Positions 1 to 64,000 of a DNA stretch of 64,000 bases are shown here, in pieces. The stretch spans positions 8,159 through 72,158 of the forward strand of contig VMGD01000002.1 of NCBI GenBank assembly GCA_007376405.1. Direction: 5' to 3'. The position numbers were made by a program, and so were the translations under genes. This DNA comes from Microgenomates group bacterium Gr01-1014_7. Lineage in GTDB: Bacteria > Patescibacteriota > Microgenomatia > Daviesbacterales > UBA10151. The stretch's first letter is position 1; each line of letters starts with the position of its first letter. The notes under the pieces were generated by a model, which worked only from the letters and a program-made list of their open reading frames with translations, did no database searches and was not told the origin of the DNA.

Positions 1-8
1 GGGGCGAT

Positions 9-1196
9 GTGACAGCCCTAATTGGCTCAAAAACCTTTGACAGAACTCCGGAAGGTGACCGGACTTTCTATAATTTTGGGCCACTGACAGTTGCACTAAC
101 TGGTTGTCAAAACTCTCTAGAGATGGAAGAAGTTGTTAGATCAGGAAGAGAAATGGCAGGTAAACTATTTATTCCTGATGAGTTAAACAAATTTGATCAA
201 GATGCTCTGTTTGGTGCTCTAAAGATTGCAGCCACTCTTAGGCCAGGTGAATTTTTTAACTTTAAAGAATTACCAGGAGTTAGGTTACGGATGGCAAAGA
301 AAGGTGTTGCAATTGTCGCTACCATGAATCCTGCTACTGCCAGGTATGAGAGAAAAGTACTTGATCCGGCGTTAGATAGATTATTTTATGATGGCAAAAA
401 GAGAATAGACTACCCGCCAATGACTCCTCAAGACCCGGAGCTTTATGAAATATTCTTGGGTATTTTAATGGATGATAACGGCAGAATTAGAATACCTAGA
501 GAAGATCTGGTACCAGCAAGAATAGAATATAAAGTTTCGGCAGCAGGGTTAATTAAACAGGTAATTGATCCTGAAGTTGCTCATCATGGGGCGCTTTATC
601 GTTTTTCTCTGGCTGCAGCCGAAATCCATAAAAGCTTTAGTCAAAAAGATAGTGTGGCTAAGACTGCAACCGACCCAGGATTTTTAGAAAAGACAGTTTT
701 GGAGATGGAGGTTTTAGTTAACTGGATGGAAGGGTACTCTACAGAAATAGAAGGTGGAGTTTCATTGCCAACTTATATAGGAAAAAAACTTCATGATTTT
801 TATACTAATATAGACAGCCAAAATGATAAAGTTATATTTGAGCGGGTATTTAGGCATTTTGGCTTTGATATCCAAAGTCCAAGAGAAATGGCAAAAGCTC
901 CTTATAGAGCTTTAACTCCTGTTGAAATTGGCTACTTAACTCCCAAGTCACCAAGAGAAGTCAGAAAAGAAGGTGATGAGGTAACTCCTTCATCAAAAAT
1001 CTACATTGACCCTCAGACCGGAGAAGAAATAAACTACCTCCCGGTAGATTTGGAAACAGAAGATGAACCATTACCTCCGGAAACTGTTTTTGAGTGGGAA
1101 GATGGCAGACAATACATGTATCTGGGCCAAAAAGTAGAAGGTGGAGAACCACTATATATACCAATGATGGTAGAATCTGATAAACAAACAACATAA
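9..1196 (+). CDS. AAA+ ATPase (MoxR/AAA_5-like) C-terminal part with a long C-terminal extension; probably 5'-truncated by the window edge
   Basis: The ORF is open to the window start. It has a sensor-2-like motif, VAIVATMNPATARYERKVLDPALDRLF, which resembles MoxR/dynein-type AAA+ (ATxNP...R..LDxAL.DRF). The gene ends 10 nt before the DGR target gene. Confidence 0.45.
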   Translation: MTALIGSKTFDRTPEGDRTFYNFGPLTVALTGCQNSLEMEEVVRSGREMAGKLFIPDELNKFDQDALFGALKIAATLRPGEFFNFKELPGVRLRMAKKGVAIVATMNPATARYERKVLDPALDRLFYDGKKRIDYPPMTPQDPELYEIFLGILMDDNGRIRIPREDLVPARIEYKVSAAGLIKQVIDPEVAHHGALYRFSLAAAEIHKSFSQKDSVAKTATDPGFLEKTVLEMEVLVNWMEGYSTEIEGGVSLPTYIGKKLHDFYTNIDSQNDKVIFERVFRHFGFDIQSPREMAKAPYRALTPVEIGYLTPKSPREVRKEGDEVTPSSKIYIDPQTGEEINYLPVDLETEDEPLPPETVFEWEDGRQYMYLGQKVEGGEPLYIPMMVESDKQTT

Positions 1197-1206
1197 GGAT
1201 AAAATT

Positions 1207-2037
1207 ATGCCAACTGAAACACTACCATTTGATCCCAACCAAGTACCTAAATTACTAAAAGAGGGTAGGATAAAAGTAGTCAGGAGCCCTCAAGTTACGT
1301 CTTCAGAAAGGGCAGTTTCTACTGATAGGATGACAGAGAGGGCAAAAGATATTTTAGGAAAGGATTTTCTGGGTGTAGAGGCCGTCAGAAATATGGAGGC
1401 AAAACTTAAAGGTGTAGGACAAGCAGTCGAATTTGATACTGCCGCTCTCCCGCCAATCCCTTATACGGAAAAAGACCTTGAGCTAGCCCGTCAACATGGA
1501 GAAATGCTTGTTCTGCGGGTGGGATTAATGCGTTTAGGCGGAAGGGAAGTTCCGCTATCACTTATAAATTTTAGGGAACTATTTAGAACTGATCCACTAA
1601 ATAAGTTATCAACGCCTTACTTCGCATTTAGAAGCGATGCTAATGATTGGTATAAAGATCAGCCTTTTGCAACTAAGGGTGGTGAAATTGGCTTATCTTG
1701 GGCTTTGGTAGCAAAAAACATACTACCAGGCTCAAATAGTAAGACTTTGAACCAACAGGCTCGTGTAATGGAGACTTATGCAACCAATTTACAAAGCCAA
1801 GGTGCAAGTAGAACTGAATTTAGAAGAAGAACTGCCACAGAAGCTGCTTATGATACTTTGTTATATTATGTCAACAATGGTGAGCAATTACTTTCAGATA
1901 AATATGACTGGACTCAAACGCGCACGTCCGACGGCCGCCTCGTCCTTGTTGGGTACTTTGACTCGGGCGGTCTGGGCGTGGACTACTGGGATCCGACGCT
2001 TCAGTATCCGAACATCGGTGTGTGTCTTTCCCGGTAG
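1207..2037 (+). CDS. DGR target (variable) protein; the C-terminal ~40 aa are encoded by VR and probably form a CLec/FGE-like variable ligand-binding fold
   Basis: The ORF ends exactly within the VR. Its C-terminus, ...VGYFDSGGLGVDYWDPTLQYPNIGVCLSR, resembles the ...NxGFRCxR ending typical of CLec/FGE-fold DGR targets. The TR-encoded version is Asn-rich (AAC codons). Confidence 0.75.
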   Translation: MPTETLPFDPNQVPKLLKEGRIKVVRSPQVTSSERAVSTDRMTERAKDILGKDFLGVEAVRNMEAKLKGVGQAVEFDTAALPPIPYTEKDLELARQHGEMLVLRVGLMRLGGREVPLSLINFRELFRTDPLNKLSTPYFAFRSDANDWYKDQPFATKGGEIGLSWALVAKNILPGSNSKTLNQQARVMETYATNLQSQGASRTEFRRRTATEAAYDTLLYYVNNGEQLLSDKYDWTQTRTSDGRLVLVGYFDSGGLGVDYWDPTLQYPNIGVCLSR

Positions 2038-2040
2038 TTT
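1917..2040 (+). repeat. DGR variable repeat (VR)
   Basis: VR is about 84% identical to 3777-3900. Every mismatch except the last pair (2033-2034) corresponds to an adenine in the other copy, and the substitutions go to G, C or T. The 3' 27 bp (2006-2032) are identical, consistent with IMH. Confidence 0.8.
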
Positions 2041-2075
2041 TAGGTACTTGAATTCTTGATTCCTTAGTACTTGTA

Positions 2076-2090
2076 CCCCGCGGCGCGGGG
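2076..2090 (+). other. GC-rich hairpin (ccccgcg-g-cgcgggg) immediately downstream of VR; a DGR cruciform/stem-loop candidate
   Basis: It is a perfect 7-bp GC stem with a 1-nt loop, 36 nt after the VR end, in an otherwise AT-rich context. Confidence 0.55.
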
Positions 2091-2109
2091 TCAAGGCAAA
2101 TTTTACAAA

Positions 2110-3162
2110 TTACTCTGTTAACCAATACCAAATCAAATTTTCCAGTTCTTTTCGGAATCTGTAAGCATTGGCATGGGTAAGATAGCCAAAATAGGATTGA
2201 ATGGTTTGGTTTAAACTATCTTCAGTGATTTTGCCGGATTTAAACTCATTAATTTTTGCTTTAATTTTTCTAAGCAGCCTTCTTTTAGTTTTTGTTCTTG
2301 GTAGAATATGATTGGGAAATATAATGTAACCTAAAAAATCTATTCCGCTTCCGAATTTCCCAAAAATAATTTTATCCGGATGAACCTGTAAAGCTAATCT
2401 TTCATTTAAAAATCTTTCAATGTGAGGAATTAAGCTCTCTAAATATAACTTATCTTGAGAAAGGATCACAAAATCATCAGCGTATCGAAGATAATATTTT
2501 ACCTTTAGCTTATGCTTCACAAATTGGTCAAGTTCGTTCATATAAATATTGGAGAAAAATTGGGATGTCAGATTACCAATAGGTATACCCTTTTTGTCTG
2601 TAAGATCAACTGTTCTGTCGGAATAAAAACTATCAATTATTTTCCAAAGAAGGTTAAGAAAATCTTGATCTTTAATTTTCCTGGAAAATATTTCAAAAAG
2701 AATTTTATGGTTTACTGATGGAAAAAACTTCTTTATATCCAGTTTTACTGACCAGCAAGTACGTTTATTATTTCTACTTACCCTCAGGGCCATTTTTTGT
2801 AAGGCGAATATTCCTTTATGTGTACCCTTATTTTTTCGACAAGAATAGGAGTGAGAAATAAAAGTAGGCTCAAAAATTGGCTCAAGCTCATTGCTGACTA
2901 TATGGTGAACTATTCTATCTATAACAGTGGTCTTATGAATTAAGCGTAGCTTTGGATCCCGAACATAAAAACTGCTATATGTACCCGGATGATATGTCTT
3001 CTCCTGAAGAAGCTTACAAAGATTGGCAAAATTTTCCGGGAAATTTTTCATAAAAAGCTTAACATCTTTCTTTTTCTTCTTACCGACTAAAAACTCTCTC
3101 CAACCACGAAAAATATTTTCCTTTGTGGTAAGATTGCTGTAGATATTATGGTAGATTTTCAT
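2110..3162 (-). CDS. DGR reverse transcriptase
   Basis: RT motifs are present: the YADD box (RYADDFVIL) and the DGR-specific motif IGNLTSQ (I/LGxxxSQ). The N-terminus follows the Y..L...ENL pattern. The gene lies between VR and TR. Confidence 0.9.
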   Translation of the reverse strand: MKIYHNIYSNLTTKENIFRGWREFLVGKKKKKDVKLFMKNFPENFANLCKLLQEKTYHPGTYSSFYVRDPKLRLIHKTTVIDRIVHHIVSNELEPIFEPTFISHSYSCRKNKGTHKGIFALQKMALRVSRNNKRTCWSVKLDIKKFFPSVNHKILFEIFSRKIKDQDFLNLLWKIIDSFYSDRTVDLTDKKGIPIGNLTSQFFSNIYMNELDQFVKHKLKVKYYLRYADDFVILSQDKLYLESLIPHIERFLNERLALQVHPDKIIFGKFGSGIDFLGYIIFPNHILPRTKTKRRLLRKIKAKINEFKSGKITEDSLNQTIQSYFGYLTHANAYRFRKELENLIWYWLTE

Positions 3163-3510
3163 TCACCCTGGCAGGATATACCCTTATTTAATAAAACTTA
3201 CGAGCTCTATAAAACTTTCTACGAATACCTATTGTTGTTCCCCCGAAAAAATAGATATACCATTGGACAAAAATGTGAAACAATCTTACTTGAAACATTA
3301 GAAGCGATTATTCTGGCCAGTAACCTCTCTAAACAAGAAAAATTACCGGTTCTAAAAAAGGCCAGCATGAAGTTGGATGTAGTGAGAGTGTTCTTTAAAC
3401 TGGCTAAGGATATAAAAGTTTTAGAAAATAAAAAATACCAAGTACTTGAATCCCAAACTACAGAAATAGGTAAGATGTTAGGTGGGTGGATTAAAGCTTC
3501 TCAAATTTAA
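3148..3510 (+). CDS. Avd-like accessory variability determinant (four-helix-bundle protein, TIGR02436-like)
   Basis: It is a 120-aa basic helical protein with a C-terminal ...EIGKMLGGWIK ending, like four-helix-bundle/Avd family members. It lies directly upstream of TR on the same strand and diverges from the RT with a 15-nt start overlap. Confidence 0.55.
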   Translation: MVDFHSPWQDIPLFNKTYELYKTFYEYLLLFPRKNRYTIGQKCETILLETLEAIILASNLSKQEKLPVLKKASMKLDVVRVFFKLAKDIKVLENKKYQVLESQTTEIGKMLGGWIKASQI

Positions 3511-3776
3511 ATACAGTATTTTAATCTTTAGAATTTTATGATAATCTGTTTATGGAAGGTTAAAAATCTTCCCTTCTTTTGTAGGTCCCAGAATTCTAAT
3601 TAGCACGTCTAATTAGGAGCGCGGCCAAAAAGAAGTAATGAAACTACTTGCTCTTTTCTGGCGCAGATTCTTTAGAGCTTCAGCTCGCAAGCTGTGCTTA
3701 ATTGATACTGCCGAAAAAATATACAGAGAAGATACATTTGATAAATTCTCAGTGATCAGAGGGAAAAGGGCAATGG

Positions 3777-3900
3777 AAAGCGCACGTCCGACGACAACCT
3801 CGTCAATGTTGGGAACTTTGACTCGAACGGACTGAACGTGAACAACTGGAATCCGACGAATCAGAATCCGAACATCGGTGTGTGTCTTTCCCGACAGTTT
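3777..3900 (+). repeat. DGR template repeat (TR)
   Basis: This is the adenine-rich copy (~32 A). Adenines at the VR-mismatch positions are intact here. Only spurious ORFs cover it. Confidence 0.8.
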
Positions 3901-3909
3901 CAACCTAAA

Positions 3910-3947
3910 AAGAAGCTCTCTTGGTTAAGGGAGCTTCTTTATTTTAA
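3910..3947 (+). terminator. Rho-independent terminator-like hairpin after TR
   Basis: The sequence aagaagctc-tcttggttaagg-gagcttctt forms a perfect 9-bp stem and is followed by tttatttt. Confidence 0.55.
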
Positions 3948-4475
3948 AAGTTACTCAAAAAGAATAATATAGACTGCAAAGACAAGAAAATAAAACTCGC
4001 GAAAATTTTTCCAGCTCAAAAGGAATTTAACAAAATTAATGAAGTGAAACGAAGTAAAAAGTGAAAAGCAGCGCTAATTCCCCTTTTTTGTAACTCCGAT
4101 TCAATTATAGTAGCGATCCCGCCGAAGGCGGGAGAGCGAAGCGATACAATGCGTTGATGGAAAATTTAAAGTACCTTTTTCTTAATCTCACTTGCGATGT
4201 TTATATTATTAATATTGTTTCATAATTTATATTCCCCGCTGTGGCGGGGAAACTCTGGCAAAAAGCGAAAGGAATTTGAATTTTTGCTACTTGTTTTTTC
4301 TGCCGGCAGTTTGTAATATTGTAGATGTAGTCAAACTTTCCCATTCGGCTTTTTAATGGGCATCTTGGGCAAATCCGAATGGGTTTGACTACACCAAGGT
4401 GCCCTTTAAAGTGGAGAAATGGTGAAGTTGGAATAAATCCAACTTCACACCTTATCCCACTTTACCTATTAAATT

Positions 4476-6041
4476 ATGGAACAAACTGCCTTTAACAGTA
4501 ATAATTCGCAAAAATTCTTTTTATATGCTCGCAAGTCTACAGATGTAGAAGATAAACAAATGCGGTCTATTCCGGATCAACTGTTAGAACTAAGGGAATA
4601 TGCCAAGCGTGAAGGATTATATATTGTTGAAGAGCTAACAGAGGCTAAAACTGCTAAGGCTCCGGGTAGAGTGGTTTTTAATAGTATGCTTTCTAGAATA
4701 GAGAATGGTGAAGCGGAAGGTATTGTAGCTTGGCATCCGGATAGACTTGCTCGTAACAGTATAGATGGTGGGAAAATTATTTACCTTCTTGACCTTGGGA
4801 AACTTAAAAACTTAAAGTTTCCCCAACATTGGTTTGAAAATACTCCTCAAGGTAAATTTTCCCTTAATATGGCTTTTTGCCAAAGTAAATACTTCGTGGA
4901 CTCGCTTTCAGAAAATACCAAAAGAGGAATCCGCCAAAAAGTTAAAAGGGGTGAAATGCCAGGACTTGCACCAGTAGGTTATTTAAACATAATGACTAAT
5001 AACAGGAAAATTATAGTCATTGATAAAAAGCGTGCTCTTATTATAAGACAAGCTTTTGAAATGTTTGCTACGGCTAAATATCGTATTCAAGATATTTGCA
5101 ACTTTCTGGCTGAAAATGGCATGGCAAAGGCCAGTGGTAAGCTTTGGAAGAGCGATCGGGTAAGTAAGCAGATACTTTCCAATCCTTTCTATTACGGCCA
5201 TTTTAAATATATGGGCGAGATCCACGAAGGGGTTCATCAGCCAATCATTACAAAGAAACTGTGGGACGCAGTCCAAATCGTGTGGAGGAAGCGAAGTCAT
5301 TCCTGGAAAGAGATGAGACCACAAAAACCTTTAACAGGACTTTTTCGTTGTGGTGAGTGTGGTATGATGATTACCGCCGAACTCCAAAAAGGCTACATAT
5401 ATTATCGTTGTACGAAAAAGTCTAAGGTAAGATCCTGTTCTCAGTTATATATTCGGGAAGAAGAGTTAGATCGACAATTATCAGATCAAATAGCCACAGT
5501 TTCTTTGAGGCAGGATTGGGCAGATAAAATGTTGGCTAAGTTATCGATAGAGGAAAAAAATGTAGCCCAATCCTGTGATATGTTTGTTGGAGAAAAGCAA
5601 GCAGAGATTAAATCTATCAATGAAAAACTCCAAAGACTCCTTGATTCTTATTTAGAGCAAGACATCGAGCGTGAGGATTACCTTGTTAAAAAAGCAGATT
5701 TGCTTGCTTTAAAGAAAAAATTAGAGGAACAAATTTTATCTTTCCAACAAACCAAAAATGCTTGGCTCGAACCAATGAAACAATGGATAGTGGAAGCCGC
5801 CGCGGCGGCTAATATCGCAAGAAGTAAAGACTTAAATGCAAAAAAGGTACTTGCTCAAAAAATCTTCGGCTCGAACCCCACACTAAAAGACAGAAAGGTA
5901 TATTGCAACGCTCTAAACATATGGTCCGCCCTACGGGCGGACCCGCCAACTCGGGACTCGGAGCCGACAGCGGGAATTGAACCCGCGACCCCGTTCTTAC
6001 CAAGAACGTGCTCTACCACTGAGCCATGTCGGCAGAAATGA
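4476..6041 (+). CDS. Large serine recombinase (resolvase/invertase-type N-terminal domain, recombinase domain, zinc ribbon and coiled coil)
   Basis: The N-terminus FLYARKSTDVEDKQ carries the catalytic Ser. A zinc-ribbon CGECG...YYRC and a long coiled coil follow. The last ~26 codons run antisense through tRNA-Thr, so the true stop may be functionally irrelevant. Confidence 0.85.
   Translation: MEQTAFNSNNSQKFFLYARKSTDVEDKQMRSIPDQLLELREYAKREGLYIVEELTEAKTAKAPGRVVFNSMLSRIENGEAEGIVAWHPDRLARNSIDGGKIIYLLDLGKLKNLKFPQHWFENTPQGKFSLNMAFCQSKYFVDSLSENTKRGIRQKVKRGEMPGLAPVGYLNIMTNNRKIIVIDKKRALIIRQAFEMFATAKYRIQDICNFLAENGMAKASGKLWKSDRVSKQILSNPFYYGHFKYMGEIHEGVHQPIITKKLWDAVQIVWRKRSHSWKEMRPQKPLTGLFRCGECGMMITAELQKGYIYYRCTKKSKVRSCSQLYIREEELDRQLSDQIATVSLRQDWADKMLAKLSIEEKNVAQSCDMFVGEKQAEIKSINEKLQRLLDSYLEQDIEREDYLVKKADLLALKKKLEEQILSFQQTKNAWLEPMKQWIVEAAAAANIARSKDLNAKKVLAQKIFGSNPTLKDRKVYCNALNIWSALRADPPTRDSEPTAGIEPATPFLPRTCSTTEPCRQK
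5962..6033 (-). tRNA. tRNA-Thr (anticodon GGU)
   Basis: The reverse complement folds as a canonical cloverleaf: acceptor GCCGACA/TGTCGGC, D-arm GCTC-AGTGGTA-GAGC, anticodon loop TTGGTAA, T-arm GCGGG-TTCAATT-CCCGC, discriminator T. No CCA is encoded. Confidence 0.75.
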
Positions 6042-6112
6042 GCCTCCTGGCAGAATCGGACTGCCGTCATATGTTTACAAAACATACGCACTAACCACTG
6101 TGCTAAGGAGGC
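6041..6112 (-). tRNA. tRNA-Thr (anticodon UGU)
   Basis: The reverse complement gives acceptor GCCTCCT/AGGAGGC, D-arm GCAC-AGTGGTTA-GTGC, anticodon stem TATGT/ACATA with loop TTTGTAA, and T-arm GGCAG-TCCGATT-CTGCC. The T-loop is atypical (C at position 55). Confidence 0.65.
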
Positions 6113-6169
6113 GTAGAATATATTCTACCAGTTTTCAGTTATCAGTTTCTAGTTTACAATGAATTTATA

Positions 6170-6406
6170 GTGACTCAATTATCAAACAAGTATCCTTTGG
6201 AAGAAAGAACAGCAAAATTTGGTGAAGATATTATTAAGTTTTGTAGAGTCTTAAAAGTAGATACAATATCCTTACCTCTTATAAGCCAACTTGTAAGGTC
6301 AGCAACTAGTATAGGAGCAAATTATATGGAAGCTAATGCAGCAAGTTCAAGAAATGACCTTGATATGCCAAAAGATTACTTCAACATTAAGAGGGAAATA
6401 GTTTAA
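6170..6406 (+). CDS. Four-helix-bundle protein (23S rRNA IVS protein/TIGR02436-like), apparently C-terminally truncated
   Basis: The motif SIGANYMEANAASSRNDL matches the family signature (S.I..NIAEG..R.S..DF). It is only 78 aa against ~115-125 for the family. Confidence 0.45.
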   Translation: MTQLSNKYPLEERTAKFGEDIIKFCRVLKVDTISLPLISQLVRSATSIGANYMEANAASSRNDLDMPKDYFNIKREIV

Positions 6407-6764
6407 TTACTCAGTAATTGATAACTGAGAACTTATTGAAAATTGAAAAATGTAAACTAAAAATTAAATAAGTACTCCCTACTATAGTCGTTAAGCCAAT
6501 TATTTTCCCCCTAAATTGAGGTGGGTGTCCTGGTCCGATAGAGATACTCTCATCGGACACTTCGAACTCCCTTAAAGTAACAAATATCGAAGAAAAAACT
6601 TTGGCTTTTAAACGTGCAAAGCAGGGATCAGGCAGAGCCTGGGTCCCTTAGGCCATCTACTAAATGTCCTTTAGGATAATTTAACAGTAGCACTAAAATA
6701 AATCTCTTGTCAAGGGGTTAAAACTTGACAAAAGATTATGTGTATGCTAATGTGTATGTGTATG

Positions 6765-7004
6765 TTAAACAGAAGAACAAATTTCCTTTTAAATAAGGAT
6801 GTATTGGATAAGTTGGTTAAACTTTCCCGGACTCGCAATATTTCTATGGCAGAGGTTGTTAGAAGAGCAGTAGAAAAAGAGTATGAGGAGGAAAAAGAGC
6901 TGGAAACAAGAAAGAAAGCAATAGATGCGACCCTAATGGGAAGATTAATGTCTAAAGGTAAAATTGATTACAAAGAGCTGATTAATTATGGCCGCAAATA
7001 TTAA
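6765..7004 (+). CDS. vapB: Ribbon-helix-helix (CopG/VapB-like) antitoxin
   Basis: It is a small RHH-like N-terminus. It overlaps the downstream PIN-domain gene by 17 nt. The start was chosen at MLNRRTN after the TGTGTATG microsatellite. Confidence 0.55.
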   Translation, partial: LNRRTNFLLNKDVLDKLVKLSRTRNISMAEVVRRAVEKEYEEEKELETRKKAIDATLMGRLMSKGKIDYKELINYGRKY

Positions 7005-7380
7005 AAAATACATTGTAGATGCTTCTTTTGTTCTTTCCTTTTTACTTCCCGATGAAAATCACCAAGAGGCAGATTTGTTTTTTAATCAATATAAAGCCGG
7101 CATCATTAATTTTTTATCTACACCGTTGTTGCCTTTTGAGGTGGTAAATGGATTAAAGTTAGCAGTTATTAGAAAAAGGATCAGTTCAAAATACGCAAAA
7201 GAACGAATGAAAGAATTTTTTAATTATCAAATCAGACTTGTGGGCACAGATTTTTTTGAAGTTTTTGACTTGGCCCAGAAGAATAATTTAACTGTTTATG
7301 ATGCATGCTATTTATATCTGTCGAGGATTAAAAAGGCCCAGCTTCTAACATCCGATGAAGCTCTCCAAAAATTAATTTAA
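6988..7380 (+). CDS. vapC: PIN-domain toxin VapC
   Basis: The N-terminal YIVDASFVL.. has the PIN acidic residue. The C-terminal LLTSDEAL matches the typical ..T.D pattern. Confidence 0.7.
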   Translation: MAANIKKYIVDASFVLSFLLPDENHQEADLFFNQYKAGIINFLSTPLLPFEVVNGLKLAVIRKRISSKYAKERMKEFFNYQIRLVGTDFFEVFDLAQKNNLTVYDACYLYLSRIKKAQLLTSDEALQKLI

Positions 7381-8015
7381 AATCCAAGCAGGCCGGAAAA
7401 TAGCCTTACAAAAAAGCTTAAGATCGTTTGCAGAAGAGAGCTTGAGCCAAAAGGAATTATCAGTAAAAGCATCAGAATTAAGAATCCATATGGTTCAATT
7501 CTCTGGTAGCTTTTAGCCATATTAAGGGGAAGTTGAGAAAGCAGTATTTTTGATCCGTCCAGGGGAGGAATGGGAAATAAATTAAATACTCCCAGAACCA
7601 GGTTAATTACCATGGTATAGCGCAAAAGGCTGCCTACTAATGCAGGAAAAACAAAAGGTATGGCATCAAGGAGATGATAAAGCAAGGCTGCAGCAATGGC
7701 CAGAGTGAAATTAGCCAGAATTCCGGCTGCAGAAACAAACAGTTCTCCCTTTCTGATTCTGGAAAAATTTAGCGGATTAACAGGCACCGGCTTGGCCCAG
7801 CCAAAAAGAATGGGGGAGCCGGTTAAAATTAACAGGCCCGGAAGTAAGATTGTGCCAAAAAGATCTATGTGAGGAATGGGGTTTAAGGTTAATCTGCCTG
7901 CATTTGCGGCGGTTCTGTCCCCAAATTTTAAGGCCACCAGCCCATGCATGACTTCATGGACTATGACTGAGAATAAAAGTATAACAATAGATAAGGCTAG
8001 AAATTCAGGGTTCAT
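7377..8015 (-). CDS. Peptidase M50 (site-2 protease family) membrane metalloprotease
   Basis: The motif HEVMHGLVA (HExxH) sits in TM helix 1. The protein has a multi-TM hydrophobic profile and a C-terminal LDG motif. Confidence 0.7.
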   Translation of the reverse strand: MNPEFLALSIVILLFSVIVHEVMHGLVALKFGDRTAANAGRLTLNPIPHIDLFGTILLPGLLILTGSPILFGWAKPVPVNPLNFSRIRKGELFVSAAGILANFTLAIAAALLYHLLDAIPFVFPALVGSLLRYTMVINLVLGVFNLFPIPPLDGSKILLSQLPLNMAKSYQRIEPYGFLILMLLLIIPFGSSSLLQTILSFFVRLFSGLLGF

Positions 8016-8033
8016 TATGTTATATTATCACAT

Positions 8034-8270
8034 ATGTTAGTTTGCAGTCGATGTGGTAAAGGTAAAAATATAATCGCCTATTCAAGGCACAAAAAGGGTT
8101 CCTCCGGTGCCGGAGGAGTATGGGCTTTGCGTGCCCCAATTCACAAAAGAGTCCAGCTTCCGAATCTGCATGCTTATATGGGCAAAAAATACTGCACCAA
8201 ATGTTTAAGGCTGGTAAAAACCCCTTTTCAAAAAGCTAAAGTAGAAGAGCGACCTCAAGCTCAAGTTTAA
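8034..8270 (+). CDS. rpmB: Ribosomal protein bL28-like zinc-ribbon protein
   Basis: The pattern CSRCGK...SRH...KRVQLPNLH resembles bL28 (C..GK..GN.SH..KR.FLPNL). Cys pairs lie at both ends, and there is an insertion relative to E. coli bL28. Confidence 0.45.
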   Translation: MLVCSRCGKGKNIIAYSRHKKGSSGAGGVWALRAPIHKRVQLPNLHAYMGKKYCTKCLRLVKTPFQKAKVEERPQAQV

Positions 8271-8282
8271 TTTGAAAAGATC

Positions 8283-10157
8283 ATGGCATCTTTAGAAATT
8301 TTAACAGCAGAACTCGAAGCACATTCCAGGGGTGGAGTCAACCCAAATCTTACTGTAGGAGCTCGTAACCGTTCACAAAGAAGAAGCATAAAAGACCCGT
8401 TTGCTCGGGAAGCAGAGTCCTGGCTTGCCAGGGGAAACTCACTTGCTGTTGTACTAAATCGAACTCGAAAGCTATTATATGAGAGTGTAATTTTCTTTGA
8501 GCGAGATATCACAAGAATGATTTATCAAGGCAGTCCATTTATAGGGGAATATTTAAGTGCAATACGCAGGCTTCCTGATTTTTTGGCAGAAGCTTCAATG
8601 GCTAATTTGCGCCTAAACTTTACAACTCCTGAAAGTCTGGCCTCAATTGAAACTCAAAACCTGTTTGAAAGATCGGTTGGTGGAATAACTCTTCTTGATA
8701 TTGAAAGGATGCAACTGCCACTTTCATCGGCAGATATAAGCGGAATTAATAGAATATTTTATCCGAGATTAATTGATAGAGTGATCCCTCATAAACTTAA
8801 TCCTTTTAAGGAGGCAGTTGATCATGGCTTGATTCGCCAAGCTGCCATTTTACTTGCTACCCAAAAAATGGCAAGACTTAATGAAAAAGTTAATATCCCT
8901 TCTAATGTACAATCGCTTTATTCCCGCCTGAGCGCTTATTTTGATTATTATACTCACCTGATGACAGATTTTTCTATGGATCAAGTAGAAGATTCAAATT
9001 TTTGTAATATTTTGCTTTGGGGAAGACCGGGACTGCCTCAGTTTTTAGGTTGCTATATCCCGGGACGTTTAGGGATAACCCCTGCCTCAGCCATAAAGCT
9101 TTTTTATGAAAGAGCTCAGAATTCTTACTTGCCTTTTCTTTATTGGGGATCTGATAGAGCTTTAAGAACTCCAATAGGAATTCTTACAAAAGGTGCAAGG
9201 GATGCTTATCCTGGGAACGGATTGCCTGCTGATTTGCAAAAATATTCACACTTCGATCCTCAAATGGACAAAAGTGCTTCTGAGTGGTTGCTTAAATTTT
9301 ATCAAGGGATTGCAAATGAAACGGCAGAAGAAACAGACAGAAAGTTTTTAGGATTAAGAGAGACTATTTTCCAGGATATCCAAAGCGCTCCATCAAAAAG
9401 ACAGGAGGTTACTTTACCGCAAGAGCATACCATAAGAAGGATTGTCTTAGCAAGACAATATCGCCAAACTTTAATGATAATTTTGCAATTTGCAGATAAC
9501 CAAACTCATCTGACTTTAGAACATGCCATGAATTCACCGGATGGTATTGATAAAGAAGATCATGTTTATGGATGGCCGAGAGAGTTGATCAGAGAAAACC
9601 CTCAACTTACCAGTGTAATAGCTACGGATTTATTAGCCAAAATTGTTCAAGATACTTTAAGAAGGCATCCGGAGCAAGAAGTTAAACCCCGCAGGGTTTT
9701 TCCCGGCGAAGCTACTCTTCCTTATTACATACCAAGTTTTCCCCAAGAGTCGGAGGAGATTCGTTTGCCTGTGCTAACAGGGAAAGGAAGACGACACTTT
9801 CCTAAAATATTAACTCCAATTCAACAAGTCCTTGCAGGAGAACCTAATCCACCAGCCCAAAGAGAAAGATTATTAAGAAAGTTTAGGGTAGATTATTCAA
9901 GGACTCAGATTGAGGAGTTTTTACCCAGGAATGCCCCTCAGAATACAATTGATCAACTTATGAAAGCAATTAGGTCGTTTGAATATGGGAGAGGAAACTT
10001 TAAAAGATTCAAAGAAGATCGTACGGAGGGAGAAAGTTTGTGGGAACTTCGAACAGGAGACTATAGACTTCTTTTAAAACATAAAGAGGGTCAGATTTTT
10101 TCTCTAGAGAAAGTAGGTCATAGAAGGGAAATATTTAGTCAACGGAGGAGAGGCTAA
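8283..10157 (+). CDS. Large hypothetical protein with a C-terminal RelE/ParE-like toxin fold
   Basis: The C-terminal ~90 aa, ...GESLWELRTGDYRLLLKHKEGQIFSLEKVGHRREIF, match the RelE/ParE signature (LWELR.GdYRiiY...il.IgHRkdiY). The N-terminal ~530 aa have no recognizable family. Confidence 0.5.
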   Translation: MASLEILTAELEAHSRGGVNPNLTVGARNRSQRRSIKDPFAREAESWLARGNSLAVVLNRTRKLLYESVIFFERDITRMIYQGSPFIGEYLSAIRRLPDFLAEASMANLRLNFTTPESLASIETQNLFERSVGGITLLDIERMQLPLSSADISGINRIFYPRLIDRVIPHKLNPFKEAVDHGLIRQAAILLATQKMARLNEKVNIPSNVQSLYSRLSAYFDYYTHLMTDFSMDQVEDSNFCNILLWGRPGLPQFLGCYIPGRLGITPASAIKLFYERAQNSYLPFLYWGSDRALRTPIGILTKGARDAYPGNGLPADLQKYSHFDPQMDKSASEWLLKFYQGIANETAEETDRKFLGLRETIFQDIQSAPSKRQEVTLPQEHTIRRIVLARQYRQTLMIILQFADNQTHLTLEHAMNSPDGIDKEDHVYGWPRELIRENPQLTSVIATDLLAKIVQDTLRRHPEQEVKPRRVFPGEATLPYYIPSFPQESEEIRLPVLTGKGRRHFPKILTPIQQVLAGEPNPPAQRERLLRKFRVDYSRTQIEEFLPRNAPQNTIDQLMKAIRSFEYGRGNFKRFKEDRTEGESLWELRTGDYRLLLKHKEGQIFSLEKVGHRREIFSQRRRG

Positions 10158-10178
10158 TTATATAAAAATTTGGGAAAA

Positions 10179-10568
10179 TCAGGGTTTAAATCTTTTAATT
10201 TCTTTAATTTTATCCAAGCCTTTATCAAAAGAATAAATAGCTTCAAGCTTTTCCGATTCGCAATATGCTGCTAAATATGCGTCAATAAAGTCAATATTAA
10301 AATTCCGGTAAAAATATAATGTTCTAATAAATAAACTTTTATTTGAGTAAATAGAATTTAGATTTAAGAGATTGTAAATTTTTTCTATTATGTCTTCCCT
10401 GTTGAATTTATAAAAAGATATTAGAACCCAAACTACCTCGGCAATTATCATATCTGATAGGTATAAATTCTCTTCTGAATTTTCTAAAATTGATTTAGCT
10501 TTCTGAAATTGTTTTACATCATCCTTAAGTAAAAAACGCAGTATTAGATTAGCATCAAGAAGTTTCAT
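10179..10568 (-). CDS. vapC: PIN-domain toxin VapC
   Basis: It begins MKLLDANLIL and has a C-terminal FDKG motif. It overlaps the upstream antitoxin by 4 nt. Confidence 0.7.
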   Translation of the reverse strand: MKLLDANLILRFLLKDDVKQFQKAKSILENSEENLYLSDMIIAEVVWVLISFYKFNREDIIEKIYNLLNLNSIYSNKSLFIRTLYFYRNFNIDFIDAYLAAYCESEKLEAIYSFDKGLDKIKEIKRFKP

Positions 10569-10849
10569 TTAAAATTGGGTCTATATTTTTTAGGTAAGGT
10601 TTTAATATATTCGTCTGCTAACATTTTGCCAACTGCTTCAAAAGCTTTTTTCCTATCCCATTTAATATTAGTTTTTAAAGAGCCGGCTAATTCATTTATC
10701 AGCTGACTATTAGTTTTAATTACCAATTGACCATTTATATCTTCAAAAATAATTTTATCACCTGGCTTAATTCCAAATTTTTCTCTCATTTGGTTGGGAA
10801 TAGTGGCCTGACCTTTAGTAGTAACAGTGGAGCTGTACGTATTAAACAT
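10565..10849 (-). CDS. AbrB/MazE/SpoVT-type antitoxin
   Basis: It has a swapped-hairpin motif, GQATIPNQMREKFGIKPGDKI. It is the first gene of an operon with the PIN gene, and a TTGACA-17-TATAGT promoter lies upstream on the minus strand. Confidence 0.65.
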   Translation of the reverse strand: MFNTYSSTVTTKGQATIPNQMREKFGIKPGDKIIFEDINGQLVIKTNSQLINELAGSLKTNIKWDRKKAFEAVGKMLADEYIKTLPKKYRPNFK

Positions 10850-10949
10850 AGTATTACTACTATACCATAAGTATTACTTTTTGTCAAGGGTAATACAGGG
10901 CAAAAATTTGACATTTGCCTTTTTTTTTTGCTATAAATGAAGAGAAATT

Positions 10950-11198
10950 TTGGGAGGTGACATTAAGTTTATGGGGGAAAAAGATAAGAAATATTATCCG
11001 AGTGAACCTTATACTGGTTTAAAGCAAAAGGCAATCAGAGATACGTATAGAGATTTATCACCGGACGAAAAAGTACTGGTGGATAGGTTACTTTATAGAG
11101 TGTTGGACTTACATATAAGAAACATGGGGATTGTGTCCGCGCTTGAGATTGTTGGGTCGATTGCTATTACGCTGGTAGAAAATCCTCAGTTAAAGTAA
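10950..11198 (+). CDS. Hypothetical small protein
   Basis: ORF only; no recognizable motifs. Confidence 0.3.
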   Translation: MGGDIKFMGEKDKKYYPSEPYTGLKQKAIRDTYRDLSPDEKVLVDRLLYRVLDLHIRNMGIVSALEIVGSIAITLVENPQLK

Positions 11199-12062
11199 GT
11201 TTGGAAAATCGGGGTAGCCGTTCCGGAAATCTTTTAAGGGGATTGGTTTTTTTCCTTCCATTTGTATCAATCCACCCGGCAGGAACTTGACTATCTTACC
11301 TTCCCACTTAGTCCATGCTCCTGGCCAGGGATAGTAAGCTCGAATTATTCTATCCAGAGTTTCAGAGTCAGGAGGCTTTTCAATATCAAAATACCCATCT
11401 TCTTTTTTCATCATCTTACAGTAGGTTGCCTTTTCATGGTCTTGTTCCATAAGTTTTATCTTTCCTGATACAAAATCAGGGATAATATCAATTAAAATCT
11501 CTGCTCCAAGTCGAAACAATTTATTGATCAATTCTAGAAGTGTCTCTTGTCCTGATAAGCTAATCTCTTTCATAATAACAACGGGTCCGTGATCCATTTT
11601 TTCATCCATTTTAATAATGGTCACCCCTGTTTGTTTATCTTCGTTTAAAATGGTAGCAGGTACAGGTGAAGCCCCCCTGTATTTTGGTAAAAGTGATGGA
11701 TGGACATTTAATGACCCAAACTCTGGAAGGTCAAGCAAGACTCGAGGCAGAATTTGTCCATAAGAAGCCACAACAAACAAATCACACCGGGAATTTTCAT
11801 CTAGTTTATCCGGGGTTAGTACTGGGACACCCAGTTTTTGGGCTTCTATCTGGATGGCAGAATCTGGGGCAGTTACTACTGATACTACCTCAAAATTTTG
11901 CTCCAGAGCCTGCAAGATTGGAATTACGAAACTATCAGATCCAAAGAATATGATTGTAATTTTCTTAAGTTTAATTTTACCTAAATACTTTCTGACCTGC
12001 CCTTCGTCAATTGGAATAATATCTAAAATGGGAATAATTTGTGGATATTGTAATTGTTTCAT
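11190..12062 (-). CDS. fmt: Methionyl-tRNA formyltransferase
   Basis: The N-terminal formyltransferase domain carries SLNVHPSLLPKYRGASP. It sits upstream of def in a conserved fmt-def arrangement. Confidence 0.9.
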   Translation of the reverse strand: MKQLQYPQIIPILDIIPIDEGQVRKYLGKIKLKKITIIFFGSDSFVIPILQALEQNFEVVSVVTAPDSAIQIEAQKLGVPVLTPDKLDENSRCDLFVVASYGQILPRVLLDLPEFGSLNVHPSLLPKYRGASPVPATILNEDKQTGVTIIKMDEKMDHGPVVIMKEISLSGQETLLELINKLFRLGAEILIDIIPDFVSGKIKLMEQDHEKATYCKMMKKEDGYFDIEKPPDSETLDRIIRAYYPWPGAWTKWEGKIVKFLPGGLIQMEGKKPIPLKDFRNGYPDFPNLL

Positions 12063-12637
12063 AAAGTCACTTCCTCAAAAATATCTGTGCCGGTTTTATC
12101 TTTTCCTTTAAATTTATAAAACTTGCCCTTTTGCTGCAGGACCCTTTCCGTAAATAATATTCCATCCAAATGATCCACTTCATGCTGGAATATCCAGGCA
12201 GGAATTCCTGTTAGGGTTTTCTTTATAACATTTCCCTTTATATCCTGATAATCAACATTTATAGAGGTATGTCTTCTAACTTGACCCCAAATAGTTGGAA
12301 TGGAAAGACAGCCTTCAAAATAAGATTTTGTGCCTTTTGAGGAGGATAGAATTTTGGGGTTTATAATAGCCACAAACTCTTTATCATACCCTGCCCATCT
12401 TGATTTGCGCTTGGCAGGCTCTGAAGGAGGGATTTTCTTTGCAGTCAGCAGACGGGCCACAAAAAATCTTTCTTCAAGGCCGATTTGGGTTGCTGCCAAA
12501 CCAACACCCTCAGGTTCTTTAAAGGTTTTAGTAAGCTTAATCATATCTTTCAGGGTTTGGTAAAGTCTCGGTTTTATTTTTTTAACCGGTTTGGTTTGTA
12601 TTCGCAAAGCCGGATTAGGTGCGTGAATAATTTGCAT
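12059..12637 (-). CDS. def: Peptide deformylase
   Basis: The motifs GVGLAATQIG, EGCLSIP and HEVDHLDG are present. Confidence 0.9.
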   Translation of the reverse strand: MQIIHAPNPALRIQTKPVKKIKPRLYQTLKDMIKLTKTFKEPEGVGLAATQIGLEERFFVARLLTAKKIPPSEPAKRKSRWAGYDKEFVAIINPKILSSSKGTKSYFEGCLSIPTIWGQVRRHTSINVDYQDIKGNVIKKTLTGIPAWIFQHEVDHLDGILFTERVLQQKGKFYKFKGKDKTGTDIFEEVTL

Positions 12638-12654
12638 AGGGAAATTTTAGCATA

Positions 12655-12933
12655 TTAACCCTTCAGCTGCTTAAGTCTCCACATGAAGACTCGGGCTTTG
12701 TTTTTGGCTCCATAATAACCTTTGGTAAAATTTAGCACTTCTTCCAGGATTTTTCTGTCTACTTCTTTGGCCAGTTTTATATACAGGGAATAATGTTTGG
12801 TATCAGCCAGGCTTTCAGCCAGATACACCCCATATTCCTGAAATTCATAAGCAATATTTTTGGGCCTGTCTTTAAATCTGGTTTCAGCAATAGCTGTTTT
12901 AATTGACTTCATCAAGTTGCGCCTTTGCTTCAA
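12655..12933 (-). CDS. Hypothetical small protein
   Basis: ORF only. Confidence 0.3.
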   Translation of the reverse strand: MKQRRNLMKSIKTAIAETRFKDRPKNIAYEFQEYGVYLAESLADTKHYSLYIKLAKEVDRKILEEVLNFTKGYYGAKNKARVFMWRLKQLKG

Positions 12934-14836
12934 GATAATTTGGTTTTAAGTTTATAGCCTTTTTTAGTTCTAAAACTGCCTCCTCTTTTTTGCCCAAAGA
13001 TTCTAAAATTAAAGCTTTATTGTAATAAAGCTTAGGGTCTGTTGGAGCAAGTCTTATTGCTTTATCTAAGGTCTCCAAAGTTTTGTTAAAATCAGCAAGT
13101 TCAAAATATGTCCTGACAGCAGTTCTCCAAAATGAAACGTTCTTAGGGCTTTGTTTTAAGACAGAATTTGTTTGAATGATTGCCTCGTCTTTTAAAGCAG
13201 CAGATAACGTGGCATCTGAATCCTCCAGGGCTGCAGCCGCAGCTGCAGCAGAGTAGGCCAGCTCGCTTCTATAAAAGGGCTCATTTTTGTTTAACTCTGA
13301 AGCTAAACTCAATAAGTTGTATGCTCTTCCTGGGTTGCCTCCCTCCGATGCCTTTTGCCCTCTGGAAAAAATGGTATCGGCATACCAGAGCTGGAAGATA
13401 GAAAATAGAAGGTAGAAGATAGAAAAAATTACAAAGCCTTTGGCGGCTTTGGTATAAAGAGGACGGCGGTAGAGGAAGGGTATAGGGTATAGGGTATAGG
13501 GTATAGTTGAATTCGTGGCAACAAAAGCAAGAGCGGGAAAGAGGTAGAAAAAGACAGCAATGATAACTACGGAAAAAAGAAAGAAGTTGTAGATTAAATA
13601 GCTAATATAGCTTGCCAGAAGGGTTATAGCTAGTAGATTCCTGGTCCTGAATTTTTTTAGTATAACACTTATAAACGTTATAATTATTATACTAAGAGAG
13701 CCGAGGCCCAGTATTCCCGTCGTAGCCAGATAATTTAGGTACTCATTATGGGCTTTATTATACAAAAAGTCCCATTCGCTGGTTAAATTATGGGAAGCAG
13801 GCCTAAACTGGTAATAAGAGTAAGCAAAAGTTTCCAAACCTGAGCCAAAAAGGGGAAAGTGCTTAAATATATCCAAAGCTCCCTGCCAGACAATAAACCT
13901 GATCTGGCCGGATTCGGTTCCGCCGTTTTCCAGTTGGGTAACGGATGATGGCGGCAGGGCAATTGTTGGTCTGACAGGAGCAGCAAATTTGGAAACCAGC
14001 CTGAAATTAGTTAAGGCTGACCCAAACAGCAAATTGATTAGAAAGAAAGCAGCAAGGATTAAGAATAATGGTTTCTTATACCCATGCCGGGTATGGGTTG
14101 AATTGACATAGACGGATAAAAACACAATCAGTCCTCCAATTAGTCCCAATGTTGGCCCTCTGGAATAAGTGAAGGTGAAAGCCAAGTACATGGTGATAAG
14201 TGATAAGAAATAAGCAATACGTTGATTTTTTGTTATGGCAGTCAGAGAAAAATACAAAGTAGGGAATATTAACATGGCAAGATATGCAGCCATCCAGTTG
14301 GGTTGGCCCAGGGTGGCAAAAACCCGGGCCTGCACATCCTGTACCCAACACGTTGCATTAAATTCTCCGCGCAAAATTACGCAAGATGGGGAAACTCCAA
14401 AGTGTTCCGCTATACCCCAGAGGGAAATAATAACTGCCGAGGTAATACCAAATTTTAAAATAGTTAATACTTTTTCTTTATCCATATTGGAAACAAAAGC
14501 AAAGTATAATAATAGGTAGGAAATAATGGACAGTAAGCCTCCGTTGGACCTTGAATAATAACCCCAGATAGAAGTATGTGGGTCAATGGAAAATACTGTT
14601 GATAAGATGTTTGCACCTAAAAATAAAAGTAGAGGGATATCCAAAGGAGTATGATTAAAGATTAAAGATTTATGATTGATGATTTTTAAGAGCCAGCATC
14701 CCATTATGATCACTGTAAATCCATAAGTTAAAATCATCTTGTTATATTCAAAAAGCTCGTAATTTAGGGAGGTCCAAAAAAGCGGAACTAATGCAAAAAG
14801 TGCGTAGAAAGAGTAAGTAATAACTTTATCAAGCAT
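12899..14836 (-). CDS. O-antigen ligase/Wzy-like polytopic membrane protein with C-terminal TPR repeats
   Basis: It has more than 10 TM helices with a Wzy_C-like central region. A C-terminal TPR carries LGKKEEAVLELKKAINLKPNYLEA. Confidence 0.65.
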   Translation of the reverse strand: MLDKVITYSFYALFALVPLFWTSLNYELFEYNKMILTYGFTVIIMGCWLLKIINHKSLIFNHTPLDIPLLLFLGANILSTVFSIDPHTSIWGYYSRSNGGLLSIISYLLLYFAFVSNMDKEKVLTILKFGITSAVIISLWGIAEHFGVSPSCVILRGEFNATCWVQDVQARVFATLGQPNWMAAYLAMLIFPTLYFSLTAITKNQRIAYFLSLITMYLAFTFTYSRGPTLGLIGGLIVFLSVYVNSTHTRHGYKKPLFLILAAFFLINLLFGSALTNFRLVSKFAAPVRPTIALPPSSVTQLENGGTESGQIRFIVWQGALDIFKHFPLFGSGLETFAYSYYQFRPASHNLTSEWDFLYNKAHNEYLNYLATTGILGLGSLSIIIITFISVILKKFRTRNLLAITLLASYISYLIYNFFLFSVVIIAVFFYLFPALAFVATNSTIPYTLYPIPFLYRRPLYTKAAKGFVIFSIFYLLFSIFQLWYADTIFSRGQKASEGGNPGRAYNLLSLASELNKNEPFYRSELAYSAAAAAAALEDSDATLSAALKDEAIIQTNSVLKQSPKNVSFWRTAVRTYFELADFNKTLETLDKAIRLAPTDPKLYYNKALILESLGKKEEAVLELKKAINLKPNYLEAKAQLDEVN

Positions 14837-14935
14837 ATTTTAGTGTATAGCGACTAGGGTATAGGGTTTAGATAAAAAAATCAACTATACCCTAACCCCT
14901 AGACCCTAAACCCTGCCGTATGTTAAACTCGCTTC

Positions 14936-16000
14936 ATGTTGAATAAGCTTTGGAGTTATTTTGCCCATGATGTGGGTATAGATTTGGGTACAGTTAATAC
15001 TCTGGTTTTAGTTAAAGGTAAAGGAATAGTAATCAGAGAACCAACTGTGGTGGCACTTCATAAAAAAACCAGACAAATTCTGGCCATAGGCGGGGAAGCC
15101 AAAAGAATGCTGGGTAGAACTCCCGCGGCAATTGAGGCGGTTAGGCCTCTGCGCGACGGGGTAATTTCCGATTTTGACACCACTGAGGCTATGCTTCGCT
15201 ATTTTATTCACAAAGTTCATGACAGTCCCTCAAAGGGTAGATTTTCTTTGCCCAAAATTCCCAAGCCCAGAGTGGTGGTGGGGATCCCCTCGGGTGTGAC
15301 AGAAGTGGAAAGAAGAGCTGTTCAGGATGCCTGTTTGTCAGCCGGAGCAAGAGAGGCTTTTTTAATTGAAGAACCAATGGCCGCGGCAATTGGGGCAAAA
15401 CTGCCGGTGGAGGAGCCGGAAGGGGTGATGGTGGCGGATATTGGAGGGGGCACCACGGAAATTGCAGTGATTTCCCTGGGAGGTATGGTTTTAAACAGAT
15501 CTTTGCGGGTGGCCGGGGATGAGATGGATGAGGCAATTGTTTCTTATATGCGGGTGAGATACGGTATGCTGATTGGAGAAAGAACTGCCGAGGATGTAAA
15601 AATTGAAATCGGTTCAGCTTACCCTTTGGAAAAACATGATTCGGCCGCCACGGTAATCCGGGGCAGAGATTTGGCCTCCGGTTTGCCAAAATCCATTAAA
15701 GTCACTGCTTCAGAAATAAGGGAGGCCTTAACTCCGATTGTCTCCCAAATTATCTCAAGCATACATGAAGTTTTAGAGGAGACTCCGCCCGAGCTTTTAA
15801 CAGATATAGTGGAGCGGGGGATATATCTGGCAGGAGGTGGAGCGCTTATCAAGGGTTTGGATAAAAGAATTGCCGAAGAAACCAAACTGCCGGTGTATGT
15901 TGCAGATGATCCGTTAACAACGGTAGTTAGAGGCTGCGGTGAAGTATTAGACAATCTGGATTTATTATCAAAGGTAAAAGTGACAGGTGGACTTCGTTAG
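14936..16000 (+). CDS. mreB: Rod shape-determining protein MreB
   Basis: The actin-fold motif GIDLGTVNTLV is present, with DIGGGTTEIAV. Confidence 0.9.
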   Translation: MLNKLWSYFAHDVGIDLGTVNTLVLVKGKGIVIREPTVVALHKKTRQILAIGGEAKRMLGRTPAAIEAVRPLRDGVISDFDTTEAMLRYFIHKVHDSPSKGRFSLPKIPKPRVVVGIPSGVTEVERRAVQDACLSAGAREAFLIEEPMAAAIGAKLPVEEPEGVMVADIGGGTTEIAVISLGGMVLNRSLRVAGDEMDEAIVSYMRVRYGMLIGERTAEDVKIEIGSAYPLEKHDSAATVIRGRDLASGLPKSIKVTASEIREALTPIVSQIISSIHEVLEETPPELLTDIVERGIYLAGGGALIKGLDKRIAEETKLPVYVADDPLTTVVRGCGEVLDNLDLLSKVKVTGGLR

Positions 16001-16047
16001 TTGACAGTACTAAGGCGTATGTTATAATTATGTTATAACACGAGGAG

Positions 16048-16308
16048 GTGAAGTATATGTTACAAAAGGTTCTACAGGTAGGAAATTCTGCTGCTGTGAC
16101 TATTCCGGCACCTTTTTTGAGTGATCTTGGGCTTATGGTTGGAGATCGTGTTGAAGTGAGAGCTACCAAAAGACCCGTTAAGATTGAAATTATTCCTTCG
16201 AAAAAGATTTTAAGAAAAGCTTCGGGTATAACTCCGGAATTTGCCGACTCTGTTGAAGAATTTATTAAAGAATACAGACCTGTCTTAGAGGAGCTTGCCA
16301 GAAGATGA
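16048..16308 (+). CDS. phd: Phd/AbrB-type antitoxin
   Basis: It contains VLQVGNSAAVTIPAPFLSDLGLMVGDRVEV (SpoVT/AbrB). It overlaps the doc gene by 4 nt, and a TTGACA-16-TATAAT promoter lies at 16012-16040. Confidence 0.6.
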   Translation: MKYMLQKVLQVGNSAAVTIPAPFLSDLGLMVGDRVEVRATKRPVKIEIIPSKKILRKASGITPEFADSVEEFIKEYRPVLEELARR

Positions 16309-16700
16309 AAAGAGTAAAATACCTGACTCCGGAACAGGCAATTTTTTATCAGCAAAAAATTATTAAGGAAACAGGTGGAAGTTTGGGCTTAAGAGATTTG
16401 GGACTTCTGGAATCAGCTATTAATCGCCCAAAGGCTACATTTGACAGAAAAGATTTATACCCCAAGATATTAGATAAAGCAGCTGCTCTTTTCCACTCAA
16501 TGATTTTAAACCATCCGTTTCTTGACGGAAATAAACGGACAGCGTTAGCTATTTTATATGAATTTTTAAAACAAAATGGCTATAAACTTAAAGCCACCGA
16601 AAAAGAATTGATAGAATTTCCACTGAAAATAGAGAGAAAGGATATGGATATGGAAGAAATTGCCAAATGGTTAAAGGGACATGTTAAAAAGTTAAGGTAG
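16305..16700 (+). CDS. doc: Doc (death-on-curing) toxin, Fic family
   Basis: The Doc-type Fic motif HPFLDGNKRTA is present. Confidence 0.8.
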   Translation: MKRVKYLTPEQAIFYQQKIIKETGGSLGLRDLGLLESAINRPKATFDRKDLYPKILDKAAALFHSMILNHPFLDGNKRTALAILYEFLKQNGYKLKATEKELIEFPLKIERKDMDMEEIAKWLKGHVKKLR

Positions 16701-16709
16701 TGTGGTAAA

Positions 16710-17816
16710 ATGCCGGTAATGCTGCAAACTCCTTTTTATGATCCGGGGAAGACTTATGATGAAAATTATAACTATGGTCCATATGGTGCTTTTGCAGACG
16801 GTAAAGATTTAAGAACTAATGAAATTCCAAAAATTGATTTTTTAGGATTTAAGATTAATACTCCGTTTGGAATCCCTGCAGGGCCTCTTTTAAATGCTAA
16901 ATTCTGTAAGGCTGCTTTTGAAAAAGGATTTGATGTTATCCATTATAAAACCAGAAGAAGTAGGGTTTTTCCCACAAACCAGTGGCCTAATGTTTTGTTT
17001 GTGGATGTGCCGGGGGATTTAACCCCGCTAGGCGGGGCTAAAAAACCCTTACTCGGATCAAAAACTACTAACAAAAACCCCACACATTTTAGTATTACCA
17101 ACTCTTTTGGTAACCCTTCCCCCGATCCGGATATTTGGCAGGAAGATATGAAAAAAGCAGTTGAGGCAGAAGGCCCGGGTCAGCTGCTGGTAGCTTCTGT
17201 TGTCGGGACAATCAAAAAGGGGTTTTCGGAAGAGGATTATTTTGATGATTTTGCAAAGTCTGCAAAACTTGCCAAAGAGACAGGAGTCAAGGTAATAGAG
17301 TTAAATTTGTCTTGTCCAAATGTGGCCAATGAGGGGATTATATGTTATGACCTGGAGGCTGTTGAGCGCATCTGTAGAAAAAGTAAGGGATCTGTTGGGG
17401 ATATGCCGCTTCTTATAAAATTGGGTTATTTTTCTCCTGAGGAGCAAAACCTCTTGGAAAATATTGTCAAAAGCATACTTCCATATATTTCCGGCATTGC
17501 TGCCATTAATACTATTCCTGCACCAGTGGTTGATGAAAACGGTAAGCAGGCTTTACCGGGATCTCCTGCAAGGCTGGTGGCTGGAATTTGCGGCGCTTCT
17601 ATTAAATGGGCAGGGCTGGAAATGGTTAAGAGATTAAACCTGATCAAAAAAAAATTAAAATCCAACTTTGCCATAATTGGAGTGGGAGGGGTAATGAAGC
17701 CCGCAGACTATTTTGAATATAGAAAATTTGGCTCGGATTTAGTTCAGTCGGCCACCGGAGCAATGTGGAATCCATATCTGGCACAAGAAGTCAAAAGGAG
17801 GCTAAAGACTCTTTGA
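16710..17816 (+). CDS. pyrD: Dihydroorotate dehydrogenase family protein
   Basis: It has IELNLSCPN and a TIM-barrel flavoprotein pattern, and it neighbours pyrE and pyrF. Confidence 0.65.
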   Translation: MPVMLQTPFYDPGKTYDENYNYGPYGAFADGKDLRTNEIPKIDFLGFKINTPFGIPAGPLLNAKFCKAAFEKGFDVIHYKTRRSRVFPTNQWPNVLFVDVPGDLTPLGGAKKPLLGSKTTNKNPTHFSITNSFGNPSPDPDIWQEDMKKAVEAEGPGQLLVASVVGTIKKGFSEEDYFDDFAKSAKLAKETGVKVIELNLSCPNVANEGIICYDLEAVERICRKSKGSVGDMPLLIKLGYFSPEEQNLLENIVKSILPYISGIAAINTIPAPVVDENGKQALPGSPARLVAGICGASIKWAGLEMVKRLNLIKKKLKSNFAIIGVGGVMKPADYFEYRKFGSDLVQSATGAMWNPYLAQEVKRRLKTL

Positions 17817-18530
17817 GAACTTTAAATACTCAATAACCTCATTATATCTTTTTTTATCAATACTATTTTTATCCGAATAATATTTTAAAAGTTCAGCTAA
17901 CTTAAAAGGAGCATAAAACTCATATCCGGCTTTTTCTAAGGTTTCTCTTCCTCCCTCATCCCGATCAACCAAAATAAGTAACCCTACAACTTTATATCCA
18001 AGTTTTTCAGCAACCTCAAACGCTCTAAATTTAGATTCACCCTTTGTGATAACATCATCTATAATCAGCAGAGTTTTCCCGTTGCCAAACGGTGTTTCTT
18101 TTGCCGGTAAAATTCTTGGTTTTCCCGGATTGTCATCTTTTTCAAAAATTGTCACATAAGGAATTTTGGAGATTCTTGAAAATTCTTTGGCAAAAGGGAT
18201 GGCTGCGTTTGGAATTCCCGTACAAAAATCAGGTCTCTCCCTTAATTTTACTTCAGCCAGAGCTGAGGCGATTTTGGTCACTAAGTTTTGGGGCAAATTT
18301 CTCAAATTAACGATAATTGGTGAAAGGGGAGCTGTTGGATTTTTCTCATGATGTACGAAAGCAAACTCAGTTGAGTCTGCCCTAAAATCAACCGGACTGG
18401 TTTCCCTTATCACATAATAAAATTTAAAACTACCGTCAGAATTTTGTTTTCTCCTTCTAACTTTGGCCTCAATTTTAGTATTTAAAAGCAGATCAGCTAG
18501 CTCTTGTTGAGATTTTGTCAGATTAGACAT
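17802..18530 (-). CDS. pyrE: Orotate phosphoribosyltransferase-like (type I PRTase)
   Basis: The PRPP-binding motif LLIIDDVITKGES is present. It is co-oriented and overlapping with pyrF. Confidence 0.6.
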   Translation of the reverse strand: MSNLTKSQQELADLLLNTKIEAKVRRRKQNSDGSFKFYYVIRETSPVDFRADSTEFAFVHHEKNPTAPLSPIIVNLRNLPQNLVTKIASALAEVKLRERPDFCTGIPNAAIPFAKEFSRISKIPYVTIFEKDDNPGKPRILPAKETPFGNGKTLLIIDDVITKGESKFRAFEVAEKLGYKVVGLLILVDRDEGGRETLEKAGYEFYAPFKLAELLKYYSDKNSIDKKRYNEVIEYLKFSKSL

Positions 18531-19284
18531 GAGCTAAAATCTCCTGAATTTTTGAATGCAACGCTTGGGTGACTTCTCGGGGGTTGGGAGCAAATATAAT
18601 ACCCCTGGATGAGTTAATTATTAAACCCTGCTTTTGGGAATTAAGGCCATTTTTGAATATATCTTCTAAATTTCCGCCCTGTTCTCCTATGCCCGGTACT
18701 AAAATCGGCATATCTCCGATTATTTTTCTAACTATTGCAAGTTCTTCAGGGTAAGTTGCTCCAACAACAACTGCTAAGTTATTATTTGTATTCCAGCTGA
18801 CTACATGTTCAGCTACAACCTGATATAAGGGTTTACCACTAATTTGCAAATCCTGAAATTCACCTGCCCCCGGATTGGAAGTTTTTACCAGAATAAGAAT
18901 ACCTTTATCGGCCCTGTCCAAAAACGGCTGCAGCGCTTCTTTTCCCAGATACGGATTGACTGTCACTGCATCCACTCCTAAAGTATCAAATATTTCTTTG
19001 ACATAGGCCTCATTGGTATGGCTAACATCGCCTAGTTTTGCATCTAAAATTATCAGAATATCCGGGTGATTATCTTTGATATAACTGACAGTTTTGTCCA
19101 GTTCTGACTCTTTATAAGCGTAGCTTACGCTATAAAAGGCCGCATTTGGTTTATAGCTACAAACTAAATCAAAAGTAGCATCAATAACGGACTGGTTGGA
19201 TTCAAAATCTCCCTGATCCAATCCAACACAAACAAATTTCCCCTCATCCCATTTAGCTTTTAATTTATTCAAGAACTGATTCAT
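18523..19284 (-). CDS. pyrF: Orotidine 5'-phosphate decarboxylase
   Basis: It has a VCVGLDQ start, ILDAKLGDVSHT (K.GDI) and the OMPdecase fold. Confidence 0.75.
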   Translation of the reverse strand: MNQFLNKLKAKWDEGKFVCVGLDQGDFESNQSVIDATFDLVCSYKPNAAFYSVSYAYKESELDKTVSYIKDNHPDILIILDAKLGDVSHTNEAYVKEIFDTLGVDAVTVNPYLGKEALQPFLDRADKGILILVKTSNPGAGEFQDLQISGKPLYQVVAEHVVSWNTNNNLAVVVGATYPEELAIVRKIIGDMPILVPGIGEQGGNLEDIFKNGLNSQKQGLIINSSRGIIFAPNPREVTQALHSKIQEILAHV

Positions 19285-19304
19285 TACGAAAGAATCATAC
19301 CAAA

Positions 19305-20117
19305 ATGTGGTATATTGGTCCAGTCATGAGCAAGGCAATCCCTAATTTGCGGATTTTTCTTCTGCTTGCATTTTTAAGCCTTATAATATTTCTTTTTGAC
19401 AGTTTTAACTTACTGGCAATTCCCAAGAAAGCAGCTTTTTATATAACAAATCCCATCTCTTTTGGTCTTTATCAGACAAAAATAAATTTTACCAGGCAAT
19501 TTAATTTTATATACACTCTTCGCTTTGCATCACAAGAAAATAAAGCATTAAAAGAGCAAATCGGACAACTATTATCCGAAAATGCCAGACTGCGAAAAGA
19601 TCTGGCTGAAACCCGGGCTTTGGTTTCTCAAACTACCCACCTTGATCCTTCCACCTATAATCTGATTCCTGCCCGTCCTGTTGGAGCAGGCAGATATTTA
19701 AAAATTGATAAAGGTTTAATTGACGGAGTGAAGCTGGGTGAGGCCGTGGTTTTTAATGATAATTATATCGGTAAAATTATCCAGATTTCGGAAAAAGCAG
19801 CCAATGTCGAGCTTTTGTCTGACCCGGACTCCAAAGTGGCAGCTTTTTCGCAAGGCCTGGAAGGAAAAGCCAAAGGAGTTTTGACAGGGCAATTCGGCAG
19901 CGAGATTTTAATGGATAAAATACTCCACGGCGAAAAAGTCGCCGAAGGCGACTTGGTTTATTCGGAAGGGACCGAGGGCTTTTTACCAAGGGGTTTAATT
20001 TTAGGCAGGGTCGCCGGGGTATTGGAGAGACAAACGCAAGTTTTTAAACAAGCCAAGGTCAAGCCTGTATTTGATATCAGAGATTTGGAACTGGTGTTTG
20101 TGATACAGGATAACTGA
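19305..20117 (+). CDS. mreC: Rod shape-determining protein MreC
   Basis: An N-terminal TM is followed by a coiled coil (LKEQIGQLLSENARLRKDL) and a beta domain, and it lies upstream of mreD and PBP2. Confidence 0.7.
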   Translation: MWYIGPVMSKAIPNLRIFLLLAFLSLIIFLFDSFNLLAIPKKAAFYITNPISFGLYQTKINFTRQFNFIYTLRFASQENKALKEQIGQLLSENARLRKDLAETRALVSQTTHLDPSTYNLIPARPVGAGRYLKIDKGLIDGVKLGEAVVFNDNYIGKIIQISEKAANVELLSDPDSKVAAFSQGLEGKAKGVLTGQFGSEILMDKILHGEKVAEGDLVYSEGTEGFLPRGLILGRVAGVLERQTQVFKQAKVKPVFDIRDLELVFVIQDN

Positions 20118-20563
20118 TGAAGACCTTAATACTTATATTAATTATATTGTCTTTTATCCAAACTACCATTTTATCCCTTAACTTGGTTCTTATCATCCTT
20201 ATAGCCCGCTCTTTAATCCGGCCGGAAAGAAATAATCTGACTGCGGTCTTCTGTTTTGGACTTTTAATCTCTCATTTAACTTTGCAGCCCCTGGGATACT
20301 TAAGCCTAATCTATTTGATTTTGGTGCAAGCAACTTTGGTACTCTCTAAATCCAGGTTGTCTGCCAATCCCTTTTTGATAATACCTCTTACCGGCGTTTT
20401 ATCCACACTTAATCTGACAGCGGTTGCGCTACTAGCTCATCAGTCAACTGTCCTGATGCCGCAAATTTTTATTGAAAGCTTTTTAGCTTTACCGATTTTT
20501 TATTCTCTTAGGCTTTGGGAAGAAAGATTTATCGTTAGAAAGGAGATAAAGCTCCGCGTATGA
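20117..20563 (+). CDS. mreD: MreD-like small polytopic membrane protein
   Basis: It is hydrophobic with 4-5 TM helices and sits between mreC and the PBP2 gene, overlapping both by 1-4 nt. Confidence 0.45.
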   Translation: MKTLILILIILSFIQTTILSLNLVLIILIARSLIRPERNNLTAVFCFGLLISHLTLQPLGYLSLIYLILVQATLVLSKSRLSANPFLIIPLTGVLSTLNLTAVALLAHQSTVLMPQIFIESFLALPIFYSLRLWEERFIVRKEIKLRV

Positions 20564-22359
20564 GAAAAAGTAAGTCTCTTGGGTATGGTGAAGATGACTG
20601 GAAGGATACTCTTCTGCCCAATTTTTCCCAATCTTTGGTCCGTCAGCTGACGGATCGTTTTGGGCAAAGTCCCTGGAGGTTAAGTTGTCTTTATATCCTC
20701 AGTCTGGTTTTATTTTTCATAATTTTTCTACGCCTGTTTCATCTGCAAATAGTTGAAGGTAAAGGAAATAGAGAACTGGCAGATAGCAACCGGATTCAAA
20801 TTAAAATTATTCATGCTCCAAGAGGAGTAATTTTTGATAGAAACGGAAAAGTTTTGGCAGCCAACTCCCCGGCATTTCGAATGTATAATGCCGATAGCAA
20901 AAAAGCAAGGTTAATATCTAGAGAAGAGGCGCTAGCACTTGAGGTAAATCCGCCGGCTGGCGGACCGCAAGCGGCAAATCTGGAAGTTGACAATGTCCGC
21001 AGTTACCTGATGGGAGAAAAAACTGCTCATTTGGTTGGTTATGTTGGAGAAATTTCCGAAGCTCAGCTAAAAGATACGCAGTACAAAAATTATCGGCAGG
21101 GAGATAGAATCGGTCAATCGGGTATAGAGGCAGAGTATGAAAAATTACTTAAAGGAACGGATGGAGGAGAGATTATTGAGGTTGACTCATTGGGAAAAAA
21201 ATTGCGCTCCTTAAGAACAAATCCGCCAATTCCGGGGCAAAATATCTATCTGACAATGGATGCGGATTTGCAGGATAAAATCTATCAAAGGTTGGTTGCG
21301 ACCTTGCCCAAGGTCGGCAGTTGTTGTGGTGCGGCGCTGGCCATGGACCCAAACACAGGAGCGATTTTGGCTCTTTTATCTCTTCCTGCTTTTGATCCTA
21401 ATATCTTTACCAATTCAGTTGATGAAAGCGCAATCTCGCAGATTTTTTCCAGGTCTGACTCACCCATTTTAAACCGGGCTGTAGCCGGAACTTATCCCCC
21501 TGGCTCCACTTTTAAAATAGTTACTTCCCTGGCAGGCCTTGGCAGCGGGAAAATAACTGCCCAAACAAGCTTTGAAGATACCGGAGTGTTGTATCTTGGC
21601 ACATTCAAGTTTACCAACTGGTATTTTAATCAGTACGGCAGGGTGGAAGGAGCAGTTAATTTATTAAAAGCGCTGCAGCGCTCAAATGATATTTACTTTT
21701 ACCAGGTGGGAAGAACTGTTGGGGAAGATACTTTGGTGGATTGGGGCAGGAAACTGCGGCTGGGTACTAAGCTGGACATTGATTTGCCGGGTGAGGAGAC
21801 AGGGCTTTTGCCAACAGATGCATGGAAAAGGGAAACTTTTGGAGAGGGATGGTATCCGGGAGATACTTTGCATATGGCTATCGGCCAGGGGTTTGTTCTA
21901 ACAACTCCTTTGCAGATTTTGGGAGAAACAGCGTTTATTGCCGCGGACGGAACCCTTTACAAGCCTCATATTCTAAAGGCAGCACCAAAAATTCTGGTTT
22001 CCAATATTGCCTCCGCAGATAAAATTAAATTAATAAAAGAGGGATTAAAACTGGTGCCAAAACAGGGAGGGACGGCCTGGCCGTTTTTTACTTTTCCGAT
22101 ACCTACCGCAGGTAAAACAGGGACTGCAGAATTTGGCGACCCAAAAGACAGGACTCATGCCTGGTATACGGGCTTTGCCCCGGCTGATGAGCCAAAAATT
22201 GTTATGACTATTTTGGTAGAAGGAGGGGGAGAAGGGTCATCAGTTGCCTCACCGATTGTCAAAGAAGCCTTCCGCTGGTACCTTTCCCCCGACAAAAATA
22301 ATCTAATAAAGGATATTTATGTTCCAGCATCAGAATCTGCAAGAACACTAGGAGAATGA
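20560..22359 (+). CDS. mrdA: Penicillin-binding protein 2 (transpeptidase)
   Basis: It has the N-terminal TM, a dimerization domain and the SxxK motif (GSTFKIVTS). SxN and KTG(T) equivalents are present (KTGTAE). Confidence 0.85.
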   Translation: MRKSKSLGYGEDDWKDTLLPNFSQSLVRQLTDRFGQSPWRLSCLYILSLVLFFIIFLRLFHLQIVEGKGNRELADSNRIQIKIIHAPRGVIFDRNGKVLAANSPAFRMYNADSKKARLISREEALALEVNPPAGGPQAANLEVDNVRSYLMGEKTAHLVGYVGEISEAQLKDTQYKNYRQGDRIGQSGIEAEYEKLLKGTDGGEIIEVDSLGKKLRSLRTNPPIPGQNIYLTMDADLQDKIYQRLVATLPKVGSCCGAALAMDPNTGAILALLSLPAFDPNIFTNSVDESAISQIFSRSDSPILNRAVAGTYPPGSTFKIVTSLAGLGSGKITAQTSFEDTGVLYLGTFKFTNWYFNQYGRVEGAVNLLKALQRSNDIYFYQVGRTVGEDTLVDWGRKLRLGTKLDIDLPGEETGLLPTDAWKRETFGEGWYPGDTLHMAIGQGFVLTTPLQILGETAFIAADGTLYKPHILKAAPKILVSNIASADKIKLIKEGLKLVPKQGGTAWPFFTFPIPTAGKTGTAEFGDPKDRTHAWYTGFAPADEPKIVMTILVEGGGEGSSVASPIVKEAFRWYLSPDKNNLIKDIYVPASESARTLGE

Positions 22360-22434
22360 ACGCCTCTGGTAATCTATTATATATAGATATATAGATCAAA
22401 AAATAGACAAAATAACCCTCGAGGACTAATTTGT

Positions 22435-22920
22435 CTAGACTCCAAAATAATCCCTAAATTCTTTGTCTCTTTCTATTTCCGAAACTTTCAAAATCCGCAC
22501 ATATTCCCCAATACCTAAATATTCTCTTAAAAACTCAACTTGTTTCTCACAAGGATAAGCATGTAGAAATACACTTTCATGGAATGGATAAAACCCCCAG
22601 GCTTTTAAATATTCTCTTAAAATAGCTCTGATTCTATGCAATCTCCCGGGGATGTCATAACTTATAAGCCTCCATTTACCATCCCAAATTTTAGGTTTTT
22701 CAACAGCCAACTCGTCGAGTGCAAATTTTAAAACCTTTCTCTTACCTGAAGCAGTAATTTTGACTATTTGCATGCCGTCTTTTTCATCTAATTCAACCAA
22801 CTTCTGCTTTTCTAGACGTGTCAGAGTTCTTCTTAAATAGGGAATATTAAAACGTTTCCAAGTTTCAAATTCTTCCTTTCTCTTATGATCCAAAAATGGT
22901 TTTAAGGCCAGCCCCAACAA
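22435..22920 (-). CDS. PaaX-like transcriptional regulator (C-terminal domain). The N-terminal part is possibly in ORF 22883..23086 via a frameshift
   Basis: WDGKWRLISYDIPGRLHRIRAILREYLKAWGF matches the PaaX C-domain pattern (WDGRWHLV.F.IPE..R..R..LR..L.WLGF). The upstream overlapping ORF, in a different frame, could supply the HTH. Confidence 0.45.
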   Translation of the reverse strand: MLGLALKPFLDHKRKEEFETWKRFNIPYLRRTLTRLEKQKLVELDEKDGMQIVKITASGKRKVLKFALDELAVEKPKIWDGKWRLISYDIPGRLHRIRAILREYLKAWGFYPFHESVFLHAYPCEKQVEFLREYLGIGEYVRILKVSEIERDKEFRDYFGV

Positions 22921-23086
22921 GTGCTAAAATTGTTTTAACTGGAGCATATTTTCGATCAAAGATCTCTTTATCTATTTGCTTAGTTAGAGTTTTTGATACT
23001 TCCGCAATAAGTGAATCATTTATGGAGATGGATAGATCTTCTATACGTGATTTAGATTTTCTTTTAGCTTGAGCCATCATAGACAA
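22883..23086 (-). CDS. Small ORF. It is possibly the N-terminal fragment of the PaaX-like regulator separated by a frameshift
   Basis: It overlaps the downstream gene by 38 nt in another frame, and ...ILALVGAGLK would splice onto ...PFLDHK. Confidence 0.3.
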   Translation of the reverse strand: MSMMAQAKRKSKSRIEDLSISINDSLIAEVSKTLTKQIDKEIFDRKYAPVKTILALVGAGLKTIFGS

Positions 23087-23187
23087 AATAATCCTTTGGG
23101 GCTATTTTGTCAAATTTAGTTTTTGATGATATCTATTAGGTATTTTGGGGAGTGGTAACTGTCGTAAATCTTAAATATAATGAAAAC

Positions 23188-23538
23188 ATGTCAAAGAATT
23201 TGTTGTTCATACTGGCTTTGATAATAATTATATTAACTGCCTATTTTACTCTGGCAGTAAATTCCGGTTTACCTAAAGCCCCAGCTAGAAATGAAGTGGA
23301 AACCGCTGTTAACCAGGCAAAACATCTCTTTGGGCTGGAAAAGCAAGCGGGTCGCGATTTTTCCAGTGGCCCCTGTCTTTCTAACGCTTTATTGCCTGGC
23401 TGGGTTTTGGATATTGCCCACAACCCCAGGCAAGCAATTGATGATTTACCGGAGAATCAGTGTTCATCATATCGCGAAGGTCGGGCTTTGCATTTTGTAG
23501 AGCTTGATCCTGAGGGAAACTTAATTAGAGCACAGTAA
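23188..23538 (+). CDS. Hypothetical small secreted/membrane protein
   Basis: It has an N-terminal TM/signal sequence, MSKNLLFILALIIIILTAYF. Confidence 0.35.
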   Translation: MSKNLLFILALIIIILTAYFTLAVNSGLPKAPARNEVETAVNQAKHLFGLEKQAGRDFSSGPCLSNALLPGWVLDIAHNPRQAIDDLPENQCSSYREGRALHFVELDPEGNLIRAQ

Positions 23539-23539
23539 C

Positions 23540-26122
23540 ATGGCCAAATATCTGTCAATACCAATCCATTTAATTGAATTCTGGTATCCGGAGGCTACTA
23601 TCTTTTTTGTCCGGACCTGGAAAAATTTAATGCTTTATCTGGAAGAAGACTTGGCAGCAGGCCTGATGTGGAGGTTACTTTTTACTCCTCTTTTCCATGA
23701 CGCAACAATAGTAGGTCATGTTTTAAGTTTTCTCTTTAGAGTGATCCGTATAATATTCGGACTGTTTGGATTTTTTATTGCTACCGTTTTGCTTTTAGCA
23801 ATAGGAGGATATTGGTTAATAATTCCTGTGCTTACTTTTCTAAATACCAGTCCTGTTCTGGATACTGTAACCAGAATTTTATTTTTTGGAGGTCTGGGAC
23901 TTTTTCTTATTCATATCTTCGGCCACCCCCACAAAAAGGTCTGGCAAACAACCGATCTGTGGCTGGCCTCTACCGTTAAAAAAGAAAATCTCAAATTTGC
24001 CATCCTTTTACAAAATAAAGAAGTTCAAGATCTGCTAGCAAATTTGGAACTGCAACTTGACCATCTGCCTAACTGGGATATTCAAAATGCTGACGAAGTA
24101 GGGAAAAAAGCGTTTGATTTGGCAAAAACTTCAGGTAGTGAATATATTGGCCCCCGCCATTTTTTTGTAGCAGCGCTAAAACAAATTCCCAATATAGATA
24201 ATATGCTCTTAAAACTTGATCTTAAAATATCCGATTTTGATAGAGCCTTAAAATATATGGAAACCAAAATTCAAACATGGAGAAGTATTTTTATCTGGGA
24301 TGATGAATTTACAGTACATCATTTAAAAGGGGTAAACAGAGGATGGCTGGGAGTACCCACTCCAAACTTGGATTTATACAGTGAGGATTTAACTAAAGAT
24401 GCCGCGACAAAAGGATTTGCTGATTTAATTAGAGAAAACGGAAAACTTTCTGAGGTAGTAAATATCTTATCACAACAAACAGGAAGAAATGTAATTTTGG
24501 TGGGGCCACCGGGATCAGGAAAAACAGCATTTATAAGGTATCTCGCCCAGCAAATAGTTACAGGAAATGCACCGCCGGCCCTAGCAACTAAAAGATTGGT
24601 GATGTTGGATTTAACTAAGCTTTTATCCGGGATAAAAACCCAGGGAGAGCTGGCAGAGCGGGTAAAAGCTATATTTGAAGAGGTTGCTTTTGCCCAAAAT
24701 ATAATTTTTGTTGTTGATGAAATTCATGAACTCGGGTTAGGGGAAGTGGGAACCAGTCTAAATCTTTACTCACTGATGCAACCCTACCTTGAATCAGACA
24801 CTTTCCAGTTTATAGGCATCACTGAAGAGGAAAATTACTCAAGGATTTTAGAAAAAAACGGCTTTTTTGCCAGAATTTTCAGAAAAGTTGAAATTGAACC
24901 GGCAACTCCCAATGACTCACTGAAGATTTTGCAGTACCGTGCCATTGAGGCAGAAAGAAACTTAAAGGTAAAGGTAAGCTTGCTGGCTATTAAGTCAGCA
25001 GTTGAGTTATCTCAAAAGCTTATTTATGACCGCTGTTTGCCGGATTCCGCAATTGCAGTTTTGAAGGAAGCTTTGACAAGGGCAGTAAATGGTTGGGTAA
25101 CTAAAGATGTTATAAAAAGGGTAATTTCACAGCGGGTAAAAGTCCCCTTAATGGATATAGGCACTGCTGATAAACAAAAGCTTCTTAATCTGGAATCACA
25201 AATCCATAGCAGGTTAATTGATCAGGAGCAGGCAGTAAAAGCGGTTTCGGATTCGCTAAGAAGAGCTGCCACCGGACTTGGTGAAGACGGCAGGCCAATC
25301 GGATCATTTTTATTTGTTGGACCAACCGGAGTGGGTAAAACAGAGCTTGCCAAAACTTTGGCAGATGTATACTTTACGGGTACCACGGGTGGTAAGGGTA
25401 TCACAAGTACCACTGGGAATGAACCCCGTGATACCCGTGATACTTTTGATACTCGTGGTACTTTTATTCGTTTTGATATGTCCGAATATCAAAATCCCGA
25501 ATCTGTGGTAAGACTTATCGGGGGAGCTGGAGAAGGCGGTTTACTCACGGAAAGTGTCAGAAACAGACCTTATGGTTTGATTCTTCTGGATGAGCTTGAA
25601 AAAGCCAATGATAAAATATTGACTTTATTTTTGCAGGTTTTGGATGACGGCAGGTTAACTGATGGCGCAGGAAGGGTAGTTAGTTTTGAAAATACTATCA
25701 TTATTGCCACCTCCAATGCCGGATCTTTACTGATTGCAGAGGGGCTGGATCAGGGAAAAACTCTGGAAAGTTTGGAAAGGGGAGTTAATGATGAACTGTT
25801 GAAAGAATTTAGCCCGGAACTGGTTAATAGATTTGATGAGGTAGTTTTATTCAAGTCGTTGGCAGAGGCTGATTTGGAAAAAATTGTTAAGTTAAAGCTG
25901 GCTGCTTTGCAGACCCAGATGAAAGAAAAAGGATATTTGATTGAATTTGACAGGGCATTGCTGGAAGAGCTGGCAAAGAGGGGATTTGATCCGGTTTTAG
26001 GGGCCAGACCCTTGCGCAGACTGATTCAGGATAGTCTGGAAGCCAATTTATCCAGGATGATTTTAGAAGGAAACTTAAAAAAAGGAATAGTATTCAGGGC
26101 CGGAGTGGAGCTTCTGGGATGA
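23540..26122 (+). CDS. Membrane-anchored Clp/Hsp100-family AAA+ ATPase (ClpA/B-like, two nucleotide-binding domains)
   Basis: It has 3-4 N-terminal TM helices. NBD1 carries VILVGPPGSGKTAF and NBD2 carries FLFVGPTGVGKTELAKTLA. A C-terminal ClpB-D2-small-like domain carries GARPLRRLIQ. Confidence 0.8.
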   Translation: MAKYLSIPIHLIEFWYPEATIFFVRTWKNLMLYLEEDLAAGLMWRLLFTPLFHDATIVGHVLSFLFRVIRIIFGLFGFFIATVLLLAIGGYWLIIPVLTFLNTSPVLDTVTRILFFGGLGLFLIHIFGHPHKKVWQTTDLWLASTVKKENLKFAILLQNKEVQDLLANLELQLDHLPNWDIQNADEVGKKAFDLAKTSGSEYIGPRHFFVAALKQIPNIDNMLLKLDLKISDFDRALKYMETKIQTWRSIFIWDDEFTVHHLKGVNRGWLGVPTPNLDLYSEDLTKDAATKGFADLIRENGKLSEVVNILSQQTGRNVILVGPPGSGKTAFIRYLAQQIVTGNAPPALATKRLVMLDLTKLLSGIKTQGELAERVKAIFEEVAFAQNIIFVVDEIHELGLGEVGTSLNLYSLMQPYLESDTFQFIGITEEENYSRILEKNGFFARIFRKVEIEPATPNDSLKILQYRAIEAERNLKVKVSLLAIKSAVELSQKLIYDRCLPDSAIAVLKEALTRAVNGWVTKDVIKRVISQRVKVPLMDIGTADKQKLLNLESQIHSRLIDQEQAVKAVSDSLRRAATGLGEDGRPIGSFLFVGPTGVGKTELAKTLADVYFTGTTGGKGITSTTGNEPRDTRDTFDTRGTFIRFDMSEYQNPESVVRLIGGAGEGGLLTESVRNRPYGLILLDELEKANDKILTLFLQVLDDGRLTDGAGRVVSFENTIIIATSNAGSLLIAEGLDQGKTLESLERGVNDELLKEFSPELVNRFDEVVLFKSLAEADLEKIVKLKLAALQTQMKEKGYLIEFDRALLEELAKRGFDPVLGARPLRRLIQDSLEANLSRMILEGNLKKGIVFRAGVELLG

Positions 26123-26505
26123 AAAGCCTGCAAGTTATAACGATTATAATTGTTGTAAATATTATAAATGTTATATTTTCTCCTGCTATCCAGGCCCAAG
26201 TCAATCTTGATGATGTAAACCAAAAAGTTTGCAATAGATTTGAGGAAGATTTAAACAGGCTGGCTGCTATTATGGAGGAACTCCGCAGAAGAAAGGGGAT
26301 AACAGAGACCCGCGTTGCTTTTGGAGGGGTGGATACTCCAATAGAAAATGCAGATTACTGGATAACCTACGGCGCAGAAGCAATGGCTTTTCAGAGAGCT
26401 CAAAAATATAGCTCAACTGCAAGTTTAAAGTCTGATTTGAGGGTTTTAGCAGGTAAAGTTCTGCGTGCCAAAGCTGAGGTCGGAAAAGCATTAAATGCAA
26501 AGTAA
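26119..26505 (+). CDS. Hypothetical secreted protein
   Basis: ORF with an N-terminal signal peptide. Confidence 0.35.
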   Translation: MKSLQVITIIIVVNIINVIFSPAIQAQVNLDDVNQKVCNRFEEDLNRLAAIMEELRRRKGITETRVAFGGVDTPIENADYWITYGAEAMAFQRAQKYSSTASLKSDLRVLAGKVLRAKAEVGKALNAK

Positions 26506-26722
26506 AAAAATCATTATAGTTTGTATAATATTTTTGGCAGTTATACTAGTTTTAGTGTTTTCTGGCCGGCAATCCAATCTGATGGTTACTCCAACCTCTT
26601 CACCCGGTCCTACTCCAACTGTAATGCCCAAACCAAAAACTTTTCAGTTTGATTCTTCTACTGATTTAAACGCGGAACTTGAAAAAGTAGATCCCAAAGT
26701 ACTAGAATCTGATTTTGAGTGA
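26495..26722 (+). CDS. Hypothetical small membrane-anchored protein
   Basis: ORF with an N-terminal TM and a Pro/Thr-rich linker. Confidence 0.3.
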   Translation: MQSKKIIIVCIIFLAVILVLVFSGRQSNLMVTPTSSPGPTPTVMPKPKTFQFDSSTDLNAELEKVDPKVLESDFE

Positions 26723-26758
26723 TTGAAAAATTGACAAATTCTGTATAAACTGGATTTT

Positions 26759-27232
26759 ATGGCTGAAAGAAAAGATTTAAAGCTCTTAAGGAATATTTCA
26801 CAAACTTTTGCAGCAGCTTTTCTGTTTTTAGCACCGGTAGGAAGCGCTAGAGCTGAGTCCGAGGTTAGGGTGGATTTTGAAGTAACCTGTCGCCCGGAGG
26901 CGGCTCCGTTGCTCAGGCTTCCTAATCCATGGCTTAGCATTAGGGGAATTAGAGGTATTTCCGAAGAAGAGGGAGAAGTATTTCTGGTAGTGACAAACAC
27001 CAGTCAGGAGAGAGAGTTTGTATTTCCCTATTTTGAATATATAAAGGGTTTTCAAGAAGCAGGAGTGAGAGAGATGATTCCTCTTGCTGTGCTCCAAGCT
27101 GGTCAGGAATATACTGTTTCACTTCATAAAGTATTACAAAGAACACCTACTATTACTATTTTAGAATGGGCACCACTTTACAGAAGAAACTTCAGGGCTC
27201 CTTCTTGCGCAATCCCTTATAATGTTGTTTAA
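26759..27232 (+). CDS. Hypothetical secreted protein
   Basis: ORF with a signal peptide (AFLFLAPVGSARA). Confidence 0.35.
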   Translation: MAERKDLKLLRNISQTFAAAFLFLAPVGSARAESEVRVDFEVTCRPEAAPLLRLPNPWLSIRGIRGISEEEGEVFLVVTNTSQEREFVFPYFEYIKGFQEAGVREMIPLAVLQAGQEYTVSLHKVLQRTPTITILEWAPLYRRNFRAPSCAIPYNVV

Positions 27233-27243
27233 AATATAGAGAT

Positions 27244-29199
27244 ATGAATAATTTAGTAATAGTTGAATCTCCTACCAAAGCCCGTACATTGCAAAAGTAT
27301 CTGGGAAGTGAATATCAAATTGAGGCTTCTATGGGTCATATCCGGGATCTGCCCAAGAGTGAGTTAGGGGTGGATATTGAGCATGATTTTGAACCCCAAT
27401 ATGTCATACCCCGAGATAAAAGAAAAAGTGTTAATGAACTGAAAAAAACTGCAGAGGCAGCCAAAACTTTGTGGCTGGCCACAGATCCCGATAGAGAAGG
27501 AGAAGCAATAGCTTGGCATATTACCCAAATATTGGGTAGGGAAGGTAGCAGGGTGGTTTTTCATGAGATTACAGAAGATGCTATTAAAGAGGCTTTTAAA
27601 AATCCAAGAGAAATTAATTTAAAACTCGTAGATGCACAGCAAGCCAGAAGGGTCCTAGACAGACTTGTTGGATACAAATTGTCCCCACTGCTTTGGTACA
27701 AAGTTAAAAAGGGTTTGTCTGCCGGAAGAGTTCAATCCGTGGCGCTGCGTTTAATAGTGGAAAGAGAAAGGGAAGTTTTAGCCTTTAAGGCTGTTGAGTA
27801 CTGGATAATTGAGGTAGAGCTCCAAGCGGAAAGGGTAAAGCGTGAAGGGGAAAGTTTTACTGCAACTCTAATAGAACAAAATGGGAAGAAGCTGGAAATA
27901 AAAAACAAAGAAGAGGCTGATGAGCATGTTAAAAATCTGGAGACAGCAGATTATATTGTTTCCAAAATTACCCAAAAAGAGCTTCGCCGCTACCCTTATC
28001 CTCCTTTTACCACCTCCACTCTGCAACAGGCTGCTGCCAACAGGTTGGGAATGTCTGCCAAAAAAACCATGATGCTTGCACAAAATTTATATGAGCACGG
28101 GTTGATTACTTATATGAGAACGGATTCATTTAATATCTCTTCTCAAGCTATTGGTATGGTCAGGGACTATATTGCAAGGTTTTTAGGCAAATCTTATTTG
28201 CCGCAAGCGCCCCGCGCTTACAAGTCAAAATCTAAAAATGTGCAGGAAGCGCACGAGGCGATACGGGCAACAGATGTAAGGGAAAAGGGAGAAGGGTTAA
28301 GGGGAAAGGGTTTAAACAGGGATCATCAGAGGCTTTACGAGTTAATTTGGAAGCGGTTTGTGGCTTGTCAGATGAGTGAAGCGGTAGTTGATCAGACAGT
28401 AGTTGATGTGGCAGCGGCTGATTATACACTACGGGTAACTGGTTCTGTAATTAAGTTTGATGGTTGGCTGAAGCTATATGGAAAGGATGTGGATGAGAGA
28501 GAAGATGAAAAGAAACAAGTATTGCCTGAACTTTCTGAAAATGAGGTATTGAAACTGCTTCAGCTCTTGCCTACGCAGCATTTTACCGAACCTCCCCCAA
28601 GATACAATGAAGCCTCTTTAATAAAAAAACTGGAAGAGTTGGGAATTGGCCGGCCTTCAACTTATGCCCCGACATTATCAACAATTCAGGATAGATTTTA
28701 TGTGGAAAGAAAAGAGCGTAAGTTTTTTCCCACCGCGCTGGGTTTTGCTGTTTGTGATTTTCTGGTTAAGAACTTTCCGGATGTATTTGATTATTCATTT
28801 ACCGCTCAAATGGAAAATGAACTGGATGAAATTGCCAGAGGGGAGCGGCAGTGGCGGTCAACTATAGCAAGTTTTTATGAGCCGTTTGAGAAAAAACTTG
28901 AACAAACTTCAAAAACTGCTGAAAGAGTAAAAGTGGCAGTTGAAGTTAGTGATAAAAAGTGCCCCAAATGCGGTAAAGATTTGGTAATAAGAATCGGTAA
29001 ATTTGGTAAATTTTTGGCCTGTTCCGGTTTTCCGGATTGTAAACATACGGAAGCTTTGGAGGAAAAGGTAAATGCAATTTGTCCGGATGACGGAGGAGAT
29101 ATAGTGGTCAGGCATACCAGAAGAGGTAAGACTTTTTACGGCTGCAAAAACTGGCCCGGCTGCAAATTCGCCTCCTGGACCAAGCCAAAAAACCCTTAA
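27244..29199 (+). CDS. topA: DNA topoisomerase I
   Basis: TOPRIM is present (LVIVESPTKARTLQKYLG, ATDPDREGEAIAW). The active-site region has YMRTDS. C-terminal C4 zinc ribbons are present (CPKCGKD...CSGFPDC). Confidence 0.9.
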   Translation: MNNLVIVESPTKARTLQKYLGSEYQIEASMGHIRDLPKSELGVDIEHDFEPQYVIPRDKRKSVNELKKTAEAAKTLWLATDPDREGEAIAWHITQILGREGSRVVFHEITEDAIKEAFKNPREINLKLVDAQQARRVLDRLVGYKLSPLLWYKVKKGLSAGRVQSVALRLIVEREREVLAFKAVEYWIIEVELQAERVKREGESFTATLIEQNGKKLEIKNKEEADEHVKNLETADYIVSKITQKELRRYPYPPFTTSTLQQAAANRLGMSAKKTMMLAQNLYEHGLITYMRTDSFNISSQAIGMVRDYIARFLGKSYLPQAPRAYKSKSKNVQEAHEAIRATDVREKGEGLRGKGLNRDHQRLYELIWKRFVACQMSEAVVDQTVVDVAAADYTLRVTGSVIKFDGWLKLYGKDVDEREDEKKQVLPELSENEVLKLLQLLPTQHFTEPPPRYNEASLIKKLEELGIGRPSTYAPTLSTIQDRFYVERKERKFFPTALGFAVCDFLVKNFPDVFDYSFTAQMENELDEIARGERQWRSTIASFYEPFEKKLEQTSKTAERVKVAVEVSDKKCPKCGKDLVIRIGKFGKFLACSGFPDCKHTEALEEKVNAICPDDGGDIVVRHTRRGKTFYGCKNWPGCKFASWTKPKNP

Positions 29200-29295
29200 T
29201 ACTTACCTCTTGTATCTTAATACTATTTTTGTTATTATTATGAGGGCCTCAAAAACTTGTCCTGAGCGATTAGCGAAGGATCTCCCCCAAATAAA

Positions 29296-30909
29296 ATGAA
29301 ATATATTTTTGTTAGTGGTGGTGTAATTTCGGGTATTGGTAAGGGCACAACAGCTGCCTCAATTGCCTTCCTCTTAAAATCCGCAGGTTACAAAATTGCC
29401 CCGATTAAATTTGAAAATTACTTAAATTTAGATGCGGGAACTATAAACCCTATTGAACATGGCGATCCCTTTCTTTGTGAGGATGGAACAGAAGCTGACA
29501 TGGATATTGGCACTTATGAGAAATTTTTAGATGAAAACATGGGCAAAGATAACTTTGTTACCATGGGTCAAATTTATCAAACAGTGATTGATCGGGAAAG
29601 AAGGTTTGAATATAACGGGGAAGATGTGGAGGCTATTCCTCATTTAACTAACGAGATTATTGACCGGATTAATCACGTAGGCAAACTGAAAAAAGCCGAT
29701 ATTGTTATCATTGAGCTGGGCGGGACAGCCGGTGAATATCAAAATGTTTTCTACTATGAAGCATCCCGTATCATGACCCTGCAAAATCCCGGGGATGTTT
29801 TGCACATTCATGTTTCCTATGTTCCCACACCCGCTCATTTAGGAGAGCCGAAAACAAAACCTACCCAACTATCTGTTAGAACTTTAAATTCTTTGGGTAT
29901 TCAACCTGATTTTGTGATTACCAGGTCTGAAAAGTATCTGGATCAAAGGAGGAGAGAAAGATTTGCCCTGTTTTGTAATATGAAGCCGGAGGATATTATT
30001 TCCAATCCGGACCTTAAATCCGTTTATGAAATTCCTCTGGTTTTACATTCCCAGGGCATAGAGGAAAAAATACTTAAAAAGTTAGGGTTAAAGGTAAGAA
30101 AGCCTGATCTCCGGGCCTGGGAAAAACTGGTTGAGAAGATAAACAGTAAAAATAAAGCAGTAGAAATTGCCATTGTTGGCAAATACTTTGGAACAGGAGA
30201 TTATCAACTCCGGGATTCATATGCGGCTCTTCTGGATGCGCTGGACCATGCCGGTTTTGCGGTTGGGGTTTCCGTTAATACCAGATGGATAGATGCCGAA
30301 AAGCTAGAGAAAGAGGGTCCGGAAATTATTGGTAAACCAAATGGGTTAATTGTACCGATTGGCTGGGGGCAGCGGGGAGCAGAGGGAATGATTACTGCGG
30401 CATCCTACGCCAGAGAGAGAAAAATTCCCTATTTGGGACTGTGTTATGGAATGCAACTCTCGGTAATTGCTTTTGCCAGGGACATAATAGGCTGGAAAGA
30501 TGCTGACACTACGGAAAACAATCCAAAAACCAGACATCCGGTAATTCATCTTATGCCTAAACAGAAAAAATTTATGGCAAAAAGGGCTTATGGCGGGACA
30601 ATGAGATTAGGCAGCTGGGATGCTATGGTTAAAAAAGAAACCAAGGCTTATGAGATTTACAAAAAAGAACTAACCAGTGAGCGACACAGGCACAGATATG
30701 AATTTAATAATCAATATTTAGCTGATTTTGAGAAAAAAGGGATGATTTTTTCTGCCAGATCAATTGATGAGAATTTAGTAGAAATTATTGAACTTCCAGC
30801 AAAGACACATCCATTTTATATTGCCACACAAGGCCATCCTGAATATAAATCCCGCCCCTTAAAACCCCATCCAATATTCTTAGCCTTTTTAGAGGCAGTC
30901 AGTAAGTAA
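29296..30909 (+). CDS. pyrG: CTP synthase
   Basis: The N-terminus MKYIFVSGGVISGIGKG is typical. The glutaminase domain carries LGLCYGMQL and a HRHRYEFN-like region. Confidence 0.92.
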   Translation: MKYIFVSGGVISGIGKGTTAASIAFLLKSAGYKIAPIKFENYLNLDAGTINPIEHGDPFLCEDGTEADMDIGTYEKFLDENMGKDNFVTMGQIYQTVIDRERRFEYNGEDVEAIPHLTNEIIDRINHVGKLKKADIVIIELGGTAGEYQNVFYYEASRIMTLQNPGDVLHIHVSYVPTPAHLGEPKTKPTQLSVRTLNSLGIQPDFVITRSEKYLDQRRRERFALFCNMKPEDIISNPDLKSVYEIPLVLHSQGIEEKILKKLGLKVRKPDLRAWEKLVEKINSKNKAVEIAIVGKYFGTGDYQLRDSYAALLDALDHAGFAVGVSVNTRWIDAEKLEKEGPEIIGKPNGLIVPIGWGQRGAEGMITAASYARERKIPYLGLCYGMQLSVIAFARDIIGWKDADTTENNPKTRHPVIHLMPKQKKFMAKRAYGGTMRLGSWDAMVKKETKAYEIYKKELTSERHRHRYEFNNQYLADFEKKGMIFSARSIDENLVEIIELPAKTHPFYIATQGHPEYKSRPLKPHPIFLAFLEAVSK

Positions 30910-31019
30910 GTTATTAAATTACTCAATCTAGTTTGTATTGCCTATTGCATCAGGAGAATTCTAATCAAATAATCGGGTACTTGACAAATACCCCATAACA
31001 TGTTATTATTACTTTTAAT

Positions 31020-31295
31020 ATGATCGATGTTGAACAAAACATAGGAAAAGCGTTTGGAAGAGGTTTTAGAGACTCTACCCTAGGTGGTCTAAATTGGTTA
31101 AAAGGTGACAGAGGTCGCGCATATGGTTATTTTTGTGCACAGTTTGACAGAGTAACAAACGCTGACGGAAAGTATAGACACAATTTTGAAGCAATCCTCG
31201 ACCGGGCTGGTTACACTGTAGGAGGCTTACTGGTTGGTCTCCCAATGGGTATAAGAGACCTTGTTCCGTACGTTCTAAAAAGGGTAATTAAATAA
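31020..31295 (+). CDS. Hypothetical small protein
   Basis: ORF only. Confidence 0.3.
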   Translation: MIDVEQNIGKAFGRGFRDSTLGGLNWLKGDRGRAYGYFCAQFDRVTNADGKYRHNFEAILDRAGYTVGGLLVGLPMGIRDLVPYVLKRVIK

Positions 31296-31497
31296 AAGGT
31301 AGAAAAAGTTAATACTCCTGAGGTTTTTGTTTCATTTCTTACCCCTTGAATTATTTTTCTTTTAACGTCTTCTGTTATAATTTCCTCATGTCAGACTATT
31401 ATTATTTCGATGATAGAGAAAGTGATTGGGGTTACACTCCTGTTCCGGGAGAAGATTATATTATGGCCATTTTGAAGATTGCTAAAAGCATCTAAAA

Positions 31498-32148
31498 ATG
31501 ATAGATAAAAAGTTTAGGTTTAAATTAAAAGGTAAAACAGCGGTCTTTATTGATTGGGCAAATGTTTACGGCTGGGATTACGGTTCTTCGAATAAACACA
31601 GACAAAAACCAATAGATCCTCCAAAACTCTACAGTTATCTTAAGAGTTATAAAGAAGTTGACGATATCCGTTTTTACTATGGTTTGGATAAACATCCAAA
31701 GTCAAAGCAGTTTTTAAAGAAAGTAAAGCTTATTGGATTCAGTGTAGTTACCAAAGAAGTAAAGTATATTCCAGTAAGCCTTGATTCATCTCACTTTAGA
31801 CAGCTGGCAAAAGAAGTCAGAGATTCACTAGCTTCAATGAAGAAACTGGATCCAATAGATATAGAAAAAATCTTGCAAATCTTCAATAGGAAAATTTTAC
31901 GCAGGAAATGTGATTTTGATATTGAAATATCAATGGATGTACATAGTTTGCAAGATAAATTTGATACATTTATCTTCTTTTCAGGTGATGGAGATTTTGC
32001 ACCGCTCATCAATTACCTGGCAGGAAAACAAAAGCAAGTAATTGTAGTCTTTGGTGAAGGTCATTTAGGGAAAGAAATAGCAAAACTTGGGAAGAAGGTT
32101 TATCTATGTAATGCAAAAAATATCCCCCCGATTTCTCGAGGGGCGTGA
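31498..32148 (+). CDS. NYN/LabA-like domain protein
   Basis: The pattern KTAVFIDWANV...FIFFSGDGDFAPLINYL is typical of the NYN (LabA/DUF88) nuclease-like domain. Confidence 0.55.
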   Translation: MIDKKFRFKLKGKTAVFIDWANVYGWDYGSSNKHRQKPIDPPKLYSYLKSYKEVDDIRFYYGLDKHPKSKQFLKKVKLIGFSVVTKEVKYIPVSLDSSHFRQLAKEVRDSLASMKKLDPIDIEKILQIFNRKILRRKCDFDIEISMDVHSLQDKFDTFIFFSGDGDFAPLINYLAGKQKQVIVVFGEGHLGKEIAKLGKKVYLCNAKNIPPISRGA

Positions 32149-32186
32149 TTGTTTATATTTAATCACAGATCAGTATAATTGTCAAT

Positions 32187-32840
32187 ATGAAAGGTAAGCT
32201 AATAGTTATAGATGGTACAGATGGGGCCGGCAAAACTACACAAATTAACTTGCTTTCTAGATGGTTAAAAGAAAAAAAGATTGCATATGAGGTAATTAGT
32301 TTTCCCAGGTATGGGCAGAACCAATATGCAAAGTTAGTTAAAAAATATCTGGAAGGTGAATATGGATCTATTAATAAGGTGGATTCGTATAAAATATCAA
32401 AGTTTTACGCAGGAGATAGGTTACTTGCTAAGCCATTAATAGAAAAGTGGCTAAGCAGGGGAAAATTGGTTTTGGCCAACAGGTATGTTTCATCCAATAA
32501 GGCTCACATGGGAGCAAATTTGCCTGCAAAGGAAAGAGAAAAATTCTTCAAATGGCTGGATAAGTTGGAATATGAAACAAACGGTATTCCTAAAGAAGAT
32601 TTAACCATACTTTTGGATGTTGATCCAAAAGTGGGCCAGAAAAATGTTTTAAGTAAACAGAAGCCTGACCTTCATGAAGATAGTCTTGCGCATCTGGAAC
32701 AGGCAAATAAGATTTATTTGCAGCTCTCTGGAGCCGAACCCAACTGGCAGGTGGTTAACTGTATGCAAAATGGCCAAATGAGATCTAAAGAAGACATTCA
32801 CAGGGAAATAATGAATATCTTAAACAGTAAGATTTTTTAG
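32187..32840 (+). CDS. tmk: Thymidylate kinase
   Basis: The P-loop LIVIDGTDGAGKTTQ is present, with DRY-like and lid regions. Confidence 0.8.
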   Translation: MKGKLIVIDGTDGAGKTTQINLLSRWLKEKKIAYEVISFPRYGQNQYAKLVKKYLEGEYGSINKVDSYKISKFYAGDRLLAKPLIEKWLSRGKLVLANRYVSSNKAHMGANLPAKEREKFFKWLDKLEYETNGIPKEDLTILLDVDPKVGQKNVLSKQKPDLHEDSLAHLEQANKIYLQLSGAEPNWQVVNCMQNGQMRSKEDIHREIMNILNSKIF

Positions 32841-33481
32841 GTTTTCAGAAGAGAAAAAGCCCGATCGATATCCTTACTATCCAGAACAACAGTTAATTCC
32901 GTGAAGGTTGAAACAGCTTCAATTAGATTTATTCCTTCCCAAGCCAAGATTTTGAGCATTGAATATAATACTCCTGGTGTTTTTGTTGCTTCTACAGGAA
33001 TTCTAACTGTTAAAGAGGATAGATTTTCAATGCTGCAAACCGGTGTTTCATCTTTAAATATTTCTTTTATGTCCTTATCCAAAGCTTCACTTGCAATGAT
33101 TGTTACCTGACTTATGCCATTAGAAATTGTTATAAAAATATCTTTTCTGTTTGCGGTTTTTTCAAGTAATTTATCTTGCGCATTTCCCAGAGTTGGAGAA
33201 TTCAAGAATGTATAGTCAATGAGATTAGATCGAATTGTTATATCACCTAAAGTTTTTAAAATGTCCGAATTATTAGGTAAAGTACCTTTAAGTTTAAAAG
33301 AAATTCTTTTTAAAGCCATTATAACGGCGCCTGTCCTTATATCTTTAAAGAGTTTTTCCTCAATTTTTGGCTTAAGGTAACGGGCCAAAGAAGAATAATT
33401 CACAATATCGGATGCCAGAGCTGCTTCCAGGAAGGGAGTTTCTTTTATAAGGCTTTCTACTACTTGTGATGTGGATATCAT
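32837..33481 (-). CDS. Hypothetical protein with a possible C-terminal ACT-like domain
   Basis: The C-terminus, GVLYSMLKILAWEGINLIEAVSTFTELTVVLD, resembles an ACT fold. The assignment is weak. Confidence 0.3.
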   Translation of the reverse strand: MISTSQVVESLIKETPFLEAALASDIVNYSSLARYLKPKIEEKLFKDIRTGAVIMALKRISFKLKGTLPNNSDILKTLGDITIRSNLIDYTFLNSPTLGNAQDKLLEKTANRKDIFITISNGISQVTIIASEALDKDIKEIFKDETPVCSIENLSSLTVRIPVEATKTPGVLYSMLKILAWEGINLIEAVSTFTELTVVLDSKDIDRAFSLLKT

Positions 33482-33592
33482 GTTAAATATTTAACATATT
33501 TTGTTAAAATTGTCAAGTTTTGTTAAAAATTTGACACACAGCGTGTTTATATATATTATCCTCCTCACACCCAAAGGAGGTGAAATAAATTT

Positions 33593-34534
33593 ATGTCAGA
33601 ACATGAAGAGCAGTTTGGAAGATTGATTACCGCCATGGTTACTCCTTTTGACCAAGAAGGGAATCTTGATACCAGACAGACCATCAATTTGGCAAGGCAT
33701 CTGGTTGATACAGGATCAGAAGGTATAGTTGTGGCAGGGACTACAGGGGAATCACCTACATTGACCGAGCATGAAAGAAGAGAGCTATTAAATACTGTAT
33801 TGGAGGCGGTAGGCGATCATGCAAGGATTATTGCCGGAACGAGCACCTATTCAACTGGAGAAAGTGTCCGTTTATCAAGAATGGCTCAAGCAGAAGGAGC
33901 GCATGGTCTTCTTTTGGTTACGCCATATTACAATAAGCCATCGCAAGAAGGTCTGTATAGGCATTTTGCAGCGATTGCTGATTCAGTTACTCTTCCGGTG
34001 ATTCTTTACAATGTTCCTTCCAGGACTAATGTTAACATGCTTCCTGAAACCGTTCGTCGGCTTGATGAATCGTTTGGGAATATTGTAGGACTAAAAGAGG
34101 CGATTGGTACATCAGATGAGAAGGGACAAAGACAGGTTAATCTTGTTATTGGAGGAAAATCTCCCGGATTTGAGGTCTGGAGCGGTAACGACCAGGATAC
34201 TCTGTTTTTTCTAAGGAATGGAGGTTACGGAGTGGTTTCAGTAGCAAGTCATCTTGTAGGTAGATCCATTAGAACAATGATGGATTTACAACTGTCAGGA
34301 CAGGAAGAAGATGCACAAAGAGAGCATCATCGCTTAATGCCTCTTTTTGATACTCTTTTTCCGCCAACTGCACCTGAACCTTCTCCTGCATCTATAAAGG
34401 CAATGCTAAATATTGCAGGAATGGAAGTTGGAGGTTTAAGGTTGCCTCTGGTGGAAGTGCCGGAAACTTACAGATGTTATCTGCAAGATCTTATGTCAGG
34501 GTATGAGCTTGCACCTGCTAGGATATCTGCCTAA
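33593..34534 (+). CDS. dapA: 4-hydroxy-tetrahydrodipicolinate synthase
   Basis: It has TAMVTPF, GIVVAGTTGESPTLT and ILYNVPSRT, plus the Schiff-base Lys region. Confidence 0.85.
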   Translation: MSEHEEQFGRLITAMVTPFDQEGNLDTRQTINLARHLVDTGSEGIVVAGTTGESPTLTEHERRELLNTVLEAVGDHARIIAGTSTYSTGESVRLSRMAQAEGAHGLLLVTPYYNKPSQEGLYRHFAAIADSVTLPVILYNVPSRTNVNMLPETVRRLDESFGNIVGLKEAIGTSDEKGQRQVNLVIGGKSPGFEVWSGNDQDTLFFLRNGGYGVVSVASHLVGRSIRTMMDLQLSGQEEDAQREHHRLMPLFDTLFPPTAPEPSPASIKAMLNIAGMEVGGLRLPLVEVPETYRCYLQDLMSGYELAPARISA

Positions 34535-34698
34535 GGAAAATAATTTAAAGATAGGTTGTCTCTATATATGTAGGGGCAGCCTATCTTTTTTGTACCAATC
34601 ATATTTGCAAAATGGACAAGATAACCCTAAAGGACTATTTTGTCCAAAAAGTAAAACATAATTTCCCACTTGAAAAAAAGTGCTTGGCAGAATAAAGT

Positions 34699-35346
34699 AT
34701 GCTAGTCATTATGCCAAGAAAGCCTTCCAAAAAACTTACTGTTCAAAATATAGTCGGAACTTTGCCGGATTGGGTGATAAAGCAGTATATAAAGAAAGGG
34801 GTTATTAAGATTAATCCGCTGCCAAAGGATTGGGAAGATAGTGTTGATGAGGTCACTATAGATTTTCATCTGGGAAATAAACTGCGGGTTTTTACCGGGG
34901 ATGGCTGGGATATTATTGATACCAAGCACACTACCAAACAAGAAGTGGAATCCATGATGAAGCTGGTAGAGTTAAAACCGGGCCAGCCCTTTGTTTTATC
35001 CGATAAAGATTTTGTCATTGCCACCACCAAAGAAAAATTAACTTTACCTGATGATATTGTTGGTCATTTGCACGGCAAAAGCTCCCTGGCAAGGCTGGGC
35101 ATTGCTGTTCATTCCACAGCCGCCCGCTTTGATCCGGGCTGGGACGGGCATCCGGTTTTGGAATTCGGCACTTTTTTAAAAGGGAAAAGAGTGGTGATTT
35201 ATGAAGGCTCGCCGATTTGCGCTTTTTCTTTTGAGAAGCTGGGAGCTGCAGTTGAACGCTCATATAAGAAAAGCCCCAACAATAGATATGGAGGATCGGA
35301 TCTACCACAAGTCTCTAATTTAATGGGAAAAAGGAAAAAGAAGTAG
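34699..35346 (+). CDS. dcd: dCTP deaminase (dUTPase superfamily)
   Basis: LHGKSSLARLGIAVHSTAARFDPGWDG matches the dCTP deaminase signature. Confidence 0.75.
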   Translation: MLVIMPRKPSKKLTVQNIVGTLPDWVIKQYIKKGVIKINPLPKDWEDSVDEVTIDFHLGNKLRVFTGDGWDIIDTKHTTKQEVESMMKLVELKPGQPFVLSDKDFVIATTKEKLTLPDDIVGHLHGKSSLARLGIAVHSTAARFDPGWDGHPVLEFGTFLKGKRVVIYEGSPICAFSFEKLGAAVERSYKKSPNNRYGGSDLPQVSNLMGKRKKK

Positions 35347-35424
35347 TAAGTATTACGTATTATGTATTAAGGGTTTTAATTGCAATTTCCCATAATACTT
35401 AATACATGCTACATAATACAATTC

Positions 35425-35979
35425 ATGAGCGTAATAGGGATAAATGAAATTCTCCAAAGAGTAAGGAAGAATAAATTAATCGAAAACCTCGGGAATCGTG
35501 AACTTAAAGATCCCGAAGGAGTAGGGGTAGATCTACGGTTGGGGGCAGTTTATCAAATTGCCGAGGGTGGTGCTTTTATAGAGGCTAATTTGGGGAAAAG
35601 AAAAGGGGTTAAGGTAGAATTAATTGTGCAGTACAAAAAAAGAGGTAGGCAAAAAGAAATAGTCATAAAGCCAGGTGAATATTATTTAGTTTCAACAGTA
35701 GAAGTAATAAATACCCCTAAGGATTTAATGCCCGTAGTTTACCCGAGAACTTCTTTATTCAGGGCCGGATTACTTTTATTAAATTCTAAGACAGACCCTG
35801 GTTATAAAGGTGTCCTAACCATGGGACTTAAAAATTTATCAGAATTTGAAGTTAAGCTGCAAATGGGATCTAGAATTTGTAACATAGTTTTTTTTAAAAT
35901 TGAGGGGCAAACTGCAAACTACCGGGGTCAGCACCAAGGTGGTAGAATATCTCCAGAAAATGAAGAACAGCAGGTTTAA
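35425..35979 (+). CDS. Second dCTP deaminase/dUTPase-family paralog
   Basis: It has [33 protein letters not shown] and DPGYKG. The start was chosen at the internal Met MSVIG. Confidence 0.6.
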
Positions 35980-36928
35980 ACATCCGGAATATCAGTACCT
36001 GGAACTTTTAAAAGACATCCTGAAAAATGGAGTAGACAAACCTGTGTTTAATAATCCCGGAGTTACCATCAGATCGGTTTTTGGCAGGCAAATGAGATTT
36101 GATTTATCCAAAGGTTTCCCACTTTTAACTACAAAAAAAGTATTCTTGAGGGCGATTATTCATGAACTTCTCTGGTTTTTAAAAGGTGACTCCAATATTA
36201 AATATTTGGTGGATCAGGATGTGCATATTTGGGATGAATGGGCATATAAAAAGTACAAAACTCAAAACTCAAAAGTCAAAAGTCAAAAATTATTAACACA
36301 GGAAGAATTTATACAAAAATTAAAAGAACTTCCCAAAAATCACTCCTTTGTAAAAAAATACGGAGATTTGGGAAATGTTTATGGAGTTCAATGGAGGAAA
36401 TGGAGGACATCTGATGGTAGATTAATTGACCAGCTGGGCTGGGCAGTTAATGAGTTAAAGACCACTCCTTTTAGAAAATCAATTGTGGTTTCAGCCTGGA
36501 ATCCGGAGTTTATTTATGAAATGGCCCTGCCCGGAAAATCCATGGCTCTTCCACCTTGCCATACCCTATTTCAATTTATTGTTAATAAAGGCAGATTATC
36601 TTTGCAGCTTTATCAGCGGTCTGCTGATTCTTTTTTGGGAGTGCCGTTTAATATTGCCTCATATGCACTGTTTACAATGATGATTGCCCAAGTAGTGGGA
36701 CTTAAGCCGGGAGAATTTGTCCATACTTTTGGAGACGTACATATTTATAGTAATCATGTGCCCCAAGTAAAGGAACAATTAAAGAGGGTTCCCCGCTCTT
36801 TTCCTAAAATGAAAATAAATCCAAAAGTTAAAAATATAGATGATTTTAAATTTGAAGATTTTGAAGTAATGGGTTATAACCCGTATCCGCCAATTAAAGG
36901 AGAAGTAACTGTAGTGGGGGGATTCTAA
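35960..36928 (+). CDS. thyA: Thymidylate synthase (ThyA) with a low-complexity insertion
   Basis: It has LPPCH ([11 protein letters not shown]), [16 protein letters not shown] and QRSAD. The start was chosen at MKNSRF to minimize overlap. Confidence 0.85.
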
Positions 36929-36961
36929 TTTGTAGTAAGTATTAAGTAGTATGTATTAAGT

Positions 36962-37330
36962 ATGAAAATTCAATCATTTACGGATTTGAATGCATGGAGA
37001 GAAGGACATCAATTAGTACTAGAAATTTATAAAGTCACTAAACTTTTTCCCATTGAAGAAAGATATGGACTAATTGATCAAATGAGAAGAAGTGCAGTCT
37101 CGATTACAAGTAATACTGCTGAGGGATTTTCCAGGAAAACTAAAAAAGAAAAAGCACAATTTTTCTATATGACTTTGGGATCAATCACAGAATTACAGAA
37201 TCAATTGCTAATCGCACGAGATATTGGGTATCTTAGTAGGGATAAATTTCAAAATATAGCTGAAAAAACTGTTACTGTGAGTAAGTTAATTAATGGTTTA
37301 ATAAAGAGTTCCAAGGCATTTATTATCTAA
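36962..37330 (+). CDS. Four-helix-bundle protein (TIGR02436 / 23S rRNA IVS protein family; Avd-like fold)
   Basis: It is full length at 122 aa. It has the N-terminal F.DL.AWREGHQLVLEIY, the motifs RSAVSITSNTAEG and S..E, and a C-terminal LINGLIKS. Confidence 0.75.
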   Translation: MKIQSFTDLNAWREGHQLVLEIYKVTKLFPIEERYGLIDQMRRSAVSITSNTAEGFSRKTKKEKAQFFYMTLGSITELQNQLLIARDIGYLSRDKFQNIAEKTVTVSKLINGLIKSSKAFII

Positions 37331-37383
37331 ATTATATGAAAAGTGGAATTATACTTACTACATAATACAAGATACATAATACT

Positions 37384-37866
37384 ATGATTAGCATTATTGT
37401 AGCAGTGGCAGGGAAAAAAAGGGTAATAGGAAAAACAGGCGGGATGCCTTGGTATATTCCGGCAGAGTTAAAGAGATTTAAGGAAATTACCATGGGACAT
37501 CCCATTATTATGGGAAGGAAAACCCATGAATCAATTGGTAAAGCTTTACCCGGAAGAACTAATATTATTATTACGCATGATCAGAGTTACTCTGCAGAGG
37601 GATGTATAGTTGTTCATTCTCTAGAGGAAGCTATAAAACAGGCTCAGGGTGAACTCGGCAGTGAAGAAATTTTTGTCATGGGAGGAGGGCAAATATACGA
37701 ACAAGCAATACCTCTGGTTGACAAACTGTATTTAACTTATCTTGATAAAGAAATAGAAGGGGATGTATTTTTTCCTGATTATTCGGAGTTTAAGAAAAAA
37801 GTTTTTGGATCAGACTGGCAGGAACATGAAGGAATGAGATATAAATTCCTGGAGCTTGAAAGATAG
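37384..37866 (+). CDS. folA: Dihydrofolate reductase
   Basis: It begins MISIIVAVAGKKRVIGKTGGMPWYIPAELKRFKEITMGHPIIMGRKTHESIG. Confidence 0.85.
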   Translation: MISIIVAVAGKKRVIGKTGGMPWYIPAELKRFKEITMGHPIIMGRKTHESIGKALPGRTNIIITHDQSYSAEGCIVVHSLEEAIKQAQGELGSEEIFVMGGGQIYEQAIPLVDKLYLTYLDKEIEGDVFFPDYSEFKKKVFGSDWQEHEGMRYKFLELER

Positions 37867-37891
37867 AGAGATTTAACGTACAATCGACCGC

Positions 37892-38755
37892 ATGATTAAA
37901 CTTCCTAGTTTAGAGCAGTTATTAGAGGCAGGTGTTCATTTTGGACACCAGGTTAGACGTGGTCATCCAAGGATGAAGCCATATATTTATGGTGCCCGCG
38001 ATGGTGTGCATATTATTGATCTTACCCAATCTGATAAATTCTTAAAGCAAGCTGTTGAGTTTGTTCAAAGTTTAGGAAAGACGGGAAAAGTCCTACTTTT
38101 TGTTGGAACTAAAAAACAAGCAAGACCAATTATAGAAGAAGCAATTAAAGAGTTAAATGCCCCATACCTTACAGAAAGATGGATTGGCGGATTTTTAACC
38201 AATTTTGAAGAGATTAAGAAAAATATTAAGCTGCTAAAAGATTTTAAAGCTCAAAAGGAAAAGGGAGAGTTATCCAAATATACTAAAAAAGAACAGCTTC
38301 TTTTAGATAGAAAAATGGCTAAGCTGGAGAGAGATTTCAAAGGAGTAATGGAGTTGGAAGCTCTGCCAGATGCAATCTTTGTGGTAGATGCGGTTTCTGA
38401 TAATATAGCAATAAGGGAAGCCAACAGGCTGGGAATTAAAACCGTGGCAATTGCGGATTCAAATTGTAATGTTTCGGAAATAGATTATCCGGTTCCGGGT
38501 AATGATGATGCCATAAAGAGCATTAAGATACTGGTTGGAGCTATAGCTTCTGCCTATGGGGAAGGAAAGAAAGAAGCCCTTCGACAAGCTCAGGGTGAAC
38601 AGGAAAAAGCTGAAAAACTGGCAAAAAAAGAAGAGGTAGATGCATTAAAAAAAGCAGAAGAGGAAGAAATTCCGGAGGAGTTAAAGCAGGAAGTGGCAGT
38701 GGCAGAAGAAATGGTGGAAAAAGCAGCAGTTAAAGATGCCGAAAAGGTGGTGTAG
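37892..38755 (+). CDS. rpsB: 30S ribosomal protein S2
   Basis: It has LLEAGVHFGHQ..RW.P.M, and it has an acidic Lys/Glu-rich C-terminal tail. Confidence 0.9.
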   Translation: MIKLPSLEQLLEAGVHFGHQVRRGHPRMKPYIYGARDGVHIIDLTQSDKFLKQAVEFVQSLGKTGKVLLFVGTKKQARPIIEEAIKELNAPYLTERWIGGFLTNFEEIKKNIKLLKDFKAQKEKGELSKYTKKEQLLLDRKMAKLERDFKGVMELEALPDAIFVVDAVSDNIAIREANRLGIKTVAIADSNCNVSEIDYPVPGNDDAIKSIKILVGAIASAYGEGKKEALRQAQGEQEKAEKLAKKEEVDALKKAEEEEIPEELKQEVAVAEEMVEKAAVKDAEKVV

Positions 38756-39206
38756 AGTGAGCATAGATGATATTAAAACACTAAGAGAACAGACCGGTGC
38801 CGGAATTGCCGATTGCCACGAGGCCCTTAAGTCTTCGAAGGGTAATATGGAAAAAGCCAAAGTTTGGTTAAAACAAAAAGGATTTGAAAAGGGGGCTCAA
38901 AAAGGGGAGAGAAAGGTAAAAGCCGGAATGGTTGAAGTTTATTCCCATAGTGGAAAAGTGGGGGTCTTGGTTGAAGTTTTGTGTGAGACAGATTTCGTGG
39001 CAAGAACAGATGATTTTAAGTCTTTGGCTCATGAACTGGCTTTGCAGATTGCTTCCATGAATCCTTCATCAGTTGAAGAATTACTGGGACAAGAATATAT
39101 AAGAGACAATTCTATGACGGTTGATCAAATAATAAAAGGAGCTATTGGTAAGCTGGGGGAAAATATTCAGGTAGGAAGATTTGAAAGAATAGCATTAGGA
39201 GATTAA
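38736..39206 (+). CDS. tsf: Elongation factor Ts (short form). The true start is probably GTG at 38757
   Basis: It has IKTLREQTGAGIADCHEAL and the TDFVAR motif (CETDFVARTDDF). Confidence 0.8.
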   Translation: MPKRWCRVSIDDIKTLREQTGAGIADCHEALKSSKGNMEKAKVWLKQKGFEKGAQKGERKVKAGMVEVYSHSGKVGVLVEVLCETDFVARTDDFKSLAHELALQIASMNPSSVEELLGQEYIRDNSMTVDQIIKGAIGKLGENIQVGRFERIALGD

Positions 39207-39760
39207 TGGATCCAGTATTAACTGAACCAAATCAAAAGATTGAAGATGCGCTGCAGCATCTTAAAATGGAACTGGCCGGGATCAGAGCCGGCAGGGCCAA
39301 TCCTTCTTTAATTGAAAATATTCCTGTTGAGGCTTATGGATCCAGAATGAAAATGGTGGAAGTGGGCAATATTTCCGCGCCCCAAGCTACTCTTTTAACA
39401 ATTCAGGTCTGGGATGCATCTATTTTGCAAAATGTGATCAAAGCCATCCAGGAGGCAAATTTAGGACTTAATCCTTCAAATGAAGGGAATTTGATCCGTT
39501 TGTCAATTCCGCCCCTGACATCTGAACGTAGAGAAGAGTTTATAAAACTTTTACATCAAAAAATGGAGGAAACAAGGGTGGTAGTTAGACAAATTAGGCA
39601 GGACTTTAGAAATGCCTGGAAAAGCGCACAGGATAGTGGAGAATTTGGGGAAGATGAGTTTTTCAGAAGAGAAAAAATGCTGCAGGAGCTGGTGGATAAG
39701 AAGATAGCTGAGATAGATAATTTAGGTAAGGCTAAAGAAGAAGAACTAAAAGAAATTTAA
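39206..39760 (+). CDS. frr: Ribosome recycling factor
   Basis: RRF shows a three-helix bundle pattern, with LKMELAGIRAGRANPSLIENIPVEAYG. Confidence 0.9.
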   Translation: MDPVLTEPNQKIEDALQHLKMELAGIRAGRANPSLIENIPVEAYGSRMKMVEVGNISAPQATLLTIQVWDASILQNVIKAIQEANLGLNPSNEGNLIRLSIPPLTSERREEFIKLLHQKMEETRVVVRQIRQDFRNAWKSAQDSGEFGEDEFFRREKMLQELVDKKIAEIDNLGKAKEEELKEI

Positions 39761-40848
39761 TGTTTTTTTCAATTCTAATTTTTATTTTTACACTACTTGT
39801 TTTAGTTATCATCCATGAACTGGGGCACTTTCTCGTGGCCAAAAGATTTGGAATAAAAGTTTTAGAATTCGGATTTGGAATTCCTCCAAGGGTCTGGGGT
39901 AAAAAAATAGGGGAAACACTATATTCGCTAAATCTCTTGCCTATTGGTGGATTTGTCAGGTTATTGGGAGAAGATGAAGTAGATAAGAATGTTTTAAAAG
40001 ATAAGAATTCTTTTGCTGCCGCAGCAGTTCACAAAAGAATTTTAGTGGTTATTGCAGGTGTGGTAATGAATTTACTACTTGCGTGGGTCATTTTTTATAC
40101 TGTAATTATTTACCAAAATTTCAGAGTGATTTATCCCACAATTGAGCCGGCTGTTTTTGTTGGACTGGTCCAAAAGGATTTTCCCGCAGAGATAGCAGGA
40201 ATAAAAGTAGGCGATAGAATTTTAAAGGTAGATGAAAAAGAGATTAAAAAATTTGATGATGCCAGAAATTTTATTAAAGAAAAAAACGGGCAACAGGTAA
40301 GCTTAACTCTGACGGATATTGACGATAAAACAGAAAGAAAGATAACAGTTACCCCCAAAAAAGTTGATGACGGTAACTTCCTGATAGGCGTCGGATTTTC
40401 TCCTTTAGCCATTAAACAGTATACAACCCTTGGTGAGAAAATTTTTTCCGGGATAACCTATTCCTGGGATTTGACCAAAGTTACTTTTGCAGGCTTGGGA
40501 AAATTGGGAGCTGATTTGGGCTCCGGAAATCTAAAAAGAGCTTCGGAATCTGTTAGCGGACCGGTTGGTCTTGCAGGAATTAGCAATAATATTTTAAGTG
40601 AAGGCCCGGGGGCTTTTTCATTTTATCTTTGGTTTGTTGGAGTAATATCCTTAACTTTAACTATTTTTAATGTTTTACCAATTCCTGCTTTGGATGGAGG
40701 AAGGTTACTGTTTTTAGTGATTGAGGCAGTAAGCAGAAAAAAGGTAAGAGAGGATATTGAAAGGATGGTTCACCAAATAGGCTTTGCAGTTTTACTGGCT
40801 TTAGCATTTTTAATTACATATTCCGACATCCGCAAAATCTTTTCATAA
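39760..40848 (+). CDS. rseP: RseP-like site-2 protease (M50, with PDZ domain)
   Basis: HELGHFLVAKRFGIKV (HExxH) sits in TM1. A PDZ-like region carries GIKVGDRILKVD. A C-terminal LDGG motif is present. Confidence 0.8.
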   Translation: MFFSILIFIFTLLVLVIIHELGHFLVAKRFGIKVLEFGFGIPPRVWGKKIGETLYSLNLLPIGGFVRLLGEDEVDKNVLKDKNSFAAAAVHKRILVVIAGVVMNLLLAWVIFYTVIIYQNFRVIYPTIEPAVFVGLVQKDFPAEIAGIKVGDRILKVDEKEIKKFDDARNFIKEKNGQQVSLTLTDIDDKTERKITVTPKKVDDGNFLIGVGFSPLAIKQYTTLGEKIFSGITYSWDLTKVTFAGLGKLGADLGSGNLKRASESVSGPVGLAGISNNILSEGPGAFSFYLWFVGVISLTLTIFNVLPIPALDGGRLLFLVIEAVSRKKVREDIERMVHQIGFAVLLALAFLITYSDIRKIFS

Positions 40849-40897
40849 GTTAATGTAATCTTGCAAAAGTAATGTAATATGGTATAATTAATGTAAT

Positions 40898-41143
40898 ATG
40901 ACATATTTAGTTTCTGTGACATCACAAGGGCAAATCAGTATTCCGGCCAGATTCCGAAGAGAATTAGGCTTGGAAAAAACTAAAAAAGTTGTTGTTTCAA
41001 AGGAAGGTAACAAATTAAGCATAGAGGCAGCTGATGATTTATTGTCTTTGGGTGGTATATTTAAAACAAATAAGAAAATTCCATTTAAGAAGATACGCCA
41101 AGGTTTTGAAGAATATTTAGCTAAAGAGGCTACTGGTGTCTAA
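40898..41143 (+). CDS. AbrB/SpoVT-type antitoxin
   Basis: It has a swapped-hairpin motif (QGQISIPARFRRELGL) and overlaps the PIN gene by 8 nt. Confidence 0.6.
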   Translation: MTYLVSVTSQGQISIPARFRRELGLEKTKKVVVSKEGNKLSIEAADDLLSLGGIFKTNKKIPFKKIRQGFEEYLAKEATGV

Positions 41144-41540
41144 AATGAAAGTATTAGTTTTAGACACTAATACTTTACTACGCTTCTTATTAGATGATGT
41201 TCTCTCTCAGACTAAAGAAATCAGAAAGAAAATAGAACTGGCAAAGTTAGGTAAAATAAAATTAGTTGTACCCCAGATTGTCGTATTTGAGATTGTTTAC
41301 GCTCTCACAAAAGAGTATGGTTTTAAGATTGAAGAGGTGATAGGAGTTTTAAGAAGACTATTAATTAACAAAGATTTACAGATTCAGGATGAGGATATAT
41401 TTGAACAGACCTTAAGAATTTTTTCCAAGAAATTGAGTTTAGCTGACTGTTTTATCTATTTCTTTGCCAAGAAAAATAACGCAGAACTTTTTACCTTTGA
41501 TAAAAATTTGCAAAAAGCTTTTAGAGCTACTAGCCTCTAA
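41136..41540 (+). CDS. vapC: PIN-domain toxin VapC
   Basis: It has VLVLDTNTLLRFL and a C-terminal TFDKNL. Confidence 0.7.
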   Translation: MSKMKVLVLDTNTLLRFLLDDVLSQTKEIRKKIELAKLGKIKLVVPQIVVFEIVYALTKEYGFKIEEVIGVLRRLLINKDLQIQDEDIFEQTLRIFSKKLSLADCFIYFFAKKNNAELFTFDKNLQKAFRATSL

Positions 41541-41565
41541 TACCTCTGTGTAGTATGATGGAAAC

Positions 41566-43281
41566 ATGAAATATTCAAGACTGTTTGGGAAAACTATTAA
41601 AGATACGCCAAAAGATGCCAGTTTAATTTCCCATAAACTGCTTTATAAGGCAGGATATATTAGAGAATCTACAGCCGGCAGGTATTATCTTTTGCCTTTA
41701 GGCTTGCGGGTCCAGCAAAAAATCCAGGCAATTATTAAGCAGGAATTGGATAAGGCCGGAGCCCAGGAAATAATTACCCCAATACTTCACCCCAAAGCTC
41801 TATGGGAAGAAACAAACAGGACCAGCTCGGTAGGTTTTGAGCTAATGACTATTAAAGATAGAAACGAAATGGAGTTTGTTTTAGGTGGTACGGCAGAAGA
41901 GATGATAGTAGATTTAGTTCGAAAATTTCAGCTAAGTTATAAAAATTTACCCTTTCACATTTATCAATTCTCAACCAAATTCAGAGATGAACTGCGCGCC
42001 CGGGGCGGGTTATTGCGACTGCGTGAGTTTTTAATGAAAGACGGCTATTCTTTCCACGACTCAGAGGAGGATTTTAAAAGGGAATATCAAAACATGATGG
42101 ATACTTACACCAAAATATTTGAAAGGGTGGGATTAACCCCCCAAATTGTAGAGGCAGACAATGGGTATATTGGCGGGGAATACTCTCATGAATTTGTGGT
42201 GGAATCGGATGCCGGAGAGAGTAGGTACTTTACCGATGGAGAATACTTTGCGCATGAGGATATAGCCAGCTTTACCCTGGATAACGCGAGCAGTGATGAA
42301 GAGATGAAGGGAGTGGAGGATGTTGAGGGTAAAGGCATTATCGGAGTTGAGGGACTTGCAGAGTATCTTAAGATTCCTGTTGAAAAAACAACAAAGACAA
42401 TTTTATTTGAAACAGATACGGGCAGAATAATTGCCGCGGCTGTCAGAGGCGGATTTGATATTAATGAGGAAAAACTTGTAAAAATTGTAGGTTGTAGATT
42501 ATTAAAACTTGCTTCAGCAGAGGTAGTTAAGAAAATAACTGGTGCAAAAGTTGGATATGCGGGAGTATTGAACTTGCCCAAAGAAGTAAAGATATATTTT
42601 GATGAGTCTTGCGCTAACAGGCGGAATTTTGAAACAGGGGCAAACAGGACAAATTTTCATACTATTAATGTTAATTTTGGACGCGATCTGCCCCAGCCCG
42701 AACAGTTTTATGATTTCAAAATTGCTAAAGAAGGATTTATCGGTCCAAACGGCCAAAAACTGGTTGCTAAAAAGGGAATTGAAGTAGGTAATATTTTCCA
42801 GCTGGGTTTTCATTATTCTTCAAAAATGAAAGGGGCGCAGTTTATAGATGCTGACGGAAAAAAGAAACCTTATTATATGGGCTGTTATGGAATTGGTCTT
42901 GCCAGAACTTTGGCAGCTATAGTTGAGGTCAGTAATGATGATAAGGGGATAATTTGGCCGGAGGCTGTTGCACCTTTCATGGTTCATATAGTAGGTCTTG
43001 ATATGGATGATTCTTCAGTGAAGAATGAAGCGGAAAGAGTATACAAGCTTTTACAGGCAGAAGGAATAGAAGTTTTATTTGATGATAGAAGCGGGGTTTC
43101 TGCAGGAGAAAAATTTGCCGACGCCGATTTAATTGGCATTCCATACAGGGTGGTTATTTCTAAAAAAACCCATTCGACAAGCTCAGGGCAAGCAAAAGAT
43201 AAATTAGAAGTTAAAAAAAGAAATGAAAAAGAAACTAAGTTTTTAACTTTTGAAGAACTACTAAAAATAATTCAAAGTTAG
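41566..43281 (+). CDS. proS: Prolyl-tRNA synthetase (bacterial-type with editing insertion)
   Basis: Class II motifs are present: RPRGGLLRLREF-like (ELRARGGLLRLREF) and GCYGIGLAR. It has a C-terminal anticodon-binding domain. Confidence 0.9.
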   Translation: MKYSRLFGKTIKDTPKDASLISHKLLYKAGYIRESTAGRYYLLPLGLRVQQKIQAIIKQELDKAGAQEIITPILHPKALWEETNRTSSVGFELMTIKDRNEMEFVLGGTAEEMIVDLVRKFQLSYKNLPFHIYQFSTKFRDELRARGGLLRLREFLMKDGYSFHDSEEDFKREYQNMMDTYTKIFERVGLTPQIVEADNGYIGGEYSHEFVVESDAGESRYFTDGEYFAHEDIASFTLDNASSDEEMKGVEDVEGKGIIGVEGLAEYLKIPVEKTTKTILFETDTGRIIAAAVRGGFDINEEKLVKIVGCRLLKLASAEVVKKITGAKVGYAGVLNLPKEVKIYFDESCANRRNFETGANRTNFHTINVNFGRDLPQPEQFYDFKIAKEGFIGPNGQKLVAKKGIEVGNIFQLGFHYSSKMKGAQFIDADGKKKPYYMGCYGIGLARTLAAIVEVSNDDKGIIWPEAVAPFMVHIVGLDMDDSSVKNEAERVYKLLQAEGIEVLFDDRSGVSAGEKFADADLIGIPYRVVISKKTHSTSSGQAKDKLEVKKRNEKETKFLTFEELLKIIQS

Positions 43282-43826
43282 GGAGCTACAGCTGATAAGG
43301 GTCTACAGATTGGGTAAAGTCCATCTACATAAGGGACATTTTTTATATGGCTACGCTGATACCAGACTTTAAGTTCCACACCTTCGAGTCTTTCTTGCGA
43401 TTTGGTATATGCATGTACCCGTAATGTTCTTTCCGGATCTGGAGTAATTGGTTGATTTCCGGCAGAAAGGACTAACCTTAAGGATCGTCTTTGGCGGGTT
43501 CCAATCCATGCATATTTAAAATCCTTTAAATCCACTGTATCAACTATAACTATGCTCGGTGAGGCTTCAAGGTCAATCCAAAAATGTCCCAATAAACCAT
43601 GATGTCTTGTGTACTCTCTTACTTGTTTACTTGTGGGTACTAATAAATGTGCCTTATTAATAGCACCTTCTCCATATTGAGAATTATAGGCAGCAACCAG
43701 TCCTGCTCTTGCCTCTGTTATCATATAAGAACGAATAATAGTGATTATAGGTTGTTTTGTCAAATCTAATCTTAAATGAAACTTGACAAGGTGTATAAAA
43801 AGTGTATACTTAGTATATATGAACAC
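43278..43826 (-). CDS. Hypothetical protein (Arg/His-rich). It is compositionally distinct from its neighbours
   Basis: ORF only. The GC content is higher than the surroundings. The real start is possibly the internal Met MITEARAGL. Confidence 0.35.
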   Translation of the reverse strand: MFIYTKYTLFIHLVKFHLRLDLTKQPIITIIRSYMITEARAGLVAAYNSQYGEGAINKAHLLVPTSKQVREYTRHHGLLGHFWIDLEASPSIVIVDTVDLKDFKYAWIGTRQRRSLRLVLSAGNQPITPDPERTLRVHAYTKSQERLEGVELKVWYQRSHIKNVPYVDGLYPICRPLSAVAP

Positions 43827-44130
43827 TGCTGTAATAAATATTAAAATTGAACCGAAGATTAAAAGGCAGGCCCAGACTGCGGCGGAGGAAATGGGTATTA
43901 GTTTAAGTTCCCTGATTAACGGGTTTTTAAAACAGATTATTAAAACAAAAACTTTTACTTTTAGAGCCGCGGAAGAGCCTTCGGAGTATTTTATTCAGTC
44001 AATGAAAGAGGTTGAAGAAGAAATCAAAAATGGCTGGGTTTCTCCTACTTTTGATAACTCCGAGGATGCCATAGCCTGGTTGCATGATCCAAAGGCTAAG
44101 TATGCAAATCAACTTCGCAAAAAAGTTTAA
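43819..44130 (+). CDS. dinJ: RelB/DinJ-family antitoxin
   Basis: The N-terminal RHH-like INIKIEPKIKRQAQTAAEEMGISLSSLINGFLKQI is typical of DinJ/RelB. Confidence 0.6.
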   Translation: MNTAVINIKIEPKIKRQAQTAAEEMGISLSSLINGFLKQIIKTKTFTFRAAEEPSEYFIQSMKEVEEEIKNGWVSPTFDNSEDAIAWLHDPKAKYANQLRKKV

Positions 44131-44374
44131 AAAACGCTACGATAAGGCCGATGTTAAGATAAGAACAGCATTTGACAAGAGATTTGCAATTTTTCTACAA
44201 GACCCGTTTTATTCTCTGCTTAATAATCATGCATTAACAGGCAAATATGCCGGATCACGCAGCATTGATGTGACAGGTGACTGGAGAGCTATTTTTTCGG
44301 AACATATGGATGAAAAAGATAACAAAGTGATTATTTTTGAACTTCTGGGGACCCACAGCGAGTTGTACAAATAA
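44084..44374 (+). CDS. yafQ: YafQ/RelE-type mRNA interferase toxin
   Basis: LTGKYAGSRSIDVTGDWRAIFSE...IIFELLGTHSELYK matches the YafQ pattern (L.G.y.g.recHI.pDwlLIY....l.L.RTGtHsdLF). Confidence 0.65.
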   Translation: MIQRLSMQINFAKKFKKRYDKADVKIRTAFDKRFAIFLQDPFYSLLNNHALTGKYAGSRSIDVTGDWRAIFSEHMDEKDNKVIIFELLGTHSELYK

Positions 44375-44409
44375 GAGCTATAAAAACCCTGGGAGGGTAA
44401 TGAGTAAAT

Positions 44410-46083
44410 TTACCTTTGTGAACGTTCTAAATATCTATTAGCAATATCATCAGTAACTTGTAAAAGGTTTACTCTTTCAGGATGAGCATCCATCTCATCA
44501 AGAATAGCCATTATATCCTCTTTTACTTCGTCTATAATTAGTCTGTTTAATTTATCAGGATCATATTTTAAGAAGTTACCTTGTATTCCACAACCAGTAA
44601 AACGTATAACCTGTAGGATTAAAAATGGAATAGCAGAATCTGGAACCGTTTCATACACAGGTTTTTTGCCAAGTGCTGATAGAGTTTGAAATAACTTCTC
44701 TTTTGTCCACCTGGCAAGATATCTTCTAACATCATCACTTCCTATATCAGGTATATCAGCAGCTGATCTTGTTTCAGAAAAGAAATTTGGTGTTGGTCTG
44801 GAGGGTTGGTAAATTCTGGGTTGAGGTTCTGGAGTGGAAGACGGTCTTGTGGAGATTTGTCCAGGTTGACTTTGAATTGTACCACTGACTCTATCGGTTG
44901 TAGAAGCTACTTTTAGTTCCTTGATTTGGTTTTCTAATGCTTGAACCATTTTAGCCAGCACATCTCTTTCTGAAGCAACCTGATCCAGTTGTATTTTTAA
45001 ATTATCTCTTTCATCTTCTGCTCCTTGAGCTCTGGCAATAGCTTCAGCCAGTTGAACTGTCAAACTATTCACTTCAAGCCTTGCAGGTTTTCTTATATTC
45101 CTTCTGCCGTATACCAGTTCCACTTCTTCAGTTCTCCACGTACCTGATTCAAAAATAGCTCTGATTTCATCTGGAGTTTGTACGCCTCTTCTTACAACTA
45201 CAGATACAAGCTGTTTTGTGTCATCAACGGTTAAACTCTCTTTCAAGATAGCTTCTGCTAAAGTATTTTGTAGATCATATCTATGACAAAGAGTAGGGGG
45301 TCTGGATATATTAGCTAAATGTTCGCCTGTTAAAGCTGTCAAGTGGTTTCCGCTTTTTCTTTCTCTAACGCTTTTTACCAATTCAGGATCGGCAACATCT
45401 GCTATCTTAAGCATAACATAGGCGATATTTGCACCAATGCTACATCCAGAGCAGCTCTGATCAACCCAGTCTCTAACTTCTAGAACTTGAGTAGGTGTAA
45501 GGTGTAAATTTTTGCCTGTTGAGCGTTTGGAATATCTAAGTATAAAAGCTTGTGTAACTGTCATGCCTAAGTCGATCCAAGGAGTTAATTCCCAGCTATC
45601 ATGCAAGTACTGAACCATTCTGGGAAATCTGACAGAAGGATGATCTTTTGTGGCTGAAATTCGGTACTTAACTATTTCTTGGCGCGTGCAATCGGGTTTT
45701 ATTGCCGCATAAGCAAATTGCTCATTCTTCCCTCTTAATATTTCCAGTCTATGAAGTCCATCTGTAGGATCAAGCAGCGGGTGACCTCGCACTTCGCCTA
45801 ATGTAATTTCAGATGCTTGGCCTGTTGTATATGTATTCGGGTTTGCCTGTCTTGTTTCGTCTTTTGCCTCATCAAATAGATTGGAAAGAGAATCAATGTG
45901 ATTATGATCCACTGGCAGTTTGGGATCGTCAATCAAATCTAAAGGGACATATCCATCATAAAATGGAAGTCGGGCATGAACCAATAAAATTCGTCTATCA
46001 TTAAGAATGGAATCAGAAGGAAAAGTTGGGCGAGGATCTAATGTAGCAATAGAAGTATAGAAATCTAATTCAGCAATTGCCAT
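44410..46083 (-). CDS. Large hypothetical protein with a possible ParB/Srx-like (DGxHR) N-terminal domain and a central coiled coil
   Basis: The motif LLDPTDGLHRLEILRG is present. A coiled coil runs LAEAIARAQGAEDERDNLKIQLDQVASERDVLAKMVQALENQIKELK. It has higher GC and Arg content than flanking genes. Confidence 0.45.
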   Translation of the reverse strand: MAIAELDFYTSIATLDPRPTFPSDSILNDRRILLVHARLPFYDGYVPLDLIDDPKLPVDHNHIDSLSNLFDEAKDETRQANPNTYTTGQASEITLGEVRGHPLLDPTDGLHRLEILRGKNEQFAYAAIKPDCTRQEIVKYRISATKDHPSVRFPRMVQYLHDSWELTPWIDLGMTVTQAFILRYSKRSTGKNLHLTPTQVLEVRDWVDQSCSGCSIGANIAYVMLKIADVADPELVKSVRERKSGNHLTALTGEHLANISRPPTLCHRYDLQNTLAEAILKESLTVDDTKQLVSVVVRRGVQTPDEIRAIFESGTWRTEEVELVYGRRNIRKPARLEVNSLTVQLAEAIARAQGAEDERDNLKIQLDQVASERDVLAKMVQALENQIKELKVASTTDRVSGTIQSQPGQISTRPSSTPEPQPRIYQPSRPTPNFFSETRSAADIPDIGSDDVRRYLARWTKEKLFQTLSALGKKPVYETVPDSAIPFLILQVIRFTGCGIQGNFLKYDPDKLNRLIIDEVKEDIMAILDEMDAHPERVNLLQVTDDIANRYLERSQR

Positions 46084-46128
46084 TAATTAGATTATATATT
46101 GAATTGTCAAATATTGTAGAATAATGCT

Positions 46129-46386
46129 ATGTCTGTAGAATCTGTAGCAATTGATAGATTTCCAATGCCCGGTGAACCCTCAAGTGCTTATAGGGGGTGG
46201 ACTTTGGCAAGGCCTGAATTTGACTCCAGCAAAAGCGGATTAGAGCGAATAAGAAATAACCAAGCAGGAGCATTGAAGGAGTTGCGGAAACTAACGCTGA
46301 ATGACATTGGAAAGGATGTAGAACCCGCATATCCTGTGGGAAAGTCATACCATCAGGTAAAATTAGATTATCATCATTTTAATTAA
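46129..46386 (+). CDS. Hypothetical small protein
   Basis: ORF only; it is divergent from the 557-aa gene. Confidence 0.25.
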   Translation: MSVESVAIDRFPMPGEPSSAYRGWTLARPEFDSSKSGLERIRNNQAGALKELRKLTLNDIGKDVEPAYPVGKSYHQVKLDYHHFN

Positions 46387-46406
46387 TTTTTTTCGCATCC
46401 GATCCA

Positions 46407-47504
46407 TTGATTTCCCAAGGGTTTTCTGGTACATTACTTGGAAATATGATTAGCAAAAATATTATAAAACAACCAAAATCTATAGTGGAAGTGAGTGTAA
46501 CTGTTCCATGGAGTGATTTGCAGCCTAGTTGGGATCAGACTTTGCAAAAACTCTCTGCAGATGTGGAATTGCCCGGATTTAGAAAAGGTCAAGCCCCCAT
46601 TCCCATGGTGGAGCAGAACCTGGGGATGAAACTTCAGGATGAAGTTTTGAAAACTGCCATGCCTAATTTTTTAATTGAAGTGCTAAAAGGCACAGATATT
46701 ATCCCGATAGATTACCCAAAATATGATTTAATTTCTTTTGTAAAGGGTCAACAGATTCAATTTAAAGCGACCATCACCAACAGGCCGGCTGTCTCGGTGG
46801 GAAATTATAAAACTATTAAAACCGCCAGACCTGCCATAAAGCCTGTGACCGAAGAAGAAATAAATAAAGTAATTGATGATCTTTATAAAAGATGGAAGGT
46901 TAGACAGCCCCAGCCAGAGGCTGGTCGGCCTTTGGCCGGAGCAGGGTCTATCAGTTTCCAACCCACTAATGGTCAGGCCGGTGGACCTGATGACAGCTTT
47001 GCCAGAGCTATGGGTGCAACCGGGCTTGCTGATTTAAGAGAAAAAGTAAGAAAAGATTTGGAAGCTAATGTTAAGTATAATAATGAGCTAGACTTCGAGG
47101 AAGCAATTTTGCAGGAAGTGGAAAAAATTACCACGGTTGAACTCCCGGATATTTTAATTCAGGATGAGTTAAATAGGATGCTGGTATCCCTTCAGAGGCG
47201 GGTTGCTGACATGGGACTACTTTTAGAAGATTATCTAAGAGGCCAGGGGAAAACTTTGGAACAGCTCAAAAATGAATGGACCCCGCAAGCTGAAAGAAAT
47301 GTCCGGATGGAACTGGGGTTGGCGGAAATTGCCAGACAGGAAAATGTGGTAATCTCCGATAGTGAACTGCAATCCGAAGTGGACAAAATCCAGGACTCAC
47401 GAGTTAAAAAACAATTTGAAGCGCAAGAACCAAGACTGCATTTACGGCATGCATTGAGACAGACAAGAACATTAGACCTTCTAAAAAAGATGGTTGGGGG
47501 TTAA
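46407..47504 (+). CDS. tig: Trigger factor
   Basis: The N-terminal ribosome-binding domain carries GFRKGQAPIPMVEQ (GFRxGxxP signature). The C-terminal domain is helical. Confidence 0.8.
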   Translation: MISQGFSGTLLGNMISKNIIKQPKSIVEVSVTVPWSDLQPSWDQTLQKLSADVELPGFRKGQAPIPMVEQNLGMKLQDEVLKTAMPNFLIEVLKGTDIIPIDYPKYDLISFVKGQQIQFKATITNRPAVSVGNYKTIKTARPAIKPVTEEEINKVIDDLYKRWKVRQPQPEAGRPLAGAGSISFQPTNGQAGGPDDSFARAMGATGLADLREKVRKDLEANVKYNNELDFEEAILQEVEKITTVELPDILIQDELNRMLVSLQRRVADMGLLLEDYLRGQGKTLEQLKNEWTPQAERNVRMELGLAEIARQENVVISDSELQSEVDKIQDSRVKKQFEAQEPRLHLRHALRQTRTLDLLKKMVGG

Positions 47505-47834
47505 ATGGATTGTCTTTTTTGCAAAATAATTAAAAAAGAAATACCTTCAAATATTGTTGCAGAAAGCGATTCTTTAGTAGTTTTTCCGGATATAAATCCT
47601 GCGGCTGAGGTTCATCTTTTAATAGTTCCCAAAAAGCACATAGCGGGAGTTGGAGAAATTGGTGAAGAGTATGCACAGCTCCTGGTTGAAATTTTTGACA
47701 CGGTAAATATTCTGGTAAAGAAAAATGATCTGACAGATAAGTTATATAGAGTGGTGGTAAATGGGGGCAAAGCACAACATGTTCCCCATTTACATTTTCA
47801 TCTGTTAGGCGGACAATGGAAGAAATACGTTTGA
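47505..47834 (+). CDS. HIT-family (HinT-like) nucleotide hydrolase
   Basis: It has C.FCKI and the histidine triad HLHFHLLGG. Confidence 0.85.
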   Translation: MDCLFCKIIKKEIPSNIVAESDSLVVFPDINPAAEVHLLIVPKKHIAGVGEIGEEYAQLLVEIFDTVNILVKKNDLTDKLYRVVVNGGKAQHVPHLHFHLLGGQWKKYV

Positions 47835-47870
47835 CTGTGTAAGTAAAGATTTAAAGGAGGTGTTTTTTGA

Positions 47871-48068
47871 TTGAGTATTATAGTGAAAGCAGGTCCGGGT
47901 GACAGCACGGATTCTGTGATCAGGAAATTTCAAAAAAAGGTTGTTGCAGAAGGTTTGGTTCAGGAAATTAGGGATCGGTCTGTATATCGAAAACCTTCAC
48001 AGCTTCGCCAGGAGTATCTGGCTGAAAAGCGCAGAAAAATAATGAGGGCCAAAAGATATAGCGGCTAA
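47871..48068 (+). CDS. rpsU: 30S ribosomal protein S21
   Basis: The sequence ...ESIDSVIRKFQKKV...YRKPSQLRQEYLAEKRRK is typical of bS21, and a strong RBS (aaggagg) lies upstream. Confidence 0.8.
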   Translation: MSIIVKAGPGDSTDSVIRKFQKKVVAEGLVQEIRDRSVYRKPSQLRQEYLAEKRRKIMRAKRYSG

Positions 48069-48070
48069 AT

Positions 48071-48511
48071 ATGTTAGACCAGATACAAGAAGATTTAAAA
48101 CAGGCCCAGCTGGCAAGAGACGGGGTAAAAGTTTCTACTTTAAGACTTCTTTTGTCAGAGATTAAGAATGCAGAGATTCAAAAGGGTGGGCCTCTGTCGG
48201 ATGAAGATATAGTTTCTGTAACCCAGAGGGAAGTTAAAAAAAGAAAAGAAGCGGCAGCAGGTTTCAGGCAGGGGGGAAGAGAAGAGCAAGCTCAAAAAGA
48301 AGAAGCGGAATTAAAAATTCTGGAAGGCTATTTACCCGCTCAGATTTCAGATGAGGAGTTGATAGGAGTAGTTTCGCAGGCTATAACAGAAGTAGGGGCT
48401 AGCTCTTTGGCAGATATGGGTAAGGTGATGGGAGCAGTAATGGGGAAGGTTCAAGGCCGGGCCGATGGGATAAGAGTAAGTAATATAGTTAAAGAAAAAT
48501 TATCTCAATAA
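48071..48511 (+). CDS. yqeY: GatB/YqeY-domain protein
   Basis: It follows the YqeY pattern LKQAQLARDGVKVSTLRLLLSEIKNAEI.... Confidence 0.8.
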   Translation: MLDQIQEDLKQAQLARDGVKVSTLRLLLSEIKNAEIQKGGPLSDEDIVSVTQREVKKRKEAAAGFRQGGREEQAQKEEAELKILEGYLPAQISDEELIGVVSQAITEVGASSLADMGKVMGAVMGKVQGRADGIRVSNIVKEKLSQ

Positions 48512-48514
48512 TTT

Positions 48515-48925
48515 ATGATTAATATTATTGTAAGTTCAGATCCAAGATATAACGTTAATAAAACTGCTATAAAAGAGGCTGTTTTCTGGGTTTTACAAAG
48601 GCATAGAATCGGCGGAAAAGTTGAAGTAGGAATCAATGTTGTTGGTGATCGGAAAATGCACGAACTCAACAAAAAATACCGGGGCATTGACTATACCACA
48701 GATATTTTATCCTTTGCTTTGGAGGATGCCAGTCAGGCCAGTTTGCAGCATATCCCCAGGATCGGTTTTGTGGCAGCGCCAGATAAATGGTTGCGACTGG
48801 GTGATATTGTTATTTCTTATCCCCAGGCTTTGGAGGATGCTTCAATGGATGGAATATCTGTTGATGAGGAAATTAGAAGCCTGGTTGAACATGGCGTGAA
48901 TCATTTATTAGGAATTCATCATTAA
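48515..48925 (+). CDS. ybeY: Endoribonuclease YbeY (rRNA maturation factor)
   Basis: The H3xH5xH motif VEHGVNHLLGIHH is present. Confidence 0.8.
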   Translation: MINIIVSSDPRYNVNKTAIKEAVFWVLQRHRIGGKVEVGINVVGDRKMHELNKKYRGIDYTTDILSFALEDASQASLQHIPRIGFVAAPDKWLRLGDIVISYPQALEDASMDGISVDEEIRSLVEHGVNHLLGIHH

Positions 48926-50473
48926 ATGCATATTGCCTTTTATTTAAAGTATCGTCCGCAAAACTTAGATGACCTGATTGGTCAGGAAGCTGTAAAAAGA
49001 ATACTTCTTTCCGCTTTTGTCAGCAAAAAATTATCTCATGCTTATCTTTTTGTTGGTCCCAGAGGAACAGGTAAAACTTCAACAGCCAGGATTTTGGCAA
49101 AAATGGTAAATTGTGAGGATAAAAACCCTCCATGCAATAAATGTGAAATATGCATATCAATTACAGACGGTTCGAACCTTGATCTAATTGAAATAGATGC
49201 TGCATCCAATAGAGGAATTGAAGATATAAGAGCGCTGCGGGAGAAAGTAAAATTATCACCAAGCGCTTCACGCAAAAAAGTTTATATCATTGATGAAGCT
49301 CATATGCTTACAACAGAGGCTTTTAATGCTCTTTTAAAAACTTTGGAAGAGCCGCCCGGTCACGCTCTTTTTATTTTGGCAACTACAGAAGTGGGAAAAA
49401 TGCCGCAGACAATTCTTTCCCGGGTTCAAAGACTGGATTTTAAGTTGGCTAGAGCAACAGAACTTTTACAAACACTTAAAAAAATTACCGAAGCGGAAAA
49501 AATTGATATTGACGGCGAAGCGCTAAATTTGCTGGTTAAAAAAAGTGACGGTTCATTTAGAGACGGAGTTAAACTGCTAGATCAGACAGCATCACTTCTT
49601 AAAGGAAAAATAACAGCTAAAATTTTAGAAGAAAGCTTAAAATTATCTCAATTTGATGATATTTTGGATTTAACAAAAGCTATTGTAGATAAAAATACTA
49701 ACAAGGGTTTGTTAAATATGGCAAAACAGCTGGAACATGGAGTAGAAGTTAAGGAACTGGTGTTTTCCCTGATGGATACTTTAAGAAATTTAATGCTTAT
49801 TAAAAACGGTTTGGGTGAACAGCTGGTAAAACCCGGTTTAACAGAAGATAAATATGATCAGCTGGTAGCGCTTTCTGAAGGTATTTCTAATCAGTATTTA
49901 ATTAAAAGTCTGGATATTTTGCAAACCGGTTTGGAGCAATTAAAATATGCCTCAATTTCGTCACTACCGCTTGAATTGGCAGTGGTGGAAATGACACAGG
50001 GTGTCATCCTGAATCCGCCAAAGGCGGATGAAGGATCTCTGACGGATGTCAGTCTCCACTCAAAGAAGTTGAGAGATTCTTCACCGGCAGAGCCGGTTCA
50101 GAATGACAAGTCCGGTGACTTGTCAGATTTGTCCAAAATCAAAGAAAAATGGACTTTTGTTTTGGAAACTATCCGGCCATATAATTTTTCATTGGAAGCT
50201 TTGCTTCGGGCTATTAGTATAAGGGAATGTACTGATACTCAGGTTATCATGGAAGTACCATATTCTTTTCATCAAAGAATTTTGGAAGCCCCGAAAAACC
50301 GTGATCTTTTGGAATCAATTCTTTCCGATATTTTAGGAAGAAGTATTCATGTTGCTACTATTTTGGGGAATAGACCCCAAAGAAAAGAGGACATTGTAAA
50401 TATAGAAGTGGCAGCAGATGATGAAATAATTCGCGCCGCAGCAGAAATCTTTAATTCCGACTCCGTAAATTAG
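48926..50473 (+). CDS. dnaX: DNA polymerase III subunit gamma/tau
   Basis: It has Walker A LFVGPRGTGKTSTARILAK, the zinc module CNKCEIC, and the SRVQRLDF sensor. Confidence 0.85.
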   Translation: MHIAFYLKYRPQNLDDLIGQEAVKRILLSAFVSKKLSHAYLFVGPRGTGKTSTARILAKMVNCEDKNPPCNKCEICISITDGSNLDLIEIDAASNRGIEDIRALREKVKLSPSASRKKVYIIDEAHMLTTEAFNALLKTLEEPPGHALFILATTEVGKMPQTILSRVQRLDFKLARATELLQTLKKITEAEKIDIDGEALNLLVKKSDGSFRDGVKLLDQTASLLKGKITAKILEESLKLSQFDDILDLTKAIVDKNTNKGLLNMAKQLEHGVEVKELVFSLMDTLRNLMLIKNGLGEQLVKPGLTEDKYDQLVALSEGISNQYLIKSLDILQTGLEQLKYASISSLPLELAVVEMTQGVILNPPKADEGSLTDVSLHSKKLRDSSPAEPVQNDKSGDLSDLSKIKEKWTFVLETIRPYNFSLEALLRAISIRECTDTQVIMEVPYSFHQRILEAPKNRDLLESILSDILGRSIHVATILGNRPQRKEDIVNIEVAADDEIIRAAAEIFNSDSVN

Positions 50474-50568
50474 TTACTTGACTCTTAACGCTTGACTCTG
50501 TAATCTTTACTCCTAAACCCAAAATAATATTTTGGGTTCAAGGTTATCCGCCGGAGGCGGATGTTCTT

Positions 50569-51858
50569 ATGTCATCAAGAGTTTTCAAATTAATCTCGGA
50601 AGAAGCACACAGACAAAAGTATGGACTGGAAATGATACCTTCTGAAAACTATACATCTGAAGATGTGATGAAGGCCATGGGATCAATTTTAACTAACAAA
50701 TACTCCGAAGGTTTTCCCAAAGCAAGATATTATGGAGGTAATCAGGTAATAGATAAAATTGAAATTTATGCTCAAGATTTGGCAAATAAAGTTTTTGGTA
50801 CCGCTCATGCAATAGTCCAGCCATATTCTGGTTCGCCTGCTAATTTTGCAATAACTTTGGCTTTAGTTAAACCCGGTGAGACCTTGATGGGACAAGCACT
50901 TCCTATGGGAGGGCACCTAACTCATGGTGCACCAGCATCATATACAGGGAAACTTTTTAACAGTGTTCAATATGGTGTTGGAAAAGATTGGAAAATTGAT
51001 ATGGAGGAGGTAAGGGCTTTGGCAAAAAAACATAAGCCAAAATTAATTTGGGTGGGAACCACAGCATACATGTTTATCTTGGATTATAAAGGCTTTGCAA
51101 AAATTGCCGAAGAGGTAGGAGCTTATCTTGTTGCAGATATAGCTCATGTTTCGGGACTTATTGCAGGAGGTGTACACCCCTCACCTGTCCCATATGTTGA
51201 TATAGTAATGACTACAACCCATAAAACTTTGCGCGGTCCAAGAGGAGCTATAATTTTGGTAACCAAAAAAGGATTAAAAAAAGATCCGGAGCTTCCACAA
51301 AAATTAGAAAAGGCAGTTTTCCCAGGACTTCAAGGAGGGCCCCATGATCATCAGACTGCAGCAATAGCAGTTTGTCTTGAGGAAGTTTTAGAACCTTCTT
51401 TTAAAAAGTATGCGGAGCAGATTGTAAAAAATGCCAAAGTTTTAGCTAATAAGTTAGGGACTAAAACATACACACATCTAATACTTCTTAGTTTAGAAGA
51501 TTATGGTTTCGGAATGGGTTATCAGGCCCAATATGCCCTAGAGGAAGCGGGTATAACTATTAATAAAAATACTATTCCTGGAGAACCGGCATCTGCTTTT
51601 TATCCGTCAGGTATAAGACTGGGGACACCGGCCCTAACAACCAGGGGAATGAGAGAAAAAGACATGATAAAAATTGCCGGATGGATCAAAAGGGTGCTGG
51701 AAGAAATAAGAGGATTGGATTTGCCAAAAGAGCAAGAAAAAAGAAAAGATTTCTTAAAAGAAGTTAAAGGCAAATTGCGTAAAAATAAAAACCTTAAACT
51801 CATAAGAAAAGACGTGGAAAAGTTTGCTGGAAAATTCCCGGTACCGGGGATAGATTAA
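50569..51858 (+). CDS. glyA: Serine hydroxymethyltransferase
   Basis: It has GGHLTHGAP and TTTHKTLRGPRGAII (PLP Lys). Confidence 0.9.
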   Translation: MSSRVFKLISEEAHRQKYGLEMIPSENYTSEDVMKAMGSILTNKYSEGFPKARYYGGNQVIDKIEIYAQDLANKVFGTAHAIVQPYSGSPANFAITLALVKPGETLMGQALPMGGHLTHGAPASYTGKLFNSVQYGVGKDWKIDMEEVRALAKKHKPKLIWVGTTAYMFILDYKGFAKIAEEVGAYLVADIAHVSGLIAGGVHPSPVPYVDIVMTTTHKTLRGPRGAIILVTKKGLKKDPELPQKLEKAVFPGLQGGPHDHQTAAIAVCLEEVLEPSFKKYAEQIVKNAKVLANKLGTKTYTHLILLSLEDYGFGMGYQAQYALEEAGITINKNTIPGEPASAFYPSGIRLGTPALTTRGMREKDMIKIAGWIKRVLEEIRGLDLPKEQEKRKDFLKEVKGKLRKNKNLKLIRKDVEKFAGKFPVPGID

Positions 51859-51863
51859 AAACA

Positions 51864-52667
51864 ATGAAAGTATCCGGCAAAGAAGTTGCAGAAGCTATAC
51901 TTAAAAAATTAGAAAAAAGTATCAAGTCTAAAAACCTCAAGCCGAAATTGGCCATAATTTTGGCAGGAAATAATCCCTCTTCCAGAATTTATGTTAGCAA
52001 TAAAATAAAAACAGCAAAGCAATATGGAATAGAAGCTAAGCTTTTTGAGTTTTCAAAAAGTGAAAAACAGAAACTATTAAAAACTCTTGATAAATTAAAT
52101 AAAGACCCAAAAGTTCATGGAATAATTATTCAATACCAGGTATATGAGCCTTGGAATTTTGATGAATTAATTGCAAAAATCAATCCCCAAAAAGATGTGG
52201 ATGGTTTCCTGGAAACAGCTCCTTATAGCGGAGCTGCGGCACTGGCTGTTTGGGAAATGTTAACTGCTTTTTCTTTATTGGAAGGATTTAAAAAAACAGA
52301 AAATTTTTTAAAGGGCAAAAAAATTGTTATTTTGGGGAGAGGTCGGGCAGCGGGAATGCCAACCATAAAGCTTTTGGCTAATAAAGGATTTAAAATTATC
52401 TCTATAGATAAAGACACAAAAAATCCAACACCAAAAATTAAAAGTGGCGATGTTATTATTTCTGCAACAGGGGTAAAAAATATTATAAATAATACAAATC
52501 TGAAGAAAGGATCATATGTGGTGGGGGTTGGATTCGGAGATCTTAATGAGGAAGAAGTTTCAAAAATTGCTAAGCTTTATAATCCAAATATTGGGGGTAT
52601 CGGTCCTTTAACAATTGCCTGTTTGCTTAAAAATGTAGTAGAATCAGCGAAAGGAGTGGGAAACTAA
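51864..52667 (+). CDS. folD: Bifunctional methylene-THF dehydrogenase/cyclohydrolase
   Basis: It has PKLAIILAGNNPSSRIYVSNKIK, HGIIIQYQV and QKDVDGF. Confidence 0.75.
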   Translation: MKVSGKEVAEAILKKLEKSIKSKNLKPKLAIILAGNNPSSRIYVSNKIKTAKQYGIEAKLFEFSKSEKQKLLKTLDKLNKDPKVHGIIIQYQVYEPWNFDELIAKINPQKDVDGFLETAPYSGAAALAVWEMLTAFSLLEGFKKTENFLKGKKIVILGRGRAAGMPTIKLLANKGFKIISIDKDTKNPTPKIKSGDVIISATGVKNIINNTNLKKGSYVVGVGFGDLNEEEVSKIAKLYNPNIGGIGPLTIACLLKNVVESAKGVGN

Positions 52668-52669
52668 GC

Positions 52670-52942
52670 ATGGGTTTAATGGATAATATAAAACAGCTGG
52701 GTGATCTTAAGAAAATGAGAGATCAGGCAATGGAGTTGCAAAAAAAGCTTGCAGAAATAAAAATTACTGTTGAGCATCAGGGAGTAACGGTTGTGATGAC
52801 AGCTGACCAAAAAGTTGTATCCATAATAGGAGAACCGGATTTGCAAAAAGTTGCTCATGCAGTCAATGAAGCATTAAAGCAAGCCCAAAAAGTAGCTGCC
52901 GAAGAAATGCGCCCAATGATGGGCGGTATGGGTCTTTCCTGA
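52670..52942 (+). CDS. ybaB: Nucleoid-associated protein YbaB/EbfC
   Basis: It has the pattern MGLMDNIKQLGDLKKMRDQAMELQKKL...GVTVVMTADQKVVSI, and it lies upstream of recR as usual. Confidence 0.8.
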   Translation: MGLMDNIKQLGDLKKMRDQAMELQKKLAEIKITVEHQGVTVVMTADQKVVSIIGEPDLQKVAHAVNEALKQAQKVAAEEMRPMMGGMGLS

Positions 52943-53538
52943 TGGCTACGGTCCCTAAACCTGTACAAAATTTAATTGAGGCGTTTGAGAGATTGCCGGG
53001 GATTGGCCCTAAAACCGCGCAAAGGTTAACTTATTATCTCTTGCATGCTCCAAAGGAAGAAGCGCAAATTCTCGCTAAAGCCGCAGTGGAAATGAGGGAG
53101 AAAACCGTTATTTGCAAAACATGTTTTAATATTGGTGAAGCAGATCCCTGTCAAGTTTGTGAGGATTCTGCCCGTGACCTGTCAGTAATTGCCATAGTTG
53201 AAGATCCGCTGGATGTAATGGCTTTGGAAAAGGCAAATTATAAAGGGTTGTATCATGTGTTGCACGGAGTAATTGCTCCTCTGGAAAATATCGGACCGGA
53301 TGAAATTCATATAAAAGAATTACTTCCTAGACTAAGAAACGGAAAAGTTAAGGAAATTATTTTGGCAACCAATCCAACCATGGAAGGAGAGGCAACTGCC
53401 ATGTATATTCAAAGGTTAATCTCTACGCTCGGGATAAAAATTACCAGAATTGCCAGGGGGCTACCTGTTGGATCGGATTTGGAATATGCCGATGAGACAA
53501 CACTATCCAGGGCATTGGAGGGTAGGAAAGAATACTAA
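52942..53538 (+). CDS. recR: Recombination protein RecR
   Basis: It has HhH (LPGIGPKTAQRL), the C4 zinc finger CKTCFNIGEADPCQVC, and Toprim. Confidence 0.9.
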   Translation: MATVPKPVQNLIEAFERLPGIGPKTAQRLTYYLLHAPKEEAQILAKAAVEMREKTVICKTCFNIGEADPCQVCEDSARDLSVIAIVEDPLDVMALEKANYKGLYHVLHGVIAPLENIGPDEIHIKELLPRLRNGKVKEIILATNPTMEGEATAMYIQRLISTLGIKITRIARGLPVGSDLEYADETTLSRALEGRKEY

Positions 53539-53570
53539 ATTTTAGGATATAAAAATGTTACTATATAAGC

Positions 53571-54005
53571 ATGGCTGATGGGGGAAGCGGAATAAAACAA
53601 TTTAGTGAGGAGACAGAATCTGCTGTTGTAGAGGTGGCAAAAGAGGTTAAAGATACGGTTGGTGAAATGATAGAACAGGGAGTGCAGTCTGTTGCCGGAC
53701 CTCAATTAACAGCTCAATCCTTCGACTCCGCTCAGGACAAGCAAAAAAAACAGCAGGAAGATCAGAAAAAAATAGCGGAAGCAAGAAGGGTTATAAATTT
53801 TTATAAAAAAACTGAAGAAGATTTAAGAAAAGTAAGAGAGCAGAAAAAGCAGGAAGAAACGCAAATTCAGCAAGCCGGAAAGCAGGAAGAACAAACTAAA
53901 AAAGAGGAAAAGTTCCAGCAGAAAACCGTAAGCAAGCAGCGATTAAGTGAGGATATTGCCAGGTCCAGAGCCGAAATTGGAAAAGGACACGGGATTGGAG
54001 GATAA
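53571..54005 (+). CDS. Hypothetical K/E/Q-rich low-complexity protein
   Basis: ORF with a charged coiled-coil-like composition. Confidence 0.3.
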   Translation: MADGGSGIKQFSEETESAVVEVAKEVKDTVGEMIEQGVQSVAGPQLTAQSFDSAQDKQKKQQEDQKKIAEARRVINFYKKTEEDLRKVREQKKQEETQIQQAGKQEEQTKKEEKFQQKTVSKQRLSEDIARSRAEIGKGHGIGG

Positions 54006-54070
54006 TAGATAATTTTCAAACATTAAAACATTGAACAAATGAAAATTCATTGTAAATTGAAAATTAAAAA

Positions 54071-55468
54071 TTGAAAATTATGCTAAGAATATACAATACA
54101 CTCACTCGTAAGATAGAGGAGTTTAAACTAATTAACCCCCCTATTGCAACCCTTTATACCTGTGGACCCACTGTTTATGACTATACCCATATTGGACACC
54201 TCCGCACTTATGTTGGCAATGATATTTTAAGAAGAGTTTTGGAGACAAATGACTTTGAAGTAAAACACGTCATGAATATTACCGATGTTGGACACCTCAC
54301 ATCTGATGAAGATGCAGGTGAAGATAAAATGGAAGAAGGCGCCAGGCAGTCCGGCAGAACTGTTTGGGAAGTGGCAAAGTTTTTTGAAGATCATTTTTGG
54401 AAATCGGTTGAGACAGTAAATATTGAAAGACCCAGTATTGTTGCCAAAGCAACAGATCATATTGAAGAGCAAATAAAATTAATTAAAAAACTGGAAAAAA
54501 ACGGCTTTATCTATATTACTGATCAGGCCATTTATTTTGATATTTCTAAGTTTCCCAACTACACCAAATTATCCGGACAAAGCTTGGATGATAAATCTAT
54601 TGGCGTAAGAACGGATGTGGTGATAGATAAACAAAAAAGAAGTCCAGTGGATTTTGCCCTATGGTTTTTTACTGTTGGGCATTTTGCAGATCATGTAATG
54701 AAGTGGTCATCTCCCTGGGGCGGCGGTTTTCCCGGCTGGCATATTGAATGTTCTGCTATGGCCATGGAATATCTTGGAGATACTATAGACATTCACACAG
54801 GAGGAATAGACCATATCTCTGTTCATCACACTAATGAAATTGCACAATCAGAGGCAGCATCAGGAAAACAGTTTGTAAGGTTTTGGGTTCATCATGAATT
54901 TTTACTGGTAAACGGCGAAAAAATGTCCAAGTCAAAAAAGAATTTTTATAGAATAGATGAAGTGACTGCGAAGGGCTTTGATCCGCTGGCTCTGCGGTAT
55001 TTGTTTTTAACAGCACATTACAGAGATAAGCTCAATTTTACCTGGGAATCTTTGCAAGCAGCGCAGAACGCTTTAAGCAATCTTAGACAGATTGTAAGAG
55101 ATTGGGAAGAACCAAAAATTGGGTGTGCACAGTTTGAACAGGATTTTATGGCTAGTATCAATAATGATTTAAATTTACCCCAGGCAGTAGCAGTTATGTG
55201 GGATTTAATAAAATCAGATTATCCAACATCTGCAAAAGCAAAAACACTTCTAATAATGGATAAAGTTCTGGGTTTGAATTTGGAAGAAATCTTAGGAAAA
55301 CCTGTTGAAATTCCATCAAGGGTGAAAAAATTAATAGAGCAGCGGGAAACTGCCCGAAAATCCGGCGACTTTAAAAAATCAGATAAACTAAGAAAAGAAA
55401 TTAAAAAAATGGGTTTTTTGATTGAGGATGCTCCCTCTGGACCAAAGGCAAGGGCAGTGGTAAACTAG
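54071..55468 (+). CDS. cysS: Cysteinyl-tRNA synthetase
   Basis: It has HIGH ([13 protein letters not shown]), KMSKS and the zinc-binding C..C/H.E. Confidence 0.9.
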
Positions 55469-55474
55469 TAGTTT

Positions 55475-56137
55475 GTGGGAACAGAAGTTATAACTATTGA
55501 TGGTCCGACATCTTCCGGCAAAAACAGTGTCGGATTTTTGTTGGCCAAAAAATTAGGTTATCAATATATTGATTCAGGCTCAATCTACCGGGCCGGTTGT
55601 ATTTTCATCTTAAGAAAAAAATTACACTTAGATAATATTGCAGGTTTGGTGAAAGTTTATAAGAATTTAGCTATAGAAGTTAAAGCATACGATCATATTC
55701 AGCGTTTTTTTGCCAATGGCGAAGATGTAACAGAGATTTTACATTCTCAAGATGTCACAAAAATAGTTTCTCAAGTCTCTGCAATAAGAGAAGTCCGGGA
55801 AGCAACTAAAGTTATACAGAGAAGTTTAACCAAAGATAAAAATATGATTATGACAGGAAGAGATATTGGCTCTGAAATTTTTCCCGATGCAAAATATGAA
55901 TTTTTCTTGACAGCTGCAACTGAAATAAGAGCTAAAAGACGCTTTGATCAGTTGCATCAAAAAGATTCATCGGTAAAATATGAAGAAGTACTCTCGAGTA
56001 TGATTGAGAGGGATAAACGTGATTCCACAAGGGAAGTATCTCCCTTGCGAATACCAGAGGGCGCGGTTGTAATTGATAACTCCAATTTAACGGTTGAACA
56101 AACCGTAGATGAGATGTTAAAACACATCAATGCATAA
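55475..56137 (+). CDS. cmk: Cytidylate kinase
   Basis: It has the P-loop ITIDGPTSSGKNSV and the IDSGSIYR motif. Confidence 0.85.
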   Translation: MGTEVITIDGPTSSGKNSVGFLLAKKLGYQYIDSGSIYRAGCIFILRKKLHLDNIAGLVKVYKNLAIEVKAYDHIQRFFANGEDVTEILHSQDVTKIVSQVSAIREVREATKVIQRSLTKDKNMIMTGRDIGSEIFPDAKYEFFLTAATEIRAKRRFDQLHQKDSSVKYEEVLSSMIERDKRDSTREVSPLRIPEGAVVIDNSNLTVEQTVDEMLKHINA

Positions 56138-57392
56138 CCTGACTACTTTAAAAAACGGACTGACTTTAATAACCGTTAATATGCCCCATCTTGATTCGCT
56201 AACAACTCTGGTAGCAGTTGGGGCTGGTTCAAGATACGAAACTAAAAAGATAAACGGCATTTCCCACTTTCTGGAACATATGTTTTTTAAGGGTTCCAGA
56301 AAATATCCAACCGCAGAACAGATTGCCACTTTAATTGACGGTATCGGAGCAGTCAATAATGCCGCCACCGACAAAGAAGTTACCTACTATTGGATAAAAT
56401 CATCCGCCAAACATATTAAACTCTCTTGCGATATTCTCTCCTCCATGATTAGGGAATCGCTGCTGGCTGAAGAAGAGATTGAGAGAGAAAAAGGGGTGAT
56501 TATAGAAGAACTTAGAATGTATAGAGATATCCCGGGCCGCTATGTCTGGGAGCTGTATGAAAAATTGCAATTTGGCAATCAACCATTGGGCTGGGAGATT
56601 GGAGGACAAGAGAAAATTATTACAAAATTTGTCAGAGAAAACTTCATGGAGTATATGAAAAGCCTGTATTCTCCCAAAAATATGGTTCTGGTATTTGTGG
56701 GAAAGTTGCCAGGAGACGTTGAAAAAGTTGCGAAGAGTTACTTTTTGGATCTGCCAACCAATTCCCAATATAAATTTAAACCATTCAAAAAAAATAAAAC
56801 TGCAAAACCAAGGATAAATATTTTTTATAAAAAAACAGATCAAGCCAACATAGTTTTGGGAGTGGAAGGTTATGATCGTGATGATAAGAGAAAATATGCA
56901 TCCAGAGTTTTATCAACGATTTTGGGAGCAGGAATGTCTTCCAGGCTTTTTATTCAAGTTAGAGAAAGAAGAGGTTTAGCCTATCATGTTTCAGCCAATT
57001 CAGGTAGCTATAAAGACACTGGAGCATTTACCGCGTATGCCGGATTAAAATTGGAAAAAGTCTATGAAGGCTTAGAGGTTATTAAAGCGGAATTGGAGAG
57101 AACCGCAATGGAGGCGATAACTGTTTCGGAGCTAAAAAAAGCCAATGAAATGGAAAGAGGTAATATAGCCTTGAGGTCTGAGTCGACCAACTTTTTAGCC
57201 GAATATTTTGGTACCAATTTTATACTTGATGGAAAAATAGAAACGTTTGAGGAATATTTGGAAAATATTGATATAGTTACTGTAGAAGATGTGAAAGCTG
57301 TGGCAAAGGAACTCTTTAAAAAAGAAAATTATAATTTACAAATAATCGGTCCGTTTAGAGATGAGGGAAAATTTATGGAGATTTTACAGTGA
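56130..57392 (+). CDS. Peptidase M16 (insulinase/pitrilysin family) zinc protease
   Basis: The inverted zinc motif HxxEH (HFLEHMFFKG) is present. Confidence 0.8.
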   Translation: MHNLTTLKNGLTLITVNMPHLDSLTTLVAVGAGSRYETKKINGISHFLEHMFFKGSRKYPTAEQIATLIDGIGAVNNAATDKEVTYYWIKSSAKHIKLSCDILSSMIRESLLAEEEIEREKGVIIEELRMYRDIPGRYVWELYEKLQFGNQPLGWEIGGQEKIITKFVRENFMEYMKSLYSPKNMVLVFVGKLPGDVEKVAKSYFLDLPTNSQYKFKPFKKNKTAKPRINIFYKKTDQANIVLGVEGYDRDDKRKYASRVLSTILGAGMSSRLFIQVRERRGLAYHVSANSGSYKDTGAFTAYAGLKLEKVYEGLEVIKAELERTAMEAITVSELKKANEMERGNIALRSESTNFLAEYFGTNFILDGKIETFEEYLENIDIVTVEDVKAVAKELFKKENYNLQIIGPFRDEGKFMEILQ

Positions 57393-58645
57393 ATATTTTT
57401 AAAGGAGCATTGTCACAACTAAATACAGCTTCAAAATATCTTAACCTCAAAGATGATATTTTGGAAAAATTAAAAAGTCCTGACAGGACAATAGAAATAA
57501 CTGTTCCCTATAAAAAGGATGGAAAATTAATGACAGTAAGAGGGTATAGAGTTCAGTTCAATAATATTCTTGGTCCTTATAAAGGCGGTCTTCGTTATCA
57601 CCAAGAAGTGGATATGGATGAAGTAAAGGCTCTTGCCTTTTGGATGATGATAAAAAATGCAATTGTAGGTGTTCCGTTTGGAGGGAGTAAGGGTGGAATA
57701 GAGATTGATCCCCGGGATTTATCAGAGGAAGAGCTTGAGGAATTATCCAGGAATTTTGCCAAAATGCTTGCTCCAAATATAGGTCCGTACATGGATGTAC
57801 CTGCTCCTGATGTGAATACCAATTCTAAAATAATGGATTGGATAGAAGATGAGTATTCAAAAGTTACTGGAAAGCGTCAAAAAGCTGTAGTTACTGGCAA
57901 ATCATTAACAAATGGAGGATCAGAAGGAAGAAAAGAAGCAACTGGATTGGGAGGTTTTTTTGTACTTGAGCAATTAATAAAAAAATTAGGACTTAAAAAA
58001 CCTTTGACTGTTGCCGTTCAGGGATTTGGCAATGTTGGTTCAAATATAGCCAAAATACTTTTCAAATATGGGTACAATGTGGTGGCTCTTTCGGATGCAA
58101 AAGGAGCGATCTACGACTCATCGGGGAAGGGTTTTAATATAGAGCTGGTAAAGAAATGCAGAGAGGAAAAAGGATATTTGGCAGGGTGTTATTGCATTGG
58201 TTCTGTTTGTGATATAGCCAGAAAATATGACGGGGTTATCCCAAAGGATGAGCTTTTAGAATTACCTGTGGATATATTAATTCCTGCGGCATTGGAAAAT
58301 GTAATTACTGCAAAAAATGCTGGAGCTATTAAAGCAAAAATTGTTTTTGAGATGGCAAATGGACCAACAACCCCTGATGCGGATAAAATTTTAAACAAAA
58401 GAGGAATTTTAGTTGTGCCGGATGTTTTGTGTAATAGCGGAGGAGTAACGGTTTCCTATTTTGAATGGTATCAAAATATGAAACATGAAAAGTGGTCTCT
58501 AGAAAAAGTTAATGAAAAATTAAAAGAAAAAATGGTCAAAGCATTTGAGGAAGTATGGGAAATACACAAGGAGAAAAAAGTTGATCTTAGAACTGCAGCA
58601 TATATTTTGGCTCTAAAAAGACTGGCTGAAAAAATGAGACTTTAA
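57389..58645 (+). CDS. gdhA: Glutamate dehydrogenase
   Basis: It has KGGLRYH, GGSKGG and the Rossmann GFGNVGS. Confidence 0.9.
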   Translation: MNIFKGALSQLNTASKYLNLKDDILEKLKSPDRTIEITVPYKKDGKLMTVRGYRVQFNNILGPYKGGLRYHQEVDMDEVKALAFWMMIKNAIVGVPFGGSKGGIEIDPRDLSEEELEELSRNFAKMLAPNIGPYMDVPAPDVNTNSKIMDWIEDEYSKVTGKRQKAVVTGKSLTNGGSEGRKEATGLGGFFVLEQLIKKLGLKKPLTVAVQGFGNVGSNIAKILFKYGYNVVALSDAKGAIYDSSGKGFNIELVKKCREEKGYLAGCYCIGSVCDIARKYDGVIPKDELLELPVDILIPAALENVITAKNAGAIKAKIVFEMANGPTTPDADKILNKRGILVVPDVLCNSGGVTVSYFEWYQNMKHEKWSLEKVNEKLKEKMVKAFEEVWEIHKEKKVDLRTAAYILALKRLAEKMRL

Positions 58646-59116
58646 CCTTTTTGTAATTTGCTTTGTAATTACCAGAGAAATTATTCCTACGGCGAAGCCT
58701 CCTAAAATATCCAGAGGATAATGTACTCCAACATAAATTCTGGAAACTCCAACCCACAGCATTAAAAATAGAAAAAGAGGCGCCCACTTGGATTTAAAAT
58801 GGACAAAAGAGAAGGCAAGTACCGCCATTAAGGAAGCATGTACTGATGGAAAAGAAGCATCCCCAACTGGATCCACAAGAGGAGAAAAATGATAACTTAT
58901 GAAAGGTCTTGGTTCAAAATAAAGCAGGTGAACGCTTTTAATAATAAGAACTAAAATAGGTATTGATAGAGTTGCTAGTATGAGTGCTTTTTTTTCTTTG
59001 ACACCGCCCTTAAAGAAAAAAACAAACATTAATATAAAGGTGAAATAGATAATAAATCTGGCACCAAATATCATTAAATTATCCATTAAATATGTATGGT
59101 AAAAAGACCAGAACAC
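58613..59116 (-). CDS. PAP2-family lipid phosphatase (undecaprenyl-diphosphatase-like)
   Basis: The PAP2 motifs KxxxxxxRP-like, SFPSVHAS and ...GVHYPLD are present. Confidence 0.7.
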   Translation of the reverse strand: MFWSFYHTYLMDNLMIFGARFIIYFTFILMFVFFFKGGVKEKKALILATLSIPILVLIIKSVHLLYFEPRPFISYHFSPLVDPVGDASFPSVHASLMAVLAFSFVHFKSKWAPLFLFLMLWVGVSRIYVGVHYPLDILGGFAVGIISLVITKQITKRLKSHFFSQSF

Positions 59117-59456
59117 CTGCTATTGCTGCGGTCGCCGCGGCGACCAAAACAGCTCCGGCTGAAATATCTTTGGCCAGTTTTGCTCCCGGATGATTTTTTT
59201 CAACAAACTGATCAACCACTGCCTCAATTGCGGTGTTAGTTAATTCAACAGAAATTACCAAACCAATTAAAATAATTATTGTAATCCAGTCTTGTCTGGT
59301 AAATCTTAAAATAAAAGAAAGTAAAATTACCAAAAGGCCTGCCAAAAAATGAAACTTTAAATTAGGTTCCTCTTTTAAAGCATCAACAAGCCCGGCAAAA
59401 GCATACTTAAAAGACAATATATGAAACTTTTTAGAATCCACGTTTTTAGTATACAC
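59079..59456 (-). CDS. dgkA: Diacylglycerol/undecaprenol kinase (DgkA family)
   Basis: It has three TM helices and the motif ELTNTAIEAVVD. Confidence 0.7.
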   Translation of the reverse strand: MYTKNVDSKKFHILSFKYAFAGLVDALKEEPNLKFHFLAGLLVILLSFILRFTRQDWITIIILIGLVISVELTNTAIEAVVDQFVEKNHPGAKLAKDISAGAVLVAAATAAIAGVLVFLPYIFNG

Positions 59457-59501
59457 TATCCCAACCCTTGACTTATAGCTTCATTTTGGTTATATTAGGC
59501 T

Positions 59502-60905
59502 ATGGGAAACCGAATTATAGAAAAATGCGGTATATTCGGAGTTTACGGGCCAGGTTTTCAAGCAGCCCGTTTAGTTCACCCGGGCCTTTGGGCACTTCAA
59601 CACCGCGGCCAGGAATCCTCAGGTATAGCATCATCAAACGGGAAAAAGATTTATCTTCACAAAGGAATGGGACTTGTTTCCCATGTTTTTGAAGAAAAAG
59701 ATTTAAAGAAATTAAAAGGTTACTTGGCCATCGGCCAGAATCGTTATTCAACATCCGGTGAATCTACAGTCTTTCATGCCCAGCCAATTTTAGAAAAAGT
59801 TGGGAGAAAGGGCGATATTGCTTTAGTTCACAACGGCAACCTTCCTTCAGTAAAAAAATTAAAAGATTTTTTGACCGGCAAAAAAATTAAAACCAATGGT
59901 TTTAATGATTCGGAAATGATTGCCAAAGCAATTGCTTTTTATGTAAGAGAAGGACTTTCTTTGGAAGAGGCAATCAAAAAAAGCTACCCATTGTTTACAG
60001 GAGTATTTTGTCTGCTGCTCATGGATGAGAAAAAAATTATTGGTGTAAAGGATAGTTTTGGTATCAGGCCATTGTGTATTGGTAAGTTAAATGGTGGATT
60101 TGTGATTGCTTCCGAAACTTGCGCGCTGGATATTATTGGGGCAAAGTTTTTAAGGGAAGTAAAACCGGGAGAAATGGTAGTTGTTGATGAAAAGGGATTA
60201 AAGAGCATCCAAATAGAAAAAGGCCAACAAAAACTTGATGTATTTGAATTTGTTTATTTTGCCAGACCGGACAGTTTTTTGCTGGGAAAAAGCGTTGATT
60301 TGGTCAGGCAAAATCTCGGGATAGAATTGGCAAAAGAGGTAAACTCAAAAGCGGATGTTGTAATTCCTGTTCCGGATTCGGCGATTCCTGCGGCAATAGG
60401 TTTTTCCAAGGCTTCAAAAATACCTTTTGAAATGGGTCTTATTAAAAACCGCTATATTCACAGGACTTTTATTATGCCGGAGGAGCATACCAGAAAAAGC
60501 GGCGTAAGATTAAAACTTAATCCAATGCCCCATGTAATTTCGGGTAAAAAAGTTATTTTAATTGATGATTCAATAGTCAGGGGAACAACCTCTAAACAAA
60601 TAATTAAAATGGTCAGAGATGCCGGAGCAAAGGAGGTACATTTATTAATCTCATCTCCGCCTGTTAAATTTCCTGATTTCTATGGCATTAATACTCCAAC
60701 GCAAAAAGAATTAATAGCAGCCAATAAAAAAATTAAAGAAATTGCAGAAACATTGGGAGTTGATTCATTGCATTATTTATCTTATACAGGACTACTCAAG
60801 GCAGTTGGGTTACCTAAAGATTTACTTTGTACGTCATGTTTTACAGGGGAATACCCGGTTGATATTGGGGAGAGAAAAAGAGAAATAACCTATGATGTTG
60901 TTTAG
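59502..60905 (+). CDS. purF: Amidophosphoribosyltransferase
   Basis: An N-terminal Cys nucleophile follows the start (CGIFGVYGP). The PRTase motif VILIDDSIVRGTT is present. Confidence 0.9.
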   Translation: MGNRIIEKCGIFGVYGPGFQAARLVHPGLWALQHRGQESSGIASSNGKKIYLHKGMGLVSHVFEEKDLKKLKGYLAIGQNRYSTSGESTVFHAQPILEKVGRKGDIALVHNGNLPSVKKLKDFLTGKKIKTNGFNDSEMIAKAIAFYVREGLSLEEAIKKSYPLFTGVFCLLLMDEKKIIGVKDSFGIRPLCIGKLNGGFVIASETCALDIIGAKFLREVKPGEMVVVDEKGLKSIQIEKGQQKLDVFEFVYFARPDSFLLGKSVDLVRQNLGIELAKEVNSKADVVIPVPDSAIPAAIGFSKASKIPFEMGLIKNRYIHRTFIMPEEHTRKSGVRLKLNPMPHVISGKKVILIDDSIVRGTTSKQIIKMVRDAGAKEVHLLISSPPVKFPDFYGINTPTQKELIAANKKIKEIAETLGVDSLHYLSYTGLLKAVGLPKDLLCTSCFTGEYPVDIGERKREITYDVV

Positions 60906-62808
60906 TAAAAAGAAAATAGCAATTTTAATTTCTGACAAAGGGACAGGTACTAATCTGCAGGCAATTATCGATGGGGTAATCTTTAAAAAAATTAATGCAA
61001 AAATAATTTCAGTTATTTCCGATACAAAAGACGCGTTTGGTTTAAAAAGAGCAAAGAAGTATAAACTTCCTGTTAAAATAGTTCCCAAAAAAGAAGATTT
61101 ACTACCTACACTTAAAAAATTAAACCCGGATTATATTTGTTTGGCAGGATGGAAGCAAATTATTTTGGAGCAAGTTTTAGATAACTTTCCCAACAGGATT
61201 TTAAATACTCATCCAGGATTAATACCGGATACTTTGGATGGAGTTGTAAAAAATCCCGACGGTACAAATGCGATATGGAATAAAGGGAAAATGACAGATA
61301 AGGCCATACAGAATTTTATTAATAGCAAATCAACTTATGCCGGATGCACCAATCATTTTTTATCACATGAATTTGACTTTGGTCCGGTATTAGGAAGGTG
61401 TTTTGAAAAAATTAAAAAGGGGGACACTGTTAAATCTTTATATAGAAGATTAAAAGTAAAAGAAAACAAATTATATGTGGATGTTTTGGTAAGACTATGC
61501 AAAAAGGACGGTCAAAAAGTTTTAGTCGTGGATGGAGGAGGGAGAGGTGCCGCTTTGGTTGACAAATATGCACAGTCTGAAAAAGTTTTCAGGATTTTGG
61601 CAGTTCCTGGAAATGACTTAATGCAAATTAACACAAAAAAGGAAGTCAAAATTTTCCCCAATTTGAAAACTACTGACATCTACGAGATTTTAGAAATTTG
61701 CAAAAAGGAGAAGATAGATTTGGTTGATGTTGCCCAAGATAATGCAGTGGAGGCAGGATTGGTTGATACGTTAATGCTAAACGGGATTCCCGTAATAGGA
61801 CCAATAAGTTCTGCTGGTCAAATTGAATGGGATAAAGCATGGGCAAGAAAATTCATGGGTAAGTACTCTATCCCTGCTCCTAAATATCAAATTTTTTATA
61901 CAGAAAAAGAGGGCAAAGAGTATGTAAAAAATCTTCCTGCTATTAAATGCTTTGTAAAAGCGTCAGGACTTGCAGAAGGCAAAGGAGCAATACCCGCAAA
62001 CAATAAAGAAGAGGCAATAAATGCTATAAAACAAATGTCTAAATTTGGGAGATCAGGTGATACTTATCTCTTGGAAGAGTGGCTGAAGGGTGAGGAATTT
62101 TCTGCTTTTGCCCTTTGTGATGGCGAAAACTTTCAGATAGTAGGATATGCGCAAGACCATAAAAGAGTTTTTGATCAAGATTTAGGACCAAACACTGGTG
62201 GGATGGGTTGTGTTTCAAATCCATTAATAGTTGATAAAAGTATTAAAAAACAGGTTGAAGAAATTTTTAGAAAAACAGTTAATGGATTAAAGGACGAAGG
62301 AAGGCCCTATATGGGAGTTTTATATTTAGGAGTAATGGTTGTTAAAGGAAAGGTCTTGTGTTTAGAATTTAATGCCAGATGGGGGGACCCTGAAGCGCAA
62401 GTTATAATTCCGGGGGTTAAAAATGATTTCATAGAAATTGCCGATGCAATAATTTATGGAAAAATTAAAAATCTAAAATTAAAAATGGATAAGCAAGTAA
62501 GAGTAGCTTTGACAGCAACAGCGAAGGGATATCCGGTGGATTATTCGGATGTAAAAGGAAAGAAAATCTACGGAATCGAAAATGCGCTAAGGACAGGGGT
62601 TAAAATCTATGGAGCCGGAATCAAAAAAGTTAATTCAAATTATGTAGTTGCAGGAGGAAGAGTATTTCATCTGGTTGCAGAAGGAAAGGATATCCTTGAA
62701 GCAAGGCATAAAGCATATAAAGCAATGAAATTAATAAATATTGAAGGAAATAATTTGCATTATAGAACTGATATTGGTTGGCGAGATTTAGAAAGGTTCA
62801 AGAAATGA
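60892..62808 (+). CDS. Fused GAR formyltransferase (PurN, N-terminal) and GAR synthetase (PurD, C-terminal)
   Basis: Residues 1-190 carry KIAILISDKGTGTNLQAII and NTHPGLIP (PurN). Residues ~200-638 carry KVLVVDGGGRGAALV and the ATP-grasp GVLYLGVM....EFNARWGDPE (PurD). Confidence 0.8.
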   Translation: MMLFSKKKIAILISDKGTGTNLQAIIDGVIFKKINAKIISVISDTKDAFGLKRAKKYKLPVKIVPKKEDLLPTLKKLNPDYICLAGWKQIILEQVLDNFPNRILNTHPGLIPDTLDGVVKNPDGTNAIWNKGKMTDKAIQNFINSKSTYAGCTNHFLSHEFDFGPVLGRCFEKIKKGDTVKSLYRRLKVKENKLYVDVLVRLCKKDGQKVLVVDGGGRGAALVDKYAQSEKVFRILAVPGNDLMQINTKKEVKIFPNLKTTDIYEILEICKKEKIDLVDVAQDNAVEAGLVDTLMLNGIPVIGPISSAGQIEWDKAWARKFMGKYSIPAPKYQIFYTEKEGKEYVKNLPAIKCFVKASGLAEGKGAIPANNKEEAINAIKQMSKFGRSGDTYLLEEWLKGEEFSAFALCDGENFQIVGYAQDHKRVFDQDLGPNTGGMGCVSNPLIVDKSIKKQVEEIFRKTVNGLKDEGRPYMGVLYLGVMVVKGKVLCLEFNARWGDPEAQVIIPGVKNDFIEIADAIIYGKIKNLKLKMDKQVRVALTATAKGYPVDYSDVKGKKIYGIENALRTGVKIYGAGIKKVNSNYVVAGGRVFHLVAEGKDILEARHKAYKAMKLINIEGNNLHYRTDIGWRDLERFKK

Positions 62809-64000
62809 TTCAAGTAATTAGAGTAAAAAATATAGTTGGGCCCAAAAGAGACAAAAAAGTTACTAAAGCTGAAAGTGCAAAGGTTTATAGATTGGAAGGG
62901 GCAAGCGAAAAGCAAGCAAAAATTTTGGCGGAAAAAGTTTTTTGTGAAAATATTTATCAAGCCTACACCCTAAATTCTCCAATAATTAAAGGCGCAAGGG
63001 AGGTTATAGAAATTGCATATAAGCCGGGAGTGATGAATCCTGAAGTTTCATCAATTAAAAAAGTGGCTGCTGATTTAGGAATTAAACTTATTGCAGCCGA
63101 TTCATCTCGTGAGTATGGATTTTTTGGAGATGTAACAAAAACAGAAGTAGAGCAAATCGTAAATAAACTGCATCTTCTAAATCATATGGTTGAACATATT
63201 GTAAAGAGAGAGCCAAAAACACTTGTTATCAAAGGATTGCCGGGTAAAACAAATATTATCAAAATACGGGAGATGAACGAGACTAAATTAAGCGAGCTTT
63301 CAAAAGACAAGTTATTTCTAAATTTAGAGGAGATGAAAGTTATTCAAAATTATTTTCAAAAGATTAAAAGGGATCCAACGGATTTAGAATTGGAAACTTT
63401 AGCACAAACATGGAGTGAGCACTGCGCCCACAAGATTTTTAAAGCAAAAGTAATTCTAGATGGTAAGGAAAAAGAACCATTCTTCACTCGTCTTAAAAAA
63501 GAAGCTTTAAAACACTCTAAATTTATAGTTTCGGCATTTGTTGATAATGCCGGAGTGATGGATTTTTATGACGGTTGGGCCATTAACGGAAAAGCAGAAA
63601 CTCACAATGCTCCATCCGCCATAGAACCATATGGAGGAGCTATGACCGGGTCGGGAGGAGTTTTTAGGGATGTGGTGGCAACCGGCCAGGGAGCAAAAGC
63701 AGTTGCCTCAACTGATATTTTTTGTTTGGCACCGCCCGATTTACCAAAAGAAAAATTACCGGAGGGGACTCTTCCTCCGGATTATATATTGAAGCGGGTA
63801 GTGGCTGCAGTCAGAGATTACGGTAACAGAATAGGTATCCCCACTAATAATGGGTCATTTCACTTTCACGGCGATTTCCGCGCCAAACCAATTGTTTTAG
63901 TTGGGGCTTATGGAATTTTGCCAAAGAAAAAAGCTAAAAAAGGTCAACCCAAAATTGGGGATTTGGCAGTTGTGATTGGTGGAAGAACCGGAAGAGACGG
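62807..64000 (+). CDS. purL: Phosphoribosylformylglycinamidine synthase II (PurL), 3'-truncated by the window end
   Basis: It has SEHCAHKIF and HNAPSAIEPYGGAMTGSGGVFRDVVATG. It is not in the ORF track because it runs off the window. Confidence 0.7.

Follow-up and report, generated by a model that had tools for sequence, protein, structure and literature searches.

A predicted ParB-fold DNA-binding protein of a Microgenomates bacterium and its sigma-fused relatives

The gene orf557 of Microgenomates Gr01-1014_7, a CPR bacterium, encodes a protein that appears to be an orphan, nucleotide-switch member of the ParB family, acting as an NTP-gated dimeric transcription regulator like KorB, VirB and BisD. 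We give this reading a probability of roughly 0.55. The regulatory role is suggested by the architecture of the protein and by its relatives. The window analysed here is a 64-kb stretch of the genome (64,000 nucleotides), and its relevant features are listed in Table 1. The 557-residue minus-strand ORF pointed out in an earlier note on this DNA is indeed present, and it corresponds to the NCBI hypothetical protein G01um10147_193 (100% match to entry P0001).

Table 1 Features of the orf557 region, in window coordinates.
Feature	Position	Strand	Basis or remark
orf148 (earlier "orf182"), conserved small protein	43278..43724	minus	148-aa NCBI annotation and three homologues
orf148 promoter, TTGACA-N17-TATTAT	43763-43735	minus	conserved in L012 and L013
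relB/dinJ-type antitoxin	43819..44130	plus	PF04221 RelB, E 4.7e-9
yafQ-type toxin, start possibly Met7 at 44102	44084..44374	plus	PF15738 YafQ_toxin, E 4.2e-8
Terminator-like hairpin between convergent orf557 and yafQ	44386..44398	minus	5-pair stem and T-run, consensus match only
orf557, 557 aa, ParB-like protein without partner	44410..46083	minus	ORF list
C-terminal helical domain, at the place of the ECF sigma module in relatives	44413..44754	minus	residues 444-557
Disordered Pro/Gln/Ser/Thr-rich linker	44755..44895	minus	residues 397-443, pLDDT <50
One long helix, presumably a dimerising coiled coil	44896..45069	minus	residues 339-396, AF2 pLDDT ~78-83
ParB-type helix-turn-helix (HTH) DNA-binding region	45124..45588	minus	residues ~166-320, approximate bounds
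ParB/Srx-type nucleotide-binding N-domain	45589..45996	minus	residues ~30-165, approximate bounds
P-motif (Box II equivalent), D108-G-L-H-R112	45748..45762	minus	67-member conservation and SerK alignment
orf557 promoter-like site	46091..46120	minus	promoter scan, 10/12 matches
orf85, small ORF directly 5' of tig	46129..46386	plus	L012 counterpart

The AlphaFold (AF2) model of orf557 has a pLDDT of 93-98 over residues ~20-320, and its structural matches include Noc, ParB, KorB, Spo0J, PadC, sulfiredoxin and SerK. In Foldseek searches against the PDB, the best 34 matches all belong to the ParB family (Noc, ParB, KorB, Spo0J, pNOB8 ParB and PadC). Noc tops the list (7ol9, 7nfu), the best entries being 7ol9, 7bnk, 6t1f and 1vz0, and the alignments to Noc, ParB, KorB, Spo0J and pNOB8 ParB mostly span ~255-305 columns. 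Structural matches in BFVD are all phage ParB-like proteins. The N-domain shows the alpha/beta fold of the ParB/Srx superfamily with a GxxR P-motif and a Box I loop, and an HTH DNA-binding domain comes after it. The model thus shows a predicted ParB/sulfiredoxin nucleotide-binding fold at residues ~30-165 and a predicted ParB-type HTH domain at residues ~166-320; the ParB/Srx fold that had been guessed for this protein is borne out by the model, the structural matches and the family profile.

The motif LLDPTDGLHRLEILRG, to which the earlier note drew attention, is found in the N-terminal part of the protein. Across 67 family members, Q89, D108, G109, R112, R141 and R155 are invariant, H111 is conserved in at least 90%, and the Box I loop G88-Q89-x-S is also conserved. 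The profile of these 67 members matches SerK (E 5.5e-5), the match falling precisely at the Box I loop and DGxHR, with "IiDGFHR" of the family aligned to "IVDGHHR" of SerK. This match could be taken to indicate a small-molecule or protein kinase or ATPase of the Srx, SerK or SbnI type, with no DNA-binding switch, but it is limited to the common nucleotide-binding motif (38 residues), the C-terminal substrate domain of SerK is absent from orf557, and a ParB-type HTH, the most conserved part of the protein, follows the motif. Sulfiredoxin, SerK, SbnI and PadC have no HTH and serve as enzymes or adaptors, whereas orf557 carries the fold within a DNA-binding multidomain protein. We consider such an enzyme highly improbable.

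None of the Pfam, PADLOC, PHROG and NCBIfam models detects orf557. PF02195 (ParB_N) gives no match to it at E<=1 and stays below its gathering threshold, as it does in a rescan of P0002-P0004, and the precomputed PF02195 matches in the family, in P0004 and P0008, are only "faint" or "weak". We attribute the missing match to the limited sensitivity of the model, and the evidence for the fold of orf557 is therefore not contradicted.

The "long coiled coil" that had been described after the motif is partly confirmed: a long helix is predicted, but it follows a helical DNA-binding region of ~200 residues and not the motif directly. Coiled-coil Pfam matches are sub-threshold only, and the helix probably serves in dimerisation. 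The linker behind it differs in length among orthologues. In the full-length model the C-terminal domain has four helices with pLDDT 70-80; modelled alone, it has a pLDDT of 65 and a topology that disagrees with the full-length model.

The family of orf557 is large: 489 representatives are found at E<=1e-3, 423 at 1e-10 and 199 at 1e-30 (clustering is at 50% identity, so that the first threshold gives at least 489 clusters). It has so far been named only from CPR bacteria (three named organisms), and no phage or plasmid relatives of orf557 were found. Most family members are fusions of a ParB-N and HTH module with a full ECF-type sigma2-sigma4 module. Pfam detects Sigma70_r4_2 in 24 of the 67 members, r4 in 13 and r2 in 10 (GerE in 3), and the family profile matches ECF sigma factors with E 2.4e-7, spanning sigma2-sigma4. 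An HMM of the sigma-like C-terminal part scores 104-174 bits at each of the six other loci tested and matches neither orf557 nor its L001 orthologue. For orf557, no Pfam sigma match is found, the sigma-like HMM scores 4 bits, and hhalign gives a probability of 0.4%. The N-terminal module is common to orf557 and the sigma-fused proteins: with its profile, orf557 scores 305 bits and the sigma-fused members score 355-438 bits, and P0004 is 40% identical to orf557 over residues 41-316. Together with its two closest relatives, orf557 forms a sub-branch without the sigma module, which is replaced by the coiled coil, the disordered linker and the helical domain. We note that the sigma module, which motivates the transcription reading, is absent from orf557 itself.

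Among characterised proteins, KorB (RK2), VirB (Shigella) and BisD (ICEclc) are CTP-dependent ParB-like clamps that regulate transcription, and orf557 has the same ParB-N and HTH architecture. The KorB structures 8qa8 and 8qa9 are among its top structural matches, and all three proteins act without a dedicated ParA, just as orf557 has no adjacent ParA. They differ from orf557 in having a GxRR-type P-motif, in binding CTP and in residing on plasmids or ICEs, whereas orf557 has DGLHR and is chromosomal in a CPR genome. In addition, orf557 has a coiled coil and a C-terminal helical domain, and there is no detectable sequence similarity to them, with 10-15% identity in structural alignments.

The order of a nucleotide-binding N-domain and an HTH is also that of canonical ParB/Spo0J and Noc. 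Because of this common two-domain N-terminal architecture, orf557 might be a chromosome-partition ParB working with ParA and parS, and a partition-related role had been suggested earlier. However, no parA is adjacent, no ORF of the window contains a ParA-type KGGxGK[ST] Walker motif, the P-motif is DGLHR in place of the GERR arginine patch, and Pfam finds no ParB C-terminal dimerisation domain. The gene is absent at the syntenic locus of a close relative, lies elsewhere in another, and has neither dnaA, gidB nor an origin-type context close by; such presence and absence between relatives is unlike ParB/Spo0J and Noc. With plasmid and phage relatives missing as well, the partition role is already largely refuted, and we give it almost no weight.

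A second possibility is a nucleoid-associated, chromosome-organising protein like Noc, which loads at specific sites and spreads on or bridges DNA without gene-specific regulation. Noc is the best Foldseek match, orf557 has no partner gene, and bridging or condensate formation would be in keeping with its coiled coil and disordered linker. On the other hand, a core chromosome organiser would not usually be present in one close relative and absent from another or move between loci, transcription is the role suggested by the sigma module of most family members, and a Noc-like N-terminal amphipathic membrane helix is not evident in the orf557 model. A Noc-like role is thus unlikely.

The P-motif offers a hint to the nucleotide. 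Since it is GxHR and not GxRR, orf557 may tentatively be expected to bind ATP or GTP rather than CTP. In a survey of purified ParB-fold proteins, GxHR motifs were found in 4 of 5 ATP binders (including a Sigma70 fusion), in the single GTP binder and in 1 of 5 CTP binders (Kaljevic et al. 2025, PMC12704722, Dataset S6). The same survey includes one GMHR protein that binds CTP, 17 of its 28 purified proteins bound no nucleotide in vitro, and its authors state that nucleotide specificity is not reliably predicted by sequence or AlphaFold3 (PMC12704722).

Fusions of a ParB-CTPase fold to Sigma70 were noted in this survey (Kaljevic, Sukhoverkov, Johnson, Hocher & Le, PNAS 2025), and construct GA92 was an ATP binder (PMC12704722). 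GA92 and the relatives of orf557 both have a ParB-fold nucleotide-binding N-domain and Sigma70 regions in one polypeptide, and their P-motifs are both of the GxHR type (GEHRVRA in GA92, G[F/L]HR[V/L]xA in the orf557 family), whereas orf557 itself has no sigma module. The Box I helix and loop read QERVNMFAQMYLD / KKDVPP in GA92 and HVxELAxSI / GQLSP in the orf557 family; given this difference, the two fusions need not share an ancestor. The survey was seeded with Pfam PF02195 and may for this reason have missed the family, whose members match this model at best weakly or faintly and orf557 not at all.

The surroundings of orf557 had been described as a compositionally distinct, horizontally acquired island with visibly higher GC than proS and tig. 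The GC contents are 0.386 for orf557 and 0.375 for orf182, compared with 0.389 for proS, 0.420 for tig and a window mean of 0.382, which does not agree with this description. Relative to the 59 genes of the window, the GC z-scores are +0.17 and -0.12, and the GC3 values of the two ORFs are among the lowest (ranks 3 and 6 of 59). Their arginine content is higher than that of the neighbours, as had been stated (7.7-7.9% versus 4.7% in proS and 5.7% in tig), and their R/(R+K) is high (ranks 55 and 52 of 59) but within 2 SD. As every measure lies within 2 SD of the window genes, the composition is not atypical.

What remains of the island is that part of the region varies between related genomes. 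The gap between orf148 and tig is 342 bp at the related locus L012 and 2,634 bp in the window; the segment missing from L012, and the only one polymorphic for presence and absence, is ~43772-46128 (~2.35 kb), containing relB/dinJ-yafQ and orf557 without orf148. No tRNA is found within 37 kb, and no Rfam element, recombinase ORF, terminal repeat or target duplication accompanies the segment. The only junction repeat (D1, 19/23 nt) consists of two promoters sharing a TTGACAA box.

At the proS side of the segment, the 182-aa ORF reported earlier at 43278..43826 is a real gene but over-extended, being 148 aa according to the source annotation and three homologues (66-73% identity). It has no match in any family library. 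The orf148 gene is convergent with proS in L013 and adjoins tig in L012, two relatives without dinJ-yafQ and orf557, and these comparisons indicate that its place beside proS and tig is ancestral and lies outside the variable segment. At the other side, L012 has an ORF of 86 aa at the position of orf85, with N-terminal similarity in 11/30 residues (pairwise E 5e-4); orf85 has no family-library match and is probably ancestral.

The dinJ/yafQ pair that had been placed between the two minus-strand ORFs is present, with both members above their Pfam gathering scores (RelB 36.5 bits, cutoff 22.4; YafQ_toxin 33.8 bits, cutoff 30). The toxin ORF follows and overlaps the antitoxin ORF, as in RelB/DinJ-YafQ type II toxin-antitoxin (TA) systems. 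A dinJ promoter, TTGACA-16-TATACT, lies at 43783-43810; the TTG at 43783, where the ORF starts, belongs to the -35 box of this promoter, and the true start is the ATG at 43819. The pair is absent from L012, and no TA pair stands beside orf557 homologues at any homologous locus examined. It is probably an independent mobile neighbour of orf557, not a functional partner.

The earlier note also raised a defence role. On this view, orf557 would be a defence or conflict protein of the DndB, DUF262/GmrSD or ParB-nuclease type, a nuclease or NTPase with a ParB/Srx domain that acts with or beside dinJ-yafQ. Like orf557, DndB/DGQHR and DUF262 (GmrSD) proteins carry a DGxHR-type motif on a ParB/Srx fold, as do "ParB-like nuclease" proteins; the gene lies in a variable segment adjoining a TA pair; one relative adjoins a BsoBI-type R-M pair and another lies between two large serine recombinases; and the BFVD match at rank 13 is annotated "DNA-sulfur modification-associated protein". 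However, PADLOC gives no match at E<=1, and the Pfam search, also at E<=1, finds no DUF262, DndB, HNH, DUF1524 or other nuclease domain in orf557. The motif reads DGLHR, compared with DGQQR in the DUF262 N-domain, and the model contains no nuclease domain. There are no dnd (including dndCDE), dpt, BREX, pgl, nuclease or restriction partner genes nearby; the neighbours are housekeeping and TA genes. The homologues occupy ten different neighbourhoods, mostly housekeeping, with no recurring defence neighbour. The full ParB-type HTH of orf557 and the sigma domains of its relatives also argue against defence. These results speak against the defence module, which we regard as quite unlikely.

The gene forms a self-contained unit by itself, with a promoter and a terminator of its own, and is found at different chromosomal sites in related genomes. 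The TATAAT -10 box ends 7 nt before the ATG and a Shine-Dalgarno sequence is absent, so the mRNA is probably leaderless. The terminator-like hairpin lies directly 3' of the stop codon. DNA homology to L001 extends from 33 nt 5' of the ATG, a conserved stretch, to the stop codon only, the flanks being unrelated. An orthologue in another genome, 71% identical, is located between rplA and rplJ. Each genome fragment has one copy of this gene type, and the window contains no paralogue. Compared with the L001 orthologue, dN/dS is 0.26 overall and 0.10-0.44 by domain, indicating purifying selection in every domain; the DNA-binding domain is the most conserved part and under strong purifying selection, while the C-terminal domain has 0.25 and the disordered linker the highest value, 0.44. 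Synonymous divergence is mosaic, which suggests recombination.

The same features might describe a selfish, self-mobilising gene, similar to a free-standing homing gene, whose ParB-like nuclease or DNA-binding module promotes insertion between housekeeping genes: gene and promoter occur at two unrelated sites (orf148/tig and rplA/rplJ) with homology ending at the gene borders, the divergence is mosaic, and one copy (L004) is split or frameshifted. Only one relocation is documented, however, and the P0002 and P0003 loci have the same downstream neighbour, an LPG_synthase_TM gene, suggesting long vertical residence. The single copy per genome fragment, the lack of terminal repeats or target duplication, the selection on the DNA-binding domain and the dominance of sigma fusions in the family also make this explanation very unlikely.

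We return to the NTP-gated transcription regulator. According to this model, orf557 would dimerise via its long helix and bind specific DNA via the HTH, and nucleotide binding at the N-domain would bring the two N-domains together in the manner of a clamp or switch. In this way the protein would control transcription, like the ParB-like regulators KorB, VirB and BisD. In the relatives with a tethered sigma domain, the ParB-N and HTH module would gate that domain or deliver it; orf557 would instead use its C-terminal domain to contact a partner. A bolder version, which we put forward as a speculation unlikely to be correct, is that the ParB-N and HTH module of the family is an NTP-gated clamp that loads at specific sites and delivers or unmasks the tethered ECF-type sigma, and that orf557 is a derived antagonist or partner-recruiting version competing for the same sites.

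For annotation, the message is that there is no defence island here: the composition is normal, one of the two "island" genes belongs to the ancestral gene order, and the TA pair merely adjoins orf557 without being related to it. ParB-fold nucleotide switches are coming to be recognised as regulatory modules of general use, not confined to chromosome segregation, and the orf557 locus reveals a large CPR family barely detected by standard domain models. If the module gates transcription, it would provide a handle on gene control in ultra-small, regulator-poor CPR genomes, and the proteins with and without sigma would form a natural pair for dissecting the mechanism. If the clamp does deliver sigma, this would mean sigma-factor control without anti-sigma in bacteria with minimal regulatory repertoires, and the family, which Pfam ParB models almost entirely overlook, would constitute a large class of transcription-initiation factors that had so far escaped recognition.

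AlphaFold2 modelling with a 67-member family alignment shows orf557, the 557-residue protein of the window, as a predicted ParB/Srx nucleotide-binding fold with an intact P-motif, followed by a ParB-type HTH domain. Residues ~20-320 are modelled at pLDDT 93-98, and the best 34 Foldseek matches of the model in the PDB are ParB-family proteins without exception. Alignments to Noc, CTP/CDP-bound ParB, KorB, Spo0J and pNOB8 ParB-N extend over ~255-305 columns and take in both the N-domain and the HTH; the match to PadC covers the N-domain alone, as do those to sulfiredoxin and SerK, which come next. Fold comparison with a viral structure library returned phage ParB-like proteins only. The family profile also matches SerK (E 5.5e-5), exactly over the Box I loop and the P-motif, where the family sequence spvlLgevpgedkfkIiDGFHRtaal is aligned with KPMLLAKVPGEDMYLIVDGHHRWAGL of SerK. 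Residues D108, G109, R112, Q89, R141 and R155 are invariant across the 67-member alignment. Taken together, the fold, the SerK motif match and the invariant residues confirm the ParB/Srx-type assignment of the large protein proposed in the earlier note. Among five rival readings of this protein, a Noc-like nucleoid organiser is the most plausible, Noc being one of the proteins matched over both domains; an Srx/SerK-type enzyme ranks fourth, the structural matches to such proteins being confined to the N-domain.

With its GxHR form, the P-motif slightly favours ATP or GTP over CTP as a possible ligand, because among the binders of Kaljevic et al. 2025 GxHR is present in 4/5 for ATP (ParB-Sigma70 fusion included), in the single one for GTP and in no more than 1/5 for CTP (PMC12704722), with the authors' caution that nucleotide specificity is not predictable from sequence (PMC12704722).

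orf557 is a 100% match to a hypothetical protein of the CPR 'Microgenomates group bacterium Gr01-1014_7'. In single-sequence searches of Pfam, PADLOC, PHROGs, NCBIfam and PDB sequences, orf557 had nothing but sub-threshold coiled-coil matches, and a shallow 4-sequence family profile had no significant match among PDB sequences. Three relatives were found by word-indexed search, and the 67-sequence alignment used as a word-indexed query returned the close trio only. When the first 335 residues of orf557 were used in an exhaustive profile search, the family came to 489 cluster representatives at E<=1e-3, with 199 at E<=1e-30; members are mostly 500-600 aa long, and the named hosts are Microgenomates and Saccharibacteria/Saccharimonadales. 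A search for related loci with one family alignment gave only two Saccharibacteria loci in genome contigs and none in metagenome and viral contigs; with another it gave 12 loci. Phage genomes, plasmids and IMG/VR contigs gave no relatives.

The family of orf557 is otherwise fused to ECF sigma modules. The C-terminal half of the family profile matches ECF-type sigma factors from sigma2 through sigma4 (E 2.4e-7), sigma2- and sigma4-like segments are recognisable C-terminal to the ParB module in the 67-member alignment, and Pfam matches among these members are to Sigma70_r4_2 (24/67), r4 (13/67), r2 (10/67) and GerE (3/67). Profile comparisons show that this sigma-like C-terminus is not shared by orf557 and its two closest relatives, P0002 and P0003. 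Against an HMM built from the family C-termini, P0004, a sigma-fused member, scores 132 bits and the trio 4-10 bits, and hhalign puts the probability of a match between the orf557 C-terminus and the family C-termini at 0.4%. When six frames were searched, the sigma-like HMM matched 6/6 other loci at 104-174 bits, and the window and L001, the locus of P0002, had no match. The LuxR/GerE-like resemblance in the P0002 C-terminus is faint and unsupported. The AF2 model of orf557 places a long single helix, a disordered P/Q/S/T-rich linker and a helical C-terminal domain after the ParB module. Modelled alone, the C-terminal domain reaches pLDDT 65 with a topology that conflicts with the full-length model, and neither the family C-terminus HMM, hhalign nor the stand-alone AF2 model gave an assignment for it.

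We note that P0050, a member with a GerE/LuxR-type C-terminus found in L007 and also in L008-L010, is directly preceded by a 349-aa protein that has a Sigma70_r4 domain (E 2.7e-14) and is without a ParB module. The two may be linked in function, this protein acting as a sigma-like partner.

Another genome has a 71% identical orthologue of orf557, P0002, between rplA and rplJ. DNA homology between the window and L001 starts 33 nt ahead of the ATG and stops at the orf557 stop codon, so the unit moved was the gene with its own promoter. The -10 box ends 7 nt before the ATG and no Shine-Dalgarno sequence is present, so that the orf557 mRNA is probably leaderless. Downstream of the stop codon lies a terminator-like hairpin, and the sequence features show orf557 as a predicted stand-alone transcription unit. 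A conserved AT-rich near-palindrome in the promoter, ATATTTGACAATT(C/G)AATAT, could be an autoregulatory operator. A selfish homing-like gene, third of the five rivals in plausibility, would be compatible with movement as a single gene; between orf557 and P0002, dN/dS is 0.10 in the HTH region, 0.24 in the N-domain, 0.25 in the C-terminal domain and 0.44 in the linker, and these estimates indicate purifying selection on every domain.

The same comparison gives a dS of ~0.4 that changes to ~1.2 from the coiled coil, and a DNA identity of 87% in the first ~1,100 nt and ~70% from the coiled coil onward. The dS jump therefore points to a mosaic or recombinant history of the gene, and implies a putative recombination breakpoint near codon 370. 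In L004, the P0003 gene is split, its first 66 codons lying in a separate ORF upstream of a 493-aa ORF; this is a frameshift or stop, which could mark a pseudogene or an assembly error. In L001, from another CPR genome, the normally contiguous rplA-rplJ junction of the secE-nusG-rplKAJL cluster is interrupted by three extra genes, which encode the orf557 orthologue, a membrane protein (LPG_synthase_TM) and a protein with a dockerin domain.

All ten neighbourhoods of family members examined are different (10/10). They include rplA/rplJ, with an LPG_synthase_TM neighbour common to L001 and L004; cysS..PPDK/adk/eno, with a sigma4 protein upstream; lexA with a BsoBI-type R-M pair; a nucleotidyltransferase; DUF4389/OmdA; and a sigma-fused member between two large serine recombinases. 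These recombinases, in L015, contain Resolvase/Recombinase/Zn_ribbon_recom domains and are the sole context hinting at a mobile element. Across the ten neighbourhoods there is no ParA, no TA pair adjoining the family gene and no recurrent defence gene. The earlier reading of a defence or partition island is thus unsupported. A defence nuclease or NTPase, for which the R-M pair would count, is the second most plausible of the five rivals, and a canonical partition ParB, despite the shared fold, is the least plausible.

The two minus-strand genes, orf557 and orf148 (in its 182-aa form), had been described as a horizontally acquired island of visibly higher GC and Arg content. Their GC (0.386 and 0.375) is average, with a window mean of 0.382 and values of 0.389 for proS and 0.420 for tig; the z-scores against 59 window genes are +0.17 and -0.12, and by GC3 they rank 3 and 6 among the 59, near the bottom of the window. 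For Arg/(Arg+Lys) they rank 55 and 52 among the same 59, high but within 2 SD, and therefore the Arg observation is real and modest, and the GC observation is wrong. The window's most extreme 1-kb compositions deviate far more than the flagged region. Cumulative GC skew rises almost monotonically across window 1-64000 and the plus strand holds 45/59 called genes, and therefore the window lies within one replichore, orf557 and orf148 being among its few lagging-strand genes.

Comparison with L012 and L013, the proS/tig regions of relatives, delimits what is variable. In L013, proS is convergent with the orf148 homologue, the arrangement being kept. In L012, the orf148 homologue adjoins tig (84% aa identity), with one 86-aa ORF between and a spacing of 342 bp versus 2,634 bp in the window; orf85, the small ORF just upstream of tig, is probably the positional counterpart of this ORF. 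The variable segment is therefore dinJ, yafQ and orf557, and orf148 is ancestral. Of the island claim, the variability of these three genes stands, and the ancestral orf148 and the average GC argue against the rest. No tRNA, Rfam element, integrase or recombinase was found near orf557; the window's only tRNAs are a tandem tRNA-Thr pair (anticodons GGT and TGT). The segment junctions have a direct repeat, D1 (19/23 matching), because two promoters have a TTGACAA box in common. It was rejected as a target-site duplication, since the conserved orf148 promoter accounts for the left copy and the right one travels with orf557 (L001).

Coordinates of features in the window and in related loci
Feature	Location	Strand	Remark
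orf557 and L001 orthologue	window 44410-46083; L001 5099-6829	- in window	compared for dS
Long single helix of orf557	residues 339-396		AF2 model
Disordered linker of orf557	residues 397-443		AF2 model
Helical C-terminal domain of orf557	residues 444-557		AF2 model
orf557 promoter	window 46084-46120; L001 5065-5098	- in window	kept at two unrelated insertion sites
Implied breakpoint in orf557	about window 44977
P0003 gene, two ORFs	L004 15-215; 296-1777
Three extra genes	L001 5099-8681
349-aa protein before P0050	L007 6912-7961	+
Serine recombinases	L015 46-1374; 4122-5282	+; -
orf148 and homologues	window 43278-43724; L012 1273-1746; L013 101-547	- in window
Variable segment	window ~43772-46128
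Second TA pair	window 40898-41540	+
tRNA-Thr pair	window 5960-6112	-
Extreme 1-kb compositions	window 10001-11000; 15001-16000		GC 0.293; 0.477

Three homologues (66-73% identity) and the source annotation agree on a length of 148 aa for orf148, and by the same evidence the 182-aa form is over-extended. The alignment of these 4 sequences has 73 invariant positions, including HHGLLGHFWI and RSLRLVLSAGNQP. In related genomes orf148 (dN/dS ~0.4) stably keeps its place between proS and tig, and its canonical promoter, TTGACA-N17-TATTAT, is also found in L012 and L013. Neither orf148 nor orf85 had a match in Pfam, PADLOC, PHROGs, NCBIfam or PDB sequences. A partnership of orf148 with orf557 was rejected, as orf148 homologues exist without orf557, and the 190-aa gene after P0004 was ruled out as an orf148 counterpart, being an unrelated membrane protein.

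The dinJ/yafQ pair reported between the two minus-strand ORFs is indeed present: the antitoxin is of the RelB/DinJ type and the toxin a YafQ, each scoring over its Pfam gathering cutoff. The TTG of dinJ at position 43783 belongs to the gene's own promoter as the -35 hexamer, and the true start is the ATG at 43819. A second type II TA pair, in which a MazE/AbrB-type antitoxin (PF04014, E 6.8e-7) overlaps a PIN-domain toxin (PF01850, E 4.7e-17), lies directly upstream of proS, which therefore has TA modules on either side.

We propose that the long helix would dimerise orf557, that the protein would bind DNA site-specifically, and that NTP-driven engagement of its N-domains may be a switch controlling transcription, by analogy with KorB, VirB and BisD. 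A published survey that used the Pfam model PF02195 already describes the ParB-CTPase fold, both orphan and fused, and the existence of ParB-Sigma70 fusions (PMC12704722). The present family is barely matched by PF02195 ('weak' or 'faint' at best, and orf557 itself without a match) and has Box I sequences unlike those of the published ParB-Sigma70 fusion; within it, orf557 is a sigma-less derivative with its own C-terminal domain of another type.
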